Shown here piece after piece: positions 1 through 64,000 of a DNA stretch of 64,000 bases. Under the pieces are notes generated by a model. That model was not told the DNA's origin. It was given only the letters and a program-made list of their open reading frames with translations, and ran no database searches. Numbering within the stretch: position 1 is the first letter of the stretch; each line of letters starts with the position of its first letter. The stretch is from Oscillospiraceae bacterium. Lineage in GTDB: Bacteria; Bacillota; Clostridia; Oscillospirales; Oscillospiraceae. The stretch is taken from the NCBI GenBank assembly GCA_045642405.1, contig JAZUIU010000028.1, positions 21,856 to 85,855 of the forward strand. The letters are read 5' to 3'. Both the position numbers and the translations under genes were made by a program.

Positions 1-18
1 GTTTTCTTCCTTTCTTTT

Positions 19-684
19 TCAAATCGGCACATTGTTTTGTAAGGTCAATGCAAAGAGATCGGGAATTTCGGACGACAGTCCTTCATATAAGTCCCGATGC
101 ACGGCGGTCGCAACGATCGGAAGTTGCGAAAGGTGCGACACCTCGTTTGCAAACGGGAGCGAATCAAGCACCGTTTGTTCGTCCGTTTCTCTCCCGAGAT
201 TGGAATTGTTGATCAGTCCCGTAACGGGAATTCCGCCCGCCGCCTCGATCTCCGCGATCACTTCCATCGCTTCTTGCGGTGTCCGTGTCAACGGGCGGTA
301 GGCATTGAGCACGAAAAGCATCGCGTAATCGTTTTCTTCAAGCAGTCTTTCGCGCAGTCTTCCCAATGCCAGAGCACCGCGGTCATCGCCGCCGAGGTCG
401 ATCACGGCATGGGATGTCTTATCATCGCAAAGCGTATACATTTCCGGCGGCAATGCCGGCACATCGAGATTGGTATTGACAAAATCGGATGCAATGAGCC
501 GAATGCCCTGCGTTTGCAAATATTCCCGACTGTCAGCCGAGCGGAAATACGGATTGACGATATCCAGATCCGCAAGCGCGACACGCGTATGGCGCTTTTT
601 CAAGTCAAGTGCCAGATTGACTGCAAGATTGGATTTGCCGCTCCCGTAATGACCGCACAGTATGGTTATGCGTTTATCGTCCAT
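19..684 (-). CDS. P-loop ATP-binding protein (ParA/MinD/CobQ-like), of the type found in 2-oxoacid:ferredoxin oxidoreductase (vor-like) clusters
   Basis: Walker A GHYGSGKS near the N-terminus, DLDIVNPYFRS and DLGGDDRGA motifs. An RBS-like AAAGGAAG at positions 1-18 on the minus strand implies the operon continues off the left edge. Confidence 0.75.
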   Translation of the reverse strand: MDDKRITILCGHYGSGKSNLAVNLALDLKKRHTRVALADLDIVNPYFRSADSREYLQTQGIRLIASDFVNTNLDVPALPPEMYTLCDDKTSHAVIDLGGDDRGALALGRLRERLLEENDYAMLFVLNAYRPLTRTPQEAMEVIAEIEAAGGIPVTGLINNSNLGRETDEQTVLDSLPFANEVSHLSQLPIVATAVHRDLYEGLSSEIPDLFALTLQNNVPI

Positions 685-699
685 AAAACACCTGCTATC

Positions 700-2967
700 T
701 CAAAGCTGATTGCGGATGATCTTGCCGCTGATCGTCTTGGGCAGCGAGTCACAAAATTCCACGATGCGCGGGTATTTATACGGCGCGGTATTTTTCTTGA
801 CATACTCCTGGATTTCGCGTTTGAGTTCTTCTGTCCCATCCGTTCCCTTGACCAAAACGATGCTCGCCTTGACCACTTGACCGCGCACGGGATCAGGGGC
901 TGCCGAAACGCCGCACTCCAAAACATACGGCAGTTCCATAATGACATTTTCGATCTCAAACGGCCCGATACGGTAGCCGGAGGACTTGATCACATCGTCG
1001 ATACGGCTGACATACCAATAAAAACCGTCTTCGTCTTTCCACGCAAGATCGCCCGTGTGGTAATATCCGTCGTGCCATGCCTCTTTCGTTGCCGCTTCGT
1101 TTTGATAATAACCGAGGAACAAACCGCACGGTACATTTTCGGATGTTTTTACACAGATCTCGCCGCTTTCGCCCATCTTCGCTTCCGTTCCGTCCGGAAG
1201 AAGCAATTTGATATCGTACAGCGGAGAGGCTTTGCCCATTGAGCCGACTTTTACGCGGTCTCCGATGAGATTGCCGATCGCAAGCGTCAATTCCGTCTGA
1301 CCGAAGCCCTCACAGATGTGAAGCCCCGTTGCATCCAAAAACTGTTTGTATACTTCGGGATTGAGCGCCTCCCCTGCCGTGGTGATATGCACCAGCGAGG
1401 AAAAATCGTATTTTGAAAGGTCTTCTTTCACCATCATGCGCAGCATCGTCGGCGGTGCGCAGAAAGTCGTGATCTTGTATTTGGGGAACATCGAAAGGAT
1501 CGATGCCGCATGGAAACGGTCAAAGTCGTATGTAAAGACCGCGCCTTCACAAAGCCATTGCCCGTAGAGTTTGCCCCAGAGTGCTTTACCCCAGCCCGTG
1601 TCGGAAATCGTGAAATGGATACCGTTTTCACTCACACCGTGCCAATACTTTGCCGTAATATAATGACCGAGCGCATATTTGTAAGAATGTAGTGCCATTT
1701 TCGGATAACCGGTCGTGCCGGAAGTAAAAAACAACAGCATCGGTGCATCGCCGCACGGCGTATCAGCGGTACGGTAAAAATGGACATTGAATAATTGGCT
1801 CTCTTCATCGTAATTGTGCCAACCTTCCCGGTCATGATCGAGCAAAATCTTCGTCAGATCGCCGTCATAGTCCTGCGCCGCAAGATCGACCTGATCGGCA
1901 GTTGCGTCATCGGCGCAAAGGATATAACCGACCGATGCGGTTTGGAAACGGTAGAGAAAATCATGCGCTTGGAGTTGATTGGTCGCCGGAATGGCGATCG
2001 CGCCGATCTTATGCAAACCCAAAATGGCAAACCAGAACTGATAGCGCCGTTTGAGCACGAGCATCACGCGATCTCCTGCACGCACGCCGATGGATTTGAA
2101 GTAATTTGCCGCCTGTGCAGAGGCGCGTTTGATGTCGCGGAAGGTAAAACGGCGTTCGGTCAGATCATCGGCAACATGGATCATGGCAAGTTTATTCGGC
2201 TTTGTTCTGCCGAGTTCATCCACAATGTCAAAGGCAAAATTGAACTGATCCTCGTTTTGGAAACGGATGGACTGCAAAAGTCCGTTTTCGTCTTCCTCCG
2301 TGGTGATGAATTTGGAAACTGCCAATTTTCCTTCCTGCTGTTTGTAAGGGCGAAGGAGCGTATTTTTGACAAAATGCTCTTCTTGCTTTTCACCCGGCAG
2401 CACCACCGCCAAAAAGACGCAATCCGCACCGTCCACGGCGACCATACCGTGCTGGGTGGAACTGTTATAATAGATACTGTCGCCTTCACTCAGATACTCG
2501 ATATTCTCGCCGATCTGCACTTTGAGACGGCCTTTGAGGATATAGTCAAATTCCTGACCTGAATGGCTGGTGAGCGCAATGGGCTGATCCTGCAATTCTT
2601 GCTTGAATTCATAGCGGACAAAATACGGCTCGGATATCTTTTTGAGAAACATCGGCGCAAGGTTGCTGATTTCGATACCGTTTTCCTTGACCGTCTCCTG
2701 TCCGTTCCCCTTGCGCGTAATCGAATAGGACGAAAGATGCGCCGTATGCCCTTCAAGCAAATCGGTAATACCGACGCCGAAGGCAATGGAGCATTTATGG
2801 ATAAAGGTAAAGGGAAAATCCTCTTTGCCCGATTCGTACAGTCTGTAATCCGCAAGAGAGACTTCCGTCTTCCCCGCCATTTCATCTTCGGAGAAGCCGC
2901 AGATCTCGCGCATCGTGCGGATACGCATGGCGACCGCCTGCAATCGTTCGTTTTCAAACTCAGCCAT
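700..2967 (-). CDS. Fusion protein: N-terminal XRE-HTH plus cupin, C-terminal acyl-CoA synthetase (AMP-binding)
   Basis: HTH at aa ~10-70 (RIRTMREICG...YRLYESG), cupin (HSGQEFDYILKG...YYNSSTQHGM), then adenylation motifs FTSGTTGYPK, EGFGQTE, YHTGD, RIDDVIKSSGYRIGPFEIE, PKTISGK. Start moved to ATG 2967 (GGAGG RBS). Confidence 0.9.
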   Translation of the reverse strand: MAEFENERLQAVAMRIRTMREICGFSEDEMAGKTEVSLADYRLYESGKEDFPFTFIHKCSIAFGVGITDLLEGHTAHLSSYSITRKGNGQETVKENGIEISNLAPMFLKKISEPYFVRYEFKQELQDQPIALTSHSGQEFDYILKGRLKVQIGENIEYLSEGDSIYYNSSTQHGMVAVDGADCVFLAVVLPGEKQEEHFVKNTLLRPYKQQEGKLAVSKFITTEEDENGLLQSIRFQNEDQFNFAFDIVDELGRTKPNKLAMIHVADDLTERRFTFRDIKRASAQAANYFKSIGVRAGDRVMLVLKRRYQFWFAILGLHKIGAIAIPATNQLQAHDFLYRFQTASVGYILCADDATADQVDLAAQDYDGDLTKILLDHDREGWHNYDEESQLFNVHFYRTADTPCGDAPMLLFFTSGTTGYPKMALHSYKYALGHYITAKYWHGVSENGIHFTISDTGWGKALWGKLYGQWLCEGAVFTYDFDRFHAASILSMFPKYKITTFCAPPTMLRMMVKEDLSKYDFSSLVHITTAGEALNPEVYKQFLDATGLHICEGFGQTELTLAIGNLIGDRVKVGSMGKASPLYDIKLLLPDGTEAKMGESGEICVKTSENVPCGLFLGYYQNEAATKEAWHDGYYHTGDLAWKDEDGFYWYVSRIDDVIKSSGYRIGPFEIENVIMELPYVLECGVSAAPDPVRGQVVKASIVLVKGTDGTEELKREIQEYVKKNTAPYKYPRIVEFCDSLPKTISGKIIRNQL

Positions 2968-2980
2968 AATAACCTCCAAT

Positions 2981-3023
2981 AAAACAAAAAACCGACAGAC
3001 CCCGCAAAAGGAAATCTGTCAGT
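2981..3023 (-). terminator. Intrinsic terminator in the 5' leader of the acyl-CoA synthetase operon (attenuator terminator)
   Basis: Minus strand ACTGACAGAT pairs with GTCTGTCGGT and is followed by TTTTTGTTTT; it lies 14 nt upstream of the start codon. Confidence 0.8.
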
Positions 3024-3041
3024 TATCTATAACTTCAGATT
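3013..3041 (-). promoter_or_regulatory. Putative antiterminator hairpin overlapping the terminator 5' arm
   Basis: Minus strand AATCTG-A-AGTTA[TAGA]TAACT-GA-CAGATT; starts 3 nt after the leader stop codon. Confidence 0.6.
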
Positions 3042-3044
3042 GCG

Positions 3045-3257
3045 TTAAAAAACGCGCACCCTTTGGGGGAATTGGGAGCCCTTTTCAATAATTCGAGCAA
3101 TCAAAAGGCCCATAATTCGCAAAGAGCGCAAAATAATAGCGGACACCATAACGGTATCCGCAAGAAGAGCAGTATTGCAAGAGGCACAAGCGCGCACGGA
3201 AACGCCCGTAGCACCGACTACGGCAGAGGTACGAGTATTGGCAAAAACCGTACGCAT
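3045..3257 (-). CDS. Putative attenuator leader peptide, 70 aa, Val/Ile/Leu-rich
   Basis: AGGAGG RBS (3267-3272) 9 nt before the ATG. Sequence MRTVFANTRTSAVVGATGVSVRACASCNTALLADTVMVSAIILRSLRIMGLLIARIIEKGSQFPQRVRVF has 21/70 I/L/V. Confidence 0.65.
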   Translation of the reverse strand: MRTVFANTRTSAVVGATGVSVRACASCNTALLADTVMVSAIILRSLRIMGLLIARIIEKGSQFPQRVRVF

Positions 3258-3285
3258 TTCCGATATCCTCCTGTCTTTTTTCAAG

Positions 3286-3313
3286 ATTATAGCACACCTT
3301 TCGCCATTGTCAA
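3286..3313 (-). promoter_or_regulatory. Sigma-A promoter of the leader/acyl-CoA synthetase transcript
   Basis: TTGACA (3313-3308), 16-nt spacer, extended -10 TGcTATAAT (3291-3286). Confidence 0.8.
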
Positions 3314-3428
3314 CCGTTTTCAGCCAAAAATACTTACAATTTTTATGAGAATTTGTGCGTCATCATTGTGCCATATTCACACATTTGCGGCAAAATGGGG
3401 AAATAGACAAGAAATGTATTAGTTTTTA

Positions 3429-3457
3429 TTGCAGTTGCAAAAAAGCCGTGATATAAT
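3429..3457 (+). promoter_or_regulatory. Sigma-A promoter of the met operon
   Basis: TTGCAG, 17 nt, TATAAT with TG extension; about 30 nt before the metY start. Confidence 0.6.
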
Positions 3458-3488
3458 GCTTACTAATATTTTTCGGAGGATTGCAAAG

Positions 3489-4766
3489 ATGAAAATCGAA
3501 ACCAAATGCGTCCAAGGCGGCTATACGCCGAAAAACGGGGAGCCGAGACAACTCCCCATCGTCCAAAGCACCACATTTCAATATGCGACGAGTGAGGATA
3601 TGGGTAAACTCTTTGATTTGGAAGATGACGGTTATTTTTACAGCCGTCTCGCCAATCCCACCAACGATGCAGTCGCGGCAAAAATCTGTGCGTTGGAAGG
3701 CGGCAGTATGGCAATGCTGACCTCTTCCGGTCAGGCCGCCAATTTCTATGCGGCATTCAACATTGCGCAATGCGGCGACCATATCGTCGCCTGCTCCGCC
3801 ATCTACGGCGGCACTTATAATCTCTTTGCGGTCACGATGCGCAAAATGGGTGTGGATTTCACATTTGTCTCCCCCGATTGCACCGACGAAGAACTCGCCG
3901 ATGCGTTCCGCCCGAACACCAAAGCGGTCTTCGGTGAAACGATCGCCAATCCCGCGCTCGCCGTTCTCGACATTGAGCGCTTTGCCGCTGCGGCGCACGC
4001 ACACGGTGTGCCGCTGATCGTGGATAACACCTTTGCAACACCGATCAACTGCCGTCCCTTTGAATGGGGCACGGATATCGTCACACACTCCACCACCAAA
4101 TATATGGACGGGCATGGCGCCGCGCTCGGCGGTTGCATCGTGGATTCGGGCAAATTCGATTGGATGAAATATCCCGAAAAATTCCCCGGTCTTTGCACGC
4201 CGGACGAAAGTTATCACGGCGTTGTCTACGCCGAGCGATTCGGTATTGAAGGTGCTTTTATCAATAAATGCACCGCACAGTTGATGCGTGATTTCGGCTC
4301 GGTACAGTCTCCGCAGAATGCGTTCCTCCTCAATCTCGGTTTGGAAAGCCTGCATGTGCGCGTCAGGCGTCATTGCGAAAATGCGCAGAAAATCGCGGAA
4401 TTTTTGCGGCAGGATGCGCACATTTCCTTTGTCAACTACTGCGGTCTGCCCGGTGACCGGTATTACGAGCGTGCGCAAAAGTATCTCCCCGACGGCTCTT
4501 GCGGTGTGGTCAGTTTCGGCATCAAGGGCGGCAGAAAAGCCGCAGAGACTTTTATGAAACACCTCAAAGTCGCCGCGATCGAAACGCATGTTGCCGACGC
4601 CAAAACCTGTTGTTTGCATCCGGCAAGTACGACGCACCGCCAGATGAGCGACGAAGAACTGCTTGCCGCCGGTGTATCGCCCGACCTCGTTCGTCTTTCC
4701 TGCGGCATTGAAAATGCACAGGATCTGATCGACGATATCCGTCAGGCACTTTCCGAAATCCAATAG
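3489..4766 (+). CDS. metY: O-acetylhomoserine aminocarboxypropyltransferase (sulfhydrylase)
   Basis: Cys/Met metabolism PLP family: YSRLANPT, SGQAA, DNTFATP, HSTTKYMDGHG (PLP lysine), HPASTTHRQ. GGAGG RBS before ATG 3489. Confidence 0.92.
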   Translation: MKIETKCVQGGYTPKNGEPRQLPIVQSTTFQYATSEDMGKLFDLEDDGYFYSRLANPTNDAVAAKICALEGGSMAMLTSSGQAANFYAAFNIAQCGDHIVACSAIYGGTYNLFAVTMRKMGVDFTFVSPDCTDEELADAFRPNTKAVFGETIANPALAVLDIERFAAAAHAHGVPLIVDNTFATPINCRPFEWGTDIVTHSTTKYMDGHGAALGGCIVDSGKFDWMKYPEKFPGLCTPDESYHGVVYAERFGIEGAFINKCTAQLMRDFGSVQSPQNAFLLNLGLESLHVRVRRHCENAQKIAEFLRQDAHISFVNYCGLPGDRYYERAQKYLPDGSCGVVSFGIKGGRKAAETFMKHLKVAAIETHVADAKTCCLHPASTTHRQMSDEELLAAGVSPDLVRLSCGIENAQDLIDDIRQALSEIQ

Positions 4767-4781
4767 TAAAGAGGTATTAAA

Positions 4782-5699
4782 ATGCCGATTAAAATTCCCA
4801 ACGAGCTGCCTGCTTTCAAGGTTTTGACAGACGAAAACATCTTCCTGATGAGCGAGACACGCGCCATCACGCAGGATATCCGTCCTTTGCAGATCGCCGT
4901 TTTGAATTTGATGCCCAACAAGATTGAAACCGAAACCCAGCTTTTGCGTCTGCTCGGCAACACACCTTTGCAGGTGGAAGTGGAACTGCTTCACACGAAA
5001 ACGCACCGCTCTAAAAATGTATCGGAAGAGCATCTTCTCTCTTTTTACAAGACTTTCGACGATGTGAAAGACCGCTTTTTTGACGGCATGGTCATCACCG
5101 GCGCTCCCGTGGAAAAACTGCCCTTTGAAGAGGTGGAGTATTGGGATGAACTGTGCGAGATCATGGAGTGGAGCAAAACGCATGTTCACAGCACCGTCCA
5201 TATCTGTTGGGGAGCGCAAGCCGGTCTTTATTATCACCACGGCATCCAAAAGCACGCTCTTGCAGAGAAACTATTCGGCGTTTTTGCCCACACGGTCGAT
5301 CATCGCTCCTCGATCCTCTTTCGCGGATTTGATGATGTTTTTATGGTGCCGCATTCGCGTTACACAAGCGTGGATATCGAGGATATCAAAAAGTGCAAAG
5401 AACTGAAAATCCTTTCCACATCGAAAGAGACCGGCGTTTATGCCGTTTCCACCGATGAGGGCAAGCAGATCTATCTGATGGGGCATGTGGAATACGATGC
5501 CGCTTCTTTGGGAAAGGAATACCGCCGCGACAAGGAAGCAGGGCTTCCCATCGCCGTGCCGAAAAACTATTTTCTCGATGACGATCCGAGCAAAGAGCCC
5601 ATGGTCACCTGGCGCTCCTGCGCACACATGGTGTTTGCGAATTGGCTCAACTATTTCGTCTATCAGACCACGCCCTACGATATTACCGACATCCGTTAG
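4782..5699 (+). CDS. metA: Homoserine O-acetyl/succinyltransferase (MetA family)
   Basis: [47 protein letters not shown]. Confidence 0.95.
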
Positions 5700-5710
5700 G
5701 AGATTGCGTT

Positions 5711-6592
5711 ATGAAGATCATCGAGCAATTAAACGAGAAAAAATTCACCGTTTCCTTCGAAGTATTTCCGCCCAAAACCGACGCAAATTTCGACTCGGTC
5801 AAATCCGCCACCGAGCAGATTGCCGCACTCAAACCCGGTTTTGTCAGCGTAACTTACGGTGCCGGCGGCGGCACGAGTCAATATACGCTCGCCATCGCCG
5901 AAAACATCAATGCGCACTACGGTGTGCCGTCTTTGGCACACCTCACCTGCGTTTCCTCCTCCAAAAAGACGGTCAAGGAGCGCATCCGGGCTTTGAAAGC
6001 CTCGGGCATTGAAAATGTCATGGCACTGCGCGGCGATATTCCCGAGGAAATGCAGGGACAGGATCGCAGTACATGGGACTATCAATACGCCTGTCAACTC
6101 GTGGAGGAACTGAAACAAGCCGGCGGTTTTTGCATCGGCGGTGCGTGCTATCCCGAGATCCACCCCGAAAGTGCCGATCAGCGCGAAGATATCCGCCATC
6201 TCAAAGAAAAAGTCGAAGCCGGCTGTGATTTTCTGACCACGCAAATGTTTTTCGACAACAATCTTTTTTATAATTTCCTTTTCAAAATCCGCGAAGCCGG
6301 CATCACCGTACCCGTTTTGCCCGGCATTATGCCCATCACCAATGCAAAGCAGGTGGCGCGTGCTGTCAGTCTCTCCGGCTCTTTTGTTCCGCAGCGTTTC
6401 AAAAGTCTGGTCGACCGTTTCGGCTCCGATCCCGAGGCAATGAAGCAAGCCGGCATCGCCTATGCGACCGATCAGATCATCGACCTTTTCGCAAACGGCA
6501 TCTACCATGTGCATATCTACACGATGAACAAGCCCGATGTCGCCGAAAATATCCTCAAAAATCTTTCGTCCATTCTCGGTAAATCGCTATGA
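5711..6592 (+). CDS. metF: 5,10-methylenetetrahydrofolate reductase
   Basis: SFEVFPPK, SVTYGAGGGT, AHLTCV, ALRGD, YPEIHPE, TQMFFDN, HIYTMNK. Confidence 0.95.
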   Translation: MKIIEQLNEKKFTVSFEVFPPKTDANFDSVKSATEQIAALKPGFVSVTYGAGGGTSQYTLAIAENINAHYGVPSLAHLTCVSSSKKTVKERIRALKASGIENVMALRGDIPEEMQGQDRSTWDYQYACQLVEELKQAGGFCIGGACYPEIHPESADQREDIRHLKEKVEAGCDFLTTQMFFDNNLFYNFLFKIREAGITVPVLPGIMPITNAKQVARAVSLSGSFVPQRFKSLVDRFGSDPEAMKQAGIAYATDQIIDLFANGIYHVHIYTMNKPDVAENILKNLSSILGKSL

Positions 6593-7179
6593 TCTCGCCG
6601 CAATACCGAACGGTCTCTTTGCCCGATTTTGACACAGCCGAGATCCTGCGTTATGCCAAAACCAAAACGGCAGAAGGTCTCCCCCTCGCCGAGTGTCTTG
6701 ACGATCTGCGCAGTTTGGAGGGAAAAGCGGCATTTGCCGAGTTTCCGATCGAACATACTGCCGAAGGACTTGATCTCGGATTTGCCAAAACGGCATCGAA
6801 GGATCTGCAAAAGGCTTTGGGCGAGTCGGAAAAAATTCTGCTTTTTGCCGCAACGGTCGGCATTCTGCCCGATCGTCTGACGGCGAAATACTCGCGTCTA
6901 TCCCCCACACGCGCCGTTTTGATCCAGGCGATCGCAACCGAGCGGATCGAAACCCTTTGCGATGCCTTTTGCCGCGAGCGCAAAGCGTACTATGACGCGC
7001 AGGGGTTTGTCTTAAAACCCCGATTCAGTCCCGGATACGGTGATCTGCCGCTTGCGATGCAAAGCGATATCCTCTCCGCCTTGGATTGTCATCGTCTTTT
7101 GGGCATTTCCCTCACAAAAAGCCTTTTGATGATGCCCTCCAAATCGGTCACTGCCATTGCGGGAATTTGCCGCAAATAA
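6589..7179 (+). CDS. Stand-alone cobalamin-dependent methionine synthase reactivation (SAM-binding) domain
   Basis: RFSPGYGDLPL and MPSKSVTAIAG motifs; overlaps the metF stop and lies directly before metH. Confidence 0.85.
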   Translation: MISPQYRTVSLPDFDTAEILRYAKTKTAEGLPLAECLDDLRSLEGKAAFAEFPIEHTAEGLDLGFAKTASKDLQKALGESEKILLFAATVGILPDRLTAKYSRLSPTRAVLIQAIATERIETLCDAFCRERKAYYDAQGFVLKPRFSPGYGDLPLAMQSDILSALDCHRLLGISLTKSLLMMPSKSVTAIAGICRK

Positions 7180-7191
7180 AGGAGAAGTCCC

Positions 7192-9561
7192 ATGACACTC
7201 AAAGAATTCATCCAAAACCGCATTTTGGTGCTTGACGGCGGTACCGGCACGCTCTTGCAAGCCGCCGGTCTTCCGGCAGGGATGCCGCCCGAAAAATGGA
7301 ATACGGAAAATCCCGATGCCGTCATTGCTTTGCATCAAGCCTATTTTGATGCCGGTAGCAATGCCGTCGTCACCAATACTTTTGGTGTAAATGCACTCAA
7401 ATACAGCGTGAAAGAAATCGAAAAGACGGTTTCCGCGGCAGTTTCTCATGCGAAAAAAGCCGCCGCGCTTTCTTGCGGCGAGCAGGAAAAATTCGTCCTT
7501 TTGGATTTAGGCCCGACCGGAAGACTGCTTGCGCCGTTGGGTGATCTGGATTTTGAAGATGCCGTTGCGGCGTATGTCCCTGTCATTTCCGCCGGTGTCA
7601 AAGCAGGTGCGAACGGCATTTTCATCGAAACGATGAACGATTGCTACGAGACCAAAGCCGCGCTTTTGGCGGCAAAAGAACACTCCGATCTCCCCGTTAT
7701 CGTCTCCAATGCCTATTCTCAGGACGGCCGCTTACTCAGCGGCTCGTCGCCTGCGGTGATGGTGGCGATGCTTGAAGGAATGGGAGCCGATGTGATCGGC
7801 GTAAACTGTTCTTTCGGTCCCGACGGTCTGATGCCCGTCGTCAAAGAATATCTGTCGCTTGCTTCCGTCCCTGTTTTGATGAAGCCCAATGCCGGCATTC
7901 CGAAAGTTACGGACGGCAAAACTGTTTTTGACATCACGCCCGATCAATTTGCCGATGAAATGCGCACGGCGGTGAAAATGGGTGTGCGCTGCGTCGGCGG
8001 CTGCTGCGGTACGACACCCGAACATATTGAAAAAACCGTCTCGGCGATCCGCGACCTCTCCCCCGTCGCCGTGACAAACAAGCAAAAAACCGTGGTCTGT
8101 TCTTCCACGAAAGCAGTCGATTTTGACCGTTATCCCGTCCTCATCGGTGAGCGGATCAATCCTACGGGCAAAAAGCGGCTCAAACTCGCGCTTGCCGAGC
8201 GTGATCTCACTTACATTTTGAATGAAGGCATCACCCAGCAGGAAAAGGGCGCGCACATTTTGGATGTGAATGTCGGCATCCCGGACATCAGCGAAGCGGA
8301 GTTACTGCCGGACATCATCGGCGAATTGCAAAGCGTCTGCGATGTTCCGCTGCAAATCGACACTTCCGACTATACGGCGATGGAAAAAGCCATGCGCCGC
8401 TACATCGGAAAGCCTTTGGTCAACTCGGTCAACGGCAAAAAAGAGAGTATGAACGCCGTCTTTCCTCTGATCAAGAAGTACGGCGGCACCGTTATCGCGC
8501 TCACGCTCGATGAAAACGGCATCCCCGACACAGCGCAGGGGCGTTTGGAGATCGCAAAGCGCATTTTAGCGCGTGCCGAACAGTTCGGCATTGCAAAAAA
8601 CGACATCGTTTTCGACCCTCTTGCACTCACCGTGAGCGCCGACAAAAATGCCGCAATTGTGACCTTGCAAGCCATTTCCCTCATCACCCAAACGCTGGGA
8701 TGCCGCACCTCTTTGGGCGTTTCCAATGTATCGTTCGGTCTTCCCAACCGCGGTGAGATCAATGCCGCATTCTTTACCGCCGCTCTTTATGCCGGTCTCA
8801 CCGCCGCCATAATCAATCCCAACTCCGGTGAAATGATGTTGGCTTATCATACATTCCGCGTTCTCAACGCGCTGGATGAAAACTGTCTTGACTTCATCGC
8901 CTATGCCGAAGGCACCGAAAAAAAAGCGGAAGCGCCGGTTGAAAATACCGCTATGACGCTTGCGCAGGCAATCGTAAAAGGGCTCAAAACAAAAGCCGGT
9001 GAACTCGCCAAATCCATGCTGCAAACGCTCGATGCCATGGAGATCATCAACGCGCATATCATTCCCGCGCTTGATCAGGTCGGCATCGGTTTTGAGCATA
9101 AAACCGTCTTTCTCCCCCAACTGCTGATGAGTGCGGAAGCCGCTTCCTGCGCCTTTGAGCAGATCAAAGCATCCAACACCATTAAACGCGAAAAAAACGG
9201 TATAAAGATCGTGCTTGCGACCGTGCAGGGCGACATTCACGATATCGGGAAAAATATTGTGCGAATGCTTCTTGCCAACTACGGCTTTGAGGTCATTGAT
9301 CTCGGCAAGGATATCAAGCCGGAAATGATCGTCTCTGCCGCCATAGAACAACACGCCGCCATCGTCGGTCTCTCGGCTTTGATGACCACGACTGTTCCTT
9401 ATATGGAAAAGACCATCCGTCTTTTGCGTGCAAAAGCACCCGATGTCAAAATCGTGGTCGGCGGTGCGGTTTTGACGAAGGAATACGCCGAAAAGATCGG
9501 TGCAGACCATTACGCCGTGGATGCAATGGAAACCGTGCGCTATGCCGAGCAATTTCAATAA
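7192..9561 (+). CDS. metH: B12-dependent methionine synthase (Hcy-binding, pterin-binding and cobalamin-binding domains; no C-terminal activation domain)
   Basis: LDGGTGT, GVNCS, GGCCGTTPEHI, IGERINPTGKK, VQGDIHDIGKNIV (B12 DxHxxG motif). Confidence 0.95.
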   Translation: MTLKEFIQNRILVLDGGTGTLLQAAGLPAGMPPEKWNTENPDAVIALHQAYFDAGSNAVVTNTFGVNALKYSVKEIEKTVSAAVSHAKKAAALSCGEQEKFVLLDLGPTGRLLAPLGDLDFEDAVAAYVPVISAGVKAGANGIFIETMNDCYETKAALLAAKEHSDLPVIVSNAYSQDGRLLSGSSPAVMVAMLEGMGADVIGVNCSFGPDGLMPVVKEYLSLASVPVLMKPNAGIPKVTDGKTVFDITPDQFADEMRTAVKMGVRCVGGCCGTTPEHIEKTVSAIRDLSPVAVTNKQKTVVCSSTKAVDFDRYPVLIGERINPTGKKRLKLALAERDLTYILNEGITQQEKGAHILDVNVGIPDISEAELLPDIIGELQSVCDVPLQIDTSDYTAMEKAMRRYIGKPLVNSVNGKKESMNAVFPLIKKYGGTVIALTLDENGIPDTAQGRLEIAKRILARAEQFGIAKNDIVFDPLALTVSADKNAAIVTLQAISLITQTLGCRTSLGVSNVSFGLPNRGEINAAFFTAALYAGLTAAIINPNSGEMMLAYHTFRVLNALDENCLDFIAYAEGTEKKAEAPVENTAMTLAQAIVKGLKTKAGELAKSMLQTLDAMEIINAHIIPALDQVGIGFEHKTVFLPQLLMSAEAASCAFEQIKASNTIKREKNGIKIVLATVQGDIHDIGKNIVRMLLANYGFEVIDLGKDIKPEMIVSAAIEQHAAIVGLSALMTTTVPYMEKTIRLLRAKAPDVKIVVGGAVLTKEYAEKIGADHYAVDAMETVRYAEQFQ

Positions 9562-9580
9562 GTGATTAGAGAAACAAAAA

Positions 9581-9630
9581 GAGCCTTCAATCGCCGAGTG
9601 TTCGTAAAGACACTCGGCGATTGAAGGCTC
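9581..9630. terminator. Perfect 21-bp stem-loop between convergent metH and the XRE gene
   Basis: GAGCCTTCAATCGCCGAGTGT, 8-nt loop, ACACTCGGCGATTGAAGGCTC; the preceding A-tract gives a U-tract on the minus strand. Confidence 0.8.
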
Positions 9631-9631
9631 G

Positions 9632-9874
9632 TTATTCCATTTCCAAAAGCCAGTTGACGGTTACTTTCAGAATTTTTGCCAAAGCGCGCAACTCATAATC
9701 CGCGACAAATCTTGTGCCGATTTCAATGCGTGATACGCTGTCGCGCTCCATCGTGATGCCCATCACTTGCAGTTGTGCCGCGACATCACTCTGCGTCAGC
9801 CGGTGCTTGCATCGCGCCTCATGGATACGATCACCGCAGACATTTTTTCTCCCCTCAAAATCGTATATTTTCAC
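9632..9874 (-). CDS. XRE-family HTH transcriptional regulator
   Basis: RIHEARCKHRLTQSDVAAQL...VSRIEIGTR...LAKILKVTVNWLL; probable GTG start at 9874 with a GGAGG RBS. Confidence 0.85.
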   Translation of the reverse strand: MKIYDFEGRKNVCGDRIHEARCKHRLTQSDVAAQLQVMGITMERDSVSRIEIGTRFVADYELRALAKILKVTVNWLLEME

Positions 9875-9889
9875 AATCTTCGCCTCCGT

Positions 9890-9964
9890 TTGTGTTAATA
9901 ACAAGAATTTATCTTGACATTAGCACACTATTAGGATAGGATTGTGTTAAAGATCAGAATTTAT
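9890..9964. promoter_or_regulatory. Divergent control region: sigma-A promoter (TTGACA 9914-9919, TAGGAT 9937-9942) flanked by two 23-bp direct repeats (candidate operators)
   Basis: TTGTGTTAA-N5-AGAATTTAT at 9890-9912 and 9942-9964. Confidence 0.55.
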
Positions 9965-9981
9965 ACAGAGAGGGGAACACT

Positions 9982-11118
9982 ATGTCTATTGCCGAAATCA
10001 TCAAATACGAAGGGGATAATTCCACCTTCATCTGGAAGCATCCGTGCGAAGATTTCAACTCGCTGACGCAACTCATTGTCCACGAAAGTCAGGAAGCGAT
10101 TTTCTTTATGAACGGGCAGGCACTTGATCTGTTCGGGGCGGGACGCTACACGCTGGAAACGCAGAATATTCCTAAGATCGGAAAACTGCTCAACCGCACG
10201 ACCGACGGAGAAACGCCGTTTCATTGCGAGGTTTATTTCATCAACAAGACCGAGCAGATGTCTCTTAAATGGGGCACGGACAGCAAAGTGCAGTATGTTG
10301 ATCCCACTTACGGCTTTCCGATCTCCATCGGCGCAAGCGGTGAAATGTCACTTCGCGCGGCAGACAGCCGCAAACTGCTTTTGAAATTGGTAGGAACGGA
10401 AAACTATTTGGGGCAGGAAAAACTGATGTCGTTTTTCCGCGCCTTTTTGATGACAAAGGTCAAAACTTACATTGCGCAGGTGATGAAAGCCAATGCCATC
10501 AATATTTTTGAGATCGACGAAAATTTGACCAATTTCAGTGAAAACATACACAAATTGCTCATTCCCGATTTTGCGGATTACGGCGTTTCATTAGAGCGTT
10601 TCTTTGTCACCTCCGTTGTCAAGCCCGACGGCGAGCGTCAGTACGAAAAATTCAAAGAATTGCACTTCCGTCAGTACGCCGACATTGCCGAGGCAAAACT
10701 CCGCCAGCAGACCGATATCATCTATGCGCAGACCGAAGCGCAAAAAGTCGTCATTGATTCGCAGGCACAGGCGACCAAGCGTGCGCAGGAAGGCTACACA
10801 TACGCTCAGGAGCGTGGCTTTGATGTTGCCGAAAAAGTGGCGCAAAACGAGGCAGTCGGGCAATTTACCAATATGGGTGTCGGACTCGGCACGATGGCAG
10901 GTGTCGGCGGTGCGGTCGGCGGTGTGGTCGGTAATGCCGTAAACGGTGCAATGAACGCGGCGGCAGAAACTCCTGCTCCTGCTTCCGCCGCTCCGACAGA
11001 TGATATGGCGGCTTTCAAAGCAAAAATCGAAAAACTGACCGTGATGAAAGATGCCGGACTTATCACCGAAGAAGAGTTTGCAAATATGAAGGCAGAACTT
11101 CTGAAAAGTATTCTTTAA
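9982..11118 (+). CDS. SPFH/Band-7 domain protein (YdjI / 'virion core protein'-like) with a short SHOCT-like C-terminus
   Basis: IWKHPCEDFNSLTQLIVHESQEAIFF.NGQALD.FG.GRYTLET, EVYFINKT, KWGT; coiled-coil; Gly-rich GMGVGLGTMAG; C-terminal LTVMKDAGLITEEEFANMKAELL. Confidence 0.85.
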   Translation: MSIAEIIKYEGDNSTFIWKHPCEDFNSLTQLIVHESQEAIFFMNGQALDLFGAGRYTLETQNIPKIGKLLNRTTDGETPFHCEVYFINKTEQMSLKWGTDSKVQYVDPTYGFPISIGASGEMSLRAADSRKLLLKLVGTENYLGQEKLMSFFRAFLMTKVKTYIAQVMKANAINIFEIDENLTNFSENIHKLLIPDFADYGVSLERFFVTSVVKPDGERQYEKFKELHFRQYADIAEAKLRQQTDIIYAQTEAQKVVIDSQAQATKRAQEGYTYAQERGFDVAEKVAQNEAVGQFTNMGVGLGTMAGVGGAVGGVVGNAVNGAMNAAAETPAPASAAPTDDMAAFKAKIEKLTVMKDAGLITEEEFANMKAELLKSIL

Positions 11119-11133
11119 TGTGAGGGGAAAACT

Positions 11134-11835
11134 ATGAAAAAAGGTTTCAGATCATACACGATCGTTTGGGCGATCCTGCTTGCACTTTTTAATGCCGTTG
11201 TCTTTTTGGTGCGTCCGATCATTCCGGGCTTCACCGTTGTTTACGATGCCCGCTTTTGGGTAGTCTGGGCATTTGTGATTGCTGCGTTTATCGGCAATCT
11301 CATCTGCGCCGATGCCGCGTTCAAAGCGGAAAACGCGGAAAAACTCTTTTACAATGTTCCGCTGATTTCGATCAGTTATACTGCCGTCATTTTGATGCTT
11401 GTTTTCGGCGCGGTGCTTCTGCTGATCCCGAACTGCCCCGGTTGGATCGCCGCCATCGCCTGCCTTGCGATCCTCGCCTTTAACGCCATCGCCGTGGTCA
11501 AGGCATCCGCCGCCGCGGAGGTGGTCAGCAAAACGGGGGAAACAGTCAAAGCACAGACCTTTTTCATCAAATCGCTGACGGTCGATGCCGAAACACTTCT
11601 TGCCAAGGCAAAGAGCGAAGAAGCAAAAGCCGCGTGCGAAAAAGTCTTTGAGGCGATCCGCTATTCCGACCCGATGAGCAATGATGCCCTCGCCGATGTT
11701 GAAAGTCAGATCACGCTGAAATTCAGTGCGTTTTCCGATGCCGTGACCGGCGGTGCGGACAGTATCGGTAATCTCGCGGATGAGGTTGTTGTGCTGATTG
11801 AGGATAGAAATAAGAAATGTAAGTTCTTAAAGTGA
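11134..11835 (+). CDS. Hypothetical membrane protein (about 4 N-terminal TM helices plus a soluble helical C-domain with RYSDP motif)
   Basis: Four hydrophobic segments in aa ~8-125; GAGGGG RBS; co-oriented, with 15-nt and 21-nt gaps to its neighbours. Confidence 0.8.
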   Translation: MKKGFRSYTIVWAILLALFNAVVFLVRPIIPGFTVVYDARFWVVWAFVIAAFIGNLICADAAFKAENAEKLFYNVPLISISYTAVILMLVFGAVLLLIPNCPGWIAAIACLAILAFNAIAVVKASAAAEVVSKTGETVKAQTFFIKSLTVDAETLLAKAKSEEAKAACEKVFEAIRYSDPMSNDALADVESQITLKFSAFSDAVTGGADSIGNLADEVVVLIEDRNKKCKFLK

Positions 11836-11856
11836 TATAAGGAGAGAAAATTACAA

Positions 11857-14526
11857 ATGTCAATCTTCAAGTGTAAAATGTGCGGCGGCACGATAGAATT
11901 TGAGCAGGGAGCGACCGTCGGTGTCTGCGATTCGTGCGGAACGAAGCAAACGCTTCCCCGTCTTGATGACGACAAGAAAGCAAATCTTTACGACAGAGCC
12001 AACCATTTCCGCCGAAGCAATGATTTCGACAAGGCAATGTCGATCTATGAGCAAATCTTAAACGAGGACAACACCGACGCCGAGGCGTATTGGTCGCTCG
12101 TTCTCTGCCGTTACGGTATCGAATATGTGGAGGATCCCTCCTCGCACAAGCGTATTCCCACCGTCAACCGTGCGCAATTTACCTCGATCTTCGCCGATGA
12201 GGACTACAAGTCCGCCCTGCAATACGCGGACGGTTATCAGAAAACCATCTATGAGGACGAAGCGAAAGCGATCGACGAAATACAAAAAGGCATTTTAGAA
12301 ATTTCCTCCAAGGAAGAGCCGTTTGATGTTTTCATTTGCTACAAGGAAACGGATGCCAACGGTCGCCGCACGCAGGACAGCGTTCTTGCCAATGATCTGT
12401 ATCATCAACTCACACAAGAGGGCTTCAAGGTCTTCTTCTCCCGTATCACACTTGAAGACAAACTCGGTACGGCTTATGAACCGTATATCTTCGCCGCGCT
12501 GAACTCCTCCAAAGTTATGGTCGTACTCGGCACAAAGCCCGAATATTTCAACGCCGTATGGGTAAAGAATGAATGGAGCCGTTATCTCGCACTTATCAAA
12601 AACGGCGCAAAGAAAATGCTCATTCCCGCATACCGTGATATGGACCCCTATGATCTGCCGGAAGAATTTTCACATTTGCAGGCACAGGATATGGGAAAAC
12701 TCGGCTTTATGCAGGATTTGATCCGAGGTATCAGGAAAATCATTGAATCAGACGCACCGAAAACGACCGTAAAGGAAACGGTCATTGTCGGTGCCAATAG
12801 TGCCGAAACTGCTCCGCTCCTTGAAAGAGTCTTCCTCTTCCTTGAAGACGGCAAGTGGCAGGATGCCAATATCTACTGCGAAAAGGTTTTGGATATCGAC
12901 CCGAAGAATGCAAATGCCTATCTCGGCAAACTGATGGCGGAATTGCAGGTAACGAACCGCAAAAAATTAGCCGACTGTGCCAAACTGTTTGATGATAGGG
13001 ATAATTTCGCAAAGGTCATCCGCTTCGGCGACGAGGCACTTGAAAAAGAAATGCGCGGGTATATCGCGCAGATCAACGAGCGCAACGAGACGGCGCGCAA
13101 GAATGAAATCTATAACGAAGCCGTCAGCGAAATGACGGCTCGCTCGGAAGAATCTTTCCGTGATGCCGCAAAGGCTTTTGCAAGCATCCCCGGCTTCAAA
13201 GACGCAGACACTCTTGCCGAACAATGCCTTGAAAAGGCGGAGGTTTGCCGCAAGGATGCCGTATATTCTTCTGCCAAGTTAAAGATGAGAGGCGAAAAGG
13301 TCGTTTATTATGAAGAAGCGATCAAAGTATTCCAAATGATTTCCGGTTGGAAGGATGCAGACAAGCAGATCTACGCTTGCCAAAAGAAAATCGAAGAAAT
13401 CAAAGCAAAGGAAGAAGCCGACCGACTGGAAGCCGCGCGCAGAGCCGAAAAAGCGCGGATTGCCGCCGAAGCGGCAAAGAAAAAAGCGATCAAGATCGCC
13501 AAGATTGTGACTCCGATCGTTGCAGCGTGTATCGCGTTTATCATCGTGCTCAATACGGTAATCATACCGACTGCTAAGTACAATGCCGCCATCGCGCTGA
13601 TGAATGAAGAAAAATATGATGAAGCAATTTCTGCATTTGCGGCAATGGAAGGATATAAGGATAGTGTTGAAAAGATTGATTCCTGTAAGTTTGAAAAAGC
13701 AATGAAACTCATTGATTCCGAAAACTATGATTCTGCCTATGCGTTGCTTGAAGAAATCGGCAACAGCGAAGTCATCGCATCAAGTAAATATGACAGAGCA
13801 ATAAAACTCGTTGATTCCGGCGATTATGAGCCTGCTTATATGCTTTTGACCGGGCTGGAATATAAGGATAGCGCCGAAAGACTAAAAAGCATAACGCAGA
13901 TCCTTTTATCAAAAGCAAATGTTGGCGATAAAGTGTTTTTCGGGACTTACGAGCAGGACAACGATGCTTCAAACGGGAAAGAAGAAATTGAATGGATCGT
14001 GCTTGACAAACAGGAAGGCAAAGCGCTGCTTATCAGCAACAAAGCACTCGAAGCGCGCGAGTACCATACGGAATGGGATGATATTACTTGGGAGACCTGT
14101 ACGCTTCGCAAGTGGCTGAATGAAGACTTTTTTTATACCGCCTTTCACGATGCGGAAAGGGCAATGATTGCCGACACATGGGTATCCGCAGATGCGAATC
14201 CAAAATATGCTACCGATCCGGGCAACGCAACGACGGATAAAGTGTTCCTGCTGAGTATCAATGAAGTTGAGAAATATTTCAATAGTGACGAAGCAAGAAT
14301 GTGTGCTCCGACTGCCTACGCAGAAGAACAGGGTGCATATACAAACGATGATTATAGAACAGCAAGTGGCGAAGCCGCGTGCTTGTGGTGGCTCCGGTCG
14401 CCCGGCGGTGCTCAGGATATTGCCGCCTATGTCTTCTATGGCGGCTCGGTCTATTGCTATGGTTACACCGTCAGCCATGGTAATGACTGTGTTCGTCCCG
14501 CTTTGTGGATCAATCTGGACTCTTAA
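11857..14526 (+). CDS. Membrane-anchored TIR-domain protein: Zn-ribbon, TPR, TIR, TPR/helical repeats, TM, repeats, DUF6273-like C-domain
   Basis: CKMC...CDSC; TIR DVFICYK...GFKVFF...IFAALNSSKVMVVL...WVKNEW (E239); TM aa ~550-571 after KKKAIKIAK; GYKDS/GFKDA repeats; C-terminal GDKVFFGTYEQD, IEWIVLD, TLRKWLN, DKVFLLS, WWLRSPG, VRPALWI. Confidence 0.88.
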   Translation: MSIFKCKMCGGTIEFEQGATVGVCDSCGTKQTLPRLDDDKKANLYDRANHFRRSNDFDKAMSIYEQILNEDNTDAEAYWSLVLCRYGIEYVEDPSSHKRIPTVNRAQFTSIFADEDYKSALQYADGYQKTIYEDEAKAIDEIQKGILEISSKEEPFDVFICYKETDANGRRTQDSVLANDLYHQLTQEGFKVFFSRITLEDKLGTAYEPYIFAALNSSKVMVVLGTKPEYFNAVWVKNEWSRYLALIKNGAKKMLIPAYRDMDPYDLPEEFSHLQAQDMGKLGFMQDLIRGIRKIIESDAPKTTVKETVIVGANSAETAPLLERVFLFLEDGKWQDANIYCEKVLDIDPKNANAYLGKLMAELQVTNRKKLADCAKLFDDRDNFAKVIRFGDEALEKEMRGYIAQINERNETARKNEIYNEAVSEMTARSEESFRDAAKAFASIPGFKDADTLAEQCLEKAEVCRKDAVYSSAKLKMRGEKVVYYEEAIKVFQMISGWKDADKQIYACQKKIEEIKAKEEADRLEAARRAEKARIAAEAAKKKAIKIAKIVTPIVAACIAFIIVLNTVIIPTAKYNAAIALMNEEKYDEAISAFAAMEGYKDSVEKIDSCKFEKAMKLIDSENYDSAYALLEEIGNSEVIASSKYDRAIKLVDSGDYEPAYMLLTGLEYKDSAERLKSITQILLSKANVGDKVFFGTYEQDNDASNGKEEIEWIVLDKQEGKALLISNKALEAREYHTEWDDITWETCTLRKWLNEDFFYTAFHDAERAMIADTWVSADANPKYATDPGNATTDKVFLLSINEVEKYFNSDEARMCAPTAYAEEQGAYTNDDYRTASGEAACLWWLRSPGGAQDIAAYVFYGGSVYCYGYTVSHGNDCVRPALWINLDS

Positions 14527-14544
14527 CTCTTCGCACTCGCGCTG

Positions 14545-14890
14545 CCTTCCCCTAAGGGGAAGGCTAAGAGGTAGGAAATTTTTCGGATTACCACATGGGA
14601 GGAGCAAGCCCCTCCCCTACGAATGTTCTATCTGAAATTCCCTCGTTCAAAGAATGGATTCCCACGGCGGCGAAGCCGCCTCGGAATGACGAAGAGTTTT
14701 ACACATCCGAATATTTCGTCATTGCGAGGTGCGCAGCACCGTAGCAATCCGCGTCCCCCTTCCCCTTATGGGAAGGCTAAGAGGTAGGAAATTTTACGGA
14801 TTACCACATGGGAGGAGCAAGCCCCTCCCCTACGAATGTTCTATCTGAAATTTGCCTTTTTCCGCCAATCCCTCCGGTTTTCGCCCCTAC
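14545..14890. repeat. Composite palindromic repeat cluster (REP/BIME-like): two 95-bp direct repeats around an inverted-repeat core
   Basis: Copies at 14545-14639 and 14758-14852 (92/95 identical). Each has CCTTCCCC-N4-GGGAAGG and, on the minus strand, GTAG-GGGAGGGGC-TT-GCTCCTCCC hairpins. The core has GGAATGACGAA/TTCGTCATTGC inverted repeats. A third GTAGGGG end sits at 14884-14890. Confidence 0.8.
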
Positions 14891-14940
14891 AAGGGATGCA
14901 AAAGAGGTAGCGACCTCATCGGTTACATGCGGCTTTATAC

Positions 14941-14979
14941 AAAAATACGCCTTATGTGAGATCACATAAGGCGTTTTTT
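14941..14979. terminator. Bidirectional intrinsic terminator
   Basis: AAAAAT-ACGCCTTATGTG-AGAT-CACATAAGGCGT-TTTTT. Confidence 0.85.
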
Positions 14980-14980
14980 C

Positions 14981-16711
14981 TTATTGTTCGCTTTTCGCTT
15001 GCTGTTTGGCGAGTTCTTCCTGTTCCAAAACACGGTAGGCGACTTTGCCGACCAAAGTCTTGGGCAATTCCTCGCGGAATTCGATCTCATAGGGCATTGC
15101 GTATTTGGCGATATGCTCTTTGCAGTAAGTAAATAAAGTTGCGCGTGTATCTTCCGTCGCCGGAATACCGGGTCTGAGTTTGACGAACGCTTTCACCTTC
15201 TGCATTTTATAAGGATCGGGCACACCGATGATACAACTCATCTGCACGGATGGATGCGCGTCGATGATACTTTCCAAATGCGCCGGATAGACATTGTAGC
15301 CGGAGGAAATGATCATGCGCTTGGCTCTGCCGCGGAAGTAGACGAAACCCTCTTCGTCCATCACGCCCAGATCGCCCGTATAAACCCATGTCAGACCGTC
15401 ATCATGCTTGCGCAAAGTCTGCGCCGTCTCTTTGGGACAATTCATATACTCCTTCATCACCGTCGGTCCGGCGAGTAAAATCTCGCCCTCTTCCCCGTAC
15501 GGCAATTCCTTGTCGGTATCGGGCTTGACGATCTTGATGAAGGTATCGGGGAACGGAATGCCGATCGAGCCTTCTTTATAAGTCGTGATCGGCGTCAGAC
15601 AGCACGCCGTCACCGTTTCCGTCATACCGTAACCTTCACGCACCTGGATGGCGGCTTTGTGGTCGTAAAGAAATTTATCGAATTTCTTTTTAAGCGCAAC
15701 GGAAAGTGAGTCTCCGCCGGAGAAAACGCCTTTGAGGCTGGAAAGATCGGCATGATTCATGCTCGGCAAACGAAGCAAGGCTTCATAAAGCGTCGGCACA
15801 CCGGCGATGAAGTTGCATTTATACTTCACGATCTGCTTGGCGTAACTCTTGGCGGTGAAACGCGGGATCAGAATACATCTGCCGCCGTTGGCAAGCATGG
15901 AATGAATGCAAACGCCCAGCCCAAACCCGTGGAAAAGCGGCATGGCGGAAAGCATACGGTCACCGGGGCGGAACATCGGATTGGTGGCAACGATCTGCGC
16001 TGCCATCGCATTGAAGTTTCCGTTGGTCAAAACGATGCCCTTGGAGGTGCCGGTCGTTCCGCCGGAATACAGCACCACGGCAGGATCGTCGCTCTCGCGT
16101 TTGACTTTGAAACTCTTATAATAGCAAGCTCTGCTCAAACGCATAAAATCTTTCCACATGATCACCGGTGCATCATCGGGAATTTTGGCGATTTTTCTGC
16201 CCGTGGTGAGCATATAGCCGGCGCGGATCGGTTTGGACAGTTCATCTTTCACGCTCGCCAAAATCACATTGATAACTTTGGTGTTTTGGCGAACATGCTC
16301 AAACTTATGGTAAAACTGATCCAGCGTGATCGCGGCAACGCTCTCGGAGACATTGAGATAATACTCGATCTCCTTTTCCGCCGAAAGCGGATGGATCATA
16401 TTGGCGACACCGCCGACCAGATTGACGGCATAAAATGCGTAGATCGCCTGTGGGCAGTTCGGCATCGCGATCGTCACGCGGTCACCGGCACGGATGCCGA
16501 TGGTTTTGAGTGCTTTCGCGCAGTTTTCCACTTCCTGCACCAACTTGCGATAGGTCGTCGAACGCCCCATAAAGTCAAAAGCGATCAACTTGGGATTTTC
16601 CTTTGCGATGTTCTCGACCATTTCAAACATGGTGCCTTTGAAATATTCCATGTGCATCGGCACATCGCCCATGGCTGCTTTCCACGGTGTTTTGACCACG
16701 GTGTTACTCAT
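14981..16711 (-). CDS. Long-chain-fatty-acid--CoA ligase-like AMP-binding protein
   Basis: YSGGTTGTSKG, PLFHGFG, EGYGMTE, YTGDLG, GRAKRMIISSGYNVYP, PKTLVGK. Confidence 0.88.
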   Translation of the reverse strand: MSNTVVKTPWKAAMGDVPMHMEYFKGTMFEMVENIAKENPKLIAFDFMGRSTTYRKLVQEVENCAKALKTIGIRAGDRVTIAMPNCPQAIYAFYAVNLVGGVANMIHPLSAEKEIEYYLNVSESVAAITLDQFYHKFEHVRQNTKVINVILASVKDELSKPIRAGYMLTTGRKIAKIPDDAPVIMWKDFMRLSRACYYKSFKVKRESDDPAVVLYSGGTTGTSKGIVLTNGNFNAMAAQIVATNPMFRPGDRMLSAMPLFHGFGLGVCIHSMLANGGRCILIPRFTAKSYAKQIVKYKCNFIAGVPTLYEALLRLPSMNHADLSSLKGVFSGGDSLSVALKKKFDKFLYDHKAAIQVREGYGMTETVTACCLTPITTYKEGSIGIPFPDTFIKIVKPDTDKELPYGEEGEILLAGPTVMKEYMNCPKETAQTLRKHDDGLTWVYTGDLGVMDEEGFVYFRGRAKRMIISSGYNVYPAHLESIIDAHPSVQMSCIIGVPDPYKMQKVKAFVKLRPGIPATEDTRATLFTYCKEHIAKYAMPYEIEFREELPKTLVGKVAYRVLEQEELAKQQAKSEQ

Positions 16712-17579
16712 AGATTACTTCCTCCGCCATCGGTTTTTCCAATTCTTCGGGATGTGCAAGCAAATACTTCAAAAGGCGAATGCTCTTGGAGTAATAATAT
16801 CCGTCTGCCAACCGTTCGTCGATCGTCAATCCCAGATCCAGCGTCTCGCGGATCTCCGTCTTCCCGTCTAATGTATGCGTTGCCGTCGCCTTTTTTTCGC
16901 CGACCACGCAAAACATCGAGCAAGTGCCCCAATTCGTCAGATGATGATAGCCCGAGCGCAATTTGATCGAACCGAGGTTGGAGATCAGAACGGTACTGTA
17001 ATACGGATCGCTTGCCACCATACTCTTAGGGACCAGACCGTGACGGTCAAGTACGCGCATAAAGCGGATCAAACTCTTGGAGAGGAAACGCGGCAAGCGA
17101 TTGATGATGTCCATACTCTTATCCGTTGAGCCGCTTTCTCCGCCGCGCACCGCAGTCACCTGACGCTTGATGTCCGCGTGGATGGTATTGATGCTATCCT
17201 CGTCCTTGACATGCAGAAATGCCATTCCCTCTTCACTCTTATCGGAAAACTGCTTTTTGACAATAAAAGACGCTGTTCTTTCATAGCGCTGATAGTAATT
17301 GCCATTGACGATAAAGCGGTTGAGTTTCGGGCGAAGCGTAACAGTGCGCATCAGCGCGGCGATGATCACATGCAAAAAAGTATACTTAAAATCATCGCCT
17401 TGGGCATTCTTCTTTTCAAGATAGGCATTGATCGGCGTGAGGTCGATCCGCTCGGAGATGAATGCTTCATTATCGCACCGATTGGGGTAAAGCGTTCCCA
17501 TGATAAAGTGCATCGCATCCAAATCACGGATCAAAGCACCGTCCACACGGTCACCGAAGCGGCGTTTGGGTTTTGCCAT
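16704..17579 (-). CDS. Stand-alone 2-oxoacid dehydrogenase acyltransferase (E2 catalytic-domain-like) protein
   Basis: ISNLGSI and LTIDERLADG (E2 DHRxxDG-like); no lipoyl domain; overlaps the start of the ligase. Confidence 0.75.
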   Translation of the reverse strand: MAKPKRRFGDRVDGALIRDLDAMHFIMGTLYPNRCDNEAFISERIDLTPINAYLEKKNAQGDDFKYTFLHVIIAALMRTVTLRPKLNRFIVNGNYYQRYERTASFIVKKQFSDKSEEGMAFLHVKDEDSINTIHADIKRQVTAVRGGESGSTDKSMDIINRLPRFLSKSLIRFMRVLDRHGLVPKSMVASDPYYSTVLISNLGSIKLRSGYHHLTNWGTCSMFCVVGEKKATATHTLDGKTEIRETLDLGLTIDERLADGYYYSKSIRLLKYLLAHPEELEKPMAEEVIYE

Positions 17580-17763
17580 AGGTATCCCTTCTTTCCGATT
17601 TGCGCAAATACGCACATCATTTTGTGTATCATACCACATCTTTGGGTAAGATGCAAGGAAAAACGCAAATTATTGTATTTTTTGTCGAACGAAGGGCAAA
17701 AAAACACTTTTGCGTAGTGTTCTGAAAGGCACTGCGCAAAAGTGTTTCTTTTTTATCATACGG

Positions 17764-18873
17764 TCAAACATTAAAGCGGAAATAGATCATATCGCCGTCG
17801 CGCACGACATATTCCTTGCCTTCACTACGCAAAAGTCCTTTTTCCTTTGCCGCCGCCACGCTCCCGTGCGCGATCATCTCATCAAAGTTGATCGTCTCGG
17901 CGCGGATAAAGCCGCGTTCGATATCGCTGTGGATCTTCCCTGCCGCCTGTGGCGCTTTCGTGCCGTTTTTGATCGTCCATGCGCGGCATTCATCCTCCCC
18001 GTAGGTGAGGAAGGAGATTAAGCCGAGGAGCGAATAGGAACATTTGATCAAACGATCCAAACCGGACTCGGAGATACCCAGATCCTCCAAAAACATAGCG
18101 CGGTCTTCCCCATCCAATTCGGCAATTTCAGATTCCAATTTGGCGCAGATCGGCAAAACCTGCGCGCCCTCTTTTTCGGCAAGGGCTTTGACCTGCTTGA
18201 TGTAATCGTTGTTCTCGTGGTCGGCAAAGCCGTCTTCGCTCATATTGGCGGCATAGATAATGGGCTTGTTGCTCAAAAGGTCTGCCGTGGCGATCAGTTC
18301 CGCCTCATCGGGGGTGCAGTCAAAGGAACGGGCACTGTTGCCTTCGTTCAGATGTTCCGCCAAACGGGAGAACAGATTCGCTTCCTGCAAAAATTTCTTG
18401 TCGCCTTTTGCGGCTTTTTGCGCCTTTTCCACGCGGCGTTTGACCATTTCCAAATCAGCCAGCACCAACTCGGTCTCGATCGTTTCGATATCCCCTGTCG
18501 GATCGACGGGGACATTTTTCGTTGCATCCTCCACCACGTGCATGATGTTTTCATCGTCAAAACAACGCACCACATGGACGATCGCATCCGTGCGGCGGAT
18601 GTTTTCCAAAAACTGATTGCCCAAACCTGCGCCTTTGGATGCACCTTTGACCAAACCTGCGATATCGACAAATTCGATGACGGCAGGTGTCTTTTTCTTC
18701 GGGTGATACATTTCCGCCAGGCGATCCAAACGCTCATCCGGCACGGTCACCATACCGACATTCGGCTCGATCGTGCAAAACGGATAATTCGCGCTTTCCG
18801 CGCCGGCGTTGGTGATGGCATTAAACAAAGTGCTTTTGCCGACATTCGGCAATCCCACAATACCCAATTTCAT
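17764..18873 (-). CDS. ychF: Redox-regulated Obg-family ATPase YchF
   Basis: GIVGLPNVGKSTLFNA, NYPFCTIEPN, DIAGLVKGAS, GKIHSD, YFRFNV C-terminus. Confidence 0.97.
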   Translation of the reverse strand: MKLGIVGLPNVGKSTLFNAITNAGAESANYPFCTIEPNVGMVTVPDERLDRLAEMYHPKKKTPAVIEFVDIAGLVKGASKGAGLGNQFLENIRRTDAIVHVVRCFDDENIMHVVEDATKNVPVDPTGDIETIETELVLADLEMVKRRVEKAQKAAKGDKKFLQEANLFSRLAEHLNEGNSARSFDCTPDEAELIATADLLSNKPIIYAANMSEDGFADHENNDYIKQVKALAEKEGAQVLPICAKLESEIAELDGEDRAMFLEDLGISESGLDRLIKCSYSLLGLISFLTYGEDECRAWTIKNGTKAPQAAGKIHSDIERGFIRAETINFDEMIAHGSVAAAKEKGLLRSEGKEYVVRDGDMIYFRFNV

Positions 18874-19038
18874 AGAGTGATCCCTCTCTTATCTGATAGA
18901 TATACTGATTGTAGCACATTTCAAAAGCAAGTGCAAGACTTTGCTGTTTTCGATATTTTCCGAATTTTTTTAATATCGGGGTTGTTTTTTGCAAAAAGCG
19001 TGTTATAATAACCAAACCACAATGAAAGGGGTAATACG

Positions 19039-20244
19039 ATGAAGCGGTTTTGGGCAATTTTTCTTTGTATGATTTTGACGCTCGGGCTTCTTTCCGGCTG
19101 CAAGACGAAAGATGCCGTCTCCAAGCCAAAAAAGTCGGAGGATGCGCCGAAAGTTGAGCCGTACGAAGCCGTCAAAACTTATTGGAAGGACGAGCAGTTG
19201 ACGCAAAGTTGGCCGAAGACCGAAGCCGTCGAGCATATTTTCTTCCACCCCGTCATTGCCTATCCGCAATGGGCGTTTCACGACTGTAAGATTTCGACCG
19301 CCCAGCGCAACGGGCTGGACGATTGGATGCTCACCGCTGAAGAATACAAAAAAATTCTCAACGCCCTTTACGAAAAGGATTATATTTTAGTCGCCATCGA
19401 GGATGTGTGGCACGAAGAGGATGGGCGCATGGTGCGCAGTGATCTGCAACTGCCCGAAGGCAAAAAGCCGCTCATTTTCTCCTTTGACGATGTCAATTAT
19501 TACGATTATATGCTTGCTCAGGGATTTACCTCCAAACTGACGCTTGGGAAAGACGGGGAAATTTGGGCGGAATGCACCGATCCCTATACCGGTGAGACTT
19601 CTTTGACGCAGGATCTCGATGCCGTAACGATTTTGGACCGTTTCGTTCTGGATCATCCCGACTTCTCTCTCAACGGCGCAAAAGCGATCCTTTCGCTCAC
19701 GGGCTACCAGGGCATTTTGGGCTATCGCACGCAAAATGACCGCGATATTGCGCCGGACTCTCCCGACCGTCCTGCTTTTGAAGCGTTCCGCGACGGTGAG
19801 ATCAAAGCGGTCAAACCGATCATCAAACGCCTCAAAGAAACGGGCTGGACATTCGGCTCGCACACCTGGGGACACATCAATCTTGCCAATAAACCGTTTT
19901 CCTATATTGTTCGGGACACCGAGCGTTGGGCGGAAGAAGTCGGCTCTTTGGTCGGCGAGACCGATATTCTCTTTTATCCGCACGGCGCACGACCGGACGG
20001 CAACGATTGGAAAAAAACGGGCGAAACTTTCACATATCTGCAAGAGCAGGGTTTCCGCGTGTTCTGCTCGGTCGGCACTTCGTCATTCACTGCGATCAAG
20101 CCCGACATCTGCGCGGTCATCTGCGACCGTCTGCATCCCGACGGAACAACTTTGCGCCGCGCACGCGACAAATATCTGAAATTCTACGACGCCAAGGACA
20201 TCATCGACCTATCGGTGCGTCCCGATTTGGGCGTTAAATGGTAA
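19039..20244 (+). CDS. Lipoprotein, polysaccharide deacetylase-like (NodB/CE4 fold)
   Basis: Lipobox LSGC; HIFFHP, FSFDDVNYY, SHTWGHI, YPHG. Confidence 0.75.
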   Translation: MKRFWAIFLCMILTLGLLSGCKTKDAVSKPKKSEDAPKVEPYEAVKTYWKDEQLTQSWPKTEAVEHIFFHPVIAYPQWAFHDCKISTAQRNGLDDWMLTAEEYKKILNALYEKDYILVAIEDVWHEEDGRMVRSDLQLPEGKKPLIFSFDDVNYYDYMLAQGFTSKLTLGKDGEIWAECTDPYTGETSLTQDLDAVTILDRFVLDHPDFSLNGAKAILSLTGYQGILGYRTQNDRDIAPDSPDRPAFEAFRDGEIKAVKPIIKRLKETGWTFGSHTWGHINLANKPFSYIVRDTERWAEEVGSLVGETDILFYPHGARPDGNDWKKTGETFTYLQEQGFRVFCSVGTSSFTAIKPDICAVICDRLHPDGTTLRRARDKYLKFYDAKDIIDLSVRPDLGVKW

Positions 20245-20257
20245 GGAGCAAAAAATT

Positions 20258-20662
20258 ATGGTAGTGATTGATGATGCTTTGCTGATCAAAAAGGCGATCG
20301 CCATTTCCGGTCTCGCCTATGTGCCCTATTCCCACTTCCCCGTCGGCGCGGCACTGCTCGGAGAAAGCGGCACGGTCTACACCGCCTGCAATGTGGAAAA
20401 CGCAAGTTACGGGCTTTCGCTTTGTGCCGAACGCGGCGCGGTGATGCGTGCCGTAGCATCGGGCGAGCGCAAATTCCGCCGCATCGTAATTTCCGGCAAC
20501 AGCACCGATTTCTGCTGTCCCTGCGGAGCGTGCCGACAGGTACTTGCGGAGTTTTCACCCGATATGGAAGTGTGGTGCCTCAACCGCGACCGCGAAGTGA
20601 TGAAAACAACGCTTTCGGAACTGCTCCCCCACAGTTTCGGGCCAGACAATCTGGAAGAATAA
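20258..20662 (+). CDS. cdd: Cytidine deaminase
   Basis: PYSHFPVGAA, NVENASYG, CAER, PCGACRQ zinc motif. Confidence 0.95.
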   Translation: MVVIDDALLIKKAIAISGLAYVPYSHFPVGAALLGESGTVYTACNVENASYGLSLCAERGAVMRAVASGERKFRRIVISGNSTDFCCPCGACRQVLAEFSPDMEVWCLNRDREVMKTTLSELLPHSFGPDNLEE

Positions 20663-20696
20663 AAAAACGGTCTGTCTCTTGACAGACCGTTCTTTT
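20661..20696. terminator. Bidirectional terminator between cdd and the mtlD-like gene
   Basis: AAAAAA-ACGGTCTGTC-TCTT-GACAGACCGT-TCTTTT. Confidence 0.75.
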
Positions 20697-20703
20697 ATTC
20701 AAA

Positions 20704-21918
20704 TTAAATAACACCGTGCAAAGAGCCACTTTTGACCTCGTCTGCCGCGGCAAGCAAAGTATGCAGATCCGCGCCGTCCAAAAGCATCTGATAGTAGCGC
20801 AAGATCAAGTTTGCCAATGCGCTGTCTTTTTCAAGTTGCGAAACTTCGGCAAGGACTTTTTCCGCCGCTGCCGTTCCCTGCTCCATTCCCTCTGCTTCGT
20901 CGATATAGCGAAGCAGACCTGCCGCCGCACCGAGTGCGATATAAGCCGGCGTGATCCCCTGCTCCAAAGCCAGCACGGAAGAGCCGATCATACGGTCACT
21001 CGGGGAAAGTTTACGCGCCGGATCGCCGCCGACGCGCGCGCAGGTATCTTTGAGCGCGGCATTGGTGAAGCGGTGCAAAAGATCGGTAATGTGCATCTGG
21101 ATATCCGAAAGATTTGCACCATACTTTTTGGCAAGCGCCATCGCACTTTCGAGCATCGCATTTTCCACGATCACGCGAATTTCCGCCACATCAATGGACT
21201 GGTAAATGTATTCCAAGCCGATGAAACCGCCCAAATAGGCACAAGTCGCGTGTCCCATATTGTGAACGAACAGTTTGCGCTTGATGAAGAAATCAAACGG
21301 CGCATACGGCACCATATTCTGAATTTTCGGTGCTTCGCCGACAAAAGCGTCCTTATCCACAGGCAAAAAGCCGTAACGCTCCACGCAAACGCGCATCGGC
21401 TCGCCGTCTTTCATCTCATCGGTCTGCACCGGCACCATACGGCCGATAGACGCTTCCACCAAACCGACGGTCTTGTCAAACATTGCTTTCTCATCGTCGG
21501 AGAGTTGCTCTTTGAGCATCCCCTCCAAAATCTTGTTGGCATCGTTGAGATTTTCGCAAATGATGATGTTCAAAGGCTTGCCGCCCATCGCCCAACGCTT
21601 GCGAAGACCGGCTACAATGTTGGGCACGATGAATTTCAAAATACGCGCGCCGACGGCAGTCGCCATCATATCGCACTGCGCGATGACATCGCTTGCCGCC
21701 TCGGTATCGTTGCCGTTGACCGCCGTCACATGTTCGATCATCACATCCTCAAACCCCTGAGAACTGACATAGCGCACGGGATAGGACTTCTTTTCCTGCA
21801 AGGATTTTACGACGGGCTCCGCCACATCAATAAAGGTAACTTCATAACCGGACTGACTGAGCAAAGCACCGATAAAACCTCTTCCGATATTGCCGCCGCC
21901 ATACATAACCGCTTTCAT
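20704..21918 (-). CDS. mtlD: Mannitol-1-phosphate 5-dehydrogenase-like (mannitol dehydrogenase family)
   Basis: YGGGNIGRGFIG, ATAVG, IICEN, GRMVP, RKLFVHNMGHA, RVGGDPARKL. Confidence 0.75.
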   Translation of the reverse strand: MKAVMYGGGNIGRGFIGALLSQSGYEVTFIDVAEPVVKSLQEKKSYPVRYVSSQGFEDVMIEHVTAVNGNDTEAASDVIAQCDMMATAVGARILKFIVPNIVAGLRKRWAMGGKPLNIIICENLNDANKILEGMLKEQLSDDEKAMFDKTVGLVEASIGRMVPVQTDEMKDGEPMRVCVERYGFLPVDKDAFVGEAPKIQNMVPYAPFDFFIKRKLFVHNMGHATCAYLGGFIGLEYIYQSIDVAEIRVIVENAMLESAMALAKKYGANLSDIQMHITDLLHRFTNAALKDTCARVGGDPARKLSPSDRMIGSSVLALEQGITPAYIALGAAAGLLRYIDEAEGMEQGTAAAEKVLAEVSQLEKDSALANLILRYYQMLLDGADLHTLLAAADEVKSGSLHGVI

Positions 21919-21939
21919 AGTATATAACCTCTTTTCCAA

Positions 21940-22944
21940 TTAGTTTGCATATAAATCATAAAGTTTCAGCACTTCTTCCACGGTCTTTACCCCGTCCGAA
22001 GCGTTTGCCTCGCTCAAAGATGCCGCCGCGGTGCAAGCACCGATCTTCAATGCCTCTTCGAGTGTCTTACCGCTTTCGGCGGAATAGAGCACTCCGGCGC
22101 AAAACGCATCGCCTGCACCGACCGTACCGGCAATATAGCCTTTGGGCAGATGCAAACTCGGCAGTTCGAAATAATTGCCGTTTTCGTCCATACCGGCGCC
22201 GATTTCGGGGCAATGGATGACTGCCCATGTACTCACGCCGAATTCGTGCATTTTTTGCAATGCCTCTTTGAGATTTTCCGGATGGAACGTGCCGTCTTCT
22301 TCGCGCAGCAGTACACCCGTGGTCTGCTGGGCTTCAAGTTCATTGATGATGCAGTAATCGCAATACCGCATCGCAGGCTTGACCAGGCGTTTGAAGCGGT
22401 CACCTGACTCGGAAACGACATCAATGGAGGTCTTCATCCCCTTTTCCTGTGCGCGATGGAGCAAACGCGCCATCTTCGTGCCGTATTCGCTGTCCTCTTC
22501 ATCCAAAAGCGGCAAAAGCAGAATATAACCGATGTGGAAAATATTGACATTCAGCGTATCCCACGGAATATCGTCTTCGCCGAAATGCGCATTGGCTCCG
22601 GCATGCTGGAAAAAAGTACGCGCCTTATTCTCATTGTTGCTCATCACAACGGTAAAGGAAGTGCGCCCGTCACGGCGAACGGCGGAAAGGTCGATATTCG
22701 GATAGCGTTGCATCGTCTCCATGACGAGATCGCCTTCCGTATCATGACCGGCAAAGCCGGATGCGACCAGGTGCATCTTCGGGTCCAATTTCGCCAAGTC
22801 GATAATGGTGTTGCAGACCGCGCCGCCGGTGGATTGCGCGATCCCTTCGGTGATATGCACCAATTCGCTCTCTTTGGGCCACTTGCTGATCGGATATAAG
22901 TGGTCTACGATGATATTGCCTGCACAACAAATCCCTTTTCTCAT
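21940..22944 (-). CDS. PfkB/ribokinase-family carbohydrate kinase
   Basis: GGAVCN and GTVGAGDAFCAG (PfkB signature 2). Confidence 0.88.
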   Translation of the reverse strand: MRKGICCAGNIIVDHLYPISKWPKESELVHITEGIAQSTGGAVCNTIIDLAKLDPKMHLVASGFAGHDTEGDLVMETMQRYPNIDLSAVRRDGRTSFTVVMSNNENKARTFFQHAGANAHFGEDDIPWDTLNVNIFHIGYILLLPLLDEEDSEYGTKMARLLHRAQEKGMKTSIDVVSESGDRFKRLVKPAMRYCDYCIINELEAQQTTGVLLREEDGTFHPENLKEALQKMHEFGVSTWAVIHCPEIGAGMDENGNYFELPSLHLPKGYIAGTVGAGDAFCAGVLYSAESGKTLEEALKIGACTAAASLSEANASDGVKTVEEVLKLYDLYAN

Positions 22945-22956
22945 TTTTCTTCTCCT

Positions 22957-24210
22957 TTACCGGTATTCCATCAAAAATCCGCCGACGACCGCGGCAAACT
23001 CTTCCAAAATATCGCACTCAATAAATTCATCGGGACGGTGCGCGCCGCCGTAGAGGAAGAAATCGCGCCCGACGCCAAAGGAAATCGCACGGGGACTGCC
23101 GTACTTCATCAAAAGCGACAAATCGGAAAGGCAGGATGCCTTCGGCTCGACTTTTCGCCCCGACACCTTTTGGGCGGCACGGGAGAGAATTTGGATGGCG
23201 CTGTTATGCTCGTCCCCTTCCATGAAGTGGAAAAAGCGCGTCGTCATCACTGCGCGGTCGAAATGCAGTCCCAGCGGTTTGAGTTTTTCGTTCAGCGCAG
23301 GTTTGACCACCGTCTCGATCTCTTCGCGCCATTCTTTCTCGCCCTTGTCGGTATAGAATGTCACTTCGGCAAACGCTGTATCCAAATCCATGCCGCCGCT
23401 GCCGGCGCGAATCTCCGTAAAGCGCATGGATGTGGACGGAATGATCGTGCCGCGATAGTTTTCGTGGGAATTGAGTTCTGCTTCGCGGCGTTTGCGGAAA
23501 TCGTCCATCACTTCGCTCATAGCGACCAAACCGGGCAACATATCGCCGGCAGAGTCTTTCCCTTCATCGGCTTTGATGTAAAGATTGAACATTCCGCCGC
23601 CGGACGCCGTATGCCATATTTCAAAATTTTTGCAATCCAAATTCAAAATATCATCGCACGGATAGCGCAAACAAGCCGCCAATGCGCCGTTGCCGCCGCC
23701 CATTTCTTCATCGCAGTAGGCGGTGAAGACAACATCGTATGGCAATACGATCTTTTCATCGTGCAGTACGCGCAAAAGGAATAATATAGTCGCCAAAGCG
23801 TACTTATCGTCGCACGCACCGCGCCCCCATATCTTCCCGTCGCGGATGATGCCTTTTTGCGGCTCCACCGTCCAATTCGCCAAATCGCCGATGGGCATCG
23901 TGTCAATATGACCGCAAAGCATCAAACGGCGCGAATGATCGCTGCCCGGGATCACGCAGGAGACATTGATGCGATCCTCCACACCGCGACCGTCAAAAAA
24001 GTCCGGATGATCACGAAACCCCGGAATGTCCATTGGCGAATAGACATCCGGCTCCACACCGAGAGCGCGGATCTGCGCGCAGAGATATTCCTCCGCGTTC
24101 TTTTCCAGACCGCTGTGCATAAAATCCTGTGTATCAATGCGAATAAGTTCGCAAAGCAAATCAAAAAGTTCCTGCTTGCGCTCTTTGAGTTTATTGATAA
24201 AACCGTTCAT
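22957..24210 (-). CDS. M20-family metallohydrolase (ArgE/DapE-like deacylase)
   Basis: GHIDT, GRGACDDK, DEE, GAHRPDE metal ligands; GGAGG RBS before ATG 24210. Confidence 0.85.
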   Translation of the reverse strand: MNGFINKLKERKQELFDLLCELIRIDTQDFMHSGLEKNAEEYLCAQIRALGVEPDVYSPMDIPGFRDHPDFFDGRGVEDRINVSCVIPGSDHSRRLMLCGHIDTMPIGDLANWTVEPQKGIIRDGKIWGRGACDDKYALATILFLLRVLHDEKIVLPYDVVFTAYCDEEMGGGNGALAACLRYPCDDILNLDCKNFEIWHTASGGGMFNLYIKADEGKDSAGDMLPGLVAMSEVMDDFRKRREAELNSHENYRGTIIPSTSMRFTEIRAGSGGMDLDTAFAEVTFYTDKGEKEWREEIETVVKPALNEKLKPLGLHFDRAVMTTRFFHFMEGDEHNSAIQILSRAAQKVSGRKVEPKASCLSDLSLLMKYGSPRAISFGVGRDFFLYGGAHRPDEFIECDILEEFAAVVGGFLMEYR

Positions 24211-24359
24211 ATTCCGTTTTCCTCCGTCCGTTCGGCCCTCGCTATTCATACTCTGTTCATTATAGCACCGCCGCCATAGGATTTCTATAACTATCGGGAA
24301 GTTTTTTTATAGTTTCCGCACAAAAAAGAACTCCGATAAAATCGGAGTTCTTGTAGTAT

Positions 24360-24674
24360 TCAGATTTGAGGTGCAGAAAGCATCTGCATAAAAAATACTA
24401 TCAACAAAACAATAAAAAACTGCGTACAAAGAAAAGCCGGAATAGAATTCCTGAACTGTCTGTTGCGCACTTTGTGATGAAATGCCGCCATGCCGATCAA
24501 AGCGCCGATCGCGCCGAACATTGCCGCACAGACCAAAAGCGTGCTTTCGCGGATCCTCGGTCCGTCATCCATTTTGGAAAAGAATTTGTCCAAACCGAAA
24601 AGGAAGCAAACGAAAGCATTCCATACTACGAAAATGATAATAAGAAACAGAACAATTGCAGGCATAATGACCAA
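24360..24674 (-). CDS. DUF1294-family small membrane protein
   Basis: FGLDK...RIRESTLL...GAIGALIGM..FHHK. Confidence 0.8.
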   Translation of the reverse strand: MVIMPAIVLFLIIIFVVWNAFVCFLFGLDKFFSKMDDGPRIRESTLLVCAAMFGAIGALIGMAAFHHKVRNRQFRNSIPAFLCTQFFIVLLIVFFMQMLSAPQI

Positions 24675-24765
24675 CTTTCTGACAAAGCAATCGCTTCGTC
24701 AATATATTACGATTTTTTATTTTACCTGCATTTCTGAAATAAGTCAAGATTTTTTACAGAAAGTC

Positions 24766-24794
24766 TTGAAAATTCTTTTCACTTATCATATAAT
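24766..24794 (+). promoter_or_regulatory. Sigma-A promoter of asnS
   Basis: TTGAAA, 17 nt, TATAAT. Confidence 0.6.
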
Positions 24795-24837
24795 ATGAAA
24801 CGGTATTGTAAAAACTATGCAAAAGAGGTAATAAACT

Positions 24838-26232
24838 ATGGATCGAATGAAAATTGCCGCTCTTTATGCCGACAGTGATACACTCGGCGGCAAAGAGATC
24901 GTTGTCTGCGGCTGGGTGAAAACCATCCGCGATATGAAGACATTCGGCTTTATCGAGTTGAATGACGGTTCCTGCTTCCGCAATCTGCAAGTGGTGATGG
25001 ATGCCGGTGCGCTTTCCAACTACGCCGAGATCGCTGCGCAAAATGTCGGTGCCGCTCTCATCGTGCGCGGCACGGTCGTCCTGACGCCCGATGCCAAGCA
25101 GCCGTTGGAACTCAAAGCGCAAAGTATTGATGTTGAAGGCATTTCCACACCCGATTATCCTTTGCAGAAAAAGCGCCATACGGTCGAGTATCTGCGCACC
25201 ATCCAGCATTTGCGTCCGCGCACCAATCTCTTCTCCGCCGCATTCCGCGTGAGAAGCGCCGCCGCCTATGCCATCCATGAGTTTTTCCAATCCCGCGGTT
25301 TTGTCTACATCAATACGCCGATCATCACCGGCTCCGACTGTGAGGGTGCAGGCGAAATGTTCCAGGTCACCACATTGGATCTGGACAACCTTCCCCGCAC
25401 GAAAGACGGCAAAGTCGATTATTCACAGGACTTTTTCGGCAAGAAAACCAGCCTGACCGTCTCCGGTCAGCTCAATGCCGAAAACTTCGCCATGGCATTC
25501 GGCGATGTCTACACCTTCGGTCCGACCTTCCGCGCCGAAAATTCCAACACCGCGCGCCATGCCGCCGAGTTCTGGATGATCGAACCGGAAATGGCATTTT
25601 GCGATCTGGACGGCGACCTCGTGGTAATGGAAGCCATGGTCAAGCACATCATCCGCAGTGTAATGGAGCGTTGTCCGGATGACCTCAATTTCTTCAACAG
25701 TTTTGTGGATAAAGGTCTTTTGGAGCGTCTCAACAGCGTCATCTCCTCCGACTTCGGCCGTGTCACCTACACCGAAGCCGTCAAGATTTTGCAAGAGAGC
25801 GGTGAAAAGTTCGATTATCCCGTCTCCTGGGGCATCGACTTGCAGACCGAGCATGAGCGCTATCTCACCGAAAAGGTCTTCAAACGCCCGATTTTTGTCA
25901 CCGATTATCCGCAGGAGATCAAGGCATTTTATATGCGCCTCAATGACGACGGTAAAACCGTTGCCGCCGCGGACTGCCTCGTTCCCGGTATCGGCGAGAT
26001 CATCGGCGGCAGTCAGCGCGAAGAGCGTCTGCCCCTTTTGGAAAAGCGCATCCGCGATCTCGGTATGAATCCCGATGATTATTGGTGGTACAACGATTTG
26101 CGCCGTTACGGTTCCTGCCGTCACGCCGGTTTCGGTCTCGGCTTTGAGCGCATGGTGATGTACCTCACCGGCATCACCAACATCCGCGATGTGGAACTGC
26201 ATCCCCGTACGGTCGGCAACGCATTATTCTGA
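24838..26232 (+). CDS. asnS: Asparagine--tRNA ligase
   Basis: OB-fold GWVKT; [50 protein letters not shown]. Confidence 0.96.
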
Positions 26233-26242
26233 TCTATTTGAC

Positions 26243-26281
26243 AAAAGAGACATCCCAAGTGTATTTGGGATGTCTCTTTTT
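26243..26281. terminator. Bidirectional terminator between asnS and carB
   Basis: AAAAGAGACATCCCAA-GTGTAT-TTGGGATGTCTCTTTT. Confidence 0.85.
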
Positions 26282-26289
26282 GCTTTTGC

Positions 26290-29200
26290 TTATTTTTCGT
26301 TGATATTGACAAGATGCGTATTCGTCTGGTCGTATTGCGCGCTGACCACATCGGCAAGTGCCAAAGCGGTGTCGATCGAAGTCATACACGGAATGCCCAA
26401 ATTCATCGTTTTGCGGTGCAACTGCCGGAAATCGCCGACCGAACTGTCCATCACGGCACCGGTATAGACCACATAACTGACCTCTCCGCTTTCCAAAAGG
26501 TCATAAATATCGTTGTTCTCCCAAACATTATGGGCAGTCGTCACATCCATACCGCGCATTCGGATCGCATTTGCCGTATCGGGTGTGGCATAAAGGCGGA
26601 TCCCCAAATCCGTAAACTTTTCGGCAAGACGGATGGCATCCGAATAATCGTAATCTTCCACCGAGATCAAAATCCCGTTTTTGCGGTTCGTCTCCTCCGA
26701 CCGGACATCAATACCGCTTGCGGTAAGTCCTTTGTAAAGCGCCTCGGTTTTGGTACGCCCGATGCCGAGCACCTCACCGGTGGATTTCATCTCCGGTCCC
26801 ATAATTGAGTTGGCATCGGATATTTTTTCAAAACTGAACACCGGCACCTTGACGGCATAGTACTTTGCCGCCGGCGCAAGACCTTCACGATAGCCCATAT
26901 CGGAAAGTTTCTCACCGAGCATCACGCGGCCGGCAAGCTCCACCATCGGGATCCCCGTCACTTTGCTGATATAAGGCACCGTGCGGCTGGCGCGCGGATT
27001 GACCTCGATCACATAGAGTTTGTTTTCGTAGACCAGATACTGGATATTGACAATGCCTTTCGTTCCGAGCCCCCTTGCCATTTTGACGGAGGCTTCGCAC
27101 ACACTTTTGGTCATCGACTCGGAGAGATTGTACGGCGGATAAACAGCGATTGAATCGCCCGAGTGGACACCGGCGCGTTCAATATGTTCCATAATGCCCG
27201 GTATCATTACCGTCACTCCGTCCGAGATGCAGTCCACTTCCAATTCCGTACCCGGCATATATTTGTCCACCAAAACCGAATTGGTAATACCGCCGGAGAG
27301 GATTTCCGACATATAGGTTTTGACATCTTCCGCGCTGCGAACAACGCTCATCCCCTGCCCACCGATCACATAGGACGGACGAAGCAGCACGGGATACCCG
27401 AGTATTTTGGCGGCGATGAGGGCTTCTTCCACCGTGTTGACGGATACCGCTTTTGGGCGGCGCATCCCGATATCTTCCAAAAAAGCATCGAACTTTTCCC
27501 GATCCTCGGCAATATCAATCCCTTCGGCGGAAGTACCCAATATGGTAACACCGTTGCGATCAAGGTATTCCGCCAATTTGATGGCGGTCTGACCGCCGAA
27601 AGCCACCACGACGCCAAGCGGTTTTTCGGTGCGGATCACATTCATCACATCTTCCGCCGTCACGGGCTCGAAATAAAGTTTGTCGGCGGTATCATAATCA
27701 GTGGAGACCGTTTCGGGATTGTTGTTGATGATGATCACTTCATATCCGAGATTGCGAAGCACCTCAACGCATTTGACGGAACTGTAATCAAACTCGATCC
27801 CTTGTCCGATCCGAATGGGACCGGAACCGAGAACGAGTATTTTTTTGTCGTTTCCGGCAACTTCTGCGCTCTCTTTCGTCTCATCAAAATAGGAATAGTA
27901 ATACGCCGTCGGTCCGAATGCCCCTTTGCAGGTGTCGACCGCACGGTAATGCGCGTCGAGATGCAGCGGAAGTTCGGATTTTGAAAGTTCACGCAGGGCT
28001 TTATCCGTATAACCGAGTTTCTTTCCTTCGATATACTGCTCTTTTGTAATGCCGCCTTCGATTTTCTTCTCAAAATCGGCAAGATGCTTGATTTTTTCGA
28101 TAAAGAACGGGTTGATCATCGTAATACGGCAGATCTCTTCCACCGAAATGCCGGATTTGAGCGCCTCAAACACCGTAAAGATACGAACATCGTTGACTCT
28201 GTTGAGTCTCTTTTCAAGAGGTGCACCGCTCATAGAGGTCCTGTTCATGGTTTCCTGCTTGATCTCCGCGCCGCGGACCGCCTTCATCAGTGCCTTCTCG
28301 ACCGTTGCGCCGATCGCCATCACTTCGCCGGTGGCTTTCATCTGCGTGCCGAGTTTGCGGCTGGTATTGGTAAATTTATCAAAAGGCCAGCGAGGGAATT
28401 TCAAAACGATATAATCCACATCCGGCTCCGTTGCCGCCGTTCCCTCGGCATTCGGATCAAAGGTGATCTCATCAAGATGATAGCCGAGCGCGATCATTGT
28501 CGTGACTTTAGCAATGGGATAGCCCGTTGCTTTGCTTGCCAGAGCGGAGGAACGGGAAACGCGCGGATTGACCTCGATGACATAGTATTGACTCGTCTTG
28601 GGATCGTAGGCAAATTGACAGTTGCATCCGCCCTCGATCTTCAACGCTTCCACGATGGCAAAAGAGGCATCTTTCAACATCGTCAAATCTTTTTCCGGAA
28701 GTGTCAGCGCAGGTGCTACGACAATGGAATCTCCGGTGTGAACACCGACCGGATCAATGTTTTCCATACTGCAAACGATGATCGCCTTTCCTGAGGCATC
28801 GCGCACAACTTCAAACTCGATCTCTTCCCATCCGACGATATATTTTTCAACTAAAATCTGATGGATCGGTGATGCGTCCAGTCCTGTCGCCGCCGCCGTT
28901 ACCATTTCCTCATGGGAATAGGCGACCCCGCCGCCGCCACCGCCGAGTGTGAAGGCAGGGCGAATGATGACGGGATATCCGATCCGATCCGCGATAGTGA
29001 GCGCATCTTCCAACTTTTCCGCCGTACCCGAGGCAATGGTGGGCACGCCGATCTCCGCCATGCTGTCTTTGAACAGCTGTCTGTCCTCGGCGCGGCTGAT
29101 GCTCTCGGCATTGGTGCCCAAAAGGCGCACATTTCGGCTTTTCAAAAAGCCGCACTTATCCAGTTCCATCGCCATGGTCAGCCCCGTTTGCCCGCCGAGT

Positions 29201-29463
29201 CCTGCCAAAACGCAATCCGGCTTTTCCGCATCAATGATGCGTTTGAGCGTTTGGATGGTAAGCGGTTCAAGATAGATTGCATCCGCCATGGATTGGTCTG
29301 TCATAATCGTGGCAGGATTGGAATTGACCAGCACGATCTCCAGATTTTCTTTTTTCAGTATTTTGCACGCCTGCGTGCCTGCGTAGTCAAACTCAGCCGC
29401 CTGTCCGATGACAATCGGGCCACTGCCGATGACCAACACTTTTTTTATATTTTGATCTCTCAT
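26290..29463 (-). CDS. carB: Carbamoyl-phosphate synthase large subunit
   Basis: Duplicated ATP-grasp halves (IGSGPIVIGQAAEFDY; LGSGPIRIGQGIEFDY), IEVNPRVSRSS, IEVNPRASRT, C-terminal MGS domain. Confidence 0.95.
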   Translation of the reverse strand: MRDQNIKKVLVIGSGPIVIGQAAEFDYAGTQACKILKKENLEIVLVNSNPATIMTDQSMADAIYLEPLTIQTLKRIIDAEKPDCVLAGLGGQTGLTMAMELDKCGFLKSRNVRLLGTNAESISRAEDRQLFKDSMAEIGVPTIASGTAEKLEDALTIADRIGYPVIIRPAFTLGGGGGGVAYSHEEMVTAAATGLDASPIHQILVEKYIVGWEEIEFEVVRDASGKAIIVCSMENIDPVGVHTGDSIVVAPALTLPEKDLTMLKDASFAIVEALKIEGGCNCQFAYDPKTSQYYVIEVNPRVSRSSALASKATGYPIAKVTTMIALGYHLDEITFDPNAEGTAATEPDVDYIVLKFPRWPFDKFTNTSRKLGTQMKATGEVMAIGATVEKALMKAVRGAEIKQETMNRTSMSGAPLEKRLNRVNDVRIFTVFEALKSGISVEEICRITMINPFFIEKIKHLADFEKKIEGGITKEQYIEGKKLGYTDKALRELSKSELPLHLDAHYRAVDTCKGAFGPTAYYYSYFDETKESAEVAGNDKKILVLGSGPIRIGQGIEFDYSSVKCVEVLRNLGYEVIIINNNPETVSTDYDTADKLYFEPVTAEDVMNVIRTEKPLGVVVAFGGQTAIKLAEYLDRNGVTILGTSAEGIDIAEDREKFDAFLEDIGMRRPKAVSVNTVEEALIAAKILGYPVLLRPSYVIGGQGMSVVRSAEDVKTYMSEILSGGITNSVLVDKYMPGTELEVDCISDGVTVMIPGIMEHIERAGVHSGDSIAVYPPYNLSESMTKSVCEASVKMARGLGTKGIVNIQYLVYENKLYVIEVNPRASRTVPYISKVTGIPMVELAGRVMLGEKLSDMGYREGLAPAAKYYAVKVPVFSFEKISDANSIMGPEMKSTGEVLGIGRTKTEALYKGLTASGIDVRSEETNRKNGILISVEDYDYSDAIRLAEKFTDLGIRLYATPDTANAIRMRGMDVTTAHNVWENNDIYDLLESGEVSYVVYTGAVMDSSVGDFRQLHRKTMNLGIPCMTSIDTALALADVVSAQYDQTNTHLVNINEK

Positions 29464-29465
29464 CT

Positions 29466-30641
29466 TTACACCGGCTTCGCACACACCGCTTTGATCGTCG
29501 CAACGGCATTTTTCAAATCGTCCCATGAAATATTCAAAGCAGGAAGCAGTCTCACTTTATCTTTTGCCGTGAGACACAAAACGCCTTGTTCCATGCACGC
29601 TTTCACAACATCCGCGGCAGGTGCAACGGGTTTCACACCGATCATCAATCCCATACCGCTGACACATTCGATCCCCTTTGCGCCTCGGAAGGCTTCCAAG
29701 ACAAATTGACTCTTTTCCCGCACTTCGGCAAGAAGCGCATCATCGATCCTTGAAAGAATACTGACCGCAGCGGCACAACAGACGGGGTTTCCGCCAAATG
29801 TCGTGCCGTGATCGCCAAAGCCAAACACATCCTGCACCTTTTCACTCAGCAGCGTAGCGCCGAGCGGAAGTCCGCCGGAGAGACCTTTGGCGGTGGAAAC
29901 AATGTCGGGATGAATACCGAAATTCATATAGGAGTAGAGTTGTCCCGTACGCCCGTTGCCCGTTTGCACCTCGTCAATGATCAAAAGCGCACCGTTATCA
30001 CGGCACCATTGTTCCGCGCCCTTGATAAACTCCGCCGGAAGAGGAAGCACTCCGCCTTCCCCTTGGATGCACTCCATCATCACGGCGGCGATTTTCGTCG
30101 TTTTGCCCAAAGTTTCCAACGCGCCGATCTCCGGATCAATGCTGACGAAGCCCGGCGTAAGCGGTCGGAACAGTTCGTGATAATGCTCTTGCCCCGTCGC
30201 CGCAAGTGTAGTGAGGGTACGACCGTGGAAACTGTTGTTGATCGTCACGATCGTATAACGATCCTCACCGTAAGTGTCGGACGCATATTTTCGCGCCGCT
30301 TTGATGGCGCACTCATTTGCCTCGGCACCGGAATTGGAAAAGAAGACCTTTTTCATACCGGTTTTTTGACAAAGCAGTTCCGCAAGATTGACGCACGGAT
30401 CGGTATAGTACAAGTTCGACATGTGCTGTACTTTTGCGATCTGTTCCGTGATCGCCGCCTGCCATCTGTCGTCAGCGATGCCGAATGAAGTCACGCCGAT
30501 GCCCGATCCCATATCAATATATTTTTTCCCGTCGCTATCGTAAACAACAGAGCCTTTTCCCTTTACGATATTCACCGGAAATCTGTTGTAAGTTCCTGCG
30601 ATGTATTGTTTATCGCGCTCAAATATATTGTTCGCTGCCAT
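29466..30641 (-). CDS. argD: Acetylornithine aminotransferase
   Basis: FFSNSGAEANE, SFHGRT, IQGEGGV, DEVQTGNGRTG, AKGLSGG, HGTTFGGNP. Confidence 0.93.
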   Translation of the reverse strand: MAANNIFERDKQYIAGTYNRFPVNIVKGKGSVVYDSDGKKYIDMGSGIGVTSFGIADDRWQAAITEQIAKVQHMSNLYYTDPCVNLAELLCQKTGMKKVFFSNSGAEANECAIKAARKYASDTYGEDRYTIVTINNSFHGRTLTTLAATGQEHYHELFRPLTPGFVSIDPEIGALETLGKTTKIAAVMMECIQGEGGVLPLPAEFIKGAEQWCRDNGALLIIDEVQTGNGRTGQLYSYMNFGIHPDIVSTAKGLSGGLPLGATLLSEKVQDVFGFGDHGTTFGGNPVCCAAAVSILSRIDDALLAEVREKSQFVLEAFRGAKGIECVSGMGLMIGVKPVAPAADVVKACMEQGVLCLTAKDKVRLLPALNISWDDLKNAVATIKAVCAKPV

Positions 30642-30642
30642 A

Positions 30643-31509
30643 TCATTCATCTCCATATACCATTGTTCCCACACCTTCGTCCGTCAGCAATTCCATCAAA
30701 ATTGCGTGCGGAACTCTGCCGTCCATCACGACGACTTTTTTTACACCTTTTTTGACCGCAGTCACACAGCAATCGATCTTCGGGATCATACCGCCGGCGA
30801 TCACGCCCTTAGCTTTGAGATCCAATGCCTCGTTCACCGTCAAAGACGCAACGAGCGATGAAGGATCCTCTTTATCCATCAAAACGCCGGCAATATCGGT
30901 CATCATGATCAGGCGCTCGGCTTCAAGTGCACCGGCAATATATGCCGCGACCGTGTCACCGTTAATGTTATAGGTATTGCCCTGTTTGTCGCACCCCAAG
31001 GTAGCAACCACAGGAATATAGTCCTTTTCCAAAAGGTCGCTTAAAAGAGAACTGTTGATCTTTGTGATCTCCCCGACATATCCGAGCCGTTCGTCTTTCG
31101 TCCTTGCCTCGACCAGCCGTCCGTCCATTCCGGAAACGCCGATCGCTTTCCCTCCTGCCGCTTCGATCAAGTTGACCAGCGACTTGTTGATCTTACCGGC
31201 AAGTACCATCTGCGCAATATCCATCGTTTCCCGATCGGTCACGCGCAGTCCGTCTACAAATTCGGCTTTTTTGCCGAGTCGGTTCATCAGATCACTGATC
31301 TCGGGACCGCCGCCGTGTACCAGCACGACCTTCACACCGATCAAGCGAAGCAGTGCAATATCCTGCATGACCTGTTGCTGTAATTCGCGATTGATCATGG
31401 CGTTTCCGCCGTACTTGATAACCACGGTTTTCCCGACATAGCGTTTCATATACGAAAGTGCCTGTGTCAGCACTTCCGCCCGTTCAAAATTTGAAAACAC
31501 TTCACTCAT
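30643..31509 (-). CDS. argB: Acetylglutamate kinase
   Basis: VIKYGGNAM, VHGGGPEI, GLRVTD, NINGD, GGMIPK. Confidence 0.95.
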   Translation of the reverse strand: MSEVFSNFERAEVLTQALSYMKRYVGKTVVIKYGGNAMINRELQQQVMQDIALLRLIGVKVVLVHGGGPEISDLMNRLGKKAEFVDGLRVTDRETMDIAQMVLAGKINKSLVNLIEAAGGKAIGVSGMDGRLVEARTKDERLGYVGEITKINSSLLSDLLEKDYIPVVATLGCDKQGNTYNINGDTVAAYIAGALEAERLIMMTDIAGVLMDKEDPSSLVASLTVNEALDLKAKGVIAGGMIPKIDCCVTAVKKGVKKVVVMDGRVPHAILMELLTDEGVGTMVYGDE

Positions 31510-31523
31510 ATCCGTTCCTCCGA

Positions 31524-32738
31524 TCAAGTGCGGTAGTCGCCGTTGATCTTGACATAATCGTATGTAAGGTCGCAGCCCCACGCCGTAGCGGCGGCATCGC
31601 CCTCACCGAGGGAAACCAGAATGTCGATCTCATCTTGCAAAAGGATCTCTTTCGCCTTTTCTTCGGAAAAATCGACACCGGCACCGTTCCGGCAAACCTC
31701 GATCGTGCCTTTCACGCTTTTGAACGACACGCCGATCTTGTCAACATCGACTGCCGCACCGCTGTACCCGATCGCACAAAGCACTCTCCCCCAGTTGGCA
31801 TCGGCACCGAATAACGCCGCTTTCAAAAGGTTGGAGCAGATGACGCTTTTTGCAACGGTTTTTGCCGTCTTTTCGTCTTTTGCACCACTGACTTTGCATT
31901 CCAGAAGTTTTGTTGCACCTTCTCCGTCACCGGCTAACATACGGCACAGTTGAACGGTCACGGTATTGAGTGCTTTCATAAACGCGGCAAAGTCCTCGCC
32001 CTCTTTTGTGATCTCGGGATTGCCTGCCATTCCGTTCGCCATAACGGAAACCATATCGTTGGTCGAAGTATCACCGTCGATACTGACCATATTAAAGGTG
32101 TTTTGCACATCGGCAGAGAGTGCCTTTTGCAGCATCTCGGGAGAAATGGCGACATCGCTCGTAATGAATACCAGTGTCGTTGCCATATTCGGATGGATCA
32201 TACCGCTCCCCTTGGCAATACCACCGATGCGGCACTCCTTGCCGCTTAATGTAAAGGAAACGGCAACGCTTTTCATAATGGTATCGGTCGTCATAATGCT
32301 CTCGGCGGCATATTCATTTCCGTCTTTTGAAAGTGTTTTGACAAGTTCCGGAATTCCGTTCGCAATGGGTGTAATATCCAGCGGCTGACCGATCACGCCC
32401 GTTGAAGCAACAATAATGTCGCTCGAAGATACGGAAAGTGCGTTTGCCGTCAGTTCACTCATTTTTTCGGCGATCTCAATACCGTTTGCGTTGCAGGTAT
32501 TTGCGTTTCCGCTGTTGCAGATGACTGCCTGTGCCTTTCCGTCAGCCAAATGCGCCTTGGTCACGATCAAAGGGGCTCCCTTCACCAGATTGGTCGTATA
32601 GACAGCGGCGGCGCTTGCCGCCTTTTCACTGAAAATAAGAGCAATGTCTCTCTTGGTCTTATTTTTGCGAATGCCGCAGTGAATTCCGCTTGCCCGAAAA
32701 CCTTTTGCGGCACAAACGCCGCCTTGTATGATCTCCAT
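31524..32738 (-). CDS. argJ: Bifunctional ornithine acetyltransferase / N-acetylglutamate synthase
   Basis: NSGNAN, STGVIG, AKGSGMIHPNMAT, DGDTSTNDM, DGEGATK, NWGR, WGCDLT. Confidence 0.95.
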   Translation of the reverse strand: MEIIQGGVCAAKGFRASGIHCGIRKNKTKRDIALIFSEKAASAAAVYTTNLVKGAPLIVTKAHLADGKAQAVICNSGNANTCNANGIEIAEKMSELTANALSVSSSDIIVASTGVIGQPLDITPIANGIPELVKTLSKDGNEYAAESIMTTDTIMKSVAVSFTLSGKECRIGGIAKGSGMIHPNMATTLVFITSDVAISPEMLQKALSADVQNTFNMVSIDGDTSTNDMVSVMANGMAGNPEITKEGEDFAAFMKALNTVTVQLCRMLAGDGEGATKLLECKVSGAKDEKTAKTVAKSVICSNLLKAALFGADANWGRVLCAIGYSGAAVDVDKIGVSFKSVKGTIEVCRNGAGVDFSEEKAKEILLQDEIDILVSLGEGDAAATAWGCDLTYDYVKINGDYRT

Positions 32739-32740
32739 GA

Positions 32741-33670
32741 TTATCCTCCTATGTTAAGTCCTGTGGTTTCCTCGATACCGAGTACAATGTTCATATTCTG
32801 AATAGCGGCGCCCGAAGCACCTTTTCCCAGATTGTCAAATCGGGACACAAGGGTGATCCGCTCTGCATTGCCGAAAACGCCGATCTGCATATCGTCACGC
32901 CCCGACAGTTTTCCTGCGGACAAAAATCCGTTTTCATCGCCGTCTTCGCAAAAACGCACGACCGGACCTTGATAATATTCCCGATAAACGGATCGGATCG
33001 TCTCCAAATCGCCGTCCGCCTGCGATGCAAAAAGCGATACGACCACTTCCATCCCCGAATAGAAGGAGGAGACGATCGGAGAGAAAACAGGCGGCGTATC
33101 AAGTCCGCACACTGCCGCCATCTCAGGCAGATGCTTGTGTTGTTGATTTAATCCGTATGTCCTGGGCGGAGATAAGGCCTCGCCGTTTTCGTCCGCCTGA
33201 TAATCTGCGATCATCTTTTTGCCGCCGCCGGAATATCCGGTCAGCGAAAAGCAGGTGAGTTTTTCCGTCCGCGCGATCACGCCTTTTTCAACAAGCGGTG
33301 CGACAAGCGAAATAAAGCCGCTTGCATGACACCCGGGATTTGCAATCCTTTTGGAATTTGCAATCTTTTCCCTTCTTTTGCCGATTTCGGGAAAACCGTA
33401 AGCCCAACCTTCCGCCGTCCTGTGTGCAGTTGAGGTGTCAATGATCACGGTTTCGGGGTTATTAAGCAGATCGACCGCTTCTTTGGCGGCAGCATCCGGA
33501 AGGCACAAAAATGCAACATCGGATGCATTGAGTGCCTCTTTTCGCGCTGACGGATCTTTTCGCAAAGCATCGCTGAGCAAAATGAGTTCGATATCCTTTC
33601 GCTCAGCAAGTCTTTCATATATTCTCAGCCCGGTCGTTCCGGCACTGCCGTCAATAAACACTTTTGTCAT
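32741..33670 (-). CDS. argC: N-acetyl-gamma-glutamyl-phosphate reductase (short type)
   Basis: FIDGSAGTTGL, FLCLP, IANPGCH, GYSGGG, DNLGKGASG. Confidence 0.93.
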   Translation of the reverse strand: MTKVFIDGSAGTTGLRIYERLAERKDIELILLSDALRKDPSARKEALNASDVAFLCLPDAAAKEAVDLLNNPETVIIDTSTAHRTAEGWAYGFPEIGKRREKIANSKRIANPGCHASGFISLVAPLVEKGVIARTEKLTCFSLTGYSGGGKKMIADYQADENGEALSPPRTYGLNQQHKHLPEMAAVCGLDTPPVFSPIVSSFYSGMEVVVSLFASQADGDLETIRSVYREYYQGPVVRFCEDGDENGFLSAGKLSGRDDMQIGVFGNAERITLVSRFDNLGKGASGAAIQNMNIVLGIEETTGLNIGG

Positions 33671-33707
33671 AATTCGATTTTCCATCCTCCGTCCGTTTTC
33701 ATTGCCT

Positions 33708-33777
33708 TATGAATAATTATTCTTTATTCACTGAATATTTACGCACTTATCATACTACCGTTTCCATTCTTTGTCAA
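33708..33777 (-). promoter_or_regulatory. arg operon promoter (TTGACA, 17 nt, TATGAT) with two downstream ARG-box-like sites
   Basis: -35 at 33777-33772 and -10 at 33754-33749. taTGAATAATTATTCttt (33708-33725) and acTGAATATTTACGCAct (33730-33747) resemble the ArgR consensus; they are spaced 4 bp rather than the usual 2-3. Confidence 0.55.
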
Positions 33778-33880
33778 TCGTTTTCTTTTATTTTTAATGA
33801 ATTTTTTACATTTTTTGAAAATTTTGCTTTATGCAAATCCATCAACTTTTTTGTGAATATTTTCTCTTTTGCTTTTTCAC

Positions 33881-33925
33881 AAAAAATGCACTCCGAAAGT
33901 CAAAGACTTACGGAGTGCATTTTTT
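33881..33925. terminator. Terminator downstream of nfnB
   Basis: AAAAAATGCACTCCG...CGGAGTGCATTTTTT. Confidence 0.8.
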
Positions 33926-33932
33926 CATCTTC

Positions 33933-35324
33933 TCACTTTTTATTCAGCTGCTCGTCAATGGACTTTGCGGCAAGTTTGCCTGCGCCCATTGCCAGAATAA
34001 CGGTCGCGGCGCCGGTCACGGCATCGCCGCCGGCATATACACCGTCATGAGAGGTCATACCTGCCTCGTTGACGATAATGCCGCCTTTTGGATTTACTTC
34101 CAACCCTGCGGTCGTGTCTTTGATGAGTGGATTGGGCGAAGTGCCGATCGCCATAATGACGCAATCAATCGGCAAATCGAAGTCGCTGCCGACTTTCTCA
34201 ACAGGACGGCGGCGACCGGAAGCATCCGGCTCACCGAGTTCCATTTCCACACAGGTCATCGAGGAAACATAGCCGTTTTCATCGCCCGTGATCTTCACGG
34301 GATTGTGCAGTGTCTTGAAGTTGATCCCCTCTTCGACGGCATGCGCCACTTCCTCCTTACGGGCAGGAAGTTCTTCCATACCGCGACGGTAAACTACATA
34401 GACATCCGCGCCCAAACGCTTGGCGCAGCGCGCGGCATCCATTGCCACATTACCGCCGCCGACCACGGCGACTTTTTTACCGTTCAGATCCATCAAAGGC
34501 GTGTCCGCTCCCTCGCGGTATGCTTTCATCAGATTGATACGGGTGAGAAATTCGTTGGCAGAATAAACGCCGCAGAGATTTTCACCGGGAATGTGCATAA
34601 AAACAGGAAGCCCTGCGCCCGAGCCGATAAACACCGCTTCAAAGCCGTACTGTTCCATCAATTCATCCACGGAAATAACGCGCCCGATGACCATATTGGT
34701 CTCGACCTTCACGCCCATGGCGATGAGAGACTCCACTTCCTTCTGCACGATCGCCTTTGGCAGACGGAATTCGGGAATACCGTACACCAAAACACCGCCG
34801 GCAAGGTGCAATGCTTCGAAAATCGTAACTTCGTAACCTTTTTTCGCCAAATCTCCGGCGCAGGTCAAACCACTCGGACCGGAACCGATGACCGCGACTT
34901 TGTGACCGTTGGATGCGGCTTTTTCCGTTTTCTGCTCGCTGTGCGCATTGTGCCAATCGGCAACAAAGCGTTCCAGATAACCGATGCCGACCGGTTCACC
35001 CTTTACACCGCGGATGCAGTACTTCTCGCACTGCTTCTCCTGCGGACAAACACGACCGCAAACGGCAGGCAGAGAACTCGTCTCAAAAATCGTCTGATAT
35101 GCGCCTTCAAAATCACGTTCGGTGATCTTTTGGATGAATGCCGGAATTTTCACCTGCACGGGGCATCCTTCCATACAGGGATGATTTTTGCAGTTGAGGC
35201 AGCGCTGTGCTTCCTCGACCGCCTGTTCTTCCGTATAGCCCAACGCAACTTCTTGGAAATTGCGGTTGCGGACATTGGGGTCCTGTGTGGGCATAACATT
35301 CTTTTGTAAAGACATATTCGCCAT
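33933..35324 (-). CDS. nfnB: NfnB / small-subunit glutamate-synthase-like (GltD/SudA) Fe-S flavoprotein
   Basis: RCLNCKNHPCMEGCPV, CGRVCPQEKQCE, IGSGPSGL, VGGGNVAMD, YRR, AGGDAVTG. Confidence 0.8.
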   Translation of the reverse strand: MANMSLQKNVMPTQDPNVRNRNFQEVALGYTEEQAVEEAQRCLNCKNHPCMEGCPVQVKIPAFIQKITERDFEGAYQTIFETSSLPAVCGRVCPQEKQCEKYCIRGVKGEPVGIGYLERFVADWHNAHSEQKTEKAASNGHKVAVIGSGPSGLTCAGDLAKKGYEVTIFEALHLAGGVLVYGIPEFRLPKAIVQKEVESLIAMGVKVETNMVIGRVISVDELMEQYGFEAVFIGSGAGLPVFMHIPGENLCGVYSANEFLTRINLMKAYREGADTPLMDLNGKKVAVVGGGNVAMDAARCAKRLGADVYVVYRRGMEELPARKEEVAHAVEEGINFKTLHNPVKITGDENGYVSSMTCVEMELGEPDASGRRRPVEKVGSDFDLPIDCVIMAIGTSPNPLIKDTTAGLEVNPKGGIIVNEAGMTSHDGVYAGGDAVTGAATVILAMGAGKLAAKSIDEQLNKK

Positions 35325-35325
35325 C

Positions 35326-36168
35326 TTACTTGACCTCCTTATTGAGCAGGTTGCAGGTTTCTTCGCGCTTGTGACGCTCCCACTCACCGTACATCTTGGC
35401 GCGTTTCATCATCTCGTCCCAATCGACCTGATGACCGTCAAAATCGGGGCCGTCCACGCAGGCGAATTTTGTCTCGCCGCCGACCGTCAAACGACAGCAA
35501 CCGCACATACCGGTACCGTCCACCATCAAAGGATTCATCGAAACCGTGGTGCGAATGCCGTAAGGCTCGGTGGTCTTGGCGATAAATTTCATCATGATCG
35601 GCGGTCCGATGGCGATGACTTCATCGTACTGATTGCCGCTGTCGATGAGTTCCTGCAAAGCGGCGGTGACCAATCCTTTCTGACCGTACGATCCGTCATC
35701 CGTGCAGAGTTTCAGTACATCGGACGCGGCTTTGAATTCGTCTTCAAGGATGACGAAATCTTTATTTTTGAAACCGACGACCGCATGGACTTCCGTGCCG
35801 TTTTCGTGGAATTTCTTCAAAACAGGATAGGCAATGGCACAGCCGAGACCGCCGCCGACCACGCAGACTTTTTTTCTGCCTTCCGTTTCAGTCGGGCGAC
35901 CGAGCGGACCGACAAAATCCTGCAAAAACTCGCCTTGTTTCTTCCGGCTGAGTTTTTCGGTCGTCGCACCGACTGTCTGCACGATGATGCTGACCGTACC
36001 CTTTTCTATATTGCAATCGTGGATGGTCAAAGGAATGCGTTCGCCATTCTCATCCACACGCAGAATGATAAACTGACCGGGTTGTGCTTTCTTTGCGACC
36101 AACGGCGCTTCGATCTCATAGAGAATGACCGTCGGATTGAGCACTTCTTTTCTGACAATACGGTACAT
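35326..36168 (-). CDS. nfnA: NfnA / dihydroorotate dehydrogenase electron-transfer-subunit-like FAD/[2Fe-2S] protein
   Basis: PGQFIILR, ERIPLTI, GPLG, GGGLG, DGTGMCGCCR, CVDGPDF. Confidence 0.8.
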   Translation of the reverse strand: MYRIVRKEVLNPTVILYEIEAPLVAKKAQPGQFIILRVDENGERIPLTIHDCNIEKGTVSIIVQTVGATTEKLSRKKQGEFLQDFVGPLGRPTETEGRKKVCVVGGGLGCAIAYPVLKKFHENGTEVHAVVGFKNKDFVILEDEFKAASDVLKLCTDDGSYGQKGLVTAALQELIDSGNQYDEVIAIGPPIMMKFIAKTTEPYGIRTTVSMNPLMVDGTGMCGCCRLTVGGETKFACVDGPDFDGHQVDWDEMMKRAKMYGEWERHKREETCNLLNKEVK

Positions 36169-36489
36169 AGTTTCCTTTCCTCTTTTCTGCGGTGTCCTCA
36201 CCGCAAACATTGTGAATATTATAACACACATCTCTCGCAACTGCAAGAAAAAAACGCATTTCTACATTATAGACAAATCCATTCGGCAAAACTACTCTTT
36301 CTCTGTATCATTTGATTGCTGCGCGTACCCTTCACTACTCTTTTCGTACAATCCCCGTTCGGTTCCGCCCTTGTTGCAACTGCAACTATTCTACTGATGA
36401 AAATTGTTTTTGTAAAGGGTATATTTTCTTGACAAGGCGTTTTGGATTTGATAACATAGTGGCAGTCGATACAAAAGGAGCGTGAAACT

Positions 36490-37734
36490 ATGATTCAAGA
36501 TGTGATGAAGTTTCTTTCCGCTTATGACAGCGAGATCGGAACGACCGTTGAAAAGGAATTTGCCCGTCAGCAGCGCAATATTGAGTTGATTGCTTCCGAG
36601 AACATCGTTTCTCCTGCTGTGATGCTCGCAATGGGCACATGCCTGACTAACAAATATGCCGAAGGTTATCCCGCGCACCGATATTACGGCGGCTGCTACT
36701 GCGTAGATGAAACAGAAGAATTTGCCCGTCAACGCGCCTGCAAACTCTTCGGTGCAGACCATGCCAATGTCCAGCCTCACTCCGGTGCAAGTGCAAACCT
36801 TGCCGCGTTCAAGGCCCTTATGCAGCCGGGCGACACCTATATGGGTATGAATTTGGCGCACGGCGGTCACCTCAGTCACGGCAGCAGCGTGAATATTTCC
36901 GGTCAGTATTTCCATCAGGTTCCCTATTCCCTTGATCCCGAAACCGAAATGCTCAACTACGACGAGATCGCGCGCATCGCACAAGAGTGCAAACCCAAGA
37001 TGATCATCGCCGGTGCTTCCGCCTACCCGAGAAAGATTGATTTCAAGCGTTTCCGCGAGATCGCCGATTCCGTCGGAGCCTATCTGATGGTCGATATGGC
37101 ACACATTGCCGGTCTGGTCGCCGCAGGGGTACATGAAAGCCCCGTCCCCTATGCCCATGTCGTCACGACGACCACACATAAGACACTACGCGGTCCGCGC
37201 GGCGGTTTGATCCTTTGCAAAGAGGAACTCGCCAAAAAGATCGACTCCGCGATCTTCCCCGGCACGCAGGGCGGACCTTTGATGCACATCATCGCCGCGA
37301 AAGCCGTCTGTTTGGGTGAAGCACTCAAACCCGAATTCAAGGCTTACGGCGAGCAGATCGTCAAAAATGCCGCCGTACTTGCCGAAGAACTCAAAAAACA
37401 GGGTTTCCGCCTGGTCTCCGGCGGTACGGACAATCACTTGATGCTGCTTGATGTCCGCTCGTTCGGCATCACCGGCAAGGAGTTGGAAGAGCGTTTGGAT
37501 GCGTGCTATATCACCGCCAACAAGAATTCCATCCCCAACGATCCCGAAAAGCCGACCGTCACCTCCGGCATCCGCGTCGGCACACCTGCGGTCACAACGC
37601 GCGGTTTCAAAGAAGCCGAAATGGTGCAGATCGCCGCAATGATCGGCGCTGTGGCAAAAGACTTTGAGGGCAATCGCGCCGCCGTCACCGAACAGGCGAT
37701 CGCGCTGACCAAAAAGTTCCCGATCTATCAGTAA
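36490..37734 (+). CDS. glyA: Serine hydroxymethyltransferase
   Basis: [47 protein letters not shown]. Confidence 0.97.
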
Positions 37735-37738
37735 TGAT

Positions 37739-37776
37739 AAAAAATAAACTGCTCGAAATCGAGCAGTTTATTTTTT
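37739..37776. terminator. Terminator after glyA
   Basis: AAAAAATAAACTGCTCG-AAAT-CGAGCAGTTTATTTTTT. Confidence 0.85.
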
Positions 37777-37865
37777 ACACGAACAGGTCAAAAAAGTGCA
37801 TTGTTTTTTAGGATTATTCGCTCTACAATAAAAGCAGAAAACGCATCAAAAAGGAGAGCATAATC

Positions 37866-38825
37866 ATGAATGAGATCAAATTTCTTGCCTTTGGTGACTG
37901 TCAGCACCAACCCGGCATTTTTTATCCGCCTGTTTTGCCGATCGTCGAGCAGATCAAAAAGCACGCGATTGAAGAGAATGTCGATATGTGCATCCATGTG
38001 GGTGACTTCAACCACTCCCCCGGTCGCTGGACCGATGTGATCGACGCCTACCATGCATTCCCGATGCCCGTTTACCATACGCTCGGCAACCACGAGTGCG
38101 ACTTCGGCACATATCAGGATGCTTTGCAAGCCTATCGCCTTGATAACGGCTACTATTATTTCGAGCGCAACGGTTTCCGCTTCGTGGTGCTGGATACCAA
38201 CTACTTTATCGCCGGTGACAAACTCGTTCACTATGAAAACCGCAACTACCGTCTGCCTGAATTCAAAGACAGTATCACCGTCCATAACACGCTCGGCAAA
38301 GAGCAGACCGACTGGATGGAGCAAACGATCATGGACTCTCCTTACCCCGTCGTTCTCATCTCGCACGCGAGTCTGGAACGCTGCTACGGCGAAACGGAAT
38401 TCCAAATGGATGAGTTACAGCGCATCTGGGATCTGCTTGACCGTGTCAATGCCGACCGCCAGCGCGTGATGATGGCGATCAACGGTCACTATCACCGCGA
38501 TTTCCTCCGCATTTTCAAAAATATTGCCTTTTTCGATCTCAACTCCACCTCGTTCGAGTGGCTGGACGATGCACAGCCCAATTACGGCCCCGAACTCAAA
38601 GAGACTTATAAATACATCGACCACGAGGTTGCTTGGGATGTCCCCGTCCACGCGATCATCACACTCAAAGAGGATGGCAGCATCAAGATCGAAGGTATGA
38701 AAGGTCACTTCCTGCAAGGCAAATCGCCCAAAGAAGTCTGCGGCCGCTATCTGATCGACTACGACGGCCGTCCCTGCACGCCCGATGTTCTCTCCTGCGA
38801 CATCAAGATCAATATGAACCGCTGA
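37866..38825 (+). CDS. Calcineurin-like metallophosphoesterase
   Basis: DCQH, GDF, LGNHE, SH, NGHYH metal-binding motifs. Confidence 0.85.
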   Translation: MNEIKFLAFGDCQHQPGIFYPPVLPIVEQIKKHAIEENVDMCIHVGDFNHSPGRWTDVIDAYHAFPMPVYHTLGNHECDFGTYQDALQAYRLDNGYYYFERNGFRFVVLDTNYFIAGDKLVHYENRNYRLPEFKDSITVHNTLGKEQTDWMEQTIMDSPYPVVLISHASLERCYGETEFQMDELQRIWDLLDRVNADRQRVMMAINGHYHRDFLRIFKNIAFFDLNSTSFEWLDDAQPNYGPELKETYKYIDHEVAWDVPVHAIITLKEDGSIKIEGMKGHFLQGKSPKEVCGRYLIDYDGRPCTPDVLSCDIKINMNR

Positions 38826-38834
38826 TGATACAGT

Positions 38835-38871
38835 AAAAGCCGAGATGCAAATTTTTGCATCTCGGCTTTTT
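38835..38871. terminator. Bidirectional terminator
   Basis: AAAAGCCGAGATGCAAA...TTTGCATCTCGGCTTTT. Confidence 0.85.
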
Positions 38872-38877
38872 GTTGCT

Positions 38878-39606
38878 TTATGTGTGGCGCTCAACGAAAT
38901 CGACAATGAGCTGCTCCTGACCGGGCAGTCCGTGCGGATGATGATCTCCGCCGGGCTTGACATGAAGTTCAAACTCAATGCCGGCTTCTTGGTAGGCTTT
39001 TTCCAGATAGTAACCGTTTTCCCGATACGGCACGACCGTGTCCGAATCGCCCGTGGCAAAAATAACGGGAATACGGGCTTCGAGCAATTTGGGAATGCAG
39101 TCGTACGGCGTGTCGCGCCAAACCATAATATCCGAAACATTTTCAAGGTGATATGCGTCAAGAAATTCTTTTATCATACCCGGAACGCTTGGAGTGGTGG
39201 CAATGCCGAAGCCGCAGGGACAACTCATATAGTTGACCACCGCCGCATCCAGATACATACAGGAGATCAATTCGGGATGCGCCGCCGCAAGTTTGATGGC
39301 AAACTGACCGCCGCAACTCATCCCGACCGGCACGCACTTGGGTGCAAGGTGATATTCTTTCGTCACGAATTCGACAAAATGGGCTTGACGCTCCGTCTCT
39401 TCTTTTCTGCCCCAACGGTTCGGATTGGCAACATAACCGAGCGTATAGCCGCGTTCGACCAAAGCGATTTCCGCTTCGGGGAATGCGTCAAAATATTCTG
39501 TCTTCAAAATAAGTGTGGGATTTTCGCGATGCTTTTTCGGTAACACCACTTTGGCAGGTTGTCCCTCAAAAGTAAAGTCGATACACTCGAAACCTCTCCA
39601 TTCCAT
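38878..39606 (-). CDS. Alpha/beta hydrolase (serine esterase/peptidase-like), tandem copy 1
   Basis: GMSCGG nucleophile elbow, GDSD, HHPHG. Confidence 0.8.
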   Translation of the reverse strand: MEWRGFECIDFTFEGQPAKVVLPKKHRENPTLILKTEYFDAFPEAEIALVERGYTLGYVANPNRWGRKEETERQAHFVEFVTKEYHLAPKCVPVGMSCGGQFAIKLAAAHPELISCMYLDAAVVNYMSCPCGFGIATTPSVPGMIKEFLDAYHLENVSDIMVWRDTPYDCIPKLLEARIPVIFATGDSDTVVPYRENGYYLEKAYQEAGIEFELHVKPGGDHHPHGLPGQEQLIVDFVERHT

Positions 39607-39633
39607 GGTATCTTCCTCTTTTCTTTGTATTTT

Positions 39634-40371
39634 CTATTTGGTATGCCGCTCAACAAAGTCGACAATGATCTGCTCCTGACCGGGCAGTCCGTGCGGATGA
39701 TGGTCTCCGCCGGGCTTGACATGAAGTTCAAACTCAATGCCGGCTTCTTGGTAGGCTTTTTCCAGATAGTAACCGTTTTCCCGATACGGCACTATGCCGT
39801 CGTTATCGCCCGTGCAGAAAATAACGGGAATACGCGCTTGCACCAATTCCGGAATATGGTCATAGGGAGAATCACGGTAAACCATAAGATCGGCGATGTT
39901 ATCCATGCGAAATGCGTCCATGAACTCCTTGATCACCGAAGCCTTCTCTTCTTCTTTCCTGCGTGAAATGCCGAAACCGCAGGGACAACTCATATAGTTG
40001 ACCACCGCCGCATCCAAAAACATACAGGCGACCAACTCTGGATGCGCCGCCGCAAGTTTGATGGCAAACATACCGCCGCAACTCATCCCGACCGGCACGC
40101 ACTTGGGTGCAAGGTGATATTCCTTCGTTACAAACTCGACAAACCGCGCCTTACGCTCCACATCCTCCGGAGCGCCCCAACGGTGTGTGTTTTTAATGTA
40201 GCCGAGCGTATAGCCGCGCTCCAAAAGCGCAATTTCCGCTTCGGGAAATGCGTCAAAGTATTCGGTCTTCAAAATAAGCGTAGGATTTTCGCGCTGCTCT
40301 TTCGGAAACACCACCTTGGCAGGTTGTCCCTCAAAAGTAAAGTCGATACACTCGAAACCTCTCCATTCCAT
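39634..40371 (-). CDS. Alpha/beta hydrolase, tandem copy 2
   Basis: Same motifs (GMSCGG, GDND, HHPHG); the start ATG 40371 matches the copy 1 N-terminus MEWRGFECIDF. Confidence 0.8.
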   Translation of the reverse strand: MEWRGFECIDFTFEGQPAKVVFPKEQRENPTLILKTEYFDAFPEAEIALLERGYTLGYIKNTHRWGAPEDVERKARFVEFVTKEYHLAPKCVPVGMSCGGMFAIKLAAAHPELVACMFLDAAVVNYMSCPCGFGISRRKEEEKASVIKEFMDAFRMDNIADLMVYRDSPYDHIPELVQARIPVIFCTGDNDGIVPYRENGYYLEKAYQEAGIEFELHVKPGGDHHPHGLPGQEQIIVDFVERHTK

Positions 40372-40390
40372 GGTATTTTCCTCTTTTTCT

Positions 40391-40639
40391 TTATTTTTCC
40401 AACGCCTTTTGTAAGGCGATCGCAAGTTGATCGGGGCAGGAAGTCGGCTTGAAGCCGCAGCGGATCCCTTTGAGTTTTTCGATGGCGTCGCTCGCCTTCA
40501 TCCCGATCACCAAACGGGATATCCCCTGCAAATTGCCGTTGCAGCCGCCGAGAATTTCCACATTTTTGATGATCCCGTCTTCGACTTCGACCGTCATTTG
40601 ACGCGAACAGGTACCTTGCGGATGATAAGTCACTTTCAT
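40391..40639 (-). CDS. TIGR03905-family TSCPD-domain protein
   Basis: GTCSR, GGCNGNL, GIRCG..PTSCPDQLA. Confidence 0.88.
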   Translation of the reverse strand: MKVTYHPQGTCSRQMTVEVEDGIIKNVEILGGCNGNLQGISRLVIGMKASDAIEKLKGIRCGFKPTSCPDQLAIALQKALEK

Positions 40640-40700
40640 CGCTTTGATCTCCTCTTGAATTTTTCTCATTGTAGCACAATGCATATCACTTTGCAACCGC

Positions 40701-40740
40701 AAAAGCACTAAAATTGCCCACAAAAAGCACTAAAATTGCC
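40701..40740. repeat. Exact 18-bp direct repeat, 22-bp period, just upstream of the TSCPD gene promoter
   Basis: AAAAGCACTAAAATTGCC at 40701-40718 and 40723-40740; minus-strand promoter TTGCAA (40696-40691), 17 nt, TACAAT. Confidence 0.75.
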
Positions 40741-40817
40741 TTGTTTGTTTTTGACGGTCGGCGGCTTTATTGACAGCCTGAAAAAATCACCTGTCCGATC
40801 GGGCAGGTGATTTTTCA

Positions 40818-41564
40818 TTATGCTCTTGCTTTTTGTCTCAGCCGAATGCGGTCGGCGATCATGGCAATAAACTCCGAATTGGTCGGCTTGCCCTTTGCGG
40901 AATTGACCGTATAGCCGAAATATTTCTGCAATGTCTCCAAATCGCCTCTGTCCCAAGCCACTTCAATGGCATGGCGTACGGCTCGCTCCACACGCGAAGG
41001 TGTAGAGGAAAAACGGTGCGCAACTTCGGGATAAAGCACTTTGGTCACGGCGTTGATGACATCCATATCCTGTACGGCAATGATGATAGCCTCGCGGACA
41101 TATTGATAACCCTTGATATGTGCCGGAATCCCGATCTCATGAATGACCTCGGTGATCTGACGCTCCAAATCGGGATAATCAGCCTGCGGCTCTTCCTTCG
41201 TGCAGCATTGGCGCATCCGCTCCAAAAGCGATTGCGGCTCAAACGGTTTCGGCATGAAAAATGCAACATTTTTCGCCATCGCCTGCGCCACGATCTCATC
41301 GCGATAAACCGCCGAGAGTACAATAGTGGCCACCGGATCATTCTCTTTTGCGAGTTGATCCAACAAACCAAAGCCGTCCAATTCCGGTAAAGCAAGATCC
41401 GTTAAAAGCAGTTGCGGTTTGTGTTCACGCACCAACTCCAACGCCTCTTTCCCGGAAGTTGTCATACCCACCACTTCAAATTCACCCGTTTTTTCTACGG
41501 TATCTCTGAGCATCGTGCGAAATGCTTCATTGGCATCCGCCATCACGACTTTGATTTTGTCCAT
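40818..41564 (-). CDS. spo0A: Sporulation master regulator Spo0A
   Basis: Receiver domain (LLLTDLALP) plus signature [51 protein letters not shown]. Confidence 0.95.
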
Positions 41565-41678
41565 TTTCCTGACCTTTCCTTTTCCAAAGTATCGGCTTTA
41601 TTGCGACGAAAAAACCGGCGCTTCGTTTTGCCTTGGCAATAAGTTACCATAACATCGCTTCATAATCAAGAAGAAATG

Positions 41679-41716
41679 TGTCGAATTGCTTAAAAACTTT
41701 TCGGCTTTTTTCGACA
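41679..41716. promoter_or_regulatory. Two inverted 0A boxes upstream of spo0A
   Basis: TGTCGAA at 41679-41685 and TTCGACA at 41710-41716. Confidence 0.7.
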
Positions 41717-41768
41717 AAATCAGTGTTCTACCATATTTCTGCAAATTTTCCTTGATGTTTACATAATT

Positions 41769-42830
41769 TTATGACTGTGCAAATCCCGCCGCACGGAGCA
41801 TGTGGTCGACAAAGATACCGTAACCGCGCTGAGGGTCATTGACGAGAACATGAGTGACGGCTCCGACGAATTTACCGTTTTGCACGATCGGGCTTCCGCT
41901 CATTCCCTGCACGATACCGCCCGTTTGCGCAAGCAAACGCGCATCGGTCACGCGCAGTAACAAACTACGCTCTTCATTGTTCGGAGAAAAGACCTTTTCG
42001 ATCTCCACCTCGTATTCACACACTTCGTCTCCGGTACAGTTTGCCAAAATACTCGCCTTGCCTGCTTTCACTTCCCCGGGCGCGGCGATCGGGATCGCTT
42101 TGCCCAAAGTTCCGATACACGCAAGGTCCGACATCTGACCGAAAATGCCCTGTTCGGTATTGGCTTGCAGTACGCCGCTGTCTTCTTTCAGATTAAAATG
42201 ACCGCGCAATTCGCCCGGCACACCTGCTTTGCCCTTTTGCACAGCCTTGACGGACGATTCCATGACAAAGCCTTTTTCAAGCGGCATCAGTTCCGCCGTG
42301 TCCACATCGGAAATGCCGTGACCGAGTGCGCCGAAAACACCGCTGTTGGGCTCATAAAAGGTCACCGTACCGATTCCTGCCATACTGTCGCGAATCCACG
42401 CGCCCAAACGGTACACGCCGTCGCTTTCCTTTTGCGCCGCCGCCGTGATCGTCAGTTCTTTGCCGTCACGCTGTACTTGGAGTTCGGCGCTTTTTGCGCC
42501 ATTTTCTTGCAAAAGTTCCTGAAAATGCTCCGTCGATGTGATTTTTACCTCATTGCAAGTCGTTATAACATCTCCGATTTGCAATCCGCTTTTCTCCGCC
42601 GGTGTTTTTTCTTCCGTATCGCGAGAAAAGTCAACTACCATCACACCGTCTGCAAACAACTTGACACCCACAGTGTGTCCCACGGGAATCAATTCTCTGA
42701 CGCTCGGATATCGGCTCGGTTGTGTCTCCACCGCATAGGCACTACCGAGCAAACCGGTCAACAGGCAAATCAAAACCGCGTAAAGCGGTGTTCGCGGTGA
42801 AGGAAAATGTTTGATCCGTTTCTTTCTCAC
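41769..42830 (-). CDS. spoIVB: SpoIVB peptidase (S55) with PDZ domain
   Basis: GAWIRDS.AGIGTVTF, FGALGHGISD, GGIVQGMSGSPIVQNGK.VGAVTHV; probable GTG start at 42830. Confidence 0.93.
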   Translation of the reverse strand: MRKKRIKHFPSPRTPLYAVLICLLTGLLGSAYAVETQPSRYPSVRELIPVGHTVGVKLFADGVMVVDFSRDTEEKTPAEKSGLQIGDVITTCNEVKITSTEHFQELLQENGAKSAELQVQRDGKELTITAAAQKESDGVYRLGAWIRDSMAGIGTVTFYEPNSGVFGALGHGISDVDTAELMPLEKGFVMESSVKAVQKGKAGVPGELRGHFNLKEDSGVLQANTEQGIFGQMSDLACIGTLGKAIPIAAPGEVKAGKASILANCTGDEVCEYEVEIEKVFSPNNEERSLLLRVTDARLLAQTGGIVQGMSGSPIVQNGKFVGAVTHVLVNDPQRGYGIFVDHMLRAAGFAQS

Positions 42831-42940
42831 ACGCATCCCTCCGCTATTCAAATTTGCCGCGTTTTTGCGGCTTTGATACTTTTTGCAGTTTTGCGGAAAA
42901 TTAAACGATACAGTTTTTGTTTTCTTTGAGAAATTTCGAC

Positions 42941-42975
42941 AAAAAAACCGCAGGTATCACTACCTGCGGTTTTTT
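42941..42975 (-). terminator. Terminator after ftsZ
   Basis: AAAAAAACCGCAGGTA-TCAC-TACCTGCGGTTTTTT. Confidence 0.85.
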
Positions 42976-42987
42976 GCTATATATATA

Positions 42988-44133
42988 TTACTGTTTGTCT
43001 TTGAAGAGTTTGAAAATATCGTCGAACGGATCGTGTTCTTCTTCCTTCTTCTCTTCCGGCTGCTCCGGCTTCTCTTCCTGATCAAAGTCAAGCGGATTGA
43101 CCTCAATGCTTGAAGCAGGCGTTGCCGTCGGCACGGAAGTGGCAGCGGCGACCGTCGCCGCCAAAACTTCATCGGGCTTCTTGTCGAAACCGGTGGCGAT
43201 CACGGTCACGCGGATCTCGTCATCAAGAGACTCGTCGAAGGATGCACCAAAAATGGTGAGCGCATCGGGATCGACTGCCTGCTGGACCAGGCTTGCCGCC
43301 TGTTCGACTTCTTCCAAACCGATATCCAAAGAACCGGTGATATTGATGAGGACGCCATGCGCACCGCTGATCGAAGTTTCCAAAAGCGGACTGGAAATCG
43401 CCATCTTGGCGGCTTCTTCCGCCTTGCCCTTGCCTGCGGCACGACCGATACCCATGTGAGCATAGCCGGCATTTTTCATCACGGCAGTCACATCGGCGAA
43501 GTCCAGGTTGATCAAACCGGTGTCACGGATCAAATCGGAAATGCTCTGAACGGCTTGGCGAAGCACATCATCTGCAATTTCAAATGCGTTGGAGAAGGTG
43601 ATCTTCTGATCGGTCGCATATTTCAAACGCTCATTGGGGATGATGACCAAAGCATCCACCTTGTCACGCAGTTCCTCAATACCGGCTTCTGCGGCGCGCA
43701 TACGGCGAGGACCTTCAAAGGGGAACGGCTTTGTCACGACACCGACAGTCAAAAGACCGGCTTCGTGTGCAATTTCGGCAACGATCGGCGCACCGCCCGT
43801 GCCCGTACCGCCGCCCATACCGGCGGCAATAAAGACCATATCGGTGTTTTCCAATGCCTTTGCGATCTGTGCGCGGCTCTCTTCGGCGGCTTTACGACCG
43901 ACCTCGGGATCCGCACCGGCACCCTGACCGTGCGTCAGTTTTTCGCCGATTTGAATTTTATAAGTAGCGTTGGAAACAGTCAACGCCTGTTTATCCGTGT
44001 TGACTGCCACAAACTCGACACCGCGCGTGCCGCTGCGCAACATACGGTTGACCACATTATTGCCGCCGCCGCCGATACCGATCACTTTAATATTGACAAC
44101 ATTCTCCGTTGTGTTTTCCAATTCAAACGCCAT
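42988..44133 (-). CDS. ftsZ: Cell division protein FtsZ
   Basis: [29 protein letters not shown]-terminal DDIFKLF. Confidence 0.97.
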
Positions 44134-44271
44134 AGTGCAATCCTCCTAAGTTATCATCGGTATGATGAGCAGTCTCCGAAACTGCATTGATTACAAATAT
44201 CTCTTCTTATTTTAGTACGAAATCCTCTTGCGGTCAAGTAAAAGATGCAATTTTTTTGAAACTTTTCGCAA

Positions 44272-45024
44272 TCAGGACGGAATAAAACTTGCTTTTCCGT
44301 CGCTTGTAAGGTCGATCACGCCGACTTCGTTTGCTTCCAAAGAGTCGGTAACGGCGGAAAGTGTCTTGATTTTATAATCAAAATCTGCCTTCCACGGAAT
44401 GCGCACGGTGAAGCGGTTGAGATAGGTGAAACTGATCACGCTGTTACTGCTGACATCCACCGCATTGATCCCCGAGATCACTTCGTGGTTTCGCGCTTCG
44501 CTCAAAAAAGCGATCAGCGCCTCGCATTTGCCGGCATCTTTTTCGCCGAACGAAAGCATTTCACAAACCTTGGGATCTTCCGCCGTAACGCCTTTGATCA
44601 AAATGCACTTCGGCTGATTTTTGCAAGCCTGCAACACCCGACCTCCGGCGCTGAAAAGCCACCACTTGCCGTCTTTCGTGCGTACTGCCGCATCGCCCTT
44701 GCACTCCTGAACATCAATAACGATCGTATCGGGCAATGCGCGGTGAATGCTGACCTCTTCCACATAGGGAAGCGTTTGGAATATCTCCTGCGCGGCGGCA
44801 TACTTATTCATCAAAAACAGGTTCTTCCCTGTCTCAATTCCGGATGCCTCCACGATTTTTTCCTTAGTATAGATCTCGTTGCCGTTGACCGCAAATTCTT
44901 CAATGCGGAAAAAAAGCGTAATGGCGAAAATAATAAACGCGATCGGCAAAAGAAAGAGCAGTTTATTGAGGAAGTTCAGTCTTCCCCTTCTGCGCCGATA
45001 TGCATTTCTGCGCTGTCCTGCCAT
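44272..45024 (-). CDS. ftsQ: Cell division protein FtsQ/DivIB
   Basis: Basic N-terminus, single TM, POTRA (VNGNEIYTKEKI...LPYVEEVSIHRALPDTIVIDVQE); located upstream of ftsZ. Confidence 0.85.
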   Translation of the reverse strand: MAGQRRNAYRRRRGRLNFLNKLLFLLPIAFIIFAITLFFRIEEFAVNGNEIYTKEKIVEASGIETGKNLFLMNKYAAAQEIFQTLPYVEEVSIHRALPDTIVIDVQECKGDAAVRTKDGKWWLFSAGGRVLQACKNQPKCILIKGVTAEDPKVCEMLSFGEKDAGKCEALIAFLSEARNHEVISGINAVDVSSNSVISFTYLNRFTVRIPWKADFDYKIKTLSAVTDSLEANEVGVIDLTSDGKASFIPS

Positions 45025-46298
45025 GTTGTCTTTCGTCCTTTCGTATCGTCGGCGCGCACGATCATGCCGCCCAAATCGGTAATGTCTTTTTGTAAATCCG
45101 CATAACCGCGGTCAATATGGGAAACGGATGTGATCTGCGTCACACCCTCTGCCATCAGCCCTGCAATGGCAAGTGCCGCACCGCCGCGCAGGTCGGTGCA
45201 TTGCACCTTTGCGCCGTAGAGCCGATCCGTGCCCGTCACAACGGCTACCCTGCCTGCCACGCGGATCTGCGCCCCCATACGGGAAAGTTCATCCACATAG
45301 CGAAAGCGGTTTTCAAAGATATTTTCCACCAACACCGTACTGCCCCGACTCTTCAAAAGTGAAGCGAGCAAAACGGGTTGGGCATCGGTGGGAAACCCGG
45401 GATACGGTGCAGTATGTATCGCGTGAATGGCATGAAGCGCGCCGCTGCTTTTCAAAATAATGCGCCTTTCCTCACTGAAAACCGTACAACCGGCTTCCTG
45501 CAAAGCCGCCGTCACCGTTTTCAGCGCCGCCGTATCCACATCATGCAATGCGATCTCGCCGCCCGTGCCCGCCGCCGCGCAAAGATATGTCGAAGCGACA
45601 ATGCGGTCGGACATCACGCGATAGCATCCGCCGTGAAGCGTTTTCTTTCCGCAAACGGTCAGAATGGAACTGCCGGCGCCTTGTATTTCCGCGCCCATTG
45701 TGTTGAGAAAGTGCGCCAGATCCACAATTTCCGGCTCTCGCGCGGCATTATAGATTACGCTCACACCGTCGCAGGTGCAGGCGGTCAAAATCGCGTTTTC
45801 CGTTGCGCCGACGCTCGGCGTAAGCAAAGTGATCTCACCGGCGTGCAAATGTTGCGCCGTGCAGGTAAGCGTCCCGCCCTGTTCCGAAATCTCCGCGCCC
45901 AAATCACGCAAAGCCTTCAAATGCAGGTCGATCGGCCGCGGTCCCAACTCGCATCCGCCCGGATAGGAGAGTTCCACCTCTTTGCACCGCGCCAAAATCG
46001 CGCCGAGAAAAATTACGGATGAGCGCATCGCACGCATCAGTCCGTCCGGCACCATACTGCACACCATCGTAGAGGTATCCACCGTCAGACTGTCGCCGTT
46101 CCACGCCGTTTTGCACCCCAAATGCCGCAAAATCGCGACCGACGCCTCCACATCCCGAAGGCGCGGACAGTTTTCGATCACGCAGGTATCCGCGCACAAA
46201 ATCGTTGCCGCCAAAATCGGCAAAACGCTGTTCTTTGCGCCTTGCACGCGAACCGATCCGTATAGTGAACGCCCACCTTCGATGAGCAACTTTTCCAT
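44976..46298 (-). CDS. murA: UDP-N-acetylglucosamine 1-carboxyvinyltransferase
   Basis: GAKNSVLP, RSS, GGCELGPRPID (catalytic Cys loop), SVGATEN, AREPE, PYPGFPTD, DLRGGA. Confidence 0.93.
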   Translation of the reverse strand: MEKLLIEGGRSLYGSVRVQGAKNSVLPILAATILCADTCVIENCPRLRDVEASVAILRHLGCKTAWNGDSLTVDTSTMVCSMVPDGLMRAMRSSVIFLGAILARCKEVELSYPGGCELGPRPIDLHLKALRDLGAEISEQGGTLTCTAQHLHAGEITLLTPSVGATENAILTACTCDGVSVIYNAAREPEIVDLAHFLNTMGAEIQGAGSSILTVCGKKTLHGGCYRVMSDRIVASTYLCAAAGTGGEIALHDVDTAALKTVTAALQEAGCTVFSEERRIILKSSGALHAIHAIHTAPYPGFPTDAQPVLLASLLKSRGSTVLVENIFENRFRYVDELSRMGAQIRVAGRVAVVTGTDRLYGAKVQCTDLRGGAALAIAGLMAEGVTQITSVSHIDRGYADLQKDITDLGGMIVRADDTKGRKTTWQDSAEMHIGAEGED

Positions 46299-46547
46299 CC
46301 TCATCCCTCCGCATCGATGAAATACTCACTTCATCTTATGCAAAAGGATATTTTCGGTCACAAGGGCATATATAGGCACTATTACATAATACAGTATAGC
46401 GCATTTTTTGATTTCGTCAACTGTTTCTTTTAAAATAAAACAGTCTTCTAAATAAATATCGGGGCCAGGCAACAAGCCCGTCCCCGACATTTATCGGAAA
46501 ACCGCAATTTTTAAGTAAAGGAGTGTCTGCTCTTTTTTCTCTTCAGC

Positions 46548-47753
46548 CTATCTTCTCAAATTTTCGATCAAAGTGGAGACACCGAGTCCGCCGCCGCAGC
46601 AAGAGGTAAAAATACCGTATTTACCGCCGCGACGCTCGAGTTCGCGCATCGTAAACATACAGACACGGGCACCGGATGCGCCGTTGGGATGACCGTAGGA
46701 AATGGCACCGCCGTTGGGATTCCAGTTATCCTCGTTGATCTTGCATCCGCTCTCTTCTTCCAAGCCGCGAATGACGCCGATATTCTGCGCGGCAAAGGCT
46801 TCGTTGCATTCCCAAAGGTCAATATCGTCCACTTTGAGACCTGCACGGCGGATGGCATCCAAAGAGGAATAGACCGGTCCGAGTCCCATAAACTTCGGAT
46901 CGACGCCGGCATTGCCGCCCATCACGATACGGGCATACGGCTCGTAGCCGAGTTCCTTTGCCTTCTCTTCGGTCATCAAAAGCACCATACCGGCACCGTC
47001 GTTACGGCCGGAGGCGTTGCCTGCGGTGGTCACGCCGCCGGGTTTAACGGAAGGAAGCGCCGCGAGACCTTCCATCGTTGTCGTCGGACGCATAAATTCA
47101 TCGTCCGTGAATTGGATCTCGGGTGTCTTGCGCGTGGCAGGAAGCGTAACGGGGAAAATCTCCTCATCGAAATAACCCTTTTCGTGCGCCGCTTTCGCGC
47201 GCATCTGACTGCGCAGGGCAAACGCATCGCACTCTTCGCGCGTGATGTGATATTTTTTGGCAACATTTTCCGCCGTCTCGATCATATCAATGCAATCCTC
47301 CGGATTGGGGGCATGGCACTGCTTGTACGGCATAGGCATAACCATCTTGTTCGGCACGACATTGTTCATCGGGAATTTACAAAAGAATGTACTGTAAGAT
47401 TCCGCACCGCCGGCGATCATAATATCCGCCTGACCGAATGCGATCGCCGCCGCAGCGTGGTTGATCGCGTCGATCGCGCTGCCGCATTGACGCTCAACCG
47501 TACTTGACCAGACATAGTAACCCAAACGGGAGCAAAGTACGGAATAACGCGCCTGCGCCAAAGTCTTGCAATCGCCCAAAGCACTGCCGATATAAACGCC
47601 TTCGACTTTTGCGCCTTTCTCCAAAAGTTTTGTTTTGTCAAGCAAAGCGTCGATCGCCTTACCGGAAAGTTCCGCCATGGTAAAATGGCTCAAAGAACCG
47701 CCGATTTTGCCGAAACCGGTGCGCACACCGTCTACGATCACAATATTTCTCAT
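46548..47753 (-). CDS. Thiolase (acetyl-CoA C-acyltransferase family)
   Basis: RQCGS (Cys), GNASGRNDGA, NEAFA, GHPNGASG (His), SCCGGG (Cys). Confidence 0.9.
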   Translation of the reverse strand: MRNIVIVDGVRTGFGKIGGSLSHFTMAELSGKAIDALLDKTKLLEKGAKVEGVYIGSALGDCKTLAQARYSVLCSRLGYYVWSSTVERQCGSAIDAINHAAAAIAFGQADIMIAGGAESYSTFFCKFPMNNVVPNKMVMPMPYKQCHAPNPEDCIDMIETAENVAKKYHITREECDAFALRSQMRAKAAHEKGYFDEEIFPVTLPATRKTPEIQFTDDEFMRPTTTMEGLAALPSVKPGGVTTAGNASGRNDGAGMVLLMTEEKAKELGYEPYARIVMGGNAGVDPKFMGLGPVYSSLDAIRRAGLKVDDIDLWECNEAFAAQNIGVIRGLEEESGCKINEDNWNPNGGAISYGHPNGASGARVCMFTMRELERRGGKYGIFTSCCGGGLGVSTLIENLRR

Positions 47754-47918
47754 AGAAAAGCCCTCTCTTTTGTTTTTTTGGATCTGTCAAAATTATAACA
47801 CGAGCGCATTTGATGTCAACAAAGTCCGATTTGGAAATGCACAATTTTTTCGTTTTTTACACAAAAAATCGAATTTTATATTTATTATAATAAATATTTC
47901 TCAAAAAAAAGCGATTTT

Positions 47919-48605
47919 TTATTCCGCTTCGCAGATACTTTTGACGCGAAGTGTTTTTTCCGGCAACACGCCCGATTGTAAAAGTGCGGCAAGAAGGGCT
48001 TCCTCCCGACCGTCGGAGTATTCAATCCGCATCTTCTCATCCCACAGTGCGAGGCAGGGGACCTCCGCCCCGTTCGTTTGTTCCGAAAAGCAAACACAAA
48101 GCGTTGCCCTCTCATCCACCTTTTGCATCACGCGTACCGCCACACCGTAAGACTTACAAAGCCAATTCGCCGCCTCCTCTGCCCCGTAGGAAAAGCAAAG
48201 CGAACAGTATCGCACGGTACGGCACAGTTTTTCCGCACAACGCAGTACATTGTCCGTAACATATTCCCCACACAACACCAAATGTGCCTTAGATGCGTCG
48301 ATTTGCTTCGTGCGCAAATAAGTACGCACGATCTCCCCCGACATCCGATCGCGCAGCGGTGCGGTCGAGATCGGCAAAAGGCGGTATTTCTGCCACAGTT
48401 CCGACGGCATATCCTGTGGCAAAACGATTTGCCGCACACCCATACGGCGTAGTTTTTTTGCGGCTCGGCGAACGGAGTGCGGCTTTGGTGTTTTTTCTTT
48501 TGCAAAGCGCACGACCGCAAAGGCAACGCCGTCGATCGCGATGATTTCCTCGCGCGGTTTTCCTCCCTCTTGCCACTCAATTTTCCCGAACATACGCTCC
48601 TCCAA
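47919..48605 (-). CDS. Hypothetical protein
   Basis: 228-aa ORF with GGAGG RBS; no recognised motif. Confidence 0.6.
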   Translation of the reverse strand: MEERMFGKIEWQEGGKPREEIIAIDGVAFAVVRFAKEKTPKPHSVRRAAKKLRRMGVRQIVLPQDMPSELWQKYRLLPISTAPLRDRMSGEIVRTYLRTKQIDASKAHLVLCGEYVTDNVLRCAEKLCRTVRYCSLCFSYGAEEAANWLCKSYGVAVRVMQKVDERATLCVCFSEQTNGAEVPCLALWDEKMRIEYSDGREEALLAALLQSGVLPEKTLRVKSICEAE

Positions 48606-48647
48606 AAAAAAGACTTCTTTTCAAGATATGAAAAGAAGTCTTTTTTT
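48604..48647 (-). terminator. Terminator after the ftsEX-EnvC operon
   Basis: AAAAAAAAGACTTCTTTTCA...TGAAAAGAAGTCTTTTTTT. Confidence 0.8.
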
Positions 48648-48655
48648 ATTTTCGA

Positions 48656-49861
48656 TTACCAACCCTGGATATAGCCTTTGAGATATTTCAAGGGATCGAT
48701 CTGCACGCCGTTTTCGGTAATTTCAAAATGCAGATGCGGACCGCTGGAAATGCCGGATGCACCGGTCACGCCGATTGCCTGTCCTTGTATGACGATATCG
48801 CCGACATTGACCGCACGAGAGGACAAATGCTGGTAGAGCGTGGTATTGCCGCTGCCGTGATTGATGACAACATAGTTGCCGCGTGCGCTGTTGTATCCGG
48901 AGATCATCACCGTACCCGACTTTGACGCCACCACTTGAGAACTGTAATAAACGCGGCCGATATCAATGCCCTTATGGTTTGTGGAAGCACCTTTGATGCC
49001 GGTATTGCGGCCGCCGAACGGCGATGTGATATAGTGGCTGGTGGTCGGCCAGATGTAGCCACCAAGTGTCGTCGCCATACCGTTTTGCGCGGCAAGTTCC
49101 TGCGACATCTTCACGATCCGGCGCTGTTCCGCTTCCTGTTCGGCTTGCGCCTGTCTCAAAAGTTGATTGTAATACGACTCGTTGCCCTTGATCTCCTTGA
49201 CGACCGCTTCCGCTTCAGACTGGCGTTTTTTCAATTCCGCCTTTTTCTCTTCCAAAACGGCTTTTTGTGCCTTCACTTGATTTAAGGAGTCTTCCAAAGT
49301 CGCCTTTTTCGCTTTGATCTCTTCCTGCAAAGCCAGCAACCGGTCGATCACCGCCTGATCGCTCTCGGCGATCTCATTGATGAAATTGAGTGAACTGAGC
49401 AACTCCGGAAAACTGACCGAATGGAACAGTACCGACCAATAACTGATCGTGCCGCGCTCTTCCATCGCGCGAATGCGCTTGTTGAAGATCGCCGTCTGCT
49501 TTGCCTCTTCCTCTTCCGCTTGCGTCAATTCTTCCTGCGTCTGCGTGATCAGGGCATTGTACTGATTGATCTGCTTTTGCACCTGATTGATCTCGGCGTT
49601 CGCCGTTGAAACTTGCTGGTCGATGATGTTCTTTTTCTTCATCGCATCGGTCTTTTGCGAGGATATGGCAGAAAGTTGCTTTTTGAGTTCCGCCTGTTTG
49701 TTTGCCAATTCGTCCGCACGCTTTTGCGCCTCATCGATATCGGCTTGCGTCACCGCCCAAACATTTTGCACGGGCTTTGCCGAAAACGGAGTCAGTTCCG
49801 CGAAAAGCAGTACACACGCAAATGCAAACGCGAGCACTGTACGCCATACTTTTTTCTTCAT
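48656..49861 (-). CDS. Coiled-coil M23 peptidase (EnvC/PcsB-like murein hydrolase or activator)
   Basis: Signal peptide, long coiled coil, HKGID, YQHLS, GPHLHFE. Confidence 0.9.
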   Translation of the reverse strand: MKKKVWRTVLAFAFACVLLFAELTPFSAKPVQNVWAVTQADIDEAQKRADELANKQAELKKQLSAISSQKTDAMKKKNIIDQQVSTANAEINQVQKQINQYNALITQTQEELTQAEEEEAKQTAIFNKRIRAMEERGTISYWSVLFHSVSFPELLSSLNFINEIAESDQAVIDRLLALQEEIKAKKATLEDSLNQVKAQKAVLEEKKAELKKRQSEAEAVVKEIKGNESYYNQLLRQAQAEQEAEQRRIVKMSQELAAQNGMATTLGGYIWPTTSHYITSPFGGRNTGIKGASTNHKGIDIGRVYYSSQVVASKSGTVMISGYNSARGNYVVINHGSGNTTLYQHLSSRAVNVGDIVIQGQAIGVTGASGISSGPHLHFEITENGVQIDPLKYLKGYIQGW

Positions 49862-49871
49862 CTCTTCGCCC

Positions 49872-50759
49872 TCACACGCGCAGGAATTTACGCACCGCCG
49901 TCACACTTCCGCCGATACCGACTGCCAAGCCGATCCCTGCAAAACTGATGCCGACCGGAACGATGATCCTGGAAAATTCCACAATGTTGAAAAGCTGCAA
50001 ACGGTCGGAAGCCGCAATACTTTCGGCGACCGTAACATAGAGAAGCCATTGAAGCAAAAAGCCGATGACCGCGCTGATCAGCCCGATCGCCATGCCTTCG
50101 TAAACGAAGGGCCAGCGGATAAATCCGTCCGACGCACCCACCATTTTCAAAATGGCGATCTCCGTTTTCCGCTCATGCGTCGTCAAACGGATGGTGTTGG
50201 AAATGATAAACGCCGAAATGACGAAAAGCACCAGCATCAAAGCCGCACCGATCACACTTGCCACATTGCGCAGCGTGACAAATCCGCCGGCGATATCCTC
50301 ATCCACACGGACTTTGGCGACACCCTCGATCTGCCCGACTGCTTCCGCCGTAGCCTTTACCTGCGTCAGATCCTTGACATAAACGGCAAAGCGGTCGCGG
50401 AAAATGGTAGGATCGAGATCCTGCATGATCTCCTCGTCCCTGTGTTGCTCTTCAAAGGATTTTGTCGCCTCTTCGCGCGAAATGTAGGTGATGTTCGCAA
50501 CATTGTCCTGTCGATCGATCGCACGCGCGATTTCGTCTTGCCGGCTATCGTCCGCGCTCTCGTCCACAAATGCCAAAATCTGATAATCGCTGGTAAGGTT
50601 TTCCAGCATCACTTCGGCGTTATAAGCGACCAAAGAGAATGTACCCATCACCACGAGGCAAGCGACCGTAACACCGATCGCGGCGAACGGGCGGAACCCG
50701 TGACTGAAAAGATTGATAATACCTTCGCGCAGATAGTATCCAAAGCCTACATGTTTCAT
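49872..50759 (-). CDS. ftsX: Cell division permease FtsX
   Basis: Four-TM topology, ISNTIRL...EIAILKMVGAS..FIRWPFVYEG. Confidence 0.92.
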   Translation of the reverse strand: MKHVGFGYYLREGIINLFSHGFRPFAAIGVTVACLVVMGTFSLVAYNAEVMLENLTSDYQILAFVDESADDSRQDEIARAIDRQDNVANITYISREEATKSFEEQHRDEEIMQDLDPTIFRDRFAVYVKDLTQVKATAEAVGQIEGVAKVRVDEDIAGGFVTLRNVASVIGAALMLVLFVISAFIISNTIRLTTHERKTEIAILKMVGASDGFIRWPFVYEGMAIGLISAVIGFLLQWLLYVTVAESIAASDRLQLFNIVEFSRIIVPVGISFAGIGLAVGIGGSVTAVRKFLRV

Positions 50760-51442
50760 TCCGCACCTCTGATTCCGTAGCCAATGCCGTCGCTGACCAC
50801 TTGACCCTGCTGTAAATAGACCACTCGCTTTTGGAAACGGTTGACCAATTCTCTCTCGTGCGTAACGACCAAAACCGTTGTTTCCAAATCGTTAATCCGC
50901 TCGAGCAGTTTCATGATCTCCTCGGAACGTTCCGGATCAAGGTTACCGGTCGGCTCATCGGCGATGATCGTCTGCGGATTGTTGACCAAAGCACGGGCGA
51001 TCGCCACACGCTGCTGCTCACCGCCGGAAAGTTCGTCCGGATAGCTGTTCGCCTTGTTCTCCAAACCAACCAAATCCAACACATACGGTATGCGCTGGCG
51101 AATTTCGCGTGTGCCCTTGCCGCAGGCATACATCACGGTACTCAGATTGTCATATACCGTCTTGCGTTCGATCAAGCGGAAATCCTGGAAAATAATACCG
51201 AGCGTGCGGCGCAGTTTCGGTATCTGCCTTTCGGATATCTTGTTGAGATTGAAGCCGTTGACCATGACCTGACCGCCGGTGGGCATGATCTCACCGGTCA
51301 AAATCTTGATGATCGTGGACTTGCCGGAGCCGGAAGGCCCGACCAAAAAGACAAATTCCTTGTCCTGTATTTCCAAATCAACGCCGCGCAATGCAAGCGT
51401 TTTATTCGCATATTGCTTTTCTACTTGTTTGAGTCGAATCAT
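50756..51442 (-). CDS. ftsE: Cell division ATP-binding protein FtsE
   Basis: GPSGSGKS, GIIFQDFRL, LSGGEQQRVAIARA, ADEPTGNLDP. Confidence 0.93.
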   Translation of the reverse strand: MIRLKQVEKQYANKTLALRGVDLEIQDKEFVFLVGPSGSGKSTIIKILTGEIMPTGGQVMVNGFNLNKISERQIPKLRRTLGIIFQDFRLIERKTVYDNLSTVMYACGKGTREIRQRIPYVLDLVGLENKANSYPDELSGGEQQRVAIARALVNNPQTIIADEPTGNLDPERSEEIMKLLERINDLETTVLVVTHERELVNRFQKRVVYLQQGQVVSDGIGYGIRGAE

Positions 51443-51565
51443 TGCCGTCCTCCTGCCAAGTTTCTTTTCCTCTCTATTATACCTTCTTTTTCGACAAAAC
51501 GCAAGAAGTTTTTATGTAAACAAATTGTGTACAAAAAAAGAGAGAGGGATATCCCTCTCTCCGTA

Positions 51566-52663
51566 TCAAGCCTCAATTCCGCGCGATGCCAGATATTTGC
51601 GCACCATCAAAGCGACTTTGAAGGTGATCGCATCGTCAAATTGGCGCAGATCCAAGCCGGTCAGTTTTTTGATTTTTTCCAGGCGATACACCAAAGTATT
51701 GCGGTGTACGAACAGTTTTCGTGCCGTTTCGGAAAGCACGAGGTTGTTTTCAAAGAATTTGTTGATGGTGAACAGCGTCTCTTTGTCCAGCGCATCAATC
51801 GGGTTTTTCTTGAACACTTCTTGCAAGAACATCTCGCAAAGAGTCGTCGGCAGTTGATAGATCAAACGACCGATGCCCAAATTTTCATAATTGATGACAT
51901 ATTTCTCAATGTCAAACACTTTGCCCACTTCAATGGCAATCTGTGCTTCCTTGTAAGACTTGCCCAAATCGCGCAAATGCGTTGCAATCGTGCCGATACC
52001 GATGACGATTTTGCCGTCATTGCGTCCGTCGCAAATCGCCTTTTCCACGCGCTCGGCAAGTTGATAGAGTTCCTTTATCTCCTTGTCATCTTTCACGGGG
52101 ACGATCAAAACGACATCGCTGTCCCCCATCGTGAGTGCAAAAGAAGACTGCCGATCGGGTACGGCGGCAAGCACCGCTTCCGGCGTGATCGCATCCAGAC
52201 GGCTATCCACACGGCGAATGAGCAAAACGCCGCGGCTTGCTTCGGTATCCACATGCAACTCTTTTGCGCGGATATAAACATCATTGTGCATAATGTTGTC
52301 GGAAATGATGTTTTTGATGAAAGATGACTTGTCATGCTTTTCCTCATAATAGGTCTTCGCAACATTCAAAGCGACCGACGCCATCATACAGATACTCTGT
52401 GCAGCGGCATCTTCCCCATCCGTAAAAACAGCAAAATCAAACTGCCCGTCCCAATGTCCCAACGGACGATAGGTACGGCCGTCTACAAAGACACATTCCC
52501 CGTCGGCGCGGTTGATTTGCGCAACGGCATCGGGGTAACGCTTTCCGATCTCGGGTAATTCCGTACAGGCAATAATCGTACCGTCAGAATCAAGTACGCC
52601 GACAAGCGCAGAAGTACTGTCCTTAAATTGGAGTACCACATTCTGAAAAATAATTCCGGACAT
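51566..52663 (-). CDS. CdaR/PucR-family transcriptional regulator
   Basis: Sugar-diacid-like N-domain, GIG, C-terminal HTH SETARKLFVHRNTLVYRLEKI..LTGLDL. Confidence 0.88.
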   Translation of the reverse strand: MSGIIFQNVVLQFKDSTSALVGVLDSDGTIIACTELPEIGKRYPDAVAQINRADGECVFVDGRTYRPLGHWDGQFDFAVFTDGEDAAAQSICMMASVALNVAKTYYEEKHDKSSFIKNIISDNIMHNDVYIRAKELHVDTEASRGVLLIRRVDSRLDAITPEAVLAAVPDRQSSFALTMGDSDVVLIVPVKDDKEIKELYQLAERVEKAICDGRNDGKIVIGIGTIATHLRDLGKSYKEAQIAIEVGKVFDIEKYVINYENLGIGRLIYQLPTTLCEMFLQEVFKKNPIDALDKETLFTINKFFENNLVLSETARKLFVHRNTLVYRLEKIKKLTGLDLRQFDDAITFKVALMVRKYLASRGIEA

Positions 52664-52926
52664 CGTCTGATTCCTCCTACCGTGGATAGATCAATTTGTT
52701 TTGTGCAAGTTGACTAACGACAATTTGTATTATACTTGTTGTTTTGACATTTTGCAAGATATTTTTTTGTTTTTTTCACAAATTTATTAAAAATTTTTGT
52801 GCTATATGCAAAAAGAATGACCAATCTGCATAAAAAACGGCTCTTTTTTTTGTGATTTTGGTATTGGGCAAAATGTGCATAATTTTCCGGTTTTTTACAT
52901 ATCTTGTGGCAGAAAGGGTGACGAAC

Positions 52927-53397
52927 ATGCTTATCTTGTCCGCAAATTTCTCGCGCAAAAAAAGAATTTGTCTCTTATTGAGCATTGCATTTTTGATCAT
53001 TGCCGCGATCATCGTTTCCCGCATTTCCGCTCAAAAAACGAAAAAAGATTGTTGCTACGCACCGCACAATGAGCAACGCATTGCGTTTTTGCAGTCTTAT
53101 GGCTGGACGGTGAAAGAGCAACCGATCGAAACGCTCAATCTTCCCATCGGTGACACCTTGCAAGAGCCCTTTCTCTCCTATAACAAACTGCAACTGCGGC
53201 AAGGGTTTGATCTGAGTGCGTGCTGCAACAAAACTTTACAGCGTTACAGTTATCAAATCACCAACTATCCGGGCAGAGCGGATTGCCTGGCTAATCTTTA
53301 CCTTTGCGAAAACCGCATCGTCGCCGCCGATATCATCTGCCTCGGAGATAATGGGTTTATGCAGGATCTGCAATTTCCGAGTGGTGAAAAAGCTTGA
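52927..53397 (+). CDS. DUF4830-family membrane-anchored protein
   Basis: N-terminal TM; RIAFLQSYGW, YNKLQ..QGFDL, YSYQITNYP, IVAADI. Confidence 0.75.
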   Translation: MLILSANFSRKKRICLLLSIAFLIIAAIIVSRISAQKTKKDCCYAPHNEQRIAFLQSYGWTVKEQPIETLNLPIGDTLQEPFLSYNKLQLRQGFDLSACCNKTLQRYSYQITNYPGRADCLANLYLCENRIVAADIICLGDNGFMQDLQFPSGEKA

Positions 53398-53429
53398 TTT
53401 CGGTCAGAATTCCCCGAAAATCAACACAT

Positions 53430-53465
53430 AAAAAAGAAGTGTTGCAAAAGCAACACTTCTTTTTT
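53430..53465. terminator. Bidirectional terminator after tuf
   Basis: AAAAAAGAAGTGTTGC-AAAA-GCAACACTTCTTTTTT. Confidence 0.85.
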
Positions 53466-53479
53466 ATGGTTTAATAGAA

Positions 53480-54679
53480 TTAAAGCGTCTCGATAACAAC
53501 GCCGGAACCAACCGTACGGCCACCTTCACGGATAGCAAAACGGAGACCCTTTTCGATAGCGATCGGGGTGATGAGTTCCACATTCATATCAACGTTATCG
53601 CCGGGCATGCACATTTCGGTACCTTCGGGAAGGGTGATAACACCGGTCACATCGGTGGTACGGAAATAGAACTGGGGACGATAGTTGTTGAAGAACGGAG
53701 TATGACGGCCGCCTTCATCCTTGGAAAGGACATAAACCTGACCGACAAACTTGGTGAGGGGGTGAATGGAACCGGGTTTAGCAAGAACCTGGCCGCGCTC
53801 GATGTCGGTCTTAGCGATACCACGGAGCAAAGCACCGATGTTATCACCGGCTTCAGCGAAGTCGAGGAGCTTGTGGAACATTTCGATACCGGTAACAACG
53901 CTCTTCTTCTTCTCTTCGGACAAACCGACGATTTCGATTTCCTCGTTGAGATTCAGAACACCACGCTCAACACGGCCGGTAGCGACGGTACCACGACCGG
54001 AGATCGTGAACACGTCTTCAACGGGCATCAAGAAGGGCAGGTCATCGTTACGGGCAGGAGTGGGGATCCAAGTATCAACAGCGTCCATCAATTCCTTGAT
54101 GCACTGATACTCGGGAGCTTCCTGATCCTGGGACTCGGAAACGAGAGCGTTCAAAGCGGAACCGCGGATGATCGGAGTATCGTCGCCGGGGAAGCCATAC
54201 TCGCTGAGCATTTCACGAACTTCCATTTCGACGAGCTCGAGAAGCTCTTCATCGTCGACCTGGTCGCACTTGTTGAGGAAAACGAGCACGGAAGGCACGT
54301 TCACCTGACGGGCGAGCAGCAAGTGCTCGCGAGTCTGAGCCATAGGGCCGTGGGATGCGGGGGTAACAAGGATAGCACCGTCCATCTGAGCAGCACCGGT
54401 ACTCATGTTCTTGATATAGTCGGCGTGGCCCGGGCAGTCAACGTGAGCATAGTGACGGTTGTCCGTCTCATACTCAACGTGAGCCGTATTGATGGTGATA
54501 CCGCGTTCGCGCTCTTCGGGAGCCTTATCGATGCAGCTGTAATCAGTGTAGTCGGCATAGCCCTTGAGAGCAAGGAACTTGGTGATGGCAGCGGTAAGAG
54601 TGGTCTTACCATGGTCAACGTGACCGATCGTGCCGATGTTAACATGGGGCTTATTGCGGTTAAACTTTTGCTTAGCCAT
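53480..54679 (-). CDS. tuf: Elongation factor Tu
   Basis: [43 protein letters not shown]. Confidence 0.98.
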
Positions 54680-54781
54680 TGGATTATCCTCCTATAAACA
54701 TTTCGTACTTTTTGGGTTTTTTAACCAATTAACATTGGTATTTTAACATACATTTCGGACTATTGCAAGTCCTATTTTTTC

Positions 54782-56866
54782 TCACTGGCGAGCAGCCATA
54801 CGCTTCTCGATGATCTTCTCCTGAATATTCTTCGGGATTTCGATGTAGTGAGAGGGCTCCATGGTGTACTGACCACGGCCCTGCGTGCGGGAACGAAGAT
54901 CGGTCGCGTAACCGAACATTTCCGCAAGAGGTACCATCGCGTCGATCTGTTGGGCACCGCTGCGCGCTTCAAAGCCCTGGATCTGACCGCGGCGGCTGTT
55001 GAGGTCGCCGATGACATCGCCCATATACTCATCGGGAACGGTCACGCAGACCTTCATGATGGGCTCGAGCAATGTGGAACCTGCCTTCTGGCAGGCTTCT
55101 TTGAACGCCATGGAACCGGCGATCTTGAATGCCATTTCGGAAGAGTCGACTTCGTGGTAAGAACCATCGTACAAAGTGACCTTCACATCGACGACGGGAT
55201 AGCCTGCCAAAACACCGGAGAGCATGGCGCCCTGAATACCGGCATCGACCGCAGGAACATATTCCTTGGGGATCGCACCGCCGACCAATTCGTTGAAGAA
55301 CTCGTAGCCCTTGCCGGACTCGTTGGGTTCCACGCGGATCTTGACATGGCCGTACTGACCTTTACCGCCGCTCTGACGGGCGTACTTGGTATCCTGTTCC
55401 ACACTCTTCTTGATGGTTTCCTTGTAGGCGACCTGCGGTGCGCCGACATTGGCTTCCACCTTGAATTCGCGGAGCAAACGGTCCACGATGATCTCCAAAT
55501 GGAGTTCACCCATACCGGCGATGATCGTCTGACCGGTCTCTTCGTCGGTCCAGGTGCGGAAGGTCGGGTCTTCTTCTGCGAGTTTCATCAAAGCGATGCC
55601 CATCTTCTCCTGGCCTGCCTTGGTCTTGGGCTCGATCGCCACACGGATAACAGGATCGGGGAATTCCATACTTTCGAGGATGATGGGATTCTTTTCGTCG
55701 CAGAGCGTATCACCGGTCGTGGTGTTTTTCAGACCGACGGCAGCTGCGATATCACCGGCGTAAACCGTTTCGATATCTTCGCGGTGATTGGCGTGCATCT
55801 GCAAAATACGGCCCATTCTCTCGCGGACATTCTTGGTGGCATTGAGAACGGTAGAGCCCGTTGCCAATGTACCGGAATAAACGCGGAAGAAACTCAAACG
55901 ACCGACAAACGGGTCTGTCATAATTTTGAATGCGAGGGCGGCGAACGGCTGATCGTCAGAGGACTCACGGGACTCTTCCTCTTCCGTCTTGGGGTTCACG
56001 CCCTTGATCGCTTCGATATCGGTAGGAGCGGGCATATAGTCCACAACGGCATCGAGCAATTTCTGAACGCCCTTGTTGCGGTAGGATGTACCGCAGACGA
56101 TGGGGATCATCTCAACGGAAACGGTCGCCTTGCGGATCGCCTTGCGGATCTTCTCCGTCGGGATCTCCTGACCGTCAAGGTAGAGAGTCATGATCTCATC
56201 GTCGAACATGGAGATGGCTTCGAGCATCTTGCCGCGGTATTCCTCGGCAAGGTCTCTCATATCCGCAGGAATTTCTTCCACGCGCATATCCTTACCCATC
56301 TCATCGTAATAAACATCTGCGTTCATCTCGACTAAGTCGATGATGCCGCGGAAATCGTTCTCCTTACCGATGGGGAGTTGGATGGGCACTGCATTGCACT
56401 TCAAACGCTCGTCGATCATGCGAAGAACATTATAGAAGTCAGCACCCAAAATGTCCATCTTATTGATGTAGATCATACGAGGGACATGATAGTGGTCTGC
56501 CTGACGCCAAACGGTCTCGGACTGAGGCTCAACACCGCCCTTGGCGCAAAGCACCGTGACACTGCCGTCGAGCACGCGCAAACTGCGCTCCACTTCAACG
56601 GTAAAGTCAACATGTCCCGGAGTATCGATAATATTGATGCGGTGATCACGCCAAAAACAGGTGGTTGCAGCGGGAGTGATGGTAATACCGCGTTCCTGCC
56701 CCTGCTCCATCCAGTCCATGGTCGCCGTGCCGTCATGCGTTTCACCGATCTTGTAGTTCACACCGGTGTAATACAAAATACGCTCGGTCGTGGTGGTCTT
56801 ACCTGCATCAATGTGAGCCATGATACCGATATTTCTTGTTTTTTCCAAAGTAACCTTTCTCGGCAT
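54782..56866 (-). CDS. fusA: Elongation factor G
   Basis: [46 protein letters not shown]. Confidence 0.98.
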
Positions 56867-56881
56867 ACAAAACTCCTTATC

Positions 56882-57352
56882 TTACCAGCGGAAATGGGCG
56901 AATGCCTTGTTGGATTCTGCCATTTTGTGTGTATCTTCGCGTTTCTTGACGGCACTGCCGGTATTGTTGGCAGCATCCATCAATTCGCCTGCCAGACGCT
57001 CTGCCATCGTGCGCTCATTGCGGGCACGGGCATAGACCGTCAACCAACGGAGACCGAGAGTCTGACGACGCTCGGGGCGAACTTCCATCGGCACCTGATA
57101 GGTGGCACCGCCGACACGGCGGGATTTCGTTTCGACACTGGGCATGATGTTTTCCATCGCCTGTGCGAAAACATCAAGCGGTTCATTACCGGTCTTTTCC
57201 TTGATCAGATCGAAAGCACCGTAAACCACTTTCTGCGCGACACCCTTCTTACCGTCAAGCATAATGCTGTTGACCAACTTGGTCACCAGAATGCTATTGT
57301 ACATAGGATCGGGCAGTACTTCTCTTTTGGGAACATTACCTCTTCTGGGCAC
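56882..57352 (-). CDS. rpsG: 30S ribosomal protein S7
   Basis: [30 protein letters not shown]; GTG start. Confidence 0.97.
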
Positions 57353-57379
57353 TTTGCTTCCCTCCTTCATTAAATAATG

Positions 57380-57421
57380 ATTTCATAGGTACTCACAATG
57401 CGGACTGCTCCGTCACTGTGT
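57380..57421 (-). promoter_or_regulatory. rpsL-rpsG intergenic stem-loop (candidate S7 autoregulatory element)
   Basis: CACAGTG-A-CGGA[GCAG]TCCG-CATTGTG hairpin, followed by AGTACCTATGAA just upstream of the rpsG RBS. Confidence 0.4.
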
Positions 57422-57485
57422 TTTGCCTGCCAAAGAGGTATCTATATCAAAACCTTTTCGGCAAAGCACATTTGCATTGCAGATC

Positions 57486-57902
57486 TTACTTCTGTTTCGG
57501 GCGCTTGGCACCGTACTTGGAGCGAGACTGCATACGGCCGTTCACGCCTTGGGCGTCGAGCGTGCCGCGGATGATGTGGTAACGCACACCGGGGAGGTCC
57601 TTAACACGGCCGCCGCGGATCATCACCACAGAGTGTTCCTGCAGGGAGTGACCGACACCGGGAATGTAAGCGGTAACCTCGTAACCGTTGGTCAAACGCA
57701 CACGAGCGATCTTACGCAAAGCCGAGTTCGGCTTCTTCGGCGTAGCCGTTCTGACTGCGGTGCAAACACCACGCTTCTGCGGAGATGCAAGGTCGGTTTC
57801 ACGGTTTTTCAGCGTGTTGAGACCATACTGCAAAGCAGGAGAATTGGACTTGTAGCTCGCCTGGGTTCTGCCTTTGCGTACCAATTGGTTGAAAGTAGGC
57901 AT
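57486..57902 (-). CDS. rpsL: 30S ribosomal protein S12
   Basis: [39 protein letters not shown]. Confidence 0.98.
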
Positions 57903-57971
57903 TCTTGATTTTACTCCTTTCTTCAAAAATTTTATGTTTTACGAAATGCGAACATTTCGGCAAAACCGAAG

Positions 57972-58214
57972 TTATGCTTGCAAAAGCGTGACAACGGCGG
58001 CACCGACGGAAATATCGCCCAGCGCGCCGAGTTCCTGCATCGTGTGACCGCGTTCAACGGCGACACGGTTTTGTCGGCAAAGCGCCTCGATCGACTCGGT
58101 CAGAAGCGGATCGGCATCGTCCGCCAACAGTACCGACAAAGCACGACCGGAAAGGATCGCCTTTTTTGACTGCTTCACGCCGACAACTTTGGGTGCCAAA
58201 GAAAATTCGGACAA
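57972..58214 (-). CDS. L7Ae/L30e/S12e/Gadd45-family RNA-binding protein (YbxF-like)
   Basis: VVGVKQSKKAI...LLADDAD...MQELGALGDISVGAAVV; TTG start with GGAGG RBS; conserved position before rpsL. Confidence 0.88.
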   Translation of the reverse strand: MSEFSLAPKVVGVKQSKKAILSGRALSVLLADDADPLLTESIEALCRQNRVAVERGHTMQELGALGDISVGAAVVTLLQA

Positions 58215-58271
58215 TCGGCACCCCTCCAAACGGCATAACAAAACTCGCAGGGTATACCCACGCAAAATGGA

Positions 58272-58300
58272 ATTATAGCACAGGAAACATTGGCAGTCAA
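58272..58300 (-). promoter_or_regulatory. Sigma-A promoter of the ybxF-rpsL (str) operon
   Basis: TTGACT, 17 nt, TGcTATAAT. Confidence 0.75.
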
Positions 58301-58338
58301 GCCTTTTTCGGATATTTTTTTGTGTTTTTTGCGCAAGT

Positions 58339-58370
58339 AAAAGAGCAGGCAAGAAATTGCCTGCTCTTTT
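58339..58370 (-). terminator. Terminator after rpoC
   Basis: AAAAGAGCAGGCAA...TTGCCTGCTCTTTT. Confidence 0.8.
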
Positions 58371-58377
58371 GATGCAA

Positions 58378-62073
<3,696 letters not shown>

Positions 62074-62090
62074 AGTATTGCTCCTCCTTC

Positions 62091-64000
62091 TTATTCTTCA
62101 TCCATGCCGTCTTCGGCAAAGTCTTGTTCGATTTCCGCTTCATCGACCATACCGAAACCGAAGCCGTCCAATTCGTCTTCTTCGGCATAGGCACGGCGAT
62201 TGCGTTCCTCATCGGCATCCATACGGGCGAGGTTGAAAGTATCCATAGCATCCTCGTCCTCTTTGAGTTCGATGATGTCGCCGTTGCGGTCAAGCACCTG
62301 GACATCGAGGCACAAAGCCTGCAATTCCTTGACCAAAACCTTGAACGATTCGGGTACGCCGGGTTGCGGGATATTGTGTCCCTTGACGATGGCTTCGTAT
62401 GTGCGGACACGACCGGTGACATCGTCGCTCTTGACCGTCAAAATCTCCTGCAAGGTATAAGCGGCACCGTAGGCTTCCAAAGCCCAGACTTCCATTTCAC
62501 CGAAACGCTGACCGCCGAACTGGGCTTTACCGCCGAGCGGCTGCTGCGTAACGAGAGAGTACGGGCCTGTGGAACGGGCATGAATTTTATCATCGACCAG
62601 ATGGTGCAGTTTGAGGAAGTAAACATAGCCGACGGTGACCTTGTTGTCAAAGCGTTCGCCGGTACGGCCGTCGTAGAGCCAACTCTTGCCCTCGGGATCC
62701 AATCCCGCCTTGACCAATTCACCGCGGATCTCGTCATAAGTCGCGTCATCGAAAATCGGCGTTGCGACCTTATAGCCGAGCGTCTTGGCGGCATAGCCGA
62801 GGTGGACTTCCAAAACCTGACCGATATTCATACGGGACGGAACGCCCAACGGGTTCAACACGATATCAAGCGGTGTACCGTCCGGCAAGAACGGCATATC
62901 CTCCTGCGGCAAAATGCGGGAAACAACGCCCTTATTACCGTGGCGACCTGCCATCTTATCACCGGGCTGAATCTTACGGCGCTGGGCAATGTAAACGCGC
63001 ACGACCATATTGACGCCCGGGCCGAGTTCATCGCCGGCGGCACGGGTGTAAACTTTGGTATCCACCACGATACCGCTTTGACCGTGCGGCACTTTCAGAG
63101 AAGTATCGCGCACTTCGCGTGCCTTTTCGCCGAAAATGGCGCGGAGCAAACGCTCTTCGGTGGTCAGATCCGTCTCGCCCTTGGGCGTCACTTTACCGAC
63201 CAGAATATCGCCGGCGTGGACTTCCGCACCGATGCGGACGATGCCGCGCTCATCGAGGTCTTTGAGTGCGTCTTCGCCGACATTGGGGATATCGCGTGTG
63301 ATCTCTTCCGCACCGAGTTTGGTATCGCGTGCGTCGAGTTGATACTCTTCGAGGTGGATGGAAGTATAGAGGTCTTCGCGCACCAAACGCTCGTTGAGCA
63401 AAACAGCATCTTCGTAGTTGTAGCCTTCCCATGTCATAAAGCCGACGAGGATATTGCGGCCGAGCGCGATTTCGCCGTGGTCGGTCGCAGGACCGTCTGC
63501 CAATACCGTGGGATCTTCCGTAATGCGGCCGTTCTCATCGTACTTGCGTCCGTGCACGCGCTCGCCGACATTGACGATCGGGTGCTGGTTGATGCAGGTG
63601 CCGTGGTTGGAACGAAGATATTTGACAAGGGGATATTCCTTCACTTCACCGTTATCGTAAGCGACGGTCACGCTGCGGGCATCCATCTTGGAAACCACAC
63701 CGTCACCTTCGGCGAGAACGGCAACTTCGGAGTCAACGCAGATCTTATGCTCCATACCGGTACCGACGATCGGGGCTTCCGGTTTGAGAAGCGGCACTGC
63801 CTGACGCTGCATGTTTGCGCCCATCAAGGCACGGTTTGCATCGTCATTGGGCAAAAACGGGATCATCGCCGTAGCGATAGAAACCATCATACGGGGAGAA
63901 ACATCAATAAAGTCAACGCGGCTGCGATCCACTTCGACGATTTCGTCGCGGTGGCGGCAGGTGATACGCGCATTGACCAGGCAGCCGTTTTCATCCACGG
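62091..64000 (-). CDS. rpoB: RNA polymerase beta subunit, C-terminal part (5' end beyond the window)
   Basis: [62 protein letters not shown]. Confidence 0.98.

What the first reader, a model, noticed from the sequence alone, without database searches (positions are those of the whole stretch)
19..2967. Regulator-enzyme fusion (XRE-cupin + acyl-CoA synthetase) and P-loop ATPase: probable branched-chain fatty acid salvage operon
Seen: one 755-aa polypeptide joins a DNA-binding HTH, a ligand-binding cupin and a full adenylate-forming enzyme. A ParA-like ATPase follows, and an RBS at the window edge shows another gene downstream. Established knowledge: rumen anaerobes can make Val/Leu/Ile by activating isobutyrate, isovalerate or 2-methylbutyrate and reductively carboxylating the acyl-CoA with ferredoxin-dependent 2-oxoacid oxidoreductase. 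Inference: the ILV leader points to branched-chain acids as the substrate and predicts vor/kor subunits just left of the window. The fusion could act as a self-regulating trigger enzyme.
Basis: partly seen in the sequence, partly recalled or inferred. Interest (0 to 1): 0.55.

Follow-up and report, generated by a model that had tools for sequence, protein, structure and literature searches.

The report
Branched-acid ligase with fused sensor module
The window's left edge starts a nine-gene operon that most likely rebuilds isoleucine, and probably leucine, from branched fermentation acids; its first enzyme carries a fused regulator-like sensor module, and this unstudied gene set occurs in over half of the Clostridia genomes sampled.

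Summary
Observation confirmed. Window 700-2967(-) encodes one 755-aa protein: an XRE-type helix-turn-helix, a cupin and a complete AMP-forming acyl-CoA synthetase. Window 19-684(-) encodes a 221-aa P-loop NTPase.

- Just left of the window lie a ferredoxin, VorB-type 2-oxoacid:ferredoxin oxidoreductase alpha/beta/gamma, a LeuA-like gene, a second ligase fusion and a Leu/Val-type amino-acid dehydrogenase.
- ilvB, ilvC, ilvD, leuB, leuC and ilvE were not found in this 98.5%-complete genome.

The fusion is real. It was found in 167 of 301 sampled Clostridia genomes, and most matches are fused.

In relatives, the orthologue follows an isoleucine T-box and a tandem paralogue follows a valine T-box. 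The closest solved enzyme, MacsMa (3ETC), prefers 2-methylbutyrate.

New here:
- The N-terminal module separates cleanly into Ile and Val clades, whereas the catalytic domains pair by genome.
- One ligase residue (Gly460 versus Ala) tracks the T-box codon.
- The NTPase sits directly before ferredoxin-Vor in 29 of 29 loci.

Whether the module binds DNA ("trigger enzyme") is unproven. Its acidic, variable recognition helix argues for a metabolite sensor instead.

The scan has noted this gene set before on other genomes. I found no paper describing it.

The parts
3286..3313 (-). Sigma-70-type promoter of the operon (TTGACA, 16 nt, TG-TATAAT)
   Evidence: 12 of 12 consensus matches with an extended -10. 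Equivalent strong promoters precede the T-boxes of the orthologues.
3045..3254 (-). Leader ORF (70 aa from the ATG, Ile-rich in its last third) with an internal hairpin at 3161-3139. Context only; it is the subject of a separate finding.
   Evidence: ORF list and sequence; terminator-like hairpin; fold z-score -5.4; no Rfam family, so no T-box here.
2990..3024 (-). Intrinsic-terminator-like hairpin plus U-run, directly before the RBS of the fusion gene
   Evidence: 14-pair stem followed by TTTTGTTTTA.
700..2967 (-). Fusion gene, 755 aa plus stop: XRE-HTH, cupin and a MACS-type AMP-forming acyl-CoA synthetase. Ile-type; predicted 2-methylbutyrate-CoA ligase.
2749..2940 (-). XRE-type five-helix HTH domain (about residues 10-73)
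   Evidence: Pfam HTH_19 at 18.9 bits, below cut-off here, but HTH_3/HTH_19 above cut-off in related fused clusters. AF2 predicts helices 2-72 with pLDDT 81-98. Recognition helix acidic and variable.
2398..2700 (-). Cupin barrel (about residues 90-190) with invariant His135, Glu139 and His173
   Evidence: Pfam Cupin_2 at 40.1 bits; invariant columns; Foldseek matches 1Y9Q and HppE-type cupins; 8 of the 12 Ile/Val type-specific positions lie in residues 92-192.
703..2232 (-). Acyl-CoA synthetase part (residues 246-755), including Trp442 (equivalent to Trp259 of MacsMa) and Gly460 (Ala in the Val-type)
   Evidence: 595 bits to PDB 3ETC; MbcS model 404 bits; the residue at 460 follows the T-box specifier.
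19..684 (-). 221-aa SIMIBI-class P-loop NTPase, conserved first gene of the ferredoxin-Vor unit
5..14 (-). RBS of the ferredoxin (delta-type) gene, which starts just left of the window

Best explanation
The finding covers the first two genes of a tightly packed nine-gene operon. Its order is promoter, leader, fusion ligase, NTPase, ferredoxin, Vor alpha/beta/gamma, LeuA-like, TIM-barrel-ligase fusion, amino-acid dehydrogenase. The operon most likely assimilates branched short-chain fermentation acids into branched-chain amino acids.

Inferred steps:
1. The 755-aa enzyme activates 2-methylbutyrate to 2-methylbutyryl-CoA, at the cost of ATP to AMP.
2. The ferredoxin-dependent VorB-type oxidoreductase reductively carboxylates the acyl-CoA to the 2-oxoacid.
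3. The Leu/Val-type dehydrogenase aminates it to isoleucine. The second ligase probably serves leucine in the same way.

The fused XRE-cupin module is the part that carries the Ile-versus-Val identity of this enzyme family. I read it as a metal-assisted small-molecule sensor, for the end-product amino acid or its 2-oxoacid, that controls the attached ligase. DNA binding is possible but less likely.

The P-loop NTPase is a dedicated accessory factor of this oxidoreductase. Its role, perhaps assembly or maturation, is unknown.

Shown: gene content, synteny, T-box specifiers in relatives, lack of detectable ilv/leu genes, and the domain trees. Inferred: substrates, direction of flux, sensor output and NTPase role.
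For: Gene content:
- Downstream genes were identified by Pfam and NCBIfam. VorB alpha scores 537 bits against a cut-off of 399.
- The genes overlap by 4 nt or are separated by at most about 20 nt.

Synteny:
- The core ligase(s)-NTPase-Fd-Vor order is conserved in same-family genomes and across the class.

Regulation in relatives:
- T-boxes precede the fused genes. They carry AUC (Ile) before 14 orthologues and both split forms, and GUA/GUC (Val) before 9 paralogues; CUC (Leu) precedes the LeuA-like gene.
- This was replicated in about 72 further Ile loci and 18 further Val loci.
- T-boxes switch genes on when the tRNA is uncharged (established knowledge), which points to the biosynthetic direction.

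Substrate:
- The closest solved enzyme is MacsMa (3ETC, 595 bits), which prefers 2-methylbutyrate (PMC10455477).
- The key Trp (Trp259 in MacsMa) is conserved as W442.

Canonical pathway:
- No ilvC, ilvD, AHAS large subunit, leuB, aconitase-fold protein or Aminotran_4 protein was found; the controls rang in 13-14 of 14 genomes.

Sensor reading of the N-terminal module:
- In the N-terminal tree, the Ile clade (98/97) and the Val clade (97/92) match the T-box labels. In the ligase-domain tree, same-genome paralogues are sisters and the labels are no more clustered than shuffles.
- 11 of the 12 fixed type-specific positions lie in residues 54-192.
- The structural neighbour 1Y9Q holds an amino acid in its cupin pocket.
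- The recognition helix has a net charge of -1 to -6 in all 29 proteins examined.

NTPase:
- It was found in 216 of 301 class genomes, and in 29 of 29 loci it is followed by Fd-VorB.
Against: - No biochemical data exist for any member. Substrate and direction are inferred.
- The ligase scores 404 bits on the MbcS model, below its 850-bit equivalog cut-off.
- This genome has only the Ile-type fused ligase, so a source of valine is unexplained.
- The LeuA-like gene has no LeuBCD partners here, so part of the operon logic is not understood.
- Characterised XRE-cupin proteins are DNA-binding local repressors (PMC7901475), and split forms with a separate XRE-cupin gene exist. A DNA-binding role therefore cannot be excluded.
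- The type-specific residues on the first cupin strands could serve paralogue-specific dimerisation rather than ligand choice.
- The ligase-domain tree is the quick version; the careful search did not finish.
Confidence: 0.7

Rival explanations
1. True trigger enzyme. The XRE helix-turn-helix binds an operator at the operon's promoter or leader (about window 3258-3430). The fused protein then represses its own operon until the cupin or the ligase site binds a ligand.
For: - All characterised XRE-cupin proteins are local repressors of neighbouring metabolic genes (PMC7901475).
- The HTH fold is retained at high confidence, and it passes Pfam cut-offs in related fused clusters.
- Split forms place a separate XRE-cupin gene directly before the ligase gene.
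- An acyl-CoA ligase (FadD1) has been reported to bind DNA (PMC12754631).
Against: - The helix 2-turn-helix 3 segment is net acidic in all 29 proteins, and the recognition helix is among the least conserved parts.
- No shared palindrome was seen around the promoters of 22 loci; this was by eye only.
- Transcription is already gated by a T-box or a leader.
- HppE-type enzymes show that the same two-domain fold need not bind DNA.
Confidence: 0.25
2. The ligase mainly supplies branched acyl-CoA primers for branched-chain membrane fatty acids, as MbcS does in Staphylococcus aureus, rather than supplying amino-acid synthesis.
For: MbcS is the best NCBIfam model. Its role in fatty-acid priming is published (PMC10026030).
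Against: - The score is below the equivalog cut-off.
- The gene is co-transcribed with ferredoxin, Vor and an amino-acid dehydrogenase.
- Orthologues are controlled by Ile or Val tRNA-sensing T-boxes.
- No canonical branched-chain amino acid pathway was found.
- The two uses are not exclusive.
Confidence: 0.1
3. The operon is catabolic: branched-chain amino acids are deaminated and oxidatively decarboxylated by Vor, and the ligase only scavenges or equilibrates the resulting acids.
For: Vor-type enzymes and amino-acid dehydrogenases are reversible, and many Clostridia ferment branched-chain amino acids (established knowledge).
Against: - T-boxes induce genes when the cognate tRNA is uncharged, that is, under shortage.
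- An AMP-forming ligase spends ATP and does not conserve energy.
- No phosphotransacylase or kinase gene is in the operon.
- The genome lacks detectable ilv and leu genes, so it needs a supply route.
Confidence: 0.05
4. The cupin is itself catalytic: a mononuclear 2-His-1-Glu metalloenzyme like HppE that modifies the acid or the acyl-CoA.
For: His135, Glu139 and His173 are invariant. Foldseek matches HppE, Psf4 and HEPD enzymes with the same alpha-domain-plus-cupin layout. The residue spacing in HppE is from my memory.
Against: - No extra chemical step is needed between the acid and the amino acid.
- An epimerase role would make sense only for 2-methylbutyrate, yet the Val-type keeps the same triad.
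- The best structural match is a regulator, 1Y9Q, which the sequence alignment shows to keep at least the Glu and the second His.
Confidence: 0.07

Closest known systems
MacsMa, medium-chain acyl-CoA synthetase of Methanosarcina acetivorans (PDB 3ETC)
   Same: The ligase part aligns over residues 228-753 at 595 bits. All core motifs and the pocket Trp (W442 here) are conserved. MacsMa prefers 2-methylbutyrate (PMC10455477).
   Different: MacsMa has no N-terminal HTH-cupin module. It is archaeal, and I know of no T-box or Vor operon context for it.
MbcS, methylbutyryl-CoA synthetase of Staphylococcus aureus (NCBIfam NF047394)
   Same: It is the best-scoring curated model (404 bits) and covers the whole ligase part. 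It activates branched short-chain acids (PMC10026030).
   Different: The score is below the 850-bit equivalog cut-off. MbcS is unfused and feeds fatty-acid synthesis.
XRE-cupin local repressors (ErfA, PsdR, PauR; V. cholerae structure 1Y9Q)
   Same: The two-domain layout is the same. 1Y9Q is the top Foldseek hit (E 7e-14) and holds an amino acid in its cupin pocket (PMC7901475). Split relatives are encoded next to the ligase gene.
   Different: Here the module is fused to a 510-aa enzyme. Its recognition helix is acidic and variable, and DNA binding is untested.
Anabolic 2-oxoisovalerate:ferredoxin oxidoreductase (VorABC type) and the reductive carboxylation of branched-chain acids described in rumen bacteria
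   Same: A four-subunit enzyme (delta, alpha, beta, gamma). The alpha subunit passes the VorB model.
   Different: The genes behind that physiology in Clostridia, the fused ligases, their tRNA gating and the NTPase partner are not described in any paper I could find.
SIMIBI-class NTPases (FlhF/SRP GTPases, Get3, ApbC/Cfd1, HypB, CooC, MinD, NifH)
   Same: Same fold: VIA-align Z 11-15 over about 175-190 residues and Foldseek TM 0.5-0.58. It has a Walker A and a DxGGD motif.
   Different: It joins no subfamily in particular. It has no signature lysine, no CxxC and no conserved Cys. It is always encoded before the ferredoxin-Vor genes.

Membership tests
AMP-forming acyl-CoA synthetase (ANL superfamily), MACS/ACSM branch | AMP-binding N-domain plus a small C-domain | tested here: met
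   Pfam PF00501 at 197 bits and PF13193 at 75 bits.
AMP-forming acyl-CoA synthetase (ANL superfamily), MACS/ACSM branch | Core motifs: the P-loop-like TSGTTGxPK, GQTE, YxTGD, the hinge RxDD, and the catalytic Lys in SGK | tested here: met
   All can be read in the translation, and they align with 3ETC.
AMP-forming acyl-CoA synthetase (ANL superfamily), MACS/ACSM branch | Alternate pocket Trp of MacsMa (Trp259) | tested here: met
   W442 aligns with the Trp of the AKYW motif of 3ETC. The role of Trp259 is described in PMC10455477.
MbcS equivalog (NF047394) | Score at or above the curated cut-off of 850 bits | tested here: not met
   403.8 bits.
XRE-cupin transcription regulators | XRE-type HTH domain | tested here: inconclusive
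   HTH_19 scores 18.9 bits, below the 30.2 cut-off, in this protein. It is above cut-off in related fused clusters. A five-helix fold is predicted.
XRE-cupin transcription regulators | C-terminal cupin sensor domain | tested here: met
   Cupin_2 at 40.1 bits against a cut-off of 27.2. 1Y9Q is the top Foldseek hit.
XRE-cupin transcription regulators | Sequence-specific DNA binding and repression of neighbouring genes | not testable with these tools
   Indirect evidence only: acidic, variable recognition helix and no shared palindrome seen.
Trigger enzymes (enzymes that also regulate gene expression) | The same polypeptide shows both catalysis and direct control of gene expression | not testable with these tools
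   Both domains are present. No functional data exist.
VorB-type 2-oxoacid:ferredoxin oxidoreductase (downstream genes) | Alpha subunit above the curated cut-off, plus beta (TPP), gamma and delta (2x[4Fe-4S]) subunits | tested here: met
   Alpha scores 537 bits against 399. Beta, gamma and delta are recognised by Pfam and NCBIfam, but below the equivalog cut-offs.
ParA/MinD deviant-Walker-A ATPases | Signature lysine in KGGxGK[ST] | tested here: not met
   The Walker A reads CGHYGSGKS/T in all 33 aligned sequences, with no signature Lys.
Mrp/ApbC/NBP35 Fe-S carriers and NifH-like reductases | Conserved cluster-binding cysteines (CxxC or a Cys pair) | tested here: not met
   No conserved Cys in 14 orthologues. 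None among the invariant or nearly invariant columns of A1.
T-box leader (RF00230) before the fusion gene | Rfam match upstream of the gene | tested here: not met
   No Rfam match in window 1-8000, even at E up to 1. A T-box is present before nearly all orthologues.

The most novel reading that the evidence does not exclude
The fused XRE-cupin module is an allosteric end-product (or 2-oxoacid) sensor that switches the ligase. The Ile/Val identity of the tandem paralogues is stored only in this sensor, in the T-box and in one pocket residue (Gly460/Ala), while the catalytic domains are kept alike by gene conversion. In addition, the Cys-free SIMIBI NTPase is an obligatory, nucleotide-dependent partner that this widespread oxidoreductase needs in order to be assembled or to work in the carboxylating direction.
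Probability: 0.3. Interest if true: 0.8.

Novelty: new variant of a known kind. Interest (0 to 1): 0.62.

Why it matters
Cellulolytic rumen bacteria have long been known to need isobutyrate, 2-methylbutyrate and isovalerate, and 'isoacids' are fed to dairy cattle for that reason (my knowledge). I found no paper that describes the genes responsible in Clostridia.

This cluster offers concrete, testable candidates:
- a substrate-specific ligase for each amino acid;
- one shared carboxylating oxidoreductase with a mystery NTPase;
- an aminating enzyme.

It occurs in over half of the Clostridia genomes sampled, many of them from gut and rumen. In this genome it appears to be the only route to isoleucine and leucine other than uptake.

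The fusion is also a natural experiment in how a regulator module becomes part of an enzyme. Paralogue identity sits in the sensor rather than in the catalytic domain.

Tried and rejected
I examined neighbourhoods with the genome search, the fetch from genomes and tblastn instead.
- Rfam found nothing in window 1-8000, so this copy has no T-box.
- I looked by eye for a shared palindrome or operator around the promoters of 22 loci. I saw only the strong -35/-10 boxes. No formal motif search was run.
- I tested whether the NTPase could be a NifH-like, ATP-driven electron donor or an ApbC-like cluster carrier, and rejected it because there is no conserved cysteine.
- I considered a 2-methylacyl epimerase role for the cupin and rejected it, because the Val-type (achiral substrate) keeps the same invariant triad.
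- Sequence searches of the PDB with the N-terminal module and with the NTPase gave only marginal hits. Fold searches were needed.
- Literature searches for the fusion, for T-box plus ligase plus oxidoreductase, and for the acetate-pocket residues of acetyl-CoA synthetase found no description.
- The claim that residue 460 lines the acyl pocket therefore rests on my memory of Ingram-Smith et al. 2006 and on the numerical offset to Salmonella Acs.
- The careful tree of the ligase domain did not finish, so the quick tree is reported.
Full report
WHAT IS THERE. On the minus strand, window 700-2967 is one open frame of 755 aa. Its ATG at 2967 lies 7 nt after a GGAGG. Pfam finds an XRE-type helix-turn-helix (HTH_19, residues 15-73, 18.9 bits, below its cut-off), a cupin (133-189, 40.1 bits) and a complete AMP-forming ligase (AMP-binding 254-621 at 197 bits; AMP-binding_C 671-749 at 75 bits). 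All ligase core motifs, including the C-terminal catalytic lysine, can be read in the translation. Fifteen bases after its stop begins a 221-aa P-loop NTPase (19-684) with the Walker A GHYGSGKS. The RBS at the window edge belongs to a 68-aa two-cluster ferredoxin gene whose ATG lies just outside the window.

THE REST OF THE OPERON. The window is G000:C28:21856-85855, so the contig continues to the left. Directly downstream on the same strand lie:
- the ferredoxin;
- a 2-oxoacid:ferredoxin oxidoreductase alpha subunit that passes NCBI's VorB model (537 bits against a cut-off of 399);
- the beta (TPP) and gamma subunits;
- a diverged LeuA-like synthase;
- a second ligase fused to a xylose-isomerase-like TIM barrel (826 aa);
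- a Glu/Leu/Phe/Val-family amino-acid dehydrogenase.
An integrase gene follows. Gene ends overlap by 4 nt or lie within about 20 nt, as expected for one transcription unit. Upstream of the fusion gene are a perfect sigma-70-type promoter (3313-3286), a 70-aa leader ORF and two terminator-like hairpins. No Rfam family matches there.

It predicted vor/kor genes just left of the window, and they are there. It asked whether ilvBCD are missing. In this 98.5%-complete genome I found no match to ilvC, ilvD, the acetolactate synthase large subunit, leuB, any aconitase-fold protein (LeuC) or any class-IV aminotransferase (IlvE). The same searches rang in 13-14 of 14 control genomes. Absence from an assembly is not proof, but six independent misses point the same way.

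THE FUSION IS REAL AND COMMON. More than 100 public proteins of about 755 aa are at least 71% identical. At 50% clustering the fused form makes up about three full-length clusters. In two of them the HTH passes Pfam's cut-offs. Within the window's own family, 33 of 100 genera have the N-terminal module. Across the class it was found in 167 of 301 sampled genomes. Most of the listed matches lie in frames of 750-820 aa, and about two dozen lie in frames of 190-260 aa. In two such split cases the separate XRE-cupin gene sits directly before a separate ligase gene. Named relatives are gut and rumen MAGs labelled Acutalibacteraceae, Ruminococcus, Oscillospiraceae or Christensenella.

WHAT THE ENZYME DOES. 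The ligase part aligns over its whole length with PDB 3ETC (595 bits). That protein is MacsMa, whose preferred substrate is 2-methylbutyrate. Its pocket Trp259 (PMC10455477) is conserved here as W442. The best NCBIfam model is MbcS, the staphylococcal methylbutyryl-CoA synthetase, but at 404 bits it is below the equivalog cut-off.

Regulation in relatives gives independent evidence. Nearly every fused gene is preceded by a T-box. Reading the specifier codon gave AUC (Ile) for 14 orthologues of the window's gene and for both split forms. It gave GUA/GUC (Val) for 9 copies of a second, often tandem, paralogue, and CUC (Leu) before the LeuA-like gene. The pattern was replicated in 80 further loci that were all of the Ile type (about 72 with AUC). 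It was replicated again in 20 loci from other families, chosen before their type was known (18 Val, 2 Ile). T-boxes turn genes on when the cognate tRNA is uncharged, so these ligases are wanted when isoleucine or valine is short.

Together with the ferredoxin, the Vor enzyme, the dehydrogenase and the missing ilv genes, this supports the assimilatory route: acid, then acyl-CoA, then 2-oxoacid by reductive carboxylation, then amino acid. This genome has only the Ile-type fused ligase plus the TIM-barrel ligase. In relatives the TIM-barrel ligase follows the Leu-T-box-controlled LeuA-like gene.

WHAT THE FUSED MODULE IS. The AF2 model of residues 1-245 shows a five-helix domain, a cupin barrel and a disordered linker at 195-213 (pLDDT 83.5). 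Its best structural match is 1Y9Q, an XRE-cupin regulator (E 7e-14). Next come HppE, Psf4 and HEPD, enzymes with the same layout that bind iron. 1Y9Q carries D-methionine in its cupin pocket, and characterised XRE-cupin proteins are local repressors (PMC7901475). His135, Glu139 and His173 are invariant in all 29 fused and split sequences.

Two results bear on function.

First, the module carries the paralogue identity.
- In a tree of residues 9-200, the Ile-T-box genes and the window's protein form one clade (98/97), and the Val-T-box genes form another (97/92).
- In the quick tree of the ligase domain, same-genome paralogues are sisters (98, 95, 94), and the labels are no more clustered than shuffled ones.
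- Within a genome, the ligase N-domain (residues 246-660) of the two paralogues is 71.6% identical, against 68.5% between orthologues.
- Of the 12 positions fixed differently in the two types, 11 lie in residues 54-192.
- The twelfth is residue 460, Gly in the Ile-type and Ala in the Val-type, in the motif DTGW[G/A]K. It follows the T-box codon in all 20 loci and in all but one of the Ile-type loci.
- By its offset to Salmonella Acs and my memory of the acetate-pocket residues, position 460 lines the acyl pocket. The smaller residue would then go with the larger acid. This assignment is an inference.

Second, the DNA-reading part looks unsuited to its usual job. The helix 2-turn-helix 3 segment has a net charge of -1 to -6 in all 29 proteins, and the recognition helix varies between orthologues. 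I saw no shared palindrome at the promoters.

I therefore favour a small-molecule sensor that acts on the attached enzyme, and I keep the trigger-enzyme reading as the main rival at about 0.25. The type-specific residues on the first cupin strands might instead prevent mixed dimers between the paralogues.

THE NTPase. It has no close solved relative by sequence. The AF2 model (pLDDT 90) matches the SIMIBI class broadly: FlhF and SRP GTPases, Get3, ApbC/Cfd1, HypB, MinD, NifH and CooC, with Z 11-15 and TM 0.5-0.58. It lacks the ParA/MinD signature lysine and has no conserved cysteine. So it is neither a classic partition ATPase nor an Fe-S carrier or NifH-like reductase.

It was found in 216 of 301 class genomes. 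In 29 of 29 fetched loci it is immediately followed by the ferredoxin and VorB genes, as it also is in the same-family loci that carry it. Public sources call it 'hypothetical protein', 'P-loop NTPase' or 'MinD-like ATPase'. The link to this oxidoreductase is firm. The role (assembly, maturation or control) is a guess.

COMPARISON AND NOVELTY. The parts belong to known families and the pathway is known from physiology. I found nothing in the literature on four points: the fusion, the tRNA-gated paralogue pairs, the storage of identity in the sensor module, and the NTPase partner. Other agents of this scan have noted the same gene set on many other genomes. Their readings (Ile and Val T-boxes, MacsMa as the closest enzyme, a module that looks more like a sensor than a DNA binder, a Cys-poor NTPase) agree with what I found here. 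The T-box lead from e1-5272312 came before my own T-box work. The notes were read only afterwards.

Specific to this genome:
- a leader-peptide region stands in place of the T-box;
- a dehydrogenase replaces the aminotransferase seen elsewhere;
- none of the six canonical branched-chain amino acid pathway genes searched for was found;
- the LeuA-like gene is an orphan.

I rate it a new variant of a known kind, with interest 0.62.

Noticed in passing
L003:5888-7294 (-), left of the window (C28:17887-19293): The LeuA-like synthase (HMGL-like plus LeuA_dimer, only 278 bits on LeuA models and 94 bits to PDB 3RMJ) sits in the operon, yet no leuB or aconitase-fold leuC was found in the genome. In relatives this gene follows a Leu (CUC) T-box. 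Its reaction here is unexplained.
   Followed up: partly
L003:3411-5891 (-), left of the window: A second fusion of 826 aa joins a xylose-isomerase-like TIM barrel (AP_endonuc_2) to a ligase of another branch (PRK12583-like, 657 bits). It recurs next to the NTPase-Fd-Vor unit in many Clostridia. The TIM barrel's nearest solved relatives are uncharacterised proteins. It may be the isovalerate (Leu) ligase; the role of the barrel is unknown.
   Followed up: partly
L003:2357-3409 (-), left of the window: The last operon gene is a Glu/Leu/Phe/Val-family dehydrogenase. Its best model is tryptophan dehydrogenase ScyB (389 bits, below cut-off). It would replace the missing branched-chain aminotransferase. 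Earlier scan notes on other genomes describe clusters with an aminotransferase instead.
   Followed up: no
Representative proteins P0126, P0138, P0128, P0186: Other MacsMa-like ligases carry C-terminal GNAT acetyltransferase, glyoxalase/VOC or PAS-histidine-kinase-receiver domains. Fusing regulatory or accessory domains to this ligase branch appears to be a recurrent theme.
   Followed up: no
window 3429-6592 (+): Divergent from the operon are methionine genes: an O-acetylhomoserine sulfhydrylase-like protein, a MetA-like homoserine acyltransferase and a methylenetetrahydrofolate-reductase-like protein. I judged these from the translations only. MetA also neighbours the NTPase-Vor unit in two other genomes (L050, L060).
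   Followed up: no
L003:1342-2181 (-), left of the window: A tyrosine recombinase (XerC/integrase-like) gene lies directly after the last operon gene.
   Followed up: no
L023:9654-9757, L029:9554-9682, L030:5578-5793: A NiCo riboswitch, an FMN riboswitch and tandem c-di-GMP-I riboswitches lie near the cluster in related genomes.
   Followed up: no

Follow-up and report, generated by a model that had tools for sequence, protein, structure and literature searches.

What controls the operon that opens with a fused XRE-HTH/cupin/AMP-forming acyl-CoA synthetase gene in this uncultured Clostridia host? Leader-peptide attenuation is textbook knowledge in Proteobacteria; in Bacillota, whose T-boxes serve the same purpose, few cases are known. 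A preliminary description of the window, by which we mean the whole 64-kb stretch of DNA analysed, had proposed that the operon is preceded by a ribosome-mediated attenuator that senses branched-chain amino acids. Our reading of the locus and its relatives, to which we assign a probability of roughly 0.63, is that the leader is a ribosome-mediated transcription attenuator that reports the supply of isoleucyl-tRNA and controls a branched-chain-acid operon.

The promoter, Shine-Dalgarno (SD) sequence, 70-codon ORF, post-stop hairpin and terminator listed in the preliminary description were all recovered in place (Table 1). By our own arithmetic, a perfect match to the promoter consensus would be expected about 0.02 times by chance in 64 kb. 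The ORF encodes 6 isoleucines, 6 leucines and 9 valines, and 14 of these 21 residues fall within the 27 positions from 31 to 57; all six Ile codons are ATT. These counts agree with those given before. The ORF had also been described as missed by standard ORF calling, which does not hold, since the exact 70-residue product from this contig is present in a collection of 5.8 billion proteins. It found only itself there and had no match in Pfam. Likewise, the leader DNA matched only itself in its own genome, and is thus not a repeat.

Table 1. Positions of the leader elements and of the genes that follow them in the window.
Feature	Positions	Strand	Details
Promoter, sigma-70 type with extended -10	3286..3313	-	TTGACA (3313-3308), 16 nt, TGcTATAAT (3294-3286); 12/12 consensus match
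SD of leader ORF	3267..3272	-	AGGAGG, 9 nt 5' of ATG at 3257
Leader ORF	3045..3257	-	70 codons + TAA (MRTVF...RVRVF); same frame open in 7/7 leaders
T1, terminator-like hairpin and U-tract	3129..3161	-	Terminator scan; hairpin 3161-3139 GCGGATACCGTTATGGTGTCCGC, then TATTATTTTG; U-tract UAUUAUUUUG at 3138-3129; within ORF, codons 33-43; dG -16.4, z -5.3
Ile control-codon stretch	3087..3137	-	ATT ATT 3137-3132; ATT 3116-3114; ATT 3101-3099; ATT ATT 3092-3087
A-rich motifs, candidate 'region 2'	3057..3086	-	GAAAAGGGC 3086-3078; CAAAGGGTG 3065-3057; complementary to T2 5' arm and loop
Post-stop hairpin, antiterminator proposed in the preliminary description	3013..3041	-	AAUCUGAAGUUAUAGAUAACUGACAGAUU; dG -7.2 kcal/mol; 1 of 200 shuffles as stable
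T2, intrinsic terminator	2978..3024	-	Hairpin 3024-2990, then U-run; dG -17.3, z -5.5
SD and XRE-HTH/cupin/AMP-forming acyl-CoA synthetase fusion gene	700..2977	-	SD GGAGG 2977-2973; ATG 2967; Pfam
P-loop ATPase (CbiA/ParA type), next operon gene	19..684	-	Operon extends past window edge

Seven leaders were compared, namely that of the window and those of L032, L033, L034, L206, L207 and L208, together with a truncated derivative, L092; the proteins flanking the related leaders are 79-85% identical to those of the window. All seven share one layout, in which promoter, SD and ORF are followed by T1, 4-10 Ile codons, an A-rich motif and T2. Promoters were seen at the equivalent position in L032, L206, L207 and L208, and in all seven a start codon follows an SD at a comparable distance. 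The ORFs span 70, 70, 78, 77, 84, 73 and 84 codons, and in the four leaders checked the alternative frames contain 1-7 stops each. The N-terminal halves of the peptides are essentially unalignable, and the C-terminus is also unconserved. A core of 12-15 residues, S-[AS]-F-[IL]-x-S-I-L-R-L, looks partly conserved at the amino-acid level, varies in synonymous codons (TCC/TCT, ATC/ATT, CTG/CTT) and is encoded in large part by the 3' arm and U-tract of T1. Conserved leader ORFs and hairpins upstream of orthologous genes, which the preliminary description had proposed to look for, are thus found in seven leaders, with compensatory changes in the stems and a free N-terminal half. The family is small: a scan of 401 genomes of the order with the T1 stem pattern yielded no further members, and metagenome contigs scanned with the synthetase gave no relative above 72% identity and no new window-type leaders.

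T1 had gone unnoticed in the preliminary description, whose single terminator, T2, was confirmed; a second hairpin with a U-tract and of comparable strength lies inside the ORF. T1 is conserved in eight sequences and carries double-sided changes at 4 of 10 pairs, while T2 is conserved in the seven leaders with none of its 11 pairs broken and double-sided changes at 5. In the two helices taken together, the only broken cells concern the loop-closing pair of T1, and double-sided changes occur at 7 pairs. These compensatory changes indicate that T1 and T2 are real RNA helices. In T1 they replace residues of the peptide (ADT/VSA, ADA/ASA, EDA/ASS), and the T1 loop differs by 3 nt in length among leaders with the reading frame kept. 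The stem sequence of T1 also serves as an ordinary terminator elsewhere in the order, for example after a tRNA gene and in an infC leader, so that from the pattern scan T1 looks like a standard terminator. RNAalifold recovered T1, T2 and one small hairpin, with no conserved multi-helix aptamer; a helix between the SD and an anti-SD, suggested with five sequences, was lost with eight.

The codon content of the ORFs changes at T1. By our own count over the seven leaders, isoleucine occupies 46 of 288 codons (16%) from T1 onward, as against 5 of 248 before it, and 46 of the 51 Ile codons are ATT, compared with 31% genome-wide. A tandem ATT ATT is retained in six of the seven leaders. In four leaders ATH triplets lie in the ORF frame in 28 of 44 cases (P=4e-5), and the third positions of non-Ile codons show no T richness. 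The enrichment is moderate rather than extreme, at about 2.5-fold over the genome average of 6.5%, and L034 has only 4 Ile among 77 codons. A tRNA scan of the draft assembly found no tRNA-Ile(GAU), whose gene probably lies in the unassembled rRNA operons. Because the tandem ATT is a conserved coding feature and the T-boxes of orthologues read AUC (see below), the sensed signal is most likely isoleucine specifically. The core idea of branched-chain sensing is supported by the Ile or Val T-boxes on orthologues, the seven leaders and independent Ile-rich ORFs (below); its breadth over Ile, Leu and Val probably does not hold.

The genes downstream fit such a signal. Pfam assigns AMP-binding, AMP-binding_C and Cupin_2 domains to the synthetase, with a weak HTH_19. 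Further along contig C28 come the alpha, beta and gamma subunits of a 2-oxoacid:ferredoxin oxidoreductase, a LeuA/CimA-like enzyme, a TIM-barrel/AMP-binding fusion and a Glu/Leu/Phe/Val dehydrogenase. These genes tie the operon to branched-chain amino acid synthesis, so that 'non-ilv' in the preliminary description was a misnomer. Its predicted enzymology suggests that it probably makes isoleucine and relatives from branched-chain acids, by way of the acyl-CoA synthetase, next the 2-oxoacid:ferredoxin oxidoreductase and last the amino-acid dehydrogenase. A TGAATAT motif considered as operator for the XRE domain was rejected, as it is not enriched upstream of orthologues.

We found that about 125 orthologues of the XRE-cupin-acyl-CoA-synthetase gene are preceded by a T-box, whose specifier is nearly always AUC (Ile) and sometimes GUA (Val); the Rfam T-box matches on orthologue loci place the specifier at AUC. 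Among the closest genome loci about 69 of 80 have a T-box, and in all 65 with a recognisable flanking pattern the triplet before CTTC[CT]GAG is ATC. On metagenome contigs a T-box is present at 56 of 63 loci (39 ATC, 8 GTA, 1 CTC and 8 unread). In the window, a search of 2800-3600 for the T-box (RF00230) gave no match at the gathering threshold, nor any at E<=10, and no Stem I, specifier loop or T-box sequence, consistent with the absence noted before. The same search detects T-boxes on orthologue loci and eight elsewhere in this genome. At the gathering score the whole window has zero Rfam matches, and at E<=10 the 2800-3600 region gives chance-level U6 and STnc550 only. The window-type clade is monophyletic with 100% support; its sister, L035, has a T-box, and the clade sits within T-box-bearing lineages, which points to one replacement of the T-box by the window-type leader. 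This looks like a rare case within Clostridia in which a ribosome-based sensor has taken the place of an RNA sensor. Ile-rich leader ORFs with a terminator, unrelated to the window leader, also precede other orthologues (L025, MTNRLFANLLAGIRGIIIISLVIS...; L086, MNSIVNVVVIYLVIIVSLII...), and a metQ-like gene of the same genome is preceded by a terminator and a Met-rich leader ORF, in which 9 of 30 codons are Met. A genome-wide scan for amino-acid-biased leader ORFs with terminators was noisy; the metQ leader and the present one stood out, and a match on C38 was rejected because it lies inside a gene.

How the ribosome's position could be passed on to T2 depends on an antiterminator. The hairpin at 3041-3013 begins 3 nt past the TAA stop, overlaps the 5' arm of T2 and forms in folds of truncated transcripts unless a ribosome occupies the stop codon. 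This much of the earlier proposal is predicted to form in the window, but the overlapping hairpin is not conserved in all relatives; in L033 the equivalent post-stop hairpin adjoins the terminator without overlap. In 7/7 leaders the A-rich motif supplies the best duplex that the region after T1 can form with the 5' arm and loop of T2. We modelled ribosome masking by local folding in four leaders, in place of a full-length version that was dropped because long-range pairing of the 5' SD region with the T2 loop confounds it. With the ribosome on Ile codons, the A-rich motif paired with the T2 5' arm and loop in 4/4 leaders, at 0.58-0.78 for the T2 arm, except at the two most upstream Ile codons of L033 (0.43-0.44) and one codon of the window (0.53). 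With the ribosome at the stop codon, pairing of the T2 arm fell to 0.28-0.55. The duplex energies are individually no better than those of shuffles (P 0.1-0.5), the motif lies anywhere from -38 to +2 with respect to the stop codon, and its pairing with T2 offers one possible covariation only, in L208. In these models the A-rich motif is the better-conserved antiterminator candidate, although the exact choice between it and the hairpin is a matter of prediction.

We propose the following mechanism. Transcription would initiate at the consensus promoter, and a ribosome would load at AGGAGG/ATG to translate the 70-codon leader. It would pass about 32 Ile-free codons, then T1 within the ORF, then directly six ATT codons including two tandem pairs. 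The A-rich segment (AAAAGGG) near the ORF end would have two alternative partners, U-rich sequence among the Ile codons and the 5' arm and loop of T2. With ample Ile-tRNA, the ribosome would reach the stop and cover or re-bury the A-rich segment and the post-stop hairpin; with both masked, T2 would form and transcription would end before the structural genes. With scarce Ile-tRNA, the ribosome would stall at the wobble-read ATT codons, and the A-rich segment and post-stop hairpin could then sequester the T2 5' arm and allow readthrough.

T1 is harder to place. A terminator within the ORF sits uneasily with the classical model. Most likely T1 would work as a pause hairpin, or else as a terminator whose melting needs a translating ribosome; in either case only transcripts with a closely trailing ribosome would get to the T2 decision. 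We put forward, tentatively and as a possibility that we would not bet on, a two-checkpoint attenuator, in which T1 passes only ribosome-coupled polymerases or pauses them, and the Ile decision falls at T2 with the ribosome present. In Bacillus-type Firmicutes transcription is reportedly uncoupled from translation (review, PMC7858274), which would disfavour the mechanism unless a pause synchronises polymerase and ribosome.

The position of T1 also lends itself to a translation-coupled attenuator without amino-acid specificity, in which T1, T2 or both report ribosome proximity, as a pyrBI/pyrE-like device or a translation-stress sensor, and the Ile codons are incidental, a by-product of hydrophobic or U-rich sequence. 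T1 inside the ORF, matching T2 in strength, and the modest Ile enrichment suit such a device, as does L092, which has T1 only and an Ile-free ORF of 35 codons ending 1 nt before it, the arrangement of a coupling-dependent attenuator. The tree, however, marks L092 as a secondary loss, a derived and truncated form. Together with the Ile or Val T-boxes of the orthologues and the in-frame Ile codons, 90% of them ATT and tandem in six of seven leaders, this makes incidental Ile content unlikely in our view. Somewhat less probable again is a non-coding structured RNA with an incidental ORF, be it an unknown riboswitch, a protein- or tRNA-binding element or a small RNA ending at T1. The whole window leader is indeed more stable than every shuffle (z -4.3), the best-conserved features of the family are covarying RNA helices, the N-terminal peptide is free to vary, and a CGA CTT is invariant among leaders at the nucleotide level. 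Against this, one frame stays open for 70-84 codons in seven diverged leaders with the others closed in the four checked, an SD and start codon are always there, ATT is enriched in frame, and neither Rfam nor RNAalifold returned a structured element of that kind.

It is also quite improbable that the ORF encodes a small hydrophobic protein with a function of its own (membrane peptide, toxin or arrest peptide) and that the hairpins are ordinary terminators or insulators. Its hydrophobic C-terminal half, the recurrence of the S-x-F-[IL]-x-S-I-L-R-L core with some synonymous variation, and the fact that gene callers report the ORF would fit a protein. However, Arg, Lys and Asp break every hydrophobic stretch, leaving no consistent transmembrane helix; the compensatory changes in T1 change the encoded residues; and a terminator within a bona fide gene would be self-defeating. 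Conservation in the manner of a small membrane protein or type I toxin, which the preliminary description had named as evidence against attenuation, was not seen over the whole peptide: the peptide matches only itself among 5.8 billion proteins and nothing in Pfam, and its two ends are unconserved. Our preferred reading remains the attenuator that responds to isoleucyl-tRNA.

One gene family thus carries both kinds of sensor, and its tree gives the direction of change, with the T-box first and the leader peptide later, which makes it a natural experiment on the exchange of an RNA sensor. An in-ORF terminator followed by control codons and then by another terminator is an unusual tandem design, and it bears on transcription-translation coupling in Clostridia. 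If the two-checkpoint reading were true, a Firmicute whose polymerase reportedly outruns its ribosomes would still run classical attenuation, and an Ile T-box would have given way, recently and traceably, to a sensor that reads the same signal through the ribosome. The locus also flags the XRE-cupin-acyl-CoA-synthetase operon as a putative Ile- and Val-regulated path by which anaerobes of the rumen and gut would turn branched-chain acids into amino acids, and adds an unannotated cis-regulatory family missed by Rfam-based annotation.

The nearest classical counterparts are the leader-peptide attenuators of ilvGMEDA (ilvL) and ilvBN (ivbL) in E. coli and Salmonella, with leaders of about 32 codons. 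Like them, the present leader has a promoter-proximal ORF with many branched-chain codons and an intrinsic terminator ahead of the structural genes; its candidate mutually exclusive hairpins would likewise be chosen by ribosome position, and the regulated genes would supply the sensed amino acids. It differs in its 70-84 codons, in control codons that are mainly Ile and almost all the minor ATT, in having a second terminator-like hairpin inside the ORF, and in its host, an uncultured Oscillospirales-type Clostridia known from a MAG; it resembles them in no part of its sequence and matches no Rfam family. In the pyrBI and pyrE attenuators of E. coli, a terminator lies within or directly after the translated leader, and a close ribosome prevents its formation. 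T1 alone resembles these in being a terminator hairpin inside a translated leader, but no UTP-sensitive U-rich pause region is evident 5' of it, amino-acid control codons and another terminator come after it, and its function here is predicted. With the Ile T-box (RF00230) of its orthologues the leader shares position, gene family, a presumed tRNA-Ile charging signal and a terminator/readthrough output, and it differs in having a translated ORF in place of Stem I, specifier loop and T-box sequence. The Leu-rich attenuator peptide of S. aureus ilvD, within Firmicutes (PMC5794164), and the His leaders that replace T-boxes at Bacillus hisS*/hisZ (PMC2965389) provide a precedent for leader peptides taking over from Firmicutes T-boxes. 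They too represent ribosome-mediated attenuation in Bacillota whose relatives use T-boxes, with the sensor type switched among paralogues or orthologues; the present leader is distinguished from them by isoleucine, by a much longer ORF, by tandem terminators and by another gene family, and shares no sequence homology with them.

Every element of the leader that the preliminary description had claimed was found: promoter, SD, 70-codon ORF, post-stop hairpin, a terminator between the ORF and the synthetase gene (T2), and the structural gene. A recount bore out its composition (six Ile, six Leu and nine Val; 14 of the 27 residues at 31-57 are I/L/V; all Ile codons are ATT), and the absence of a T-box held, with no Rfam family matching the leader even at E<=10. 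The terminator scan also picked up a hairpin that had been overlooked, T1, which lies inside the ORF and is on par with T2 in stability (dG -16.4, z -5.3). In the window, the U-tract of T1 itself codes for Ile-Ile. The post-stop hairpin overlaps the 5' arm of T2, and the fold of the whole leader beats 100 of 100 shuffles (z -4.3).

Features of the leader in the window and genes of its operon on contig C28 of the same genome
Feature	Position	Strand	Details
Promoter, perfect, extended -10	TTGACA 3313-3308; TGcTATAAT 3294-3286	minus	16 nt between the elements
SD AGGAGG	3272-3267	minus	9 nt ahead of ATG at 3257
Leader ORF	from 3257; TAA at 3047-3045	minus	70 codons
T1 hairpin, GCGGATACCGTTATGGTGTCCGC	3161-3139	minus	within ORF, codons 33-43; then UAUUAUUUUG
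Post-stop hairpin	3041-3013	minus	begins 3 nt past stop codon; dG -7.2 kcal/mol; as good in 1/200 shuffles
T2 terminator hairpin	3024-2990	minus	dG -17.3, z -5.5; U-run next
XRE-HTH/cupin/AMP-forming acyl-CoA synthetase fusion gene	start 2967	minus	
P-loop ATPase		minus	downstream of synthetase
2-oxoacid:ferredoxin oxidoreductase alpha, beta and gamma subunits		minus	downstream of synthetase
LeuA/CimA-like enzyme		minus	downstream of synthetase
TIM-barrel/AMP-binding fusion		minus	downstream of synthetase
Glu/Leu/Phe/Val dehydrogenase		minus	downstream of synthetase

Sequence comparison and folding models lead us to read the leader as a ribosome-mediated attenuator responding to isoleucine, with a probability of about 0.63; the core of the earlier attenuation reading is supported, and its details are amended. 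Window-like leaders without a T-box precede the closest orthologues of the synthetase gene (L032/L003, L033, L034 and L092; 79-85% identity), and a protein search with contig look-ups added L206, L207 and L208. All seven full leaders (the window, L032, L033, L034, L206, L207 and L208) have a promoter, an SD and a start codon, and in them one frame is open for 70, 70, 78, 77, 84, 73 and 84 codons; in the four checked, the other two frames hold one to seven stops. The T1 loop differs in length by 3 nt, so that the frame is kept. Ile occupies 5 of 248 codons before T1 and 46 of 288 (16%) from T1 on, compared with a genome average of 6.5%. ATT makes up 46 of the 51 Ile codons, compared with 31% in the genome (ATC, 58%), and the third positions of non-Ile neighbour codons are not T-rich. 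ATH triplets lie in the ORF frame in 28 of 44 cases (P=4e-5), and tandem ATT ATT, mostly preceded by CGA or GTG, occurs in six of the seven leaders.

Three other readings were weighed against these features. That the leader is a non-coding RNA element and its ORF incidental is improbable beside such framing; a non-specific sensor of coupling, which T1 might suggest, is unlikely, though slightly less so. It is very improbable that the ORF encodes a functional small protein, since only a short core, S-[AS]-F-[IL]-x-S-I-L-R-L, is conserved, a search of 5.8 billion proteins found no homologue of the peptide besides itself, and Arg, Lys and Asp break all the hydrophobic stretches. The N-terminal halves of the peptides are essentially unalignable. 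The preliminary description had counted peptide-level conservation against attenuation; the core appears to show it in part, and the overall pattern is unlike that of a small membrane protein. Two further points weigh against this candidate: the T1 3' arm, together with the U-tract and an invariant CGA CTT, codes for most of the core, and compensatory changes in T1 alter residues (ADT/VSA, ADA/ASA, EDA/ASS).

The expectation of conserved upstream ORFs and hairpins ahead of orthologous genes was borne out in the seven leaders, which keep ORF, T1 and T2 with compensatory changes, but most orthologues carry a T-box instead. T1 is present in eight sequences, with double-sided changes at 4 of 10 pairs; T2 is present in seven, with no pair broken and double-sided changes at 5 of 11. 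Conservation islands are found at an A-rich motif near the ORF end (AAAAGGRAC) and at a T2 segment (GGUUCCUUUU). When the post-T1 region is paired with the 5' arm and loop of T2, the best duplex falls on the A-rich motif in 7/7 leaders, and L208 has both an additional C in T2 and a matching additional G in the motif. Taken singly, these duplex energies are no better than those of shuffles.

We then folded the nascent RNA between the T1 end and the T2 loop, placing a ribosome at chosen codons and keeping everything as far as its 3' edge from pairing. For most Ile codons as the ribosome position, the four leaders modelled all show the A-rich motif paired to the 5' arm and loop of T2 (arm 0.58-0.78 paired; exceptions are the two most upstream Ile codons of L033, 0.43-0.44, and one window codon, 0.53), and in the window the post-stop hairpin forms too. 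A ribosome at the stop codon leaves the arm less paired (0.28-0.55); when no ribosome is placed, a long hairpin with the Ile-codon stretch hides the motif. The folds predicted in the four leaders follow the classical 1:2 / 2:3 / 3:4 logic, but as a thermodynamic sketch they fall short of kinetic proof. The post-stop hairpin, proposed as the antiterminator, works in the window folding, but its L033 equivalent abuts the terminator without overlap. For this reason we take the A-rich motif to be the probable antiterminator strand that is conserved, with the post-stop hairpin in a helping role.

The stem sequence of T1, with a U-run behind it, recurs as an ordinary terminator after tRNA and other genes in the same order, and no competing structure was predicted upstream of it. 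Within a translated leader it would be passable only with a ribosome melting or blocking the hairpin; alternatively, it may act as a hairpin pause that the ribosome releases. In either mode, T1 would synchronise ribosome and polymerase just ahead of the Ile codons. This resembles coupling control of the pyrBI/pyrE type. One objection is that transcription in Firmicutes can run uncoupled from translation (reviewed in PMC7858274); such synchronisation, if true, would answer it.

The synthetase fusion was searched in 61 same-order genomes, in one genome per species across GTDB and in metagenome contigs. A T-box leader precedes nearly every orthologue, as Rfam confirms, with the specifier position aligning to AUC (Ile). 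The core motif occurs in about 69 of the 80 closest genome loci, and ATC is invariant immediately 5' of CTTC[CT]GAG in the 65 where the flanking pattern was found. Among metagenome loci with sufficient upstream DNA, 56/63 have a T-box (39 ATC, 8 GTA (Val), 1 CTC, 8 unread). These specifiers suggest that the gene family is normally turned on by uncharged tRNA-Ile, sometimes tRNA-Val. Val specifiers are the minority (GTA in L149 and the eight metagenome loci, GTC in L024), which points to tuning to different branched-chain amino acids by lineage. Tandem XRE-cupin-synthetase paralogues with one T-box each occur in L004 and L006 (genomes G040 and G049), and a second synthetase paralogue lies directly downstream in L206, L207 and L210. 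The window's own genome has eight T-box matches elsewhere.

In the protein tree the window-type clade is monophyletic (100% support); its sister, L035, has a T-box, and the clade lies deep within the T-box-bearing orthologues. The simplest reading is a single swap of an Ile T-box for the window-type leader. Operon and leader may have moved between lineages, because orthologues in other genomes of the window's genus are just 57-59% identical and have T-boxes. L092 (2330-2500; UBA1770) has a 35-codon Ile-free ORF ending 1 nt before a T1-like terminator, followed by the gene, a layout like that of a pyrE-type coupling attenuator. It falls inside the clade as sister to L033 and is therefore a truncated derivative. 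Two more distant orthologues have unrelated Ile/Val-rich leader ORFs, MTNRLFANLLAGIRGIIIISLVISLPEWQAGGCIGSM (L025:3738-4260, minus strand of the locus) and MNSIVNVVVIYLVIIVSLIIEAGLVRDFRKVQNS (L086:2300-2500), with terminators next and region-2/3-like complementarities; these look like independent T-box replacements.

The operon had been called non-ilv, which is misleading, since its enzymes, presumably acting as their known families do, would fit a route of branched-chain acid activation, reductive carboxylation and reductive amination. Elsewhere in the same genome (C48:14775-15100, plus strand), a 30-codon ORF with nine Met (MIFARLIMMMLGMGMAMYMCMRLTRAFRKS) follows a consensus promoter and an SD and is itself followed by a strong terminator and a MetQ/NlpA-like lipoprotein gene. 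The arrangement makes it a candidate Met leader-peptide attenuator, at a position where S-box or Met T-box elements are usual in Firmicutes, and more than one leader peptide in this organism thus seems to match the function of the genes behind it. The window operon adjoins a divergent methionine cluster (metY-, metA- and metF-like, 3489-6592; O-acetylhomoserine sulfhydrylase gene 3489-4766), in whose 5' region (3314-3488, plus strand) Rfam found no SAM riboswitch or T-box. The L033 leader peptide (2118-2352; UBA1762) is Met-rich besides Ile (…VIIINTMIICMMIMMIC…, 6 Met), and a link with these genes is possible. A 609-codon open frame antisense to the metY- and metA-like genes (3426-5255, minus strand) was read as spurious; the sense metY-like ORF has a Pfam match, and in a genome of ~51% G+C long ORFs are not evidence of genes.

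In enterobacteria, attenuation of ilv genes by leader peptides is a classical mechanism. Neither the principle nor a switch from T-box to peptide is new, because a Leu-rich attenuator peptide has been described for S. aureus ilvD (PMC5794164) and His leaders replacing T-boxes in Bacillus (PMC2965389), as reports or predictions. New here are a distinct, unannotated leader family from uncultured Clostridia, a leader over twice as long as usual whose Ile codons are nearly all the minor ATT, a terminator that lies in the ORF before the control codons, and the well-polarised exchange of an Ile T-box for a leader of this type.

Follow-up and report, generated by a model that had tools for sequence, protein, structure and literature searches.

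An operon in an Oscillospiraceae bacterium (GCA_045642405.1, contig JAZUIU010000028.1), in which genes for an SPFH protein and a 4TM membrane protein precede one for a membrane-anchored TIR protein, raises the question of whether such an arrangement constitutes a receptor-like system and, if so, what it senses. The window, i.e. the whole 64,000-nt stretch analysed (21,856-85,855, forward strand), comes from a 69-contig assembly. A sequence-only reading had placed the three-gene operon and a divergent XRE regulator between metH and an acyl-CoA ligase gene. All four open reading frames are intact where that reading put them, with gaps of 15 nt and 21 nt within the operon and a divergent spacer of 77 nt; the flanking gene products, MetH (S-methyl_trans, Pterin_bind, B12-binding) and an AMP-binding ligase, agree with the position, and two hairpin terminators bracket the island (Table 1). 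The explanation we favor overall, with about an even chance of being right, is a mobile cassette, orphaned of its diversity-generating retroelement (DGR), that acts through a receptor-TIR mechanism; its anatomy and DGR history are near-certain.

Table 1. Features of the island, in window coordinates
Feature	Position	Strand	Remarks
Bidirectional hairpin terminator	9582..9629	.	20-bp stem; left border of island, past metH
XRE-family HTH regulator	9632..9904	-	Pfam HTH_31/HTH_3 at gathering threshold; divergent from operon
Promoter-like site TTGACA-17-TAGGAT	9914..9942	+	5' of SPFH gene; consensus match only
SPFH/SHOCT gene	9982..11118	+	First gene of operon
4TM gene	11134..11835	+	Second gene of operon
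Zn-ribbon/TPR/TIR/TM/DUF6273 receptor gene, 889 aa	11857..14526	+	Third gene of operon
CxxC-N14-CxxC Zn-ribbon (C6, C9, C24, C27)	11872..11937	+	Cysteines invariant in family
TIR domain, aa 156-290	12322..12726	+	Pfam TIR_2 4.3e-12 (aa 158-280); Foldseek
Transmembrane helix, aa 547-571	13495..13569	+	Preceded by Lys/Arg-rich stretch
Helical stalk, Y..A...YKDS repeats (aa 572-686)	13570..13914	+	Predicted extracytoplasmic
DUF6273 ectodomain	14014..14514	+	Pfam 1.2e-31 (aa 720-886); model pLDDT 95-98
Orphan DGR variable region, aa 842-883	14379..14504	+	A-specific differences from relatives' template repeat
IMH-like 3' end of variable region and stop codon	14505..14533	+	29/29 identical to DGR-linked relative
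Two 95-nt REP-like repeat copies	14545..14852	.	Dispersed genome-wide; outside system
Bidirectional hairpin terminator	14947..14974	.	Right border; common to convergent ligase gene

Among Clostridia of gut and rumen, the SPFH, 4TM and TIR receptor genes make up a conserved mobile cassette. Three gene families, and no others, are common to the 22 loci compared. The occurrence of SPFH and 4TM genes next to TIR homologues, named in advance as a point on which the sequence-only reading could fail, proved conserved: gene order is retained in 14 of 20 and in about 57 of 79 independent loci (SPFH in 59 of the 79, 4TM in 57). The TIR core and the 4TM gene each occur in 39 of 401 genomes and share 30 (odds ratio 131, p = 2e-29), an association that, together with the conserved gene order, places the arrangement beyond chance. 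The XRE regulator had been counted as part of the system, a view abandoned here because a homologue stands at only 1 of 79 related loci, an RHH gene being found instead at others; it is a local feature of the island, outside the conserved cassette. Relatives' cassettes also hold inserts with a conflict flavor, namely full-length Shedu SduA (1.6e-99), PDC-S15 (FRG), PDC-S31 and a ThsB-like TIR.

The core falls into 4,093 clusters at 50% identity, in proteins whose total length ranges over 467-3,073 aa, and its sequence is still 80-97% identical between members of several Bacillota families and orders. This likeness between distant taxa, the tyrosine recombinase directly upstream in 13 of 79 loci, the serine recombinases at 4 and the TnpV, DUF6076 and FRG genes additionally carried by relatives L013 and L014 would all suit a cassette that is cargo serving a mobile element, e.g. 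in superinfection exclusion, addiction or inter-element competition, and not the host cell. We give this reading only a slim chance, as the window island sits among housekeeping genes and holds no recombinase; it also overlaps with a defence role, and the two are not mutually exclusive.

The 889-aa receptor is ordered as Zn-ribbon, TPR, TIR, TPR/coiled coil, transmembrane helix, helical stalk and DUF6273, an architecture proposed earlier and upheld by Pfam matches to TIR_2, TPR and DUF6273 and by the invariant cysteines of the Zn-ribbon. The proposed N-in topology with a single transmembrane helix likewise agrees with the Lys/Arg bias across that helix (9 among the 27 preceding residues, 2 among the 28 following), a bias that predicts a cytoplasmic location for the Zn-ribbon/TPR/TIR part and an outside one for the stalk and lectin-like DUF6273 domain. 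Part of the stalk (~270 nt, 13665-13937) is unmatched in the DGR-linked relative L013, but its repeats recur in paralogues that this genome carries on contigs C53 and C7. By Foldseek the TIR domain matches those of L6, L7, RUN1, Roq1, MAL, TLR and AbTir, and its best PDB sequence match is TLR15/TLR2 (7ylf). Glu239 (WVKNE; codon 12571-12573), singled out by the sequence-only reading as equivalent to a catalytic residue, is invariant in the family and aligns with the catalytic-position Glu of AbTir-type and flax L-type TIRs in PDB sequence alignments. The TIR core as a whole is near-invariant across the family, unusually so for a defence protein, which counts against such a role; together with the invariant Glu, this constancy implies selection on the enzyme or its assembly.

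Pfam bore out the DUF6273-like outer domain, but the DGR variable region inside it had been overlooked. This region forms the last 126 nt of DUF6273, encoding its C-terminal 42 residues, and differs from the relatives' template repeat (TR) at 21 of 35 A positions versus 6 of 91 non-A positions (odds ratio 21, p = 7e-10). Identity at non-A positions is 93% here, against 72% for the neighbouring 441 nt (p = 2e-6). Directly downstream of the receptor gene, the nearest relatives (90% identity over the cytoplasmic half) have bAvd, a TR and a reverse transcriptase (RT); 12 of 14 mismatches in TR/variable-region pairs fall on template adenines, and TRs occur at eight loci, some serving two or three receptor genes. 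Across 119 natural variants, 17 codons vary and others do not: entropy reaches ~3 bits at 14 positions of the aa 791-817 stretch (17 variable overall), against ~0.01 bits elsewhere. The bAvd-TR-RT unit of close relatives rewrites 17 receptor codons in natural populations.

DGRs are present at only ~10% of loci, and of 32 species genomes with the cassette just one has a DGR-like RT, which weighs against the favored explanation. In the tree, the window gene is nested among genes linked to a DGR, yet no RT, Avd or TR was found in its genome, an absence from a 69-contig assembly that does not in itself prove absence from the organism. As homology to the DGR-linked relative stops 7 nt past the stop codon and the genome yields no RT, the variable region appears frozen: the DGR unit is gone from the window, and the tip appears fixed as one variant. 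REP-like copies (203 blastn matches across the genome) occupy the site that holds a hairpin, bAvd, TR and RT in relatives. That replacement, the lack of the Shedu and second TIR genes found at L013 and the uniqueness of the exact 889-aa form among 5.8 billion database proteins might be read as signs of a decaying remnant no longer under selection, a reading we regard as very improbable given that the three open reading frames are full length, every family-invariant residue is present (including C6, C9, C24, C27 and E239), gene spacing is tight, and neither the promoter-like site nor the terminators are disrupted. The locus holds an intact copy of the mobile three-gene cassette, orphaned of its DGR and lying next to a local XRE regulator.

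The receptor shares with known DGR variable proteins (Bordetella phage Mtd, Treponema TvpA and the tentaclins, DUF6273 phage receptor-binding proteins; PMC10743442) a C-terminal variable region in a lectin-like domain, adenine-specific mismatches, an AAY-codon-rich template, an IMH-like 3' end and, in relatives of the window copy, a downstream bAvd-TR-RT. It differs in that the target is a bacterial single-pass membrane protein with a cytoplasmic TIR at its other end and with SPFH and 4TM genes in its operon, and in that the window copy is without a cognate TR or RT. DUF6273 has been described as a C-type-lectin-like fold (PMC10743442), and Foldseek matched the domain both with DUF6273 proteins of phages (TM-score 0.77, normalised to target) and with 9qa6, a structure of the T. 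ramosa IgA peptidase in which DUF6273 is the N-terminal domain.

Might the protein then be a variable adhesin or colonisation factor, whose tip attaches to host glycans, mucus, IgA or cells nearby, with the TIR/SPFH part serving to organise, anchor or signal the contact and immunity playing no part? Cellular DGR targets are mostly membrane-anchored binding proteins (Roux 2021, PMC8144416), DUF6273 occurs in a secreted gut-bacterial IgA peptidase, and the same genome holds two TIR-less TM-stalk-DUF6273 paralogues. The flanks, moreover, show no surplus of defence genes: PADLOC matches are no more frequent among 120 flanking ORFs (22 families) than among 120 same-genome control ORFs (57 families, mostly generic). 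We nonetheless consider the adhesin reading unlikely, though with a real minority chance, since selection on the TIR, the Shedu, PDC and ThsB-like inserts and a dedicated SPFH/4TM platform with Zn-ribbon would be superfluous to, or at odds with, adhesion.

The platform has a close parallel in the PspA-YdjG-YdjH-YdjI (SamGHI) module of B. subtilis, in which a soluble Band_7_1 SPFH protein is likewise encoded alongside a multi-pass and a Zn-ribbon membrane protein and is recruited by membrane partners (PMC8581546, PMC11237479, PMC13713150). The window's SPFH protein, as foreseen, contains Band_7_1 (2e-37) and a C-terminal SHOCT (2.6e-7) joined by a Gly-rich linker and has no transmembrane segment; it is a soluble YdjI/SamI-like scaffold, conserved upstream of TIR receptors. 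The 4TM protein, predicted to be N-in with a cytoplasmic helical C-terminal domain of ~110 aa, never occurs without an SPFH gene (39 of 39 genomes). Some cassettes lack the TIR, which therefore cannot be the core function; their third gene begins with the same Zn-ribbon and keeps a transmembrane helix, strengthening the analogy first drawn with YdjGHI. As the Zn-ribbon is the sole feature retained by the third gene of every SPFH+4TM cassette examined, it is probably a docking element.

These parallels to YdjI, YdjH and YdjG could mean that SPFH, 4TM and Zn-ribbon-TM proteins are the working unit and monitor or repair the membrane as an envelope-stress module, for which TIR and ectodomain are lineage-specific decorations with a tuning effect. 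We give this a small chance: PspA was not found in this genome, the 4TM protein matches no Pfam family, TPM included, the cassette is patchy and horizontally mobile, unlike a housekeeping feature, and stress alone poorly explains DGR hypermutation of an outward binding tip. A further difference from the B. subtilis module is that here the Zn-ribbon protein, part of an accessory cassette, has gained a TPR, a TIR and an ectodomain that is variable.

In the receptor-TIR mechanism that we favor, the Zn-ribbon would dock the receptor on a sub-membrane SPFH/4TM platform, much as YdjG/YdjH recruit YdjI in B. subtilis. Ligand binding by the variable lectin tip would cluster receptors, and the TIRs would self-associate, allowing the Glu239 active site to cleave NAD+ and produce either depletion or a signal nucleotide; the cell might then arrest its growth or mount some other conflict or defence response. 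For a TIR output triggered by a ligand we see about an even chance. Phage adsorption or injection, or envelope damage, may be the trigger, and NADase activity the output, as originally proposed. A function as immune sensor, though plausible, is unproven, and a specifically anti-phage or immune role is tentative, short of an even chance.

PADLOC yields no system-level match, in keeping with the view that this is not a named defence system. The retained Glu and weak ThsB/ThcB4 profile matches recall Thoeris and other anti-phage TIR systems (ThsB; types I-XI), from which the cassette differs in having no ThsA-type signal-binding effector gene, nor any separate effector gene in the window, and a TIR that is membrane-tethered with an ectodomain; the text of the preprint on Thoeris types I-XI does not mention an SPFH, flotillin or zinc component (bioRxiv 10.64898/2025.12.03.692087). 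The putative antigen sensors that multicellular bacteria diversify by DGR and couple to TIR or peptidase effectors (Dore et al. 2024, PMC10907252; Vallota-Eastman 2020, PMC7517822) likewise join a hypermutated lectin-like sensor to conflict-type effectors, TIR included, and carry the idea of an anticipatory sensor repertoire. Those systems rest on STAND NTPases or MoxR/vWA ternary systems, are mostly predicted to be cytoplasmic and come from Chromatiales and cyanobacteria, whereas the cassette of gut Clostridia has no NTPase, adds the SPFH/4TM platform and is predicted to place sensor and TIR, on one polypeptide, on opposite sides of the membrane.

That predicted layout, with a binding domain outside, one transmembrane helix and a TIR inside, resembles animal Toll-like receptors by analogy, not orthology. 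The polarity is reversed (N-terminal TIR, type II orientation), the ectodomain is lectin-like rather than LRR, and retention of the Glu points to a TIR that acts as an enzyme rather than as an adaptor scaffold. Such a receptor would pair an immune-type TIR domain inside the cell with a lectin-like tip that close relatives rewrite by DGR and that the window copy carries DGR-less.

The island consists of an operon of three genes, encoding an SPFH protein, a four-transmembrane (4TM) protein and a large receptor, with a divergently oriented XRE regulator (see table). The sequence-only reading had placed these four ORFs at exactly these positions, and the re-derived coordinates agree, with gaps of 15 and 21 nt inside the operon and a 77-nt spacer to the XRE gene. 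Bidirectional hairpin terminators lie at both edges, and the neighbours are MetH and an AMP-binding ligase. The SPFH protein carries a Band_7_1 domain without a TM segment, and the 4TM protein is oriented N-in with a cytoplasmic helical tail of ~110 aa. Insertion borders were sought through an empty site in same-genus genomes, and none is definable because synteny is not conserved among them. In the one same-genus genome checked, metH lies 85 kb away from the ligase orthologue; the window's metH is ~48% identical to its best same-genus matches, and of 25 relatives sampled, 10 have the gene and 15 lack it. The block comprising MTHFR, a 196-aa ORF and MetH is atypical for the genus, and the 196-aa ORF has no Pfam match at E <= 1e-5.

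Coordinates of features in the window, in other contigs of its genome (C53, C7) and in cassette loci of other genomes (L numbers)
Feature	Sequence	Position	Strand	Remark
XRE regulator	window	9632-9904	-	ORF
SPFH	window	9982-11118	+	Pfam Band_7_1 2e-37, plus SHOCT
4TM	window	11134-11835	+	ORF; no Pfam family
Receptor, 889 aa	window	11857-14526	+	Pfam TIR_2 4.3e-12, TPRs, DUF6273 1.2e-31
Bidirectional hairpin terminators	window	9582-9629 and 14947-14974		12-20-bp stems
Promoter-like site	window	9914-9942
Orphan variable region	window	14379-14504	+	aa 842-883; gapless alignment to L013 template repeat
REP-like repeats	window	14545-14852
MTHFR/196-aa ORF/MetH block	window	5642-9561
196-aa ORF	window	6589-7179
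DUF6273 paralogue	C53	118-2298	-
DUF6273 paralogue	C7	22384-23997	-
Two variable regions	L067	8376, 12160
Three variable regions	L068	2398, 7783, 10880
Tyrosine recombinase	L067	3707-4564
Defence-type inserts	L013	5708-6511 and 12418-13470
Defence-type insert	L067	9269-9988
Defence-type insert	L121	9515-9967
Zn-ribbon/TPR/2TM client	L170	2705-4687
Tandem Zn-ribbon/TPR/2TM proteins	L171	1850-7747

The cytoplasmic core of the receptor combines a Zn-ribbon (C6, C9, C24 and C27) with TPRs and a TIR domain. Besides its Pfam assignment, the TIR has a PDB sequence match to 7ylf (TLR15/2) at 1.4e-5, and it also aligns with the AbTir-type TIR 7uxr and the flax L7 TIR 7vu8. Foldseek returned the TIRs of L6, L7, RUN1, Roq1, MAL, TLR and AbTir, matches that count as supportive only, since the core-only model from which they derive gave lower confidence in part of the TIR (pLDDT 43-60). 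Glu239, part of the motif WVKNE, falls opposite the Glu of WTEYE in 7uxr and of CLMEL in 7vu8, which we take to be the catalytic residue of those TIRs. Together with the four cysteines, W235, N238 and W240, it is invariant in family alignments of 20, 37 and 45 members, bearing out its initial placement at the position equivalent to the NADase residue.

A single TM helix (aa 547-571) has 9 Lys/Arg in the 27 residues before it and 2 in the 28 after it, and this asymmetry predicts an N-terminus inside and a C-terminus outside, as had been proposed at first reading. The AlphaFold2 model, built on 45 homologues (mean pLDDT 85), contains a helical stalk (aa 572-686) and a very confident ectodomain (aa 690-889, pLDDT 95-98). 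The ectodomain model matches phage DUF6273 proteins with a TM-score of 0.77 (normalised to the target), and a PDB match of the model is 9qa6, an IgA peptidase of T. ramosa with DUF6273 as its N-terminal domain. A full-length Foldseek search against the PDB was set aside, its results being swamped by TPR proteins. DUF6273 is a lectin-like target of diversity-generating retroelements (DGRs) in phage receptor-binding proteins (PMC10743442).

The DUF6273 domain recognized in the sequence-only reading stands, but the DGR variable region (VR) that it carries had been overlooked. The VR lies at the C-terminal end of this domain, whose fold is described as lectin-like (PMC10743442), and is followed by an IMH-like element. 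When aligned to the template repeat (TR) of L013, a DGR-bearing close relative, it shows 27 mismatches, 21 of them among the 35 template adenines and 6 among the 91 remaining positions (odds ratio 21, p = 7e-10). Identity to the template at the non-A positions amounts to 93%, against 72% identity to the relative over the neighbouring 441 nt of the ectodomain (p = 2e-6). The VR is followed by 29 nt, made up of an IMH-like end, the stop codon and 7 further nt, that match the IMH region of the relative at every position. Beyond these 7 nt, at 14533, homology to this relative stops.

Two long contigs, one of which comes from a pig-gut metagenome, encode relatives of 829-832 aa whose cytoplasmic half is 90% identical to that of the window's receptor, in the order integrase, SPFH, 4TM, SduA_C, a TM-less TIR paralogue, the TIR-DUF6273 receptor, bAvd, reverse transcriptase (RT) and FRG. 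There, a 126-nt repeat joins the 3' end of the receptor gene with the spacer between the accessory gene Avd and the RT gene. The two copies differ at 14 positions, 12 of which are adenines in the template. Translation of the template gives CWWWLRSPGNNQNNAANVNNDGSVNYNGNNVNNDNNAVRPA, and its richness in AAY codons is typical of a TR. The 829-aa protein is represented by 119 natural variants, whose entropy per site is ~0.01 bit outside 17 positions within aa 791-817, and 14 of these 17 accommodate 11-16 residue types at ~3 bits each. This pattern is direct evidence that hypermutation is ongoing in nature. TRs were found in eight loci, and a DGR-type RT in about 10% of loci and in one of 32 cassette-bearing species genomes. 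One locus (L067) has a single TR and two VRs in tandem TIR-DUF6273 receptor genes; another (L068) has three VRs, each in a DUF6273-coding stretch, with an RT present and its own TR not located. Orphan VRs recur elsewhere, e.g. in L111.

The window's own genome (69 contigs, 98.5% complete) yielded no RVT_1 profile match and, by tblastn/blastn, no Avd, RT or TR. In the window, two copies of a REP-like repeat occupy the place that the hairpin, bAvd, TR and RT take in the relatives. These copies were considered as a DGR remnant and rejected, as the element has 203 blastn matches genome-wide. It is ~95 nt long with nested GC-rich hairpins, and its matches, full or partial, are spread over the 1.69-Mb genome with some near contig ends; the element probably fragments the assembly. 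In a tree of the cytoplasmic half, the window gene belongs to a 7-member group with five DGR-linked genes, and DGR-linked genes occupy at least three places of the tree. The simplest history is that DGR targeting persisted in the window lineage until recently and that the DGR core was lost afterwards, in which case the VR would be frozen; the window copy appears to be DGR-less and fixed. Our confidence in the anatomy and DGR history of the window locus is high.

Two DUF6273 paralogues elsewhere in this genome, on contigs C53 and C7, share the half comprising TM, helical stalk and DUF6273 at 57% and 45% identity, respectively. Their TM helices resemble the window's, that of C7 being nearly identical, and their N-termini differ and lack a TIR, with a coiled coil in C53 and a CxC...CxxC motif in C7, which also has a poly-(Tyr/Asp) insert in its DUF6273. 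Neither has SPFH or 4TM neighbours. Both were rejected as targets of the same TR: C53 shows a weak bias (mismatches at 20/35 A versus 27/91 non-A positions), and no alignment to the TR is obtained with C7.

The cassette is conserved and mobile. No homologue of the TIR half was found in 24 same-genus genomes; across the order, 39 of 401 genomes, belonging to 32 of 178 genera, carry it. The sequence-only reading had staked its case on the SPFH and 4TM genes accompanying TIR homologues, and they do: the order SPFH, 4TM, receptor is kept in 14 of 20 neighbourhoods, each from a different genus, and all-ORF clustering of 22 loci left these three as the only shared families. Among the genomes surveyed, the TIR core and 4TM occur in 39 each and together in 30 (odds ratio 131, p = 2e-29), and 4TM was never seen without SPFH. 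A scan of genome collections gave at least 587 loci, 79 of which were kept for analysis; SPFH is present in 59, 4TM in 57 and DUF6273 in 56. The core is 80-97% identical across these 79 loci, which span Lachnospiraceae, Oscillospiraceae, Acutalibacteraceae, Anaerovoracaceae and Christensenellaceae. Also among them are bins labelled Sphaerochaetaceae, Bacteroidaceae and Planctomycetota, with cores of 80-88% identity (L070, L075, L116 and L135), which could reflect either cross-phylum transfer or a mis-binned mobile element. A tyrosine recombinase of ~280 aa lies directly upstream in 13 of the 79 loci, at a fixed distance from the SPFH gene (e.g. in L067). At the same spot, 11 loci have a small RHH gene, and a serine recombinase is nearby in four. 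A 300-aa core query matches 4,093 clusters at 50% identity (E <= 1e-30), and the diversity of the family thus lies in its tails, as total lengths range from 467 to 3,073 aa.

Nine genomes carry SPFH and 4TM without a TIR-core match. In the eight TIR-less loci that were fetched, the gene after 4TM starts with the same Zn-ribbon (...KCKNCGG...CDSCG...). Six of these proteins, 308-336 aa in total, continue with helices and a stretch rich in Lys/Arg, followed by one TM and a beta-rich ectodomain of ~125 aa; the other two have TPRs and two TM helices, one of them with an L12-CTD-like tail. Zn-ribbon/TPR/2TM clients noted in SPFH+4TM cassettes are a protein with a ribosomal L7/L12-CTD-like tail (L170) and tandem proteins that neighbour a HerA-like ATPase and another protein with a Zn-ribbon (L171). 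Since the Zn-ribbon is retained in TIR-less loci, the invariant elements make up a triad of SPFH, 4TM and a membrane protein with a Zn-ribbon, and the TIR and variable ectodomain are add-ons to it.

This triad mirrors YdjI/YdjH/YdjG of Bacillus subtilis, the PspA-linked envelope module YdjGHI (SamGHI), in which membrane partners recruit the soluble SPFH protein (PMC11237479, PMC13713150). In both, a soluble Band_7_1 SPFH protein comes with membrane partners that include a Zn-ribbon protein. The early analogy to a YdjI-type SPFH with Zn-ribbon partners would thus seem apt, with the Zn-ribbon as the constant element of the third gene. Unlike the B. subtilis module, however, the window's genome has no PF04012 (PspA/IM30) match, and unlike YdjH, the 4TM protein has no TPM match. 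The impression that the island corresponds to no named defence system was upheld, as its proteins matched no catalogued system in PADLOC 2.0 or NCBIfam; in PADLOC, SPFH and 4TM had no matches and the receptor weak ones only. In contrast to Thoeris, the island has no gene for a ThsA-type signal-binding effector, and in PADLOC the receptor gave a weak ThsB match (0.0034) and its neighbours none. The STAND NTPase, MoxR ATPase and vWA domains of STAND/VMAP conflict systems (Dore 2024) are absent from the four island proteins and from gene families conserved across loci. Thiohalocapsa and cyanobacteria have DGR targets that contain a TIR domain or lie next to a TIR effector, as parts of STAND or MoxR/vWA systems (PMC10907252, PMC7517822). 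The locus is of a related kind: it encodes a putative sensor, diversifiable by a DGR and coupled to a TIR, in the form of a predicted single-pass membrane receptor with an SPFH platform. Our literature search found no description of this receptor family and no paper uniting 'SPFH', 'TIR domain' and 'anti-phage'; TIR is unmentioned in the global DGR survey and in a review on DGRs in immunity, as are SPFH, flotillin and zinc in the Thoeris I-XI preprint.

Several features argue for a role in conflict or defence: a TIR that looks enzymatically competent, DGR diversification of a binding tip predicted to face outward, a patchy and horizontally spread distribution, and defence-type genes within the relatives' cassettes. 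The last include a full-length Shedu SduA (1.6e-99) between the 4TM and TIR genes and an FRG gene matching PDC-S15 (9e-69) 3' of the RT; further inserts are a PDC-S31 protein and a 150-aa stand-alone TIR, ThsB-like or PDC-S66. Against such a role stand the unusually invariant TIR core, the cassettes without a TIR, the use of DUF6273 and similar tails as adhesin-type domains too, and the lack of a surplus of defence genes in the flanks. Raw family counts show no such surplus: at 1e-10 in PADLOC, 120 flanking ORFs matched 22 families, and 120 controls drawn at random from these genomes matched 57, mostly generic helicase/ATPase models, which dominate the control. The specific systems AbiL, PDC-S32 and PDC-S34 were matched in flanking ORFs and not in controls. 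Weighing this evidence for and against defence, we regard a ligand-triggered output through the TIR as evenly balanced between right and wrong, and a specifically immune role as possible though somewhat doubtful. A joint reading, which we consider unlikely as a whole, is an anticipatory surface receptor system of gut Clostridia that would operate as antibodies or variable lymphocyte receptors do: a near-invariant Zn-ribbon/TIR core on SPFH/4TM would display thousands of 'germline' ectodomains, DGRs would provide 'somatic' hypermutation of the lectin tip in some lineages, and binding of a phage or competitor outside would trigger the TIR NADase inside. The window would then represent a fixed clone keeping one VR variant after loss of its DGR.

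The window copy constitutes a natural experiment, a DGR footprint without a DGR, so that one fixed specificity could be produced and used in a ligand screen. Experimental handles are offered by E239, the cysteines of the Zn-ribbon and the 17 codons that vary. The receptor family is very large, comprising about 4,100 clusters at 50% identity. Should the receptor function as proposed, it would be a bacterial counterpart of Toll-like receptors with a ligand-binding tip rewritable by a retroelement, and TIR immunity and DGR hypermutation would be linked in abundant gut commensals. Even if the immune reading is wrong, SPFH/4TM platforms with Zn-ribbon single-pass clients would, by analogy, generalise the YdjGHI/SamGHI paradigm.
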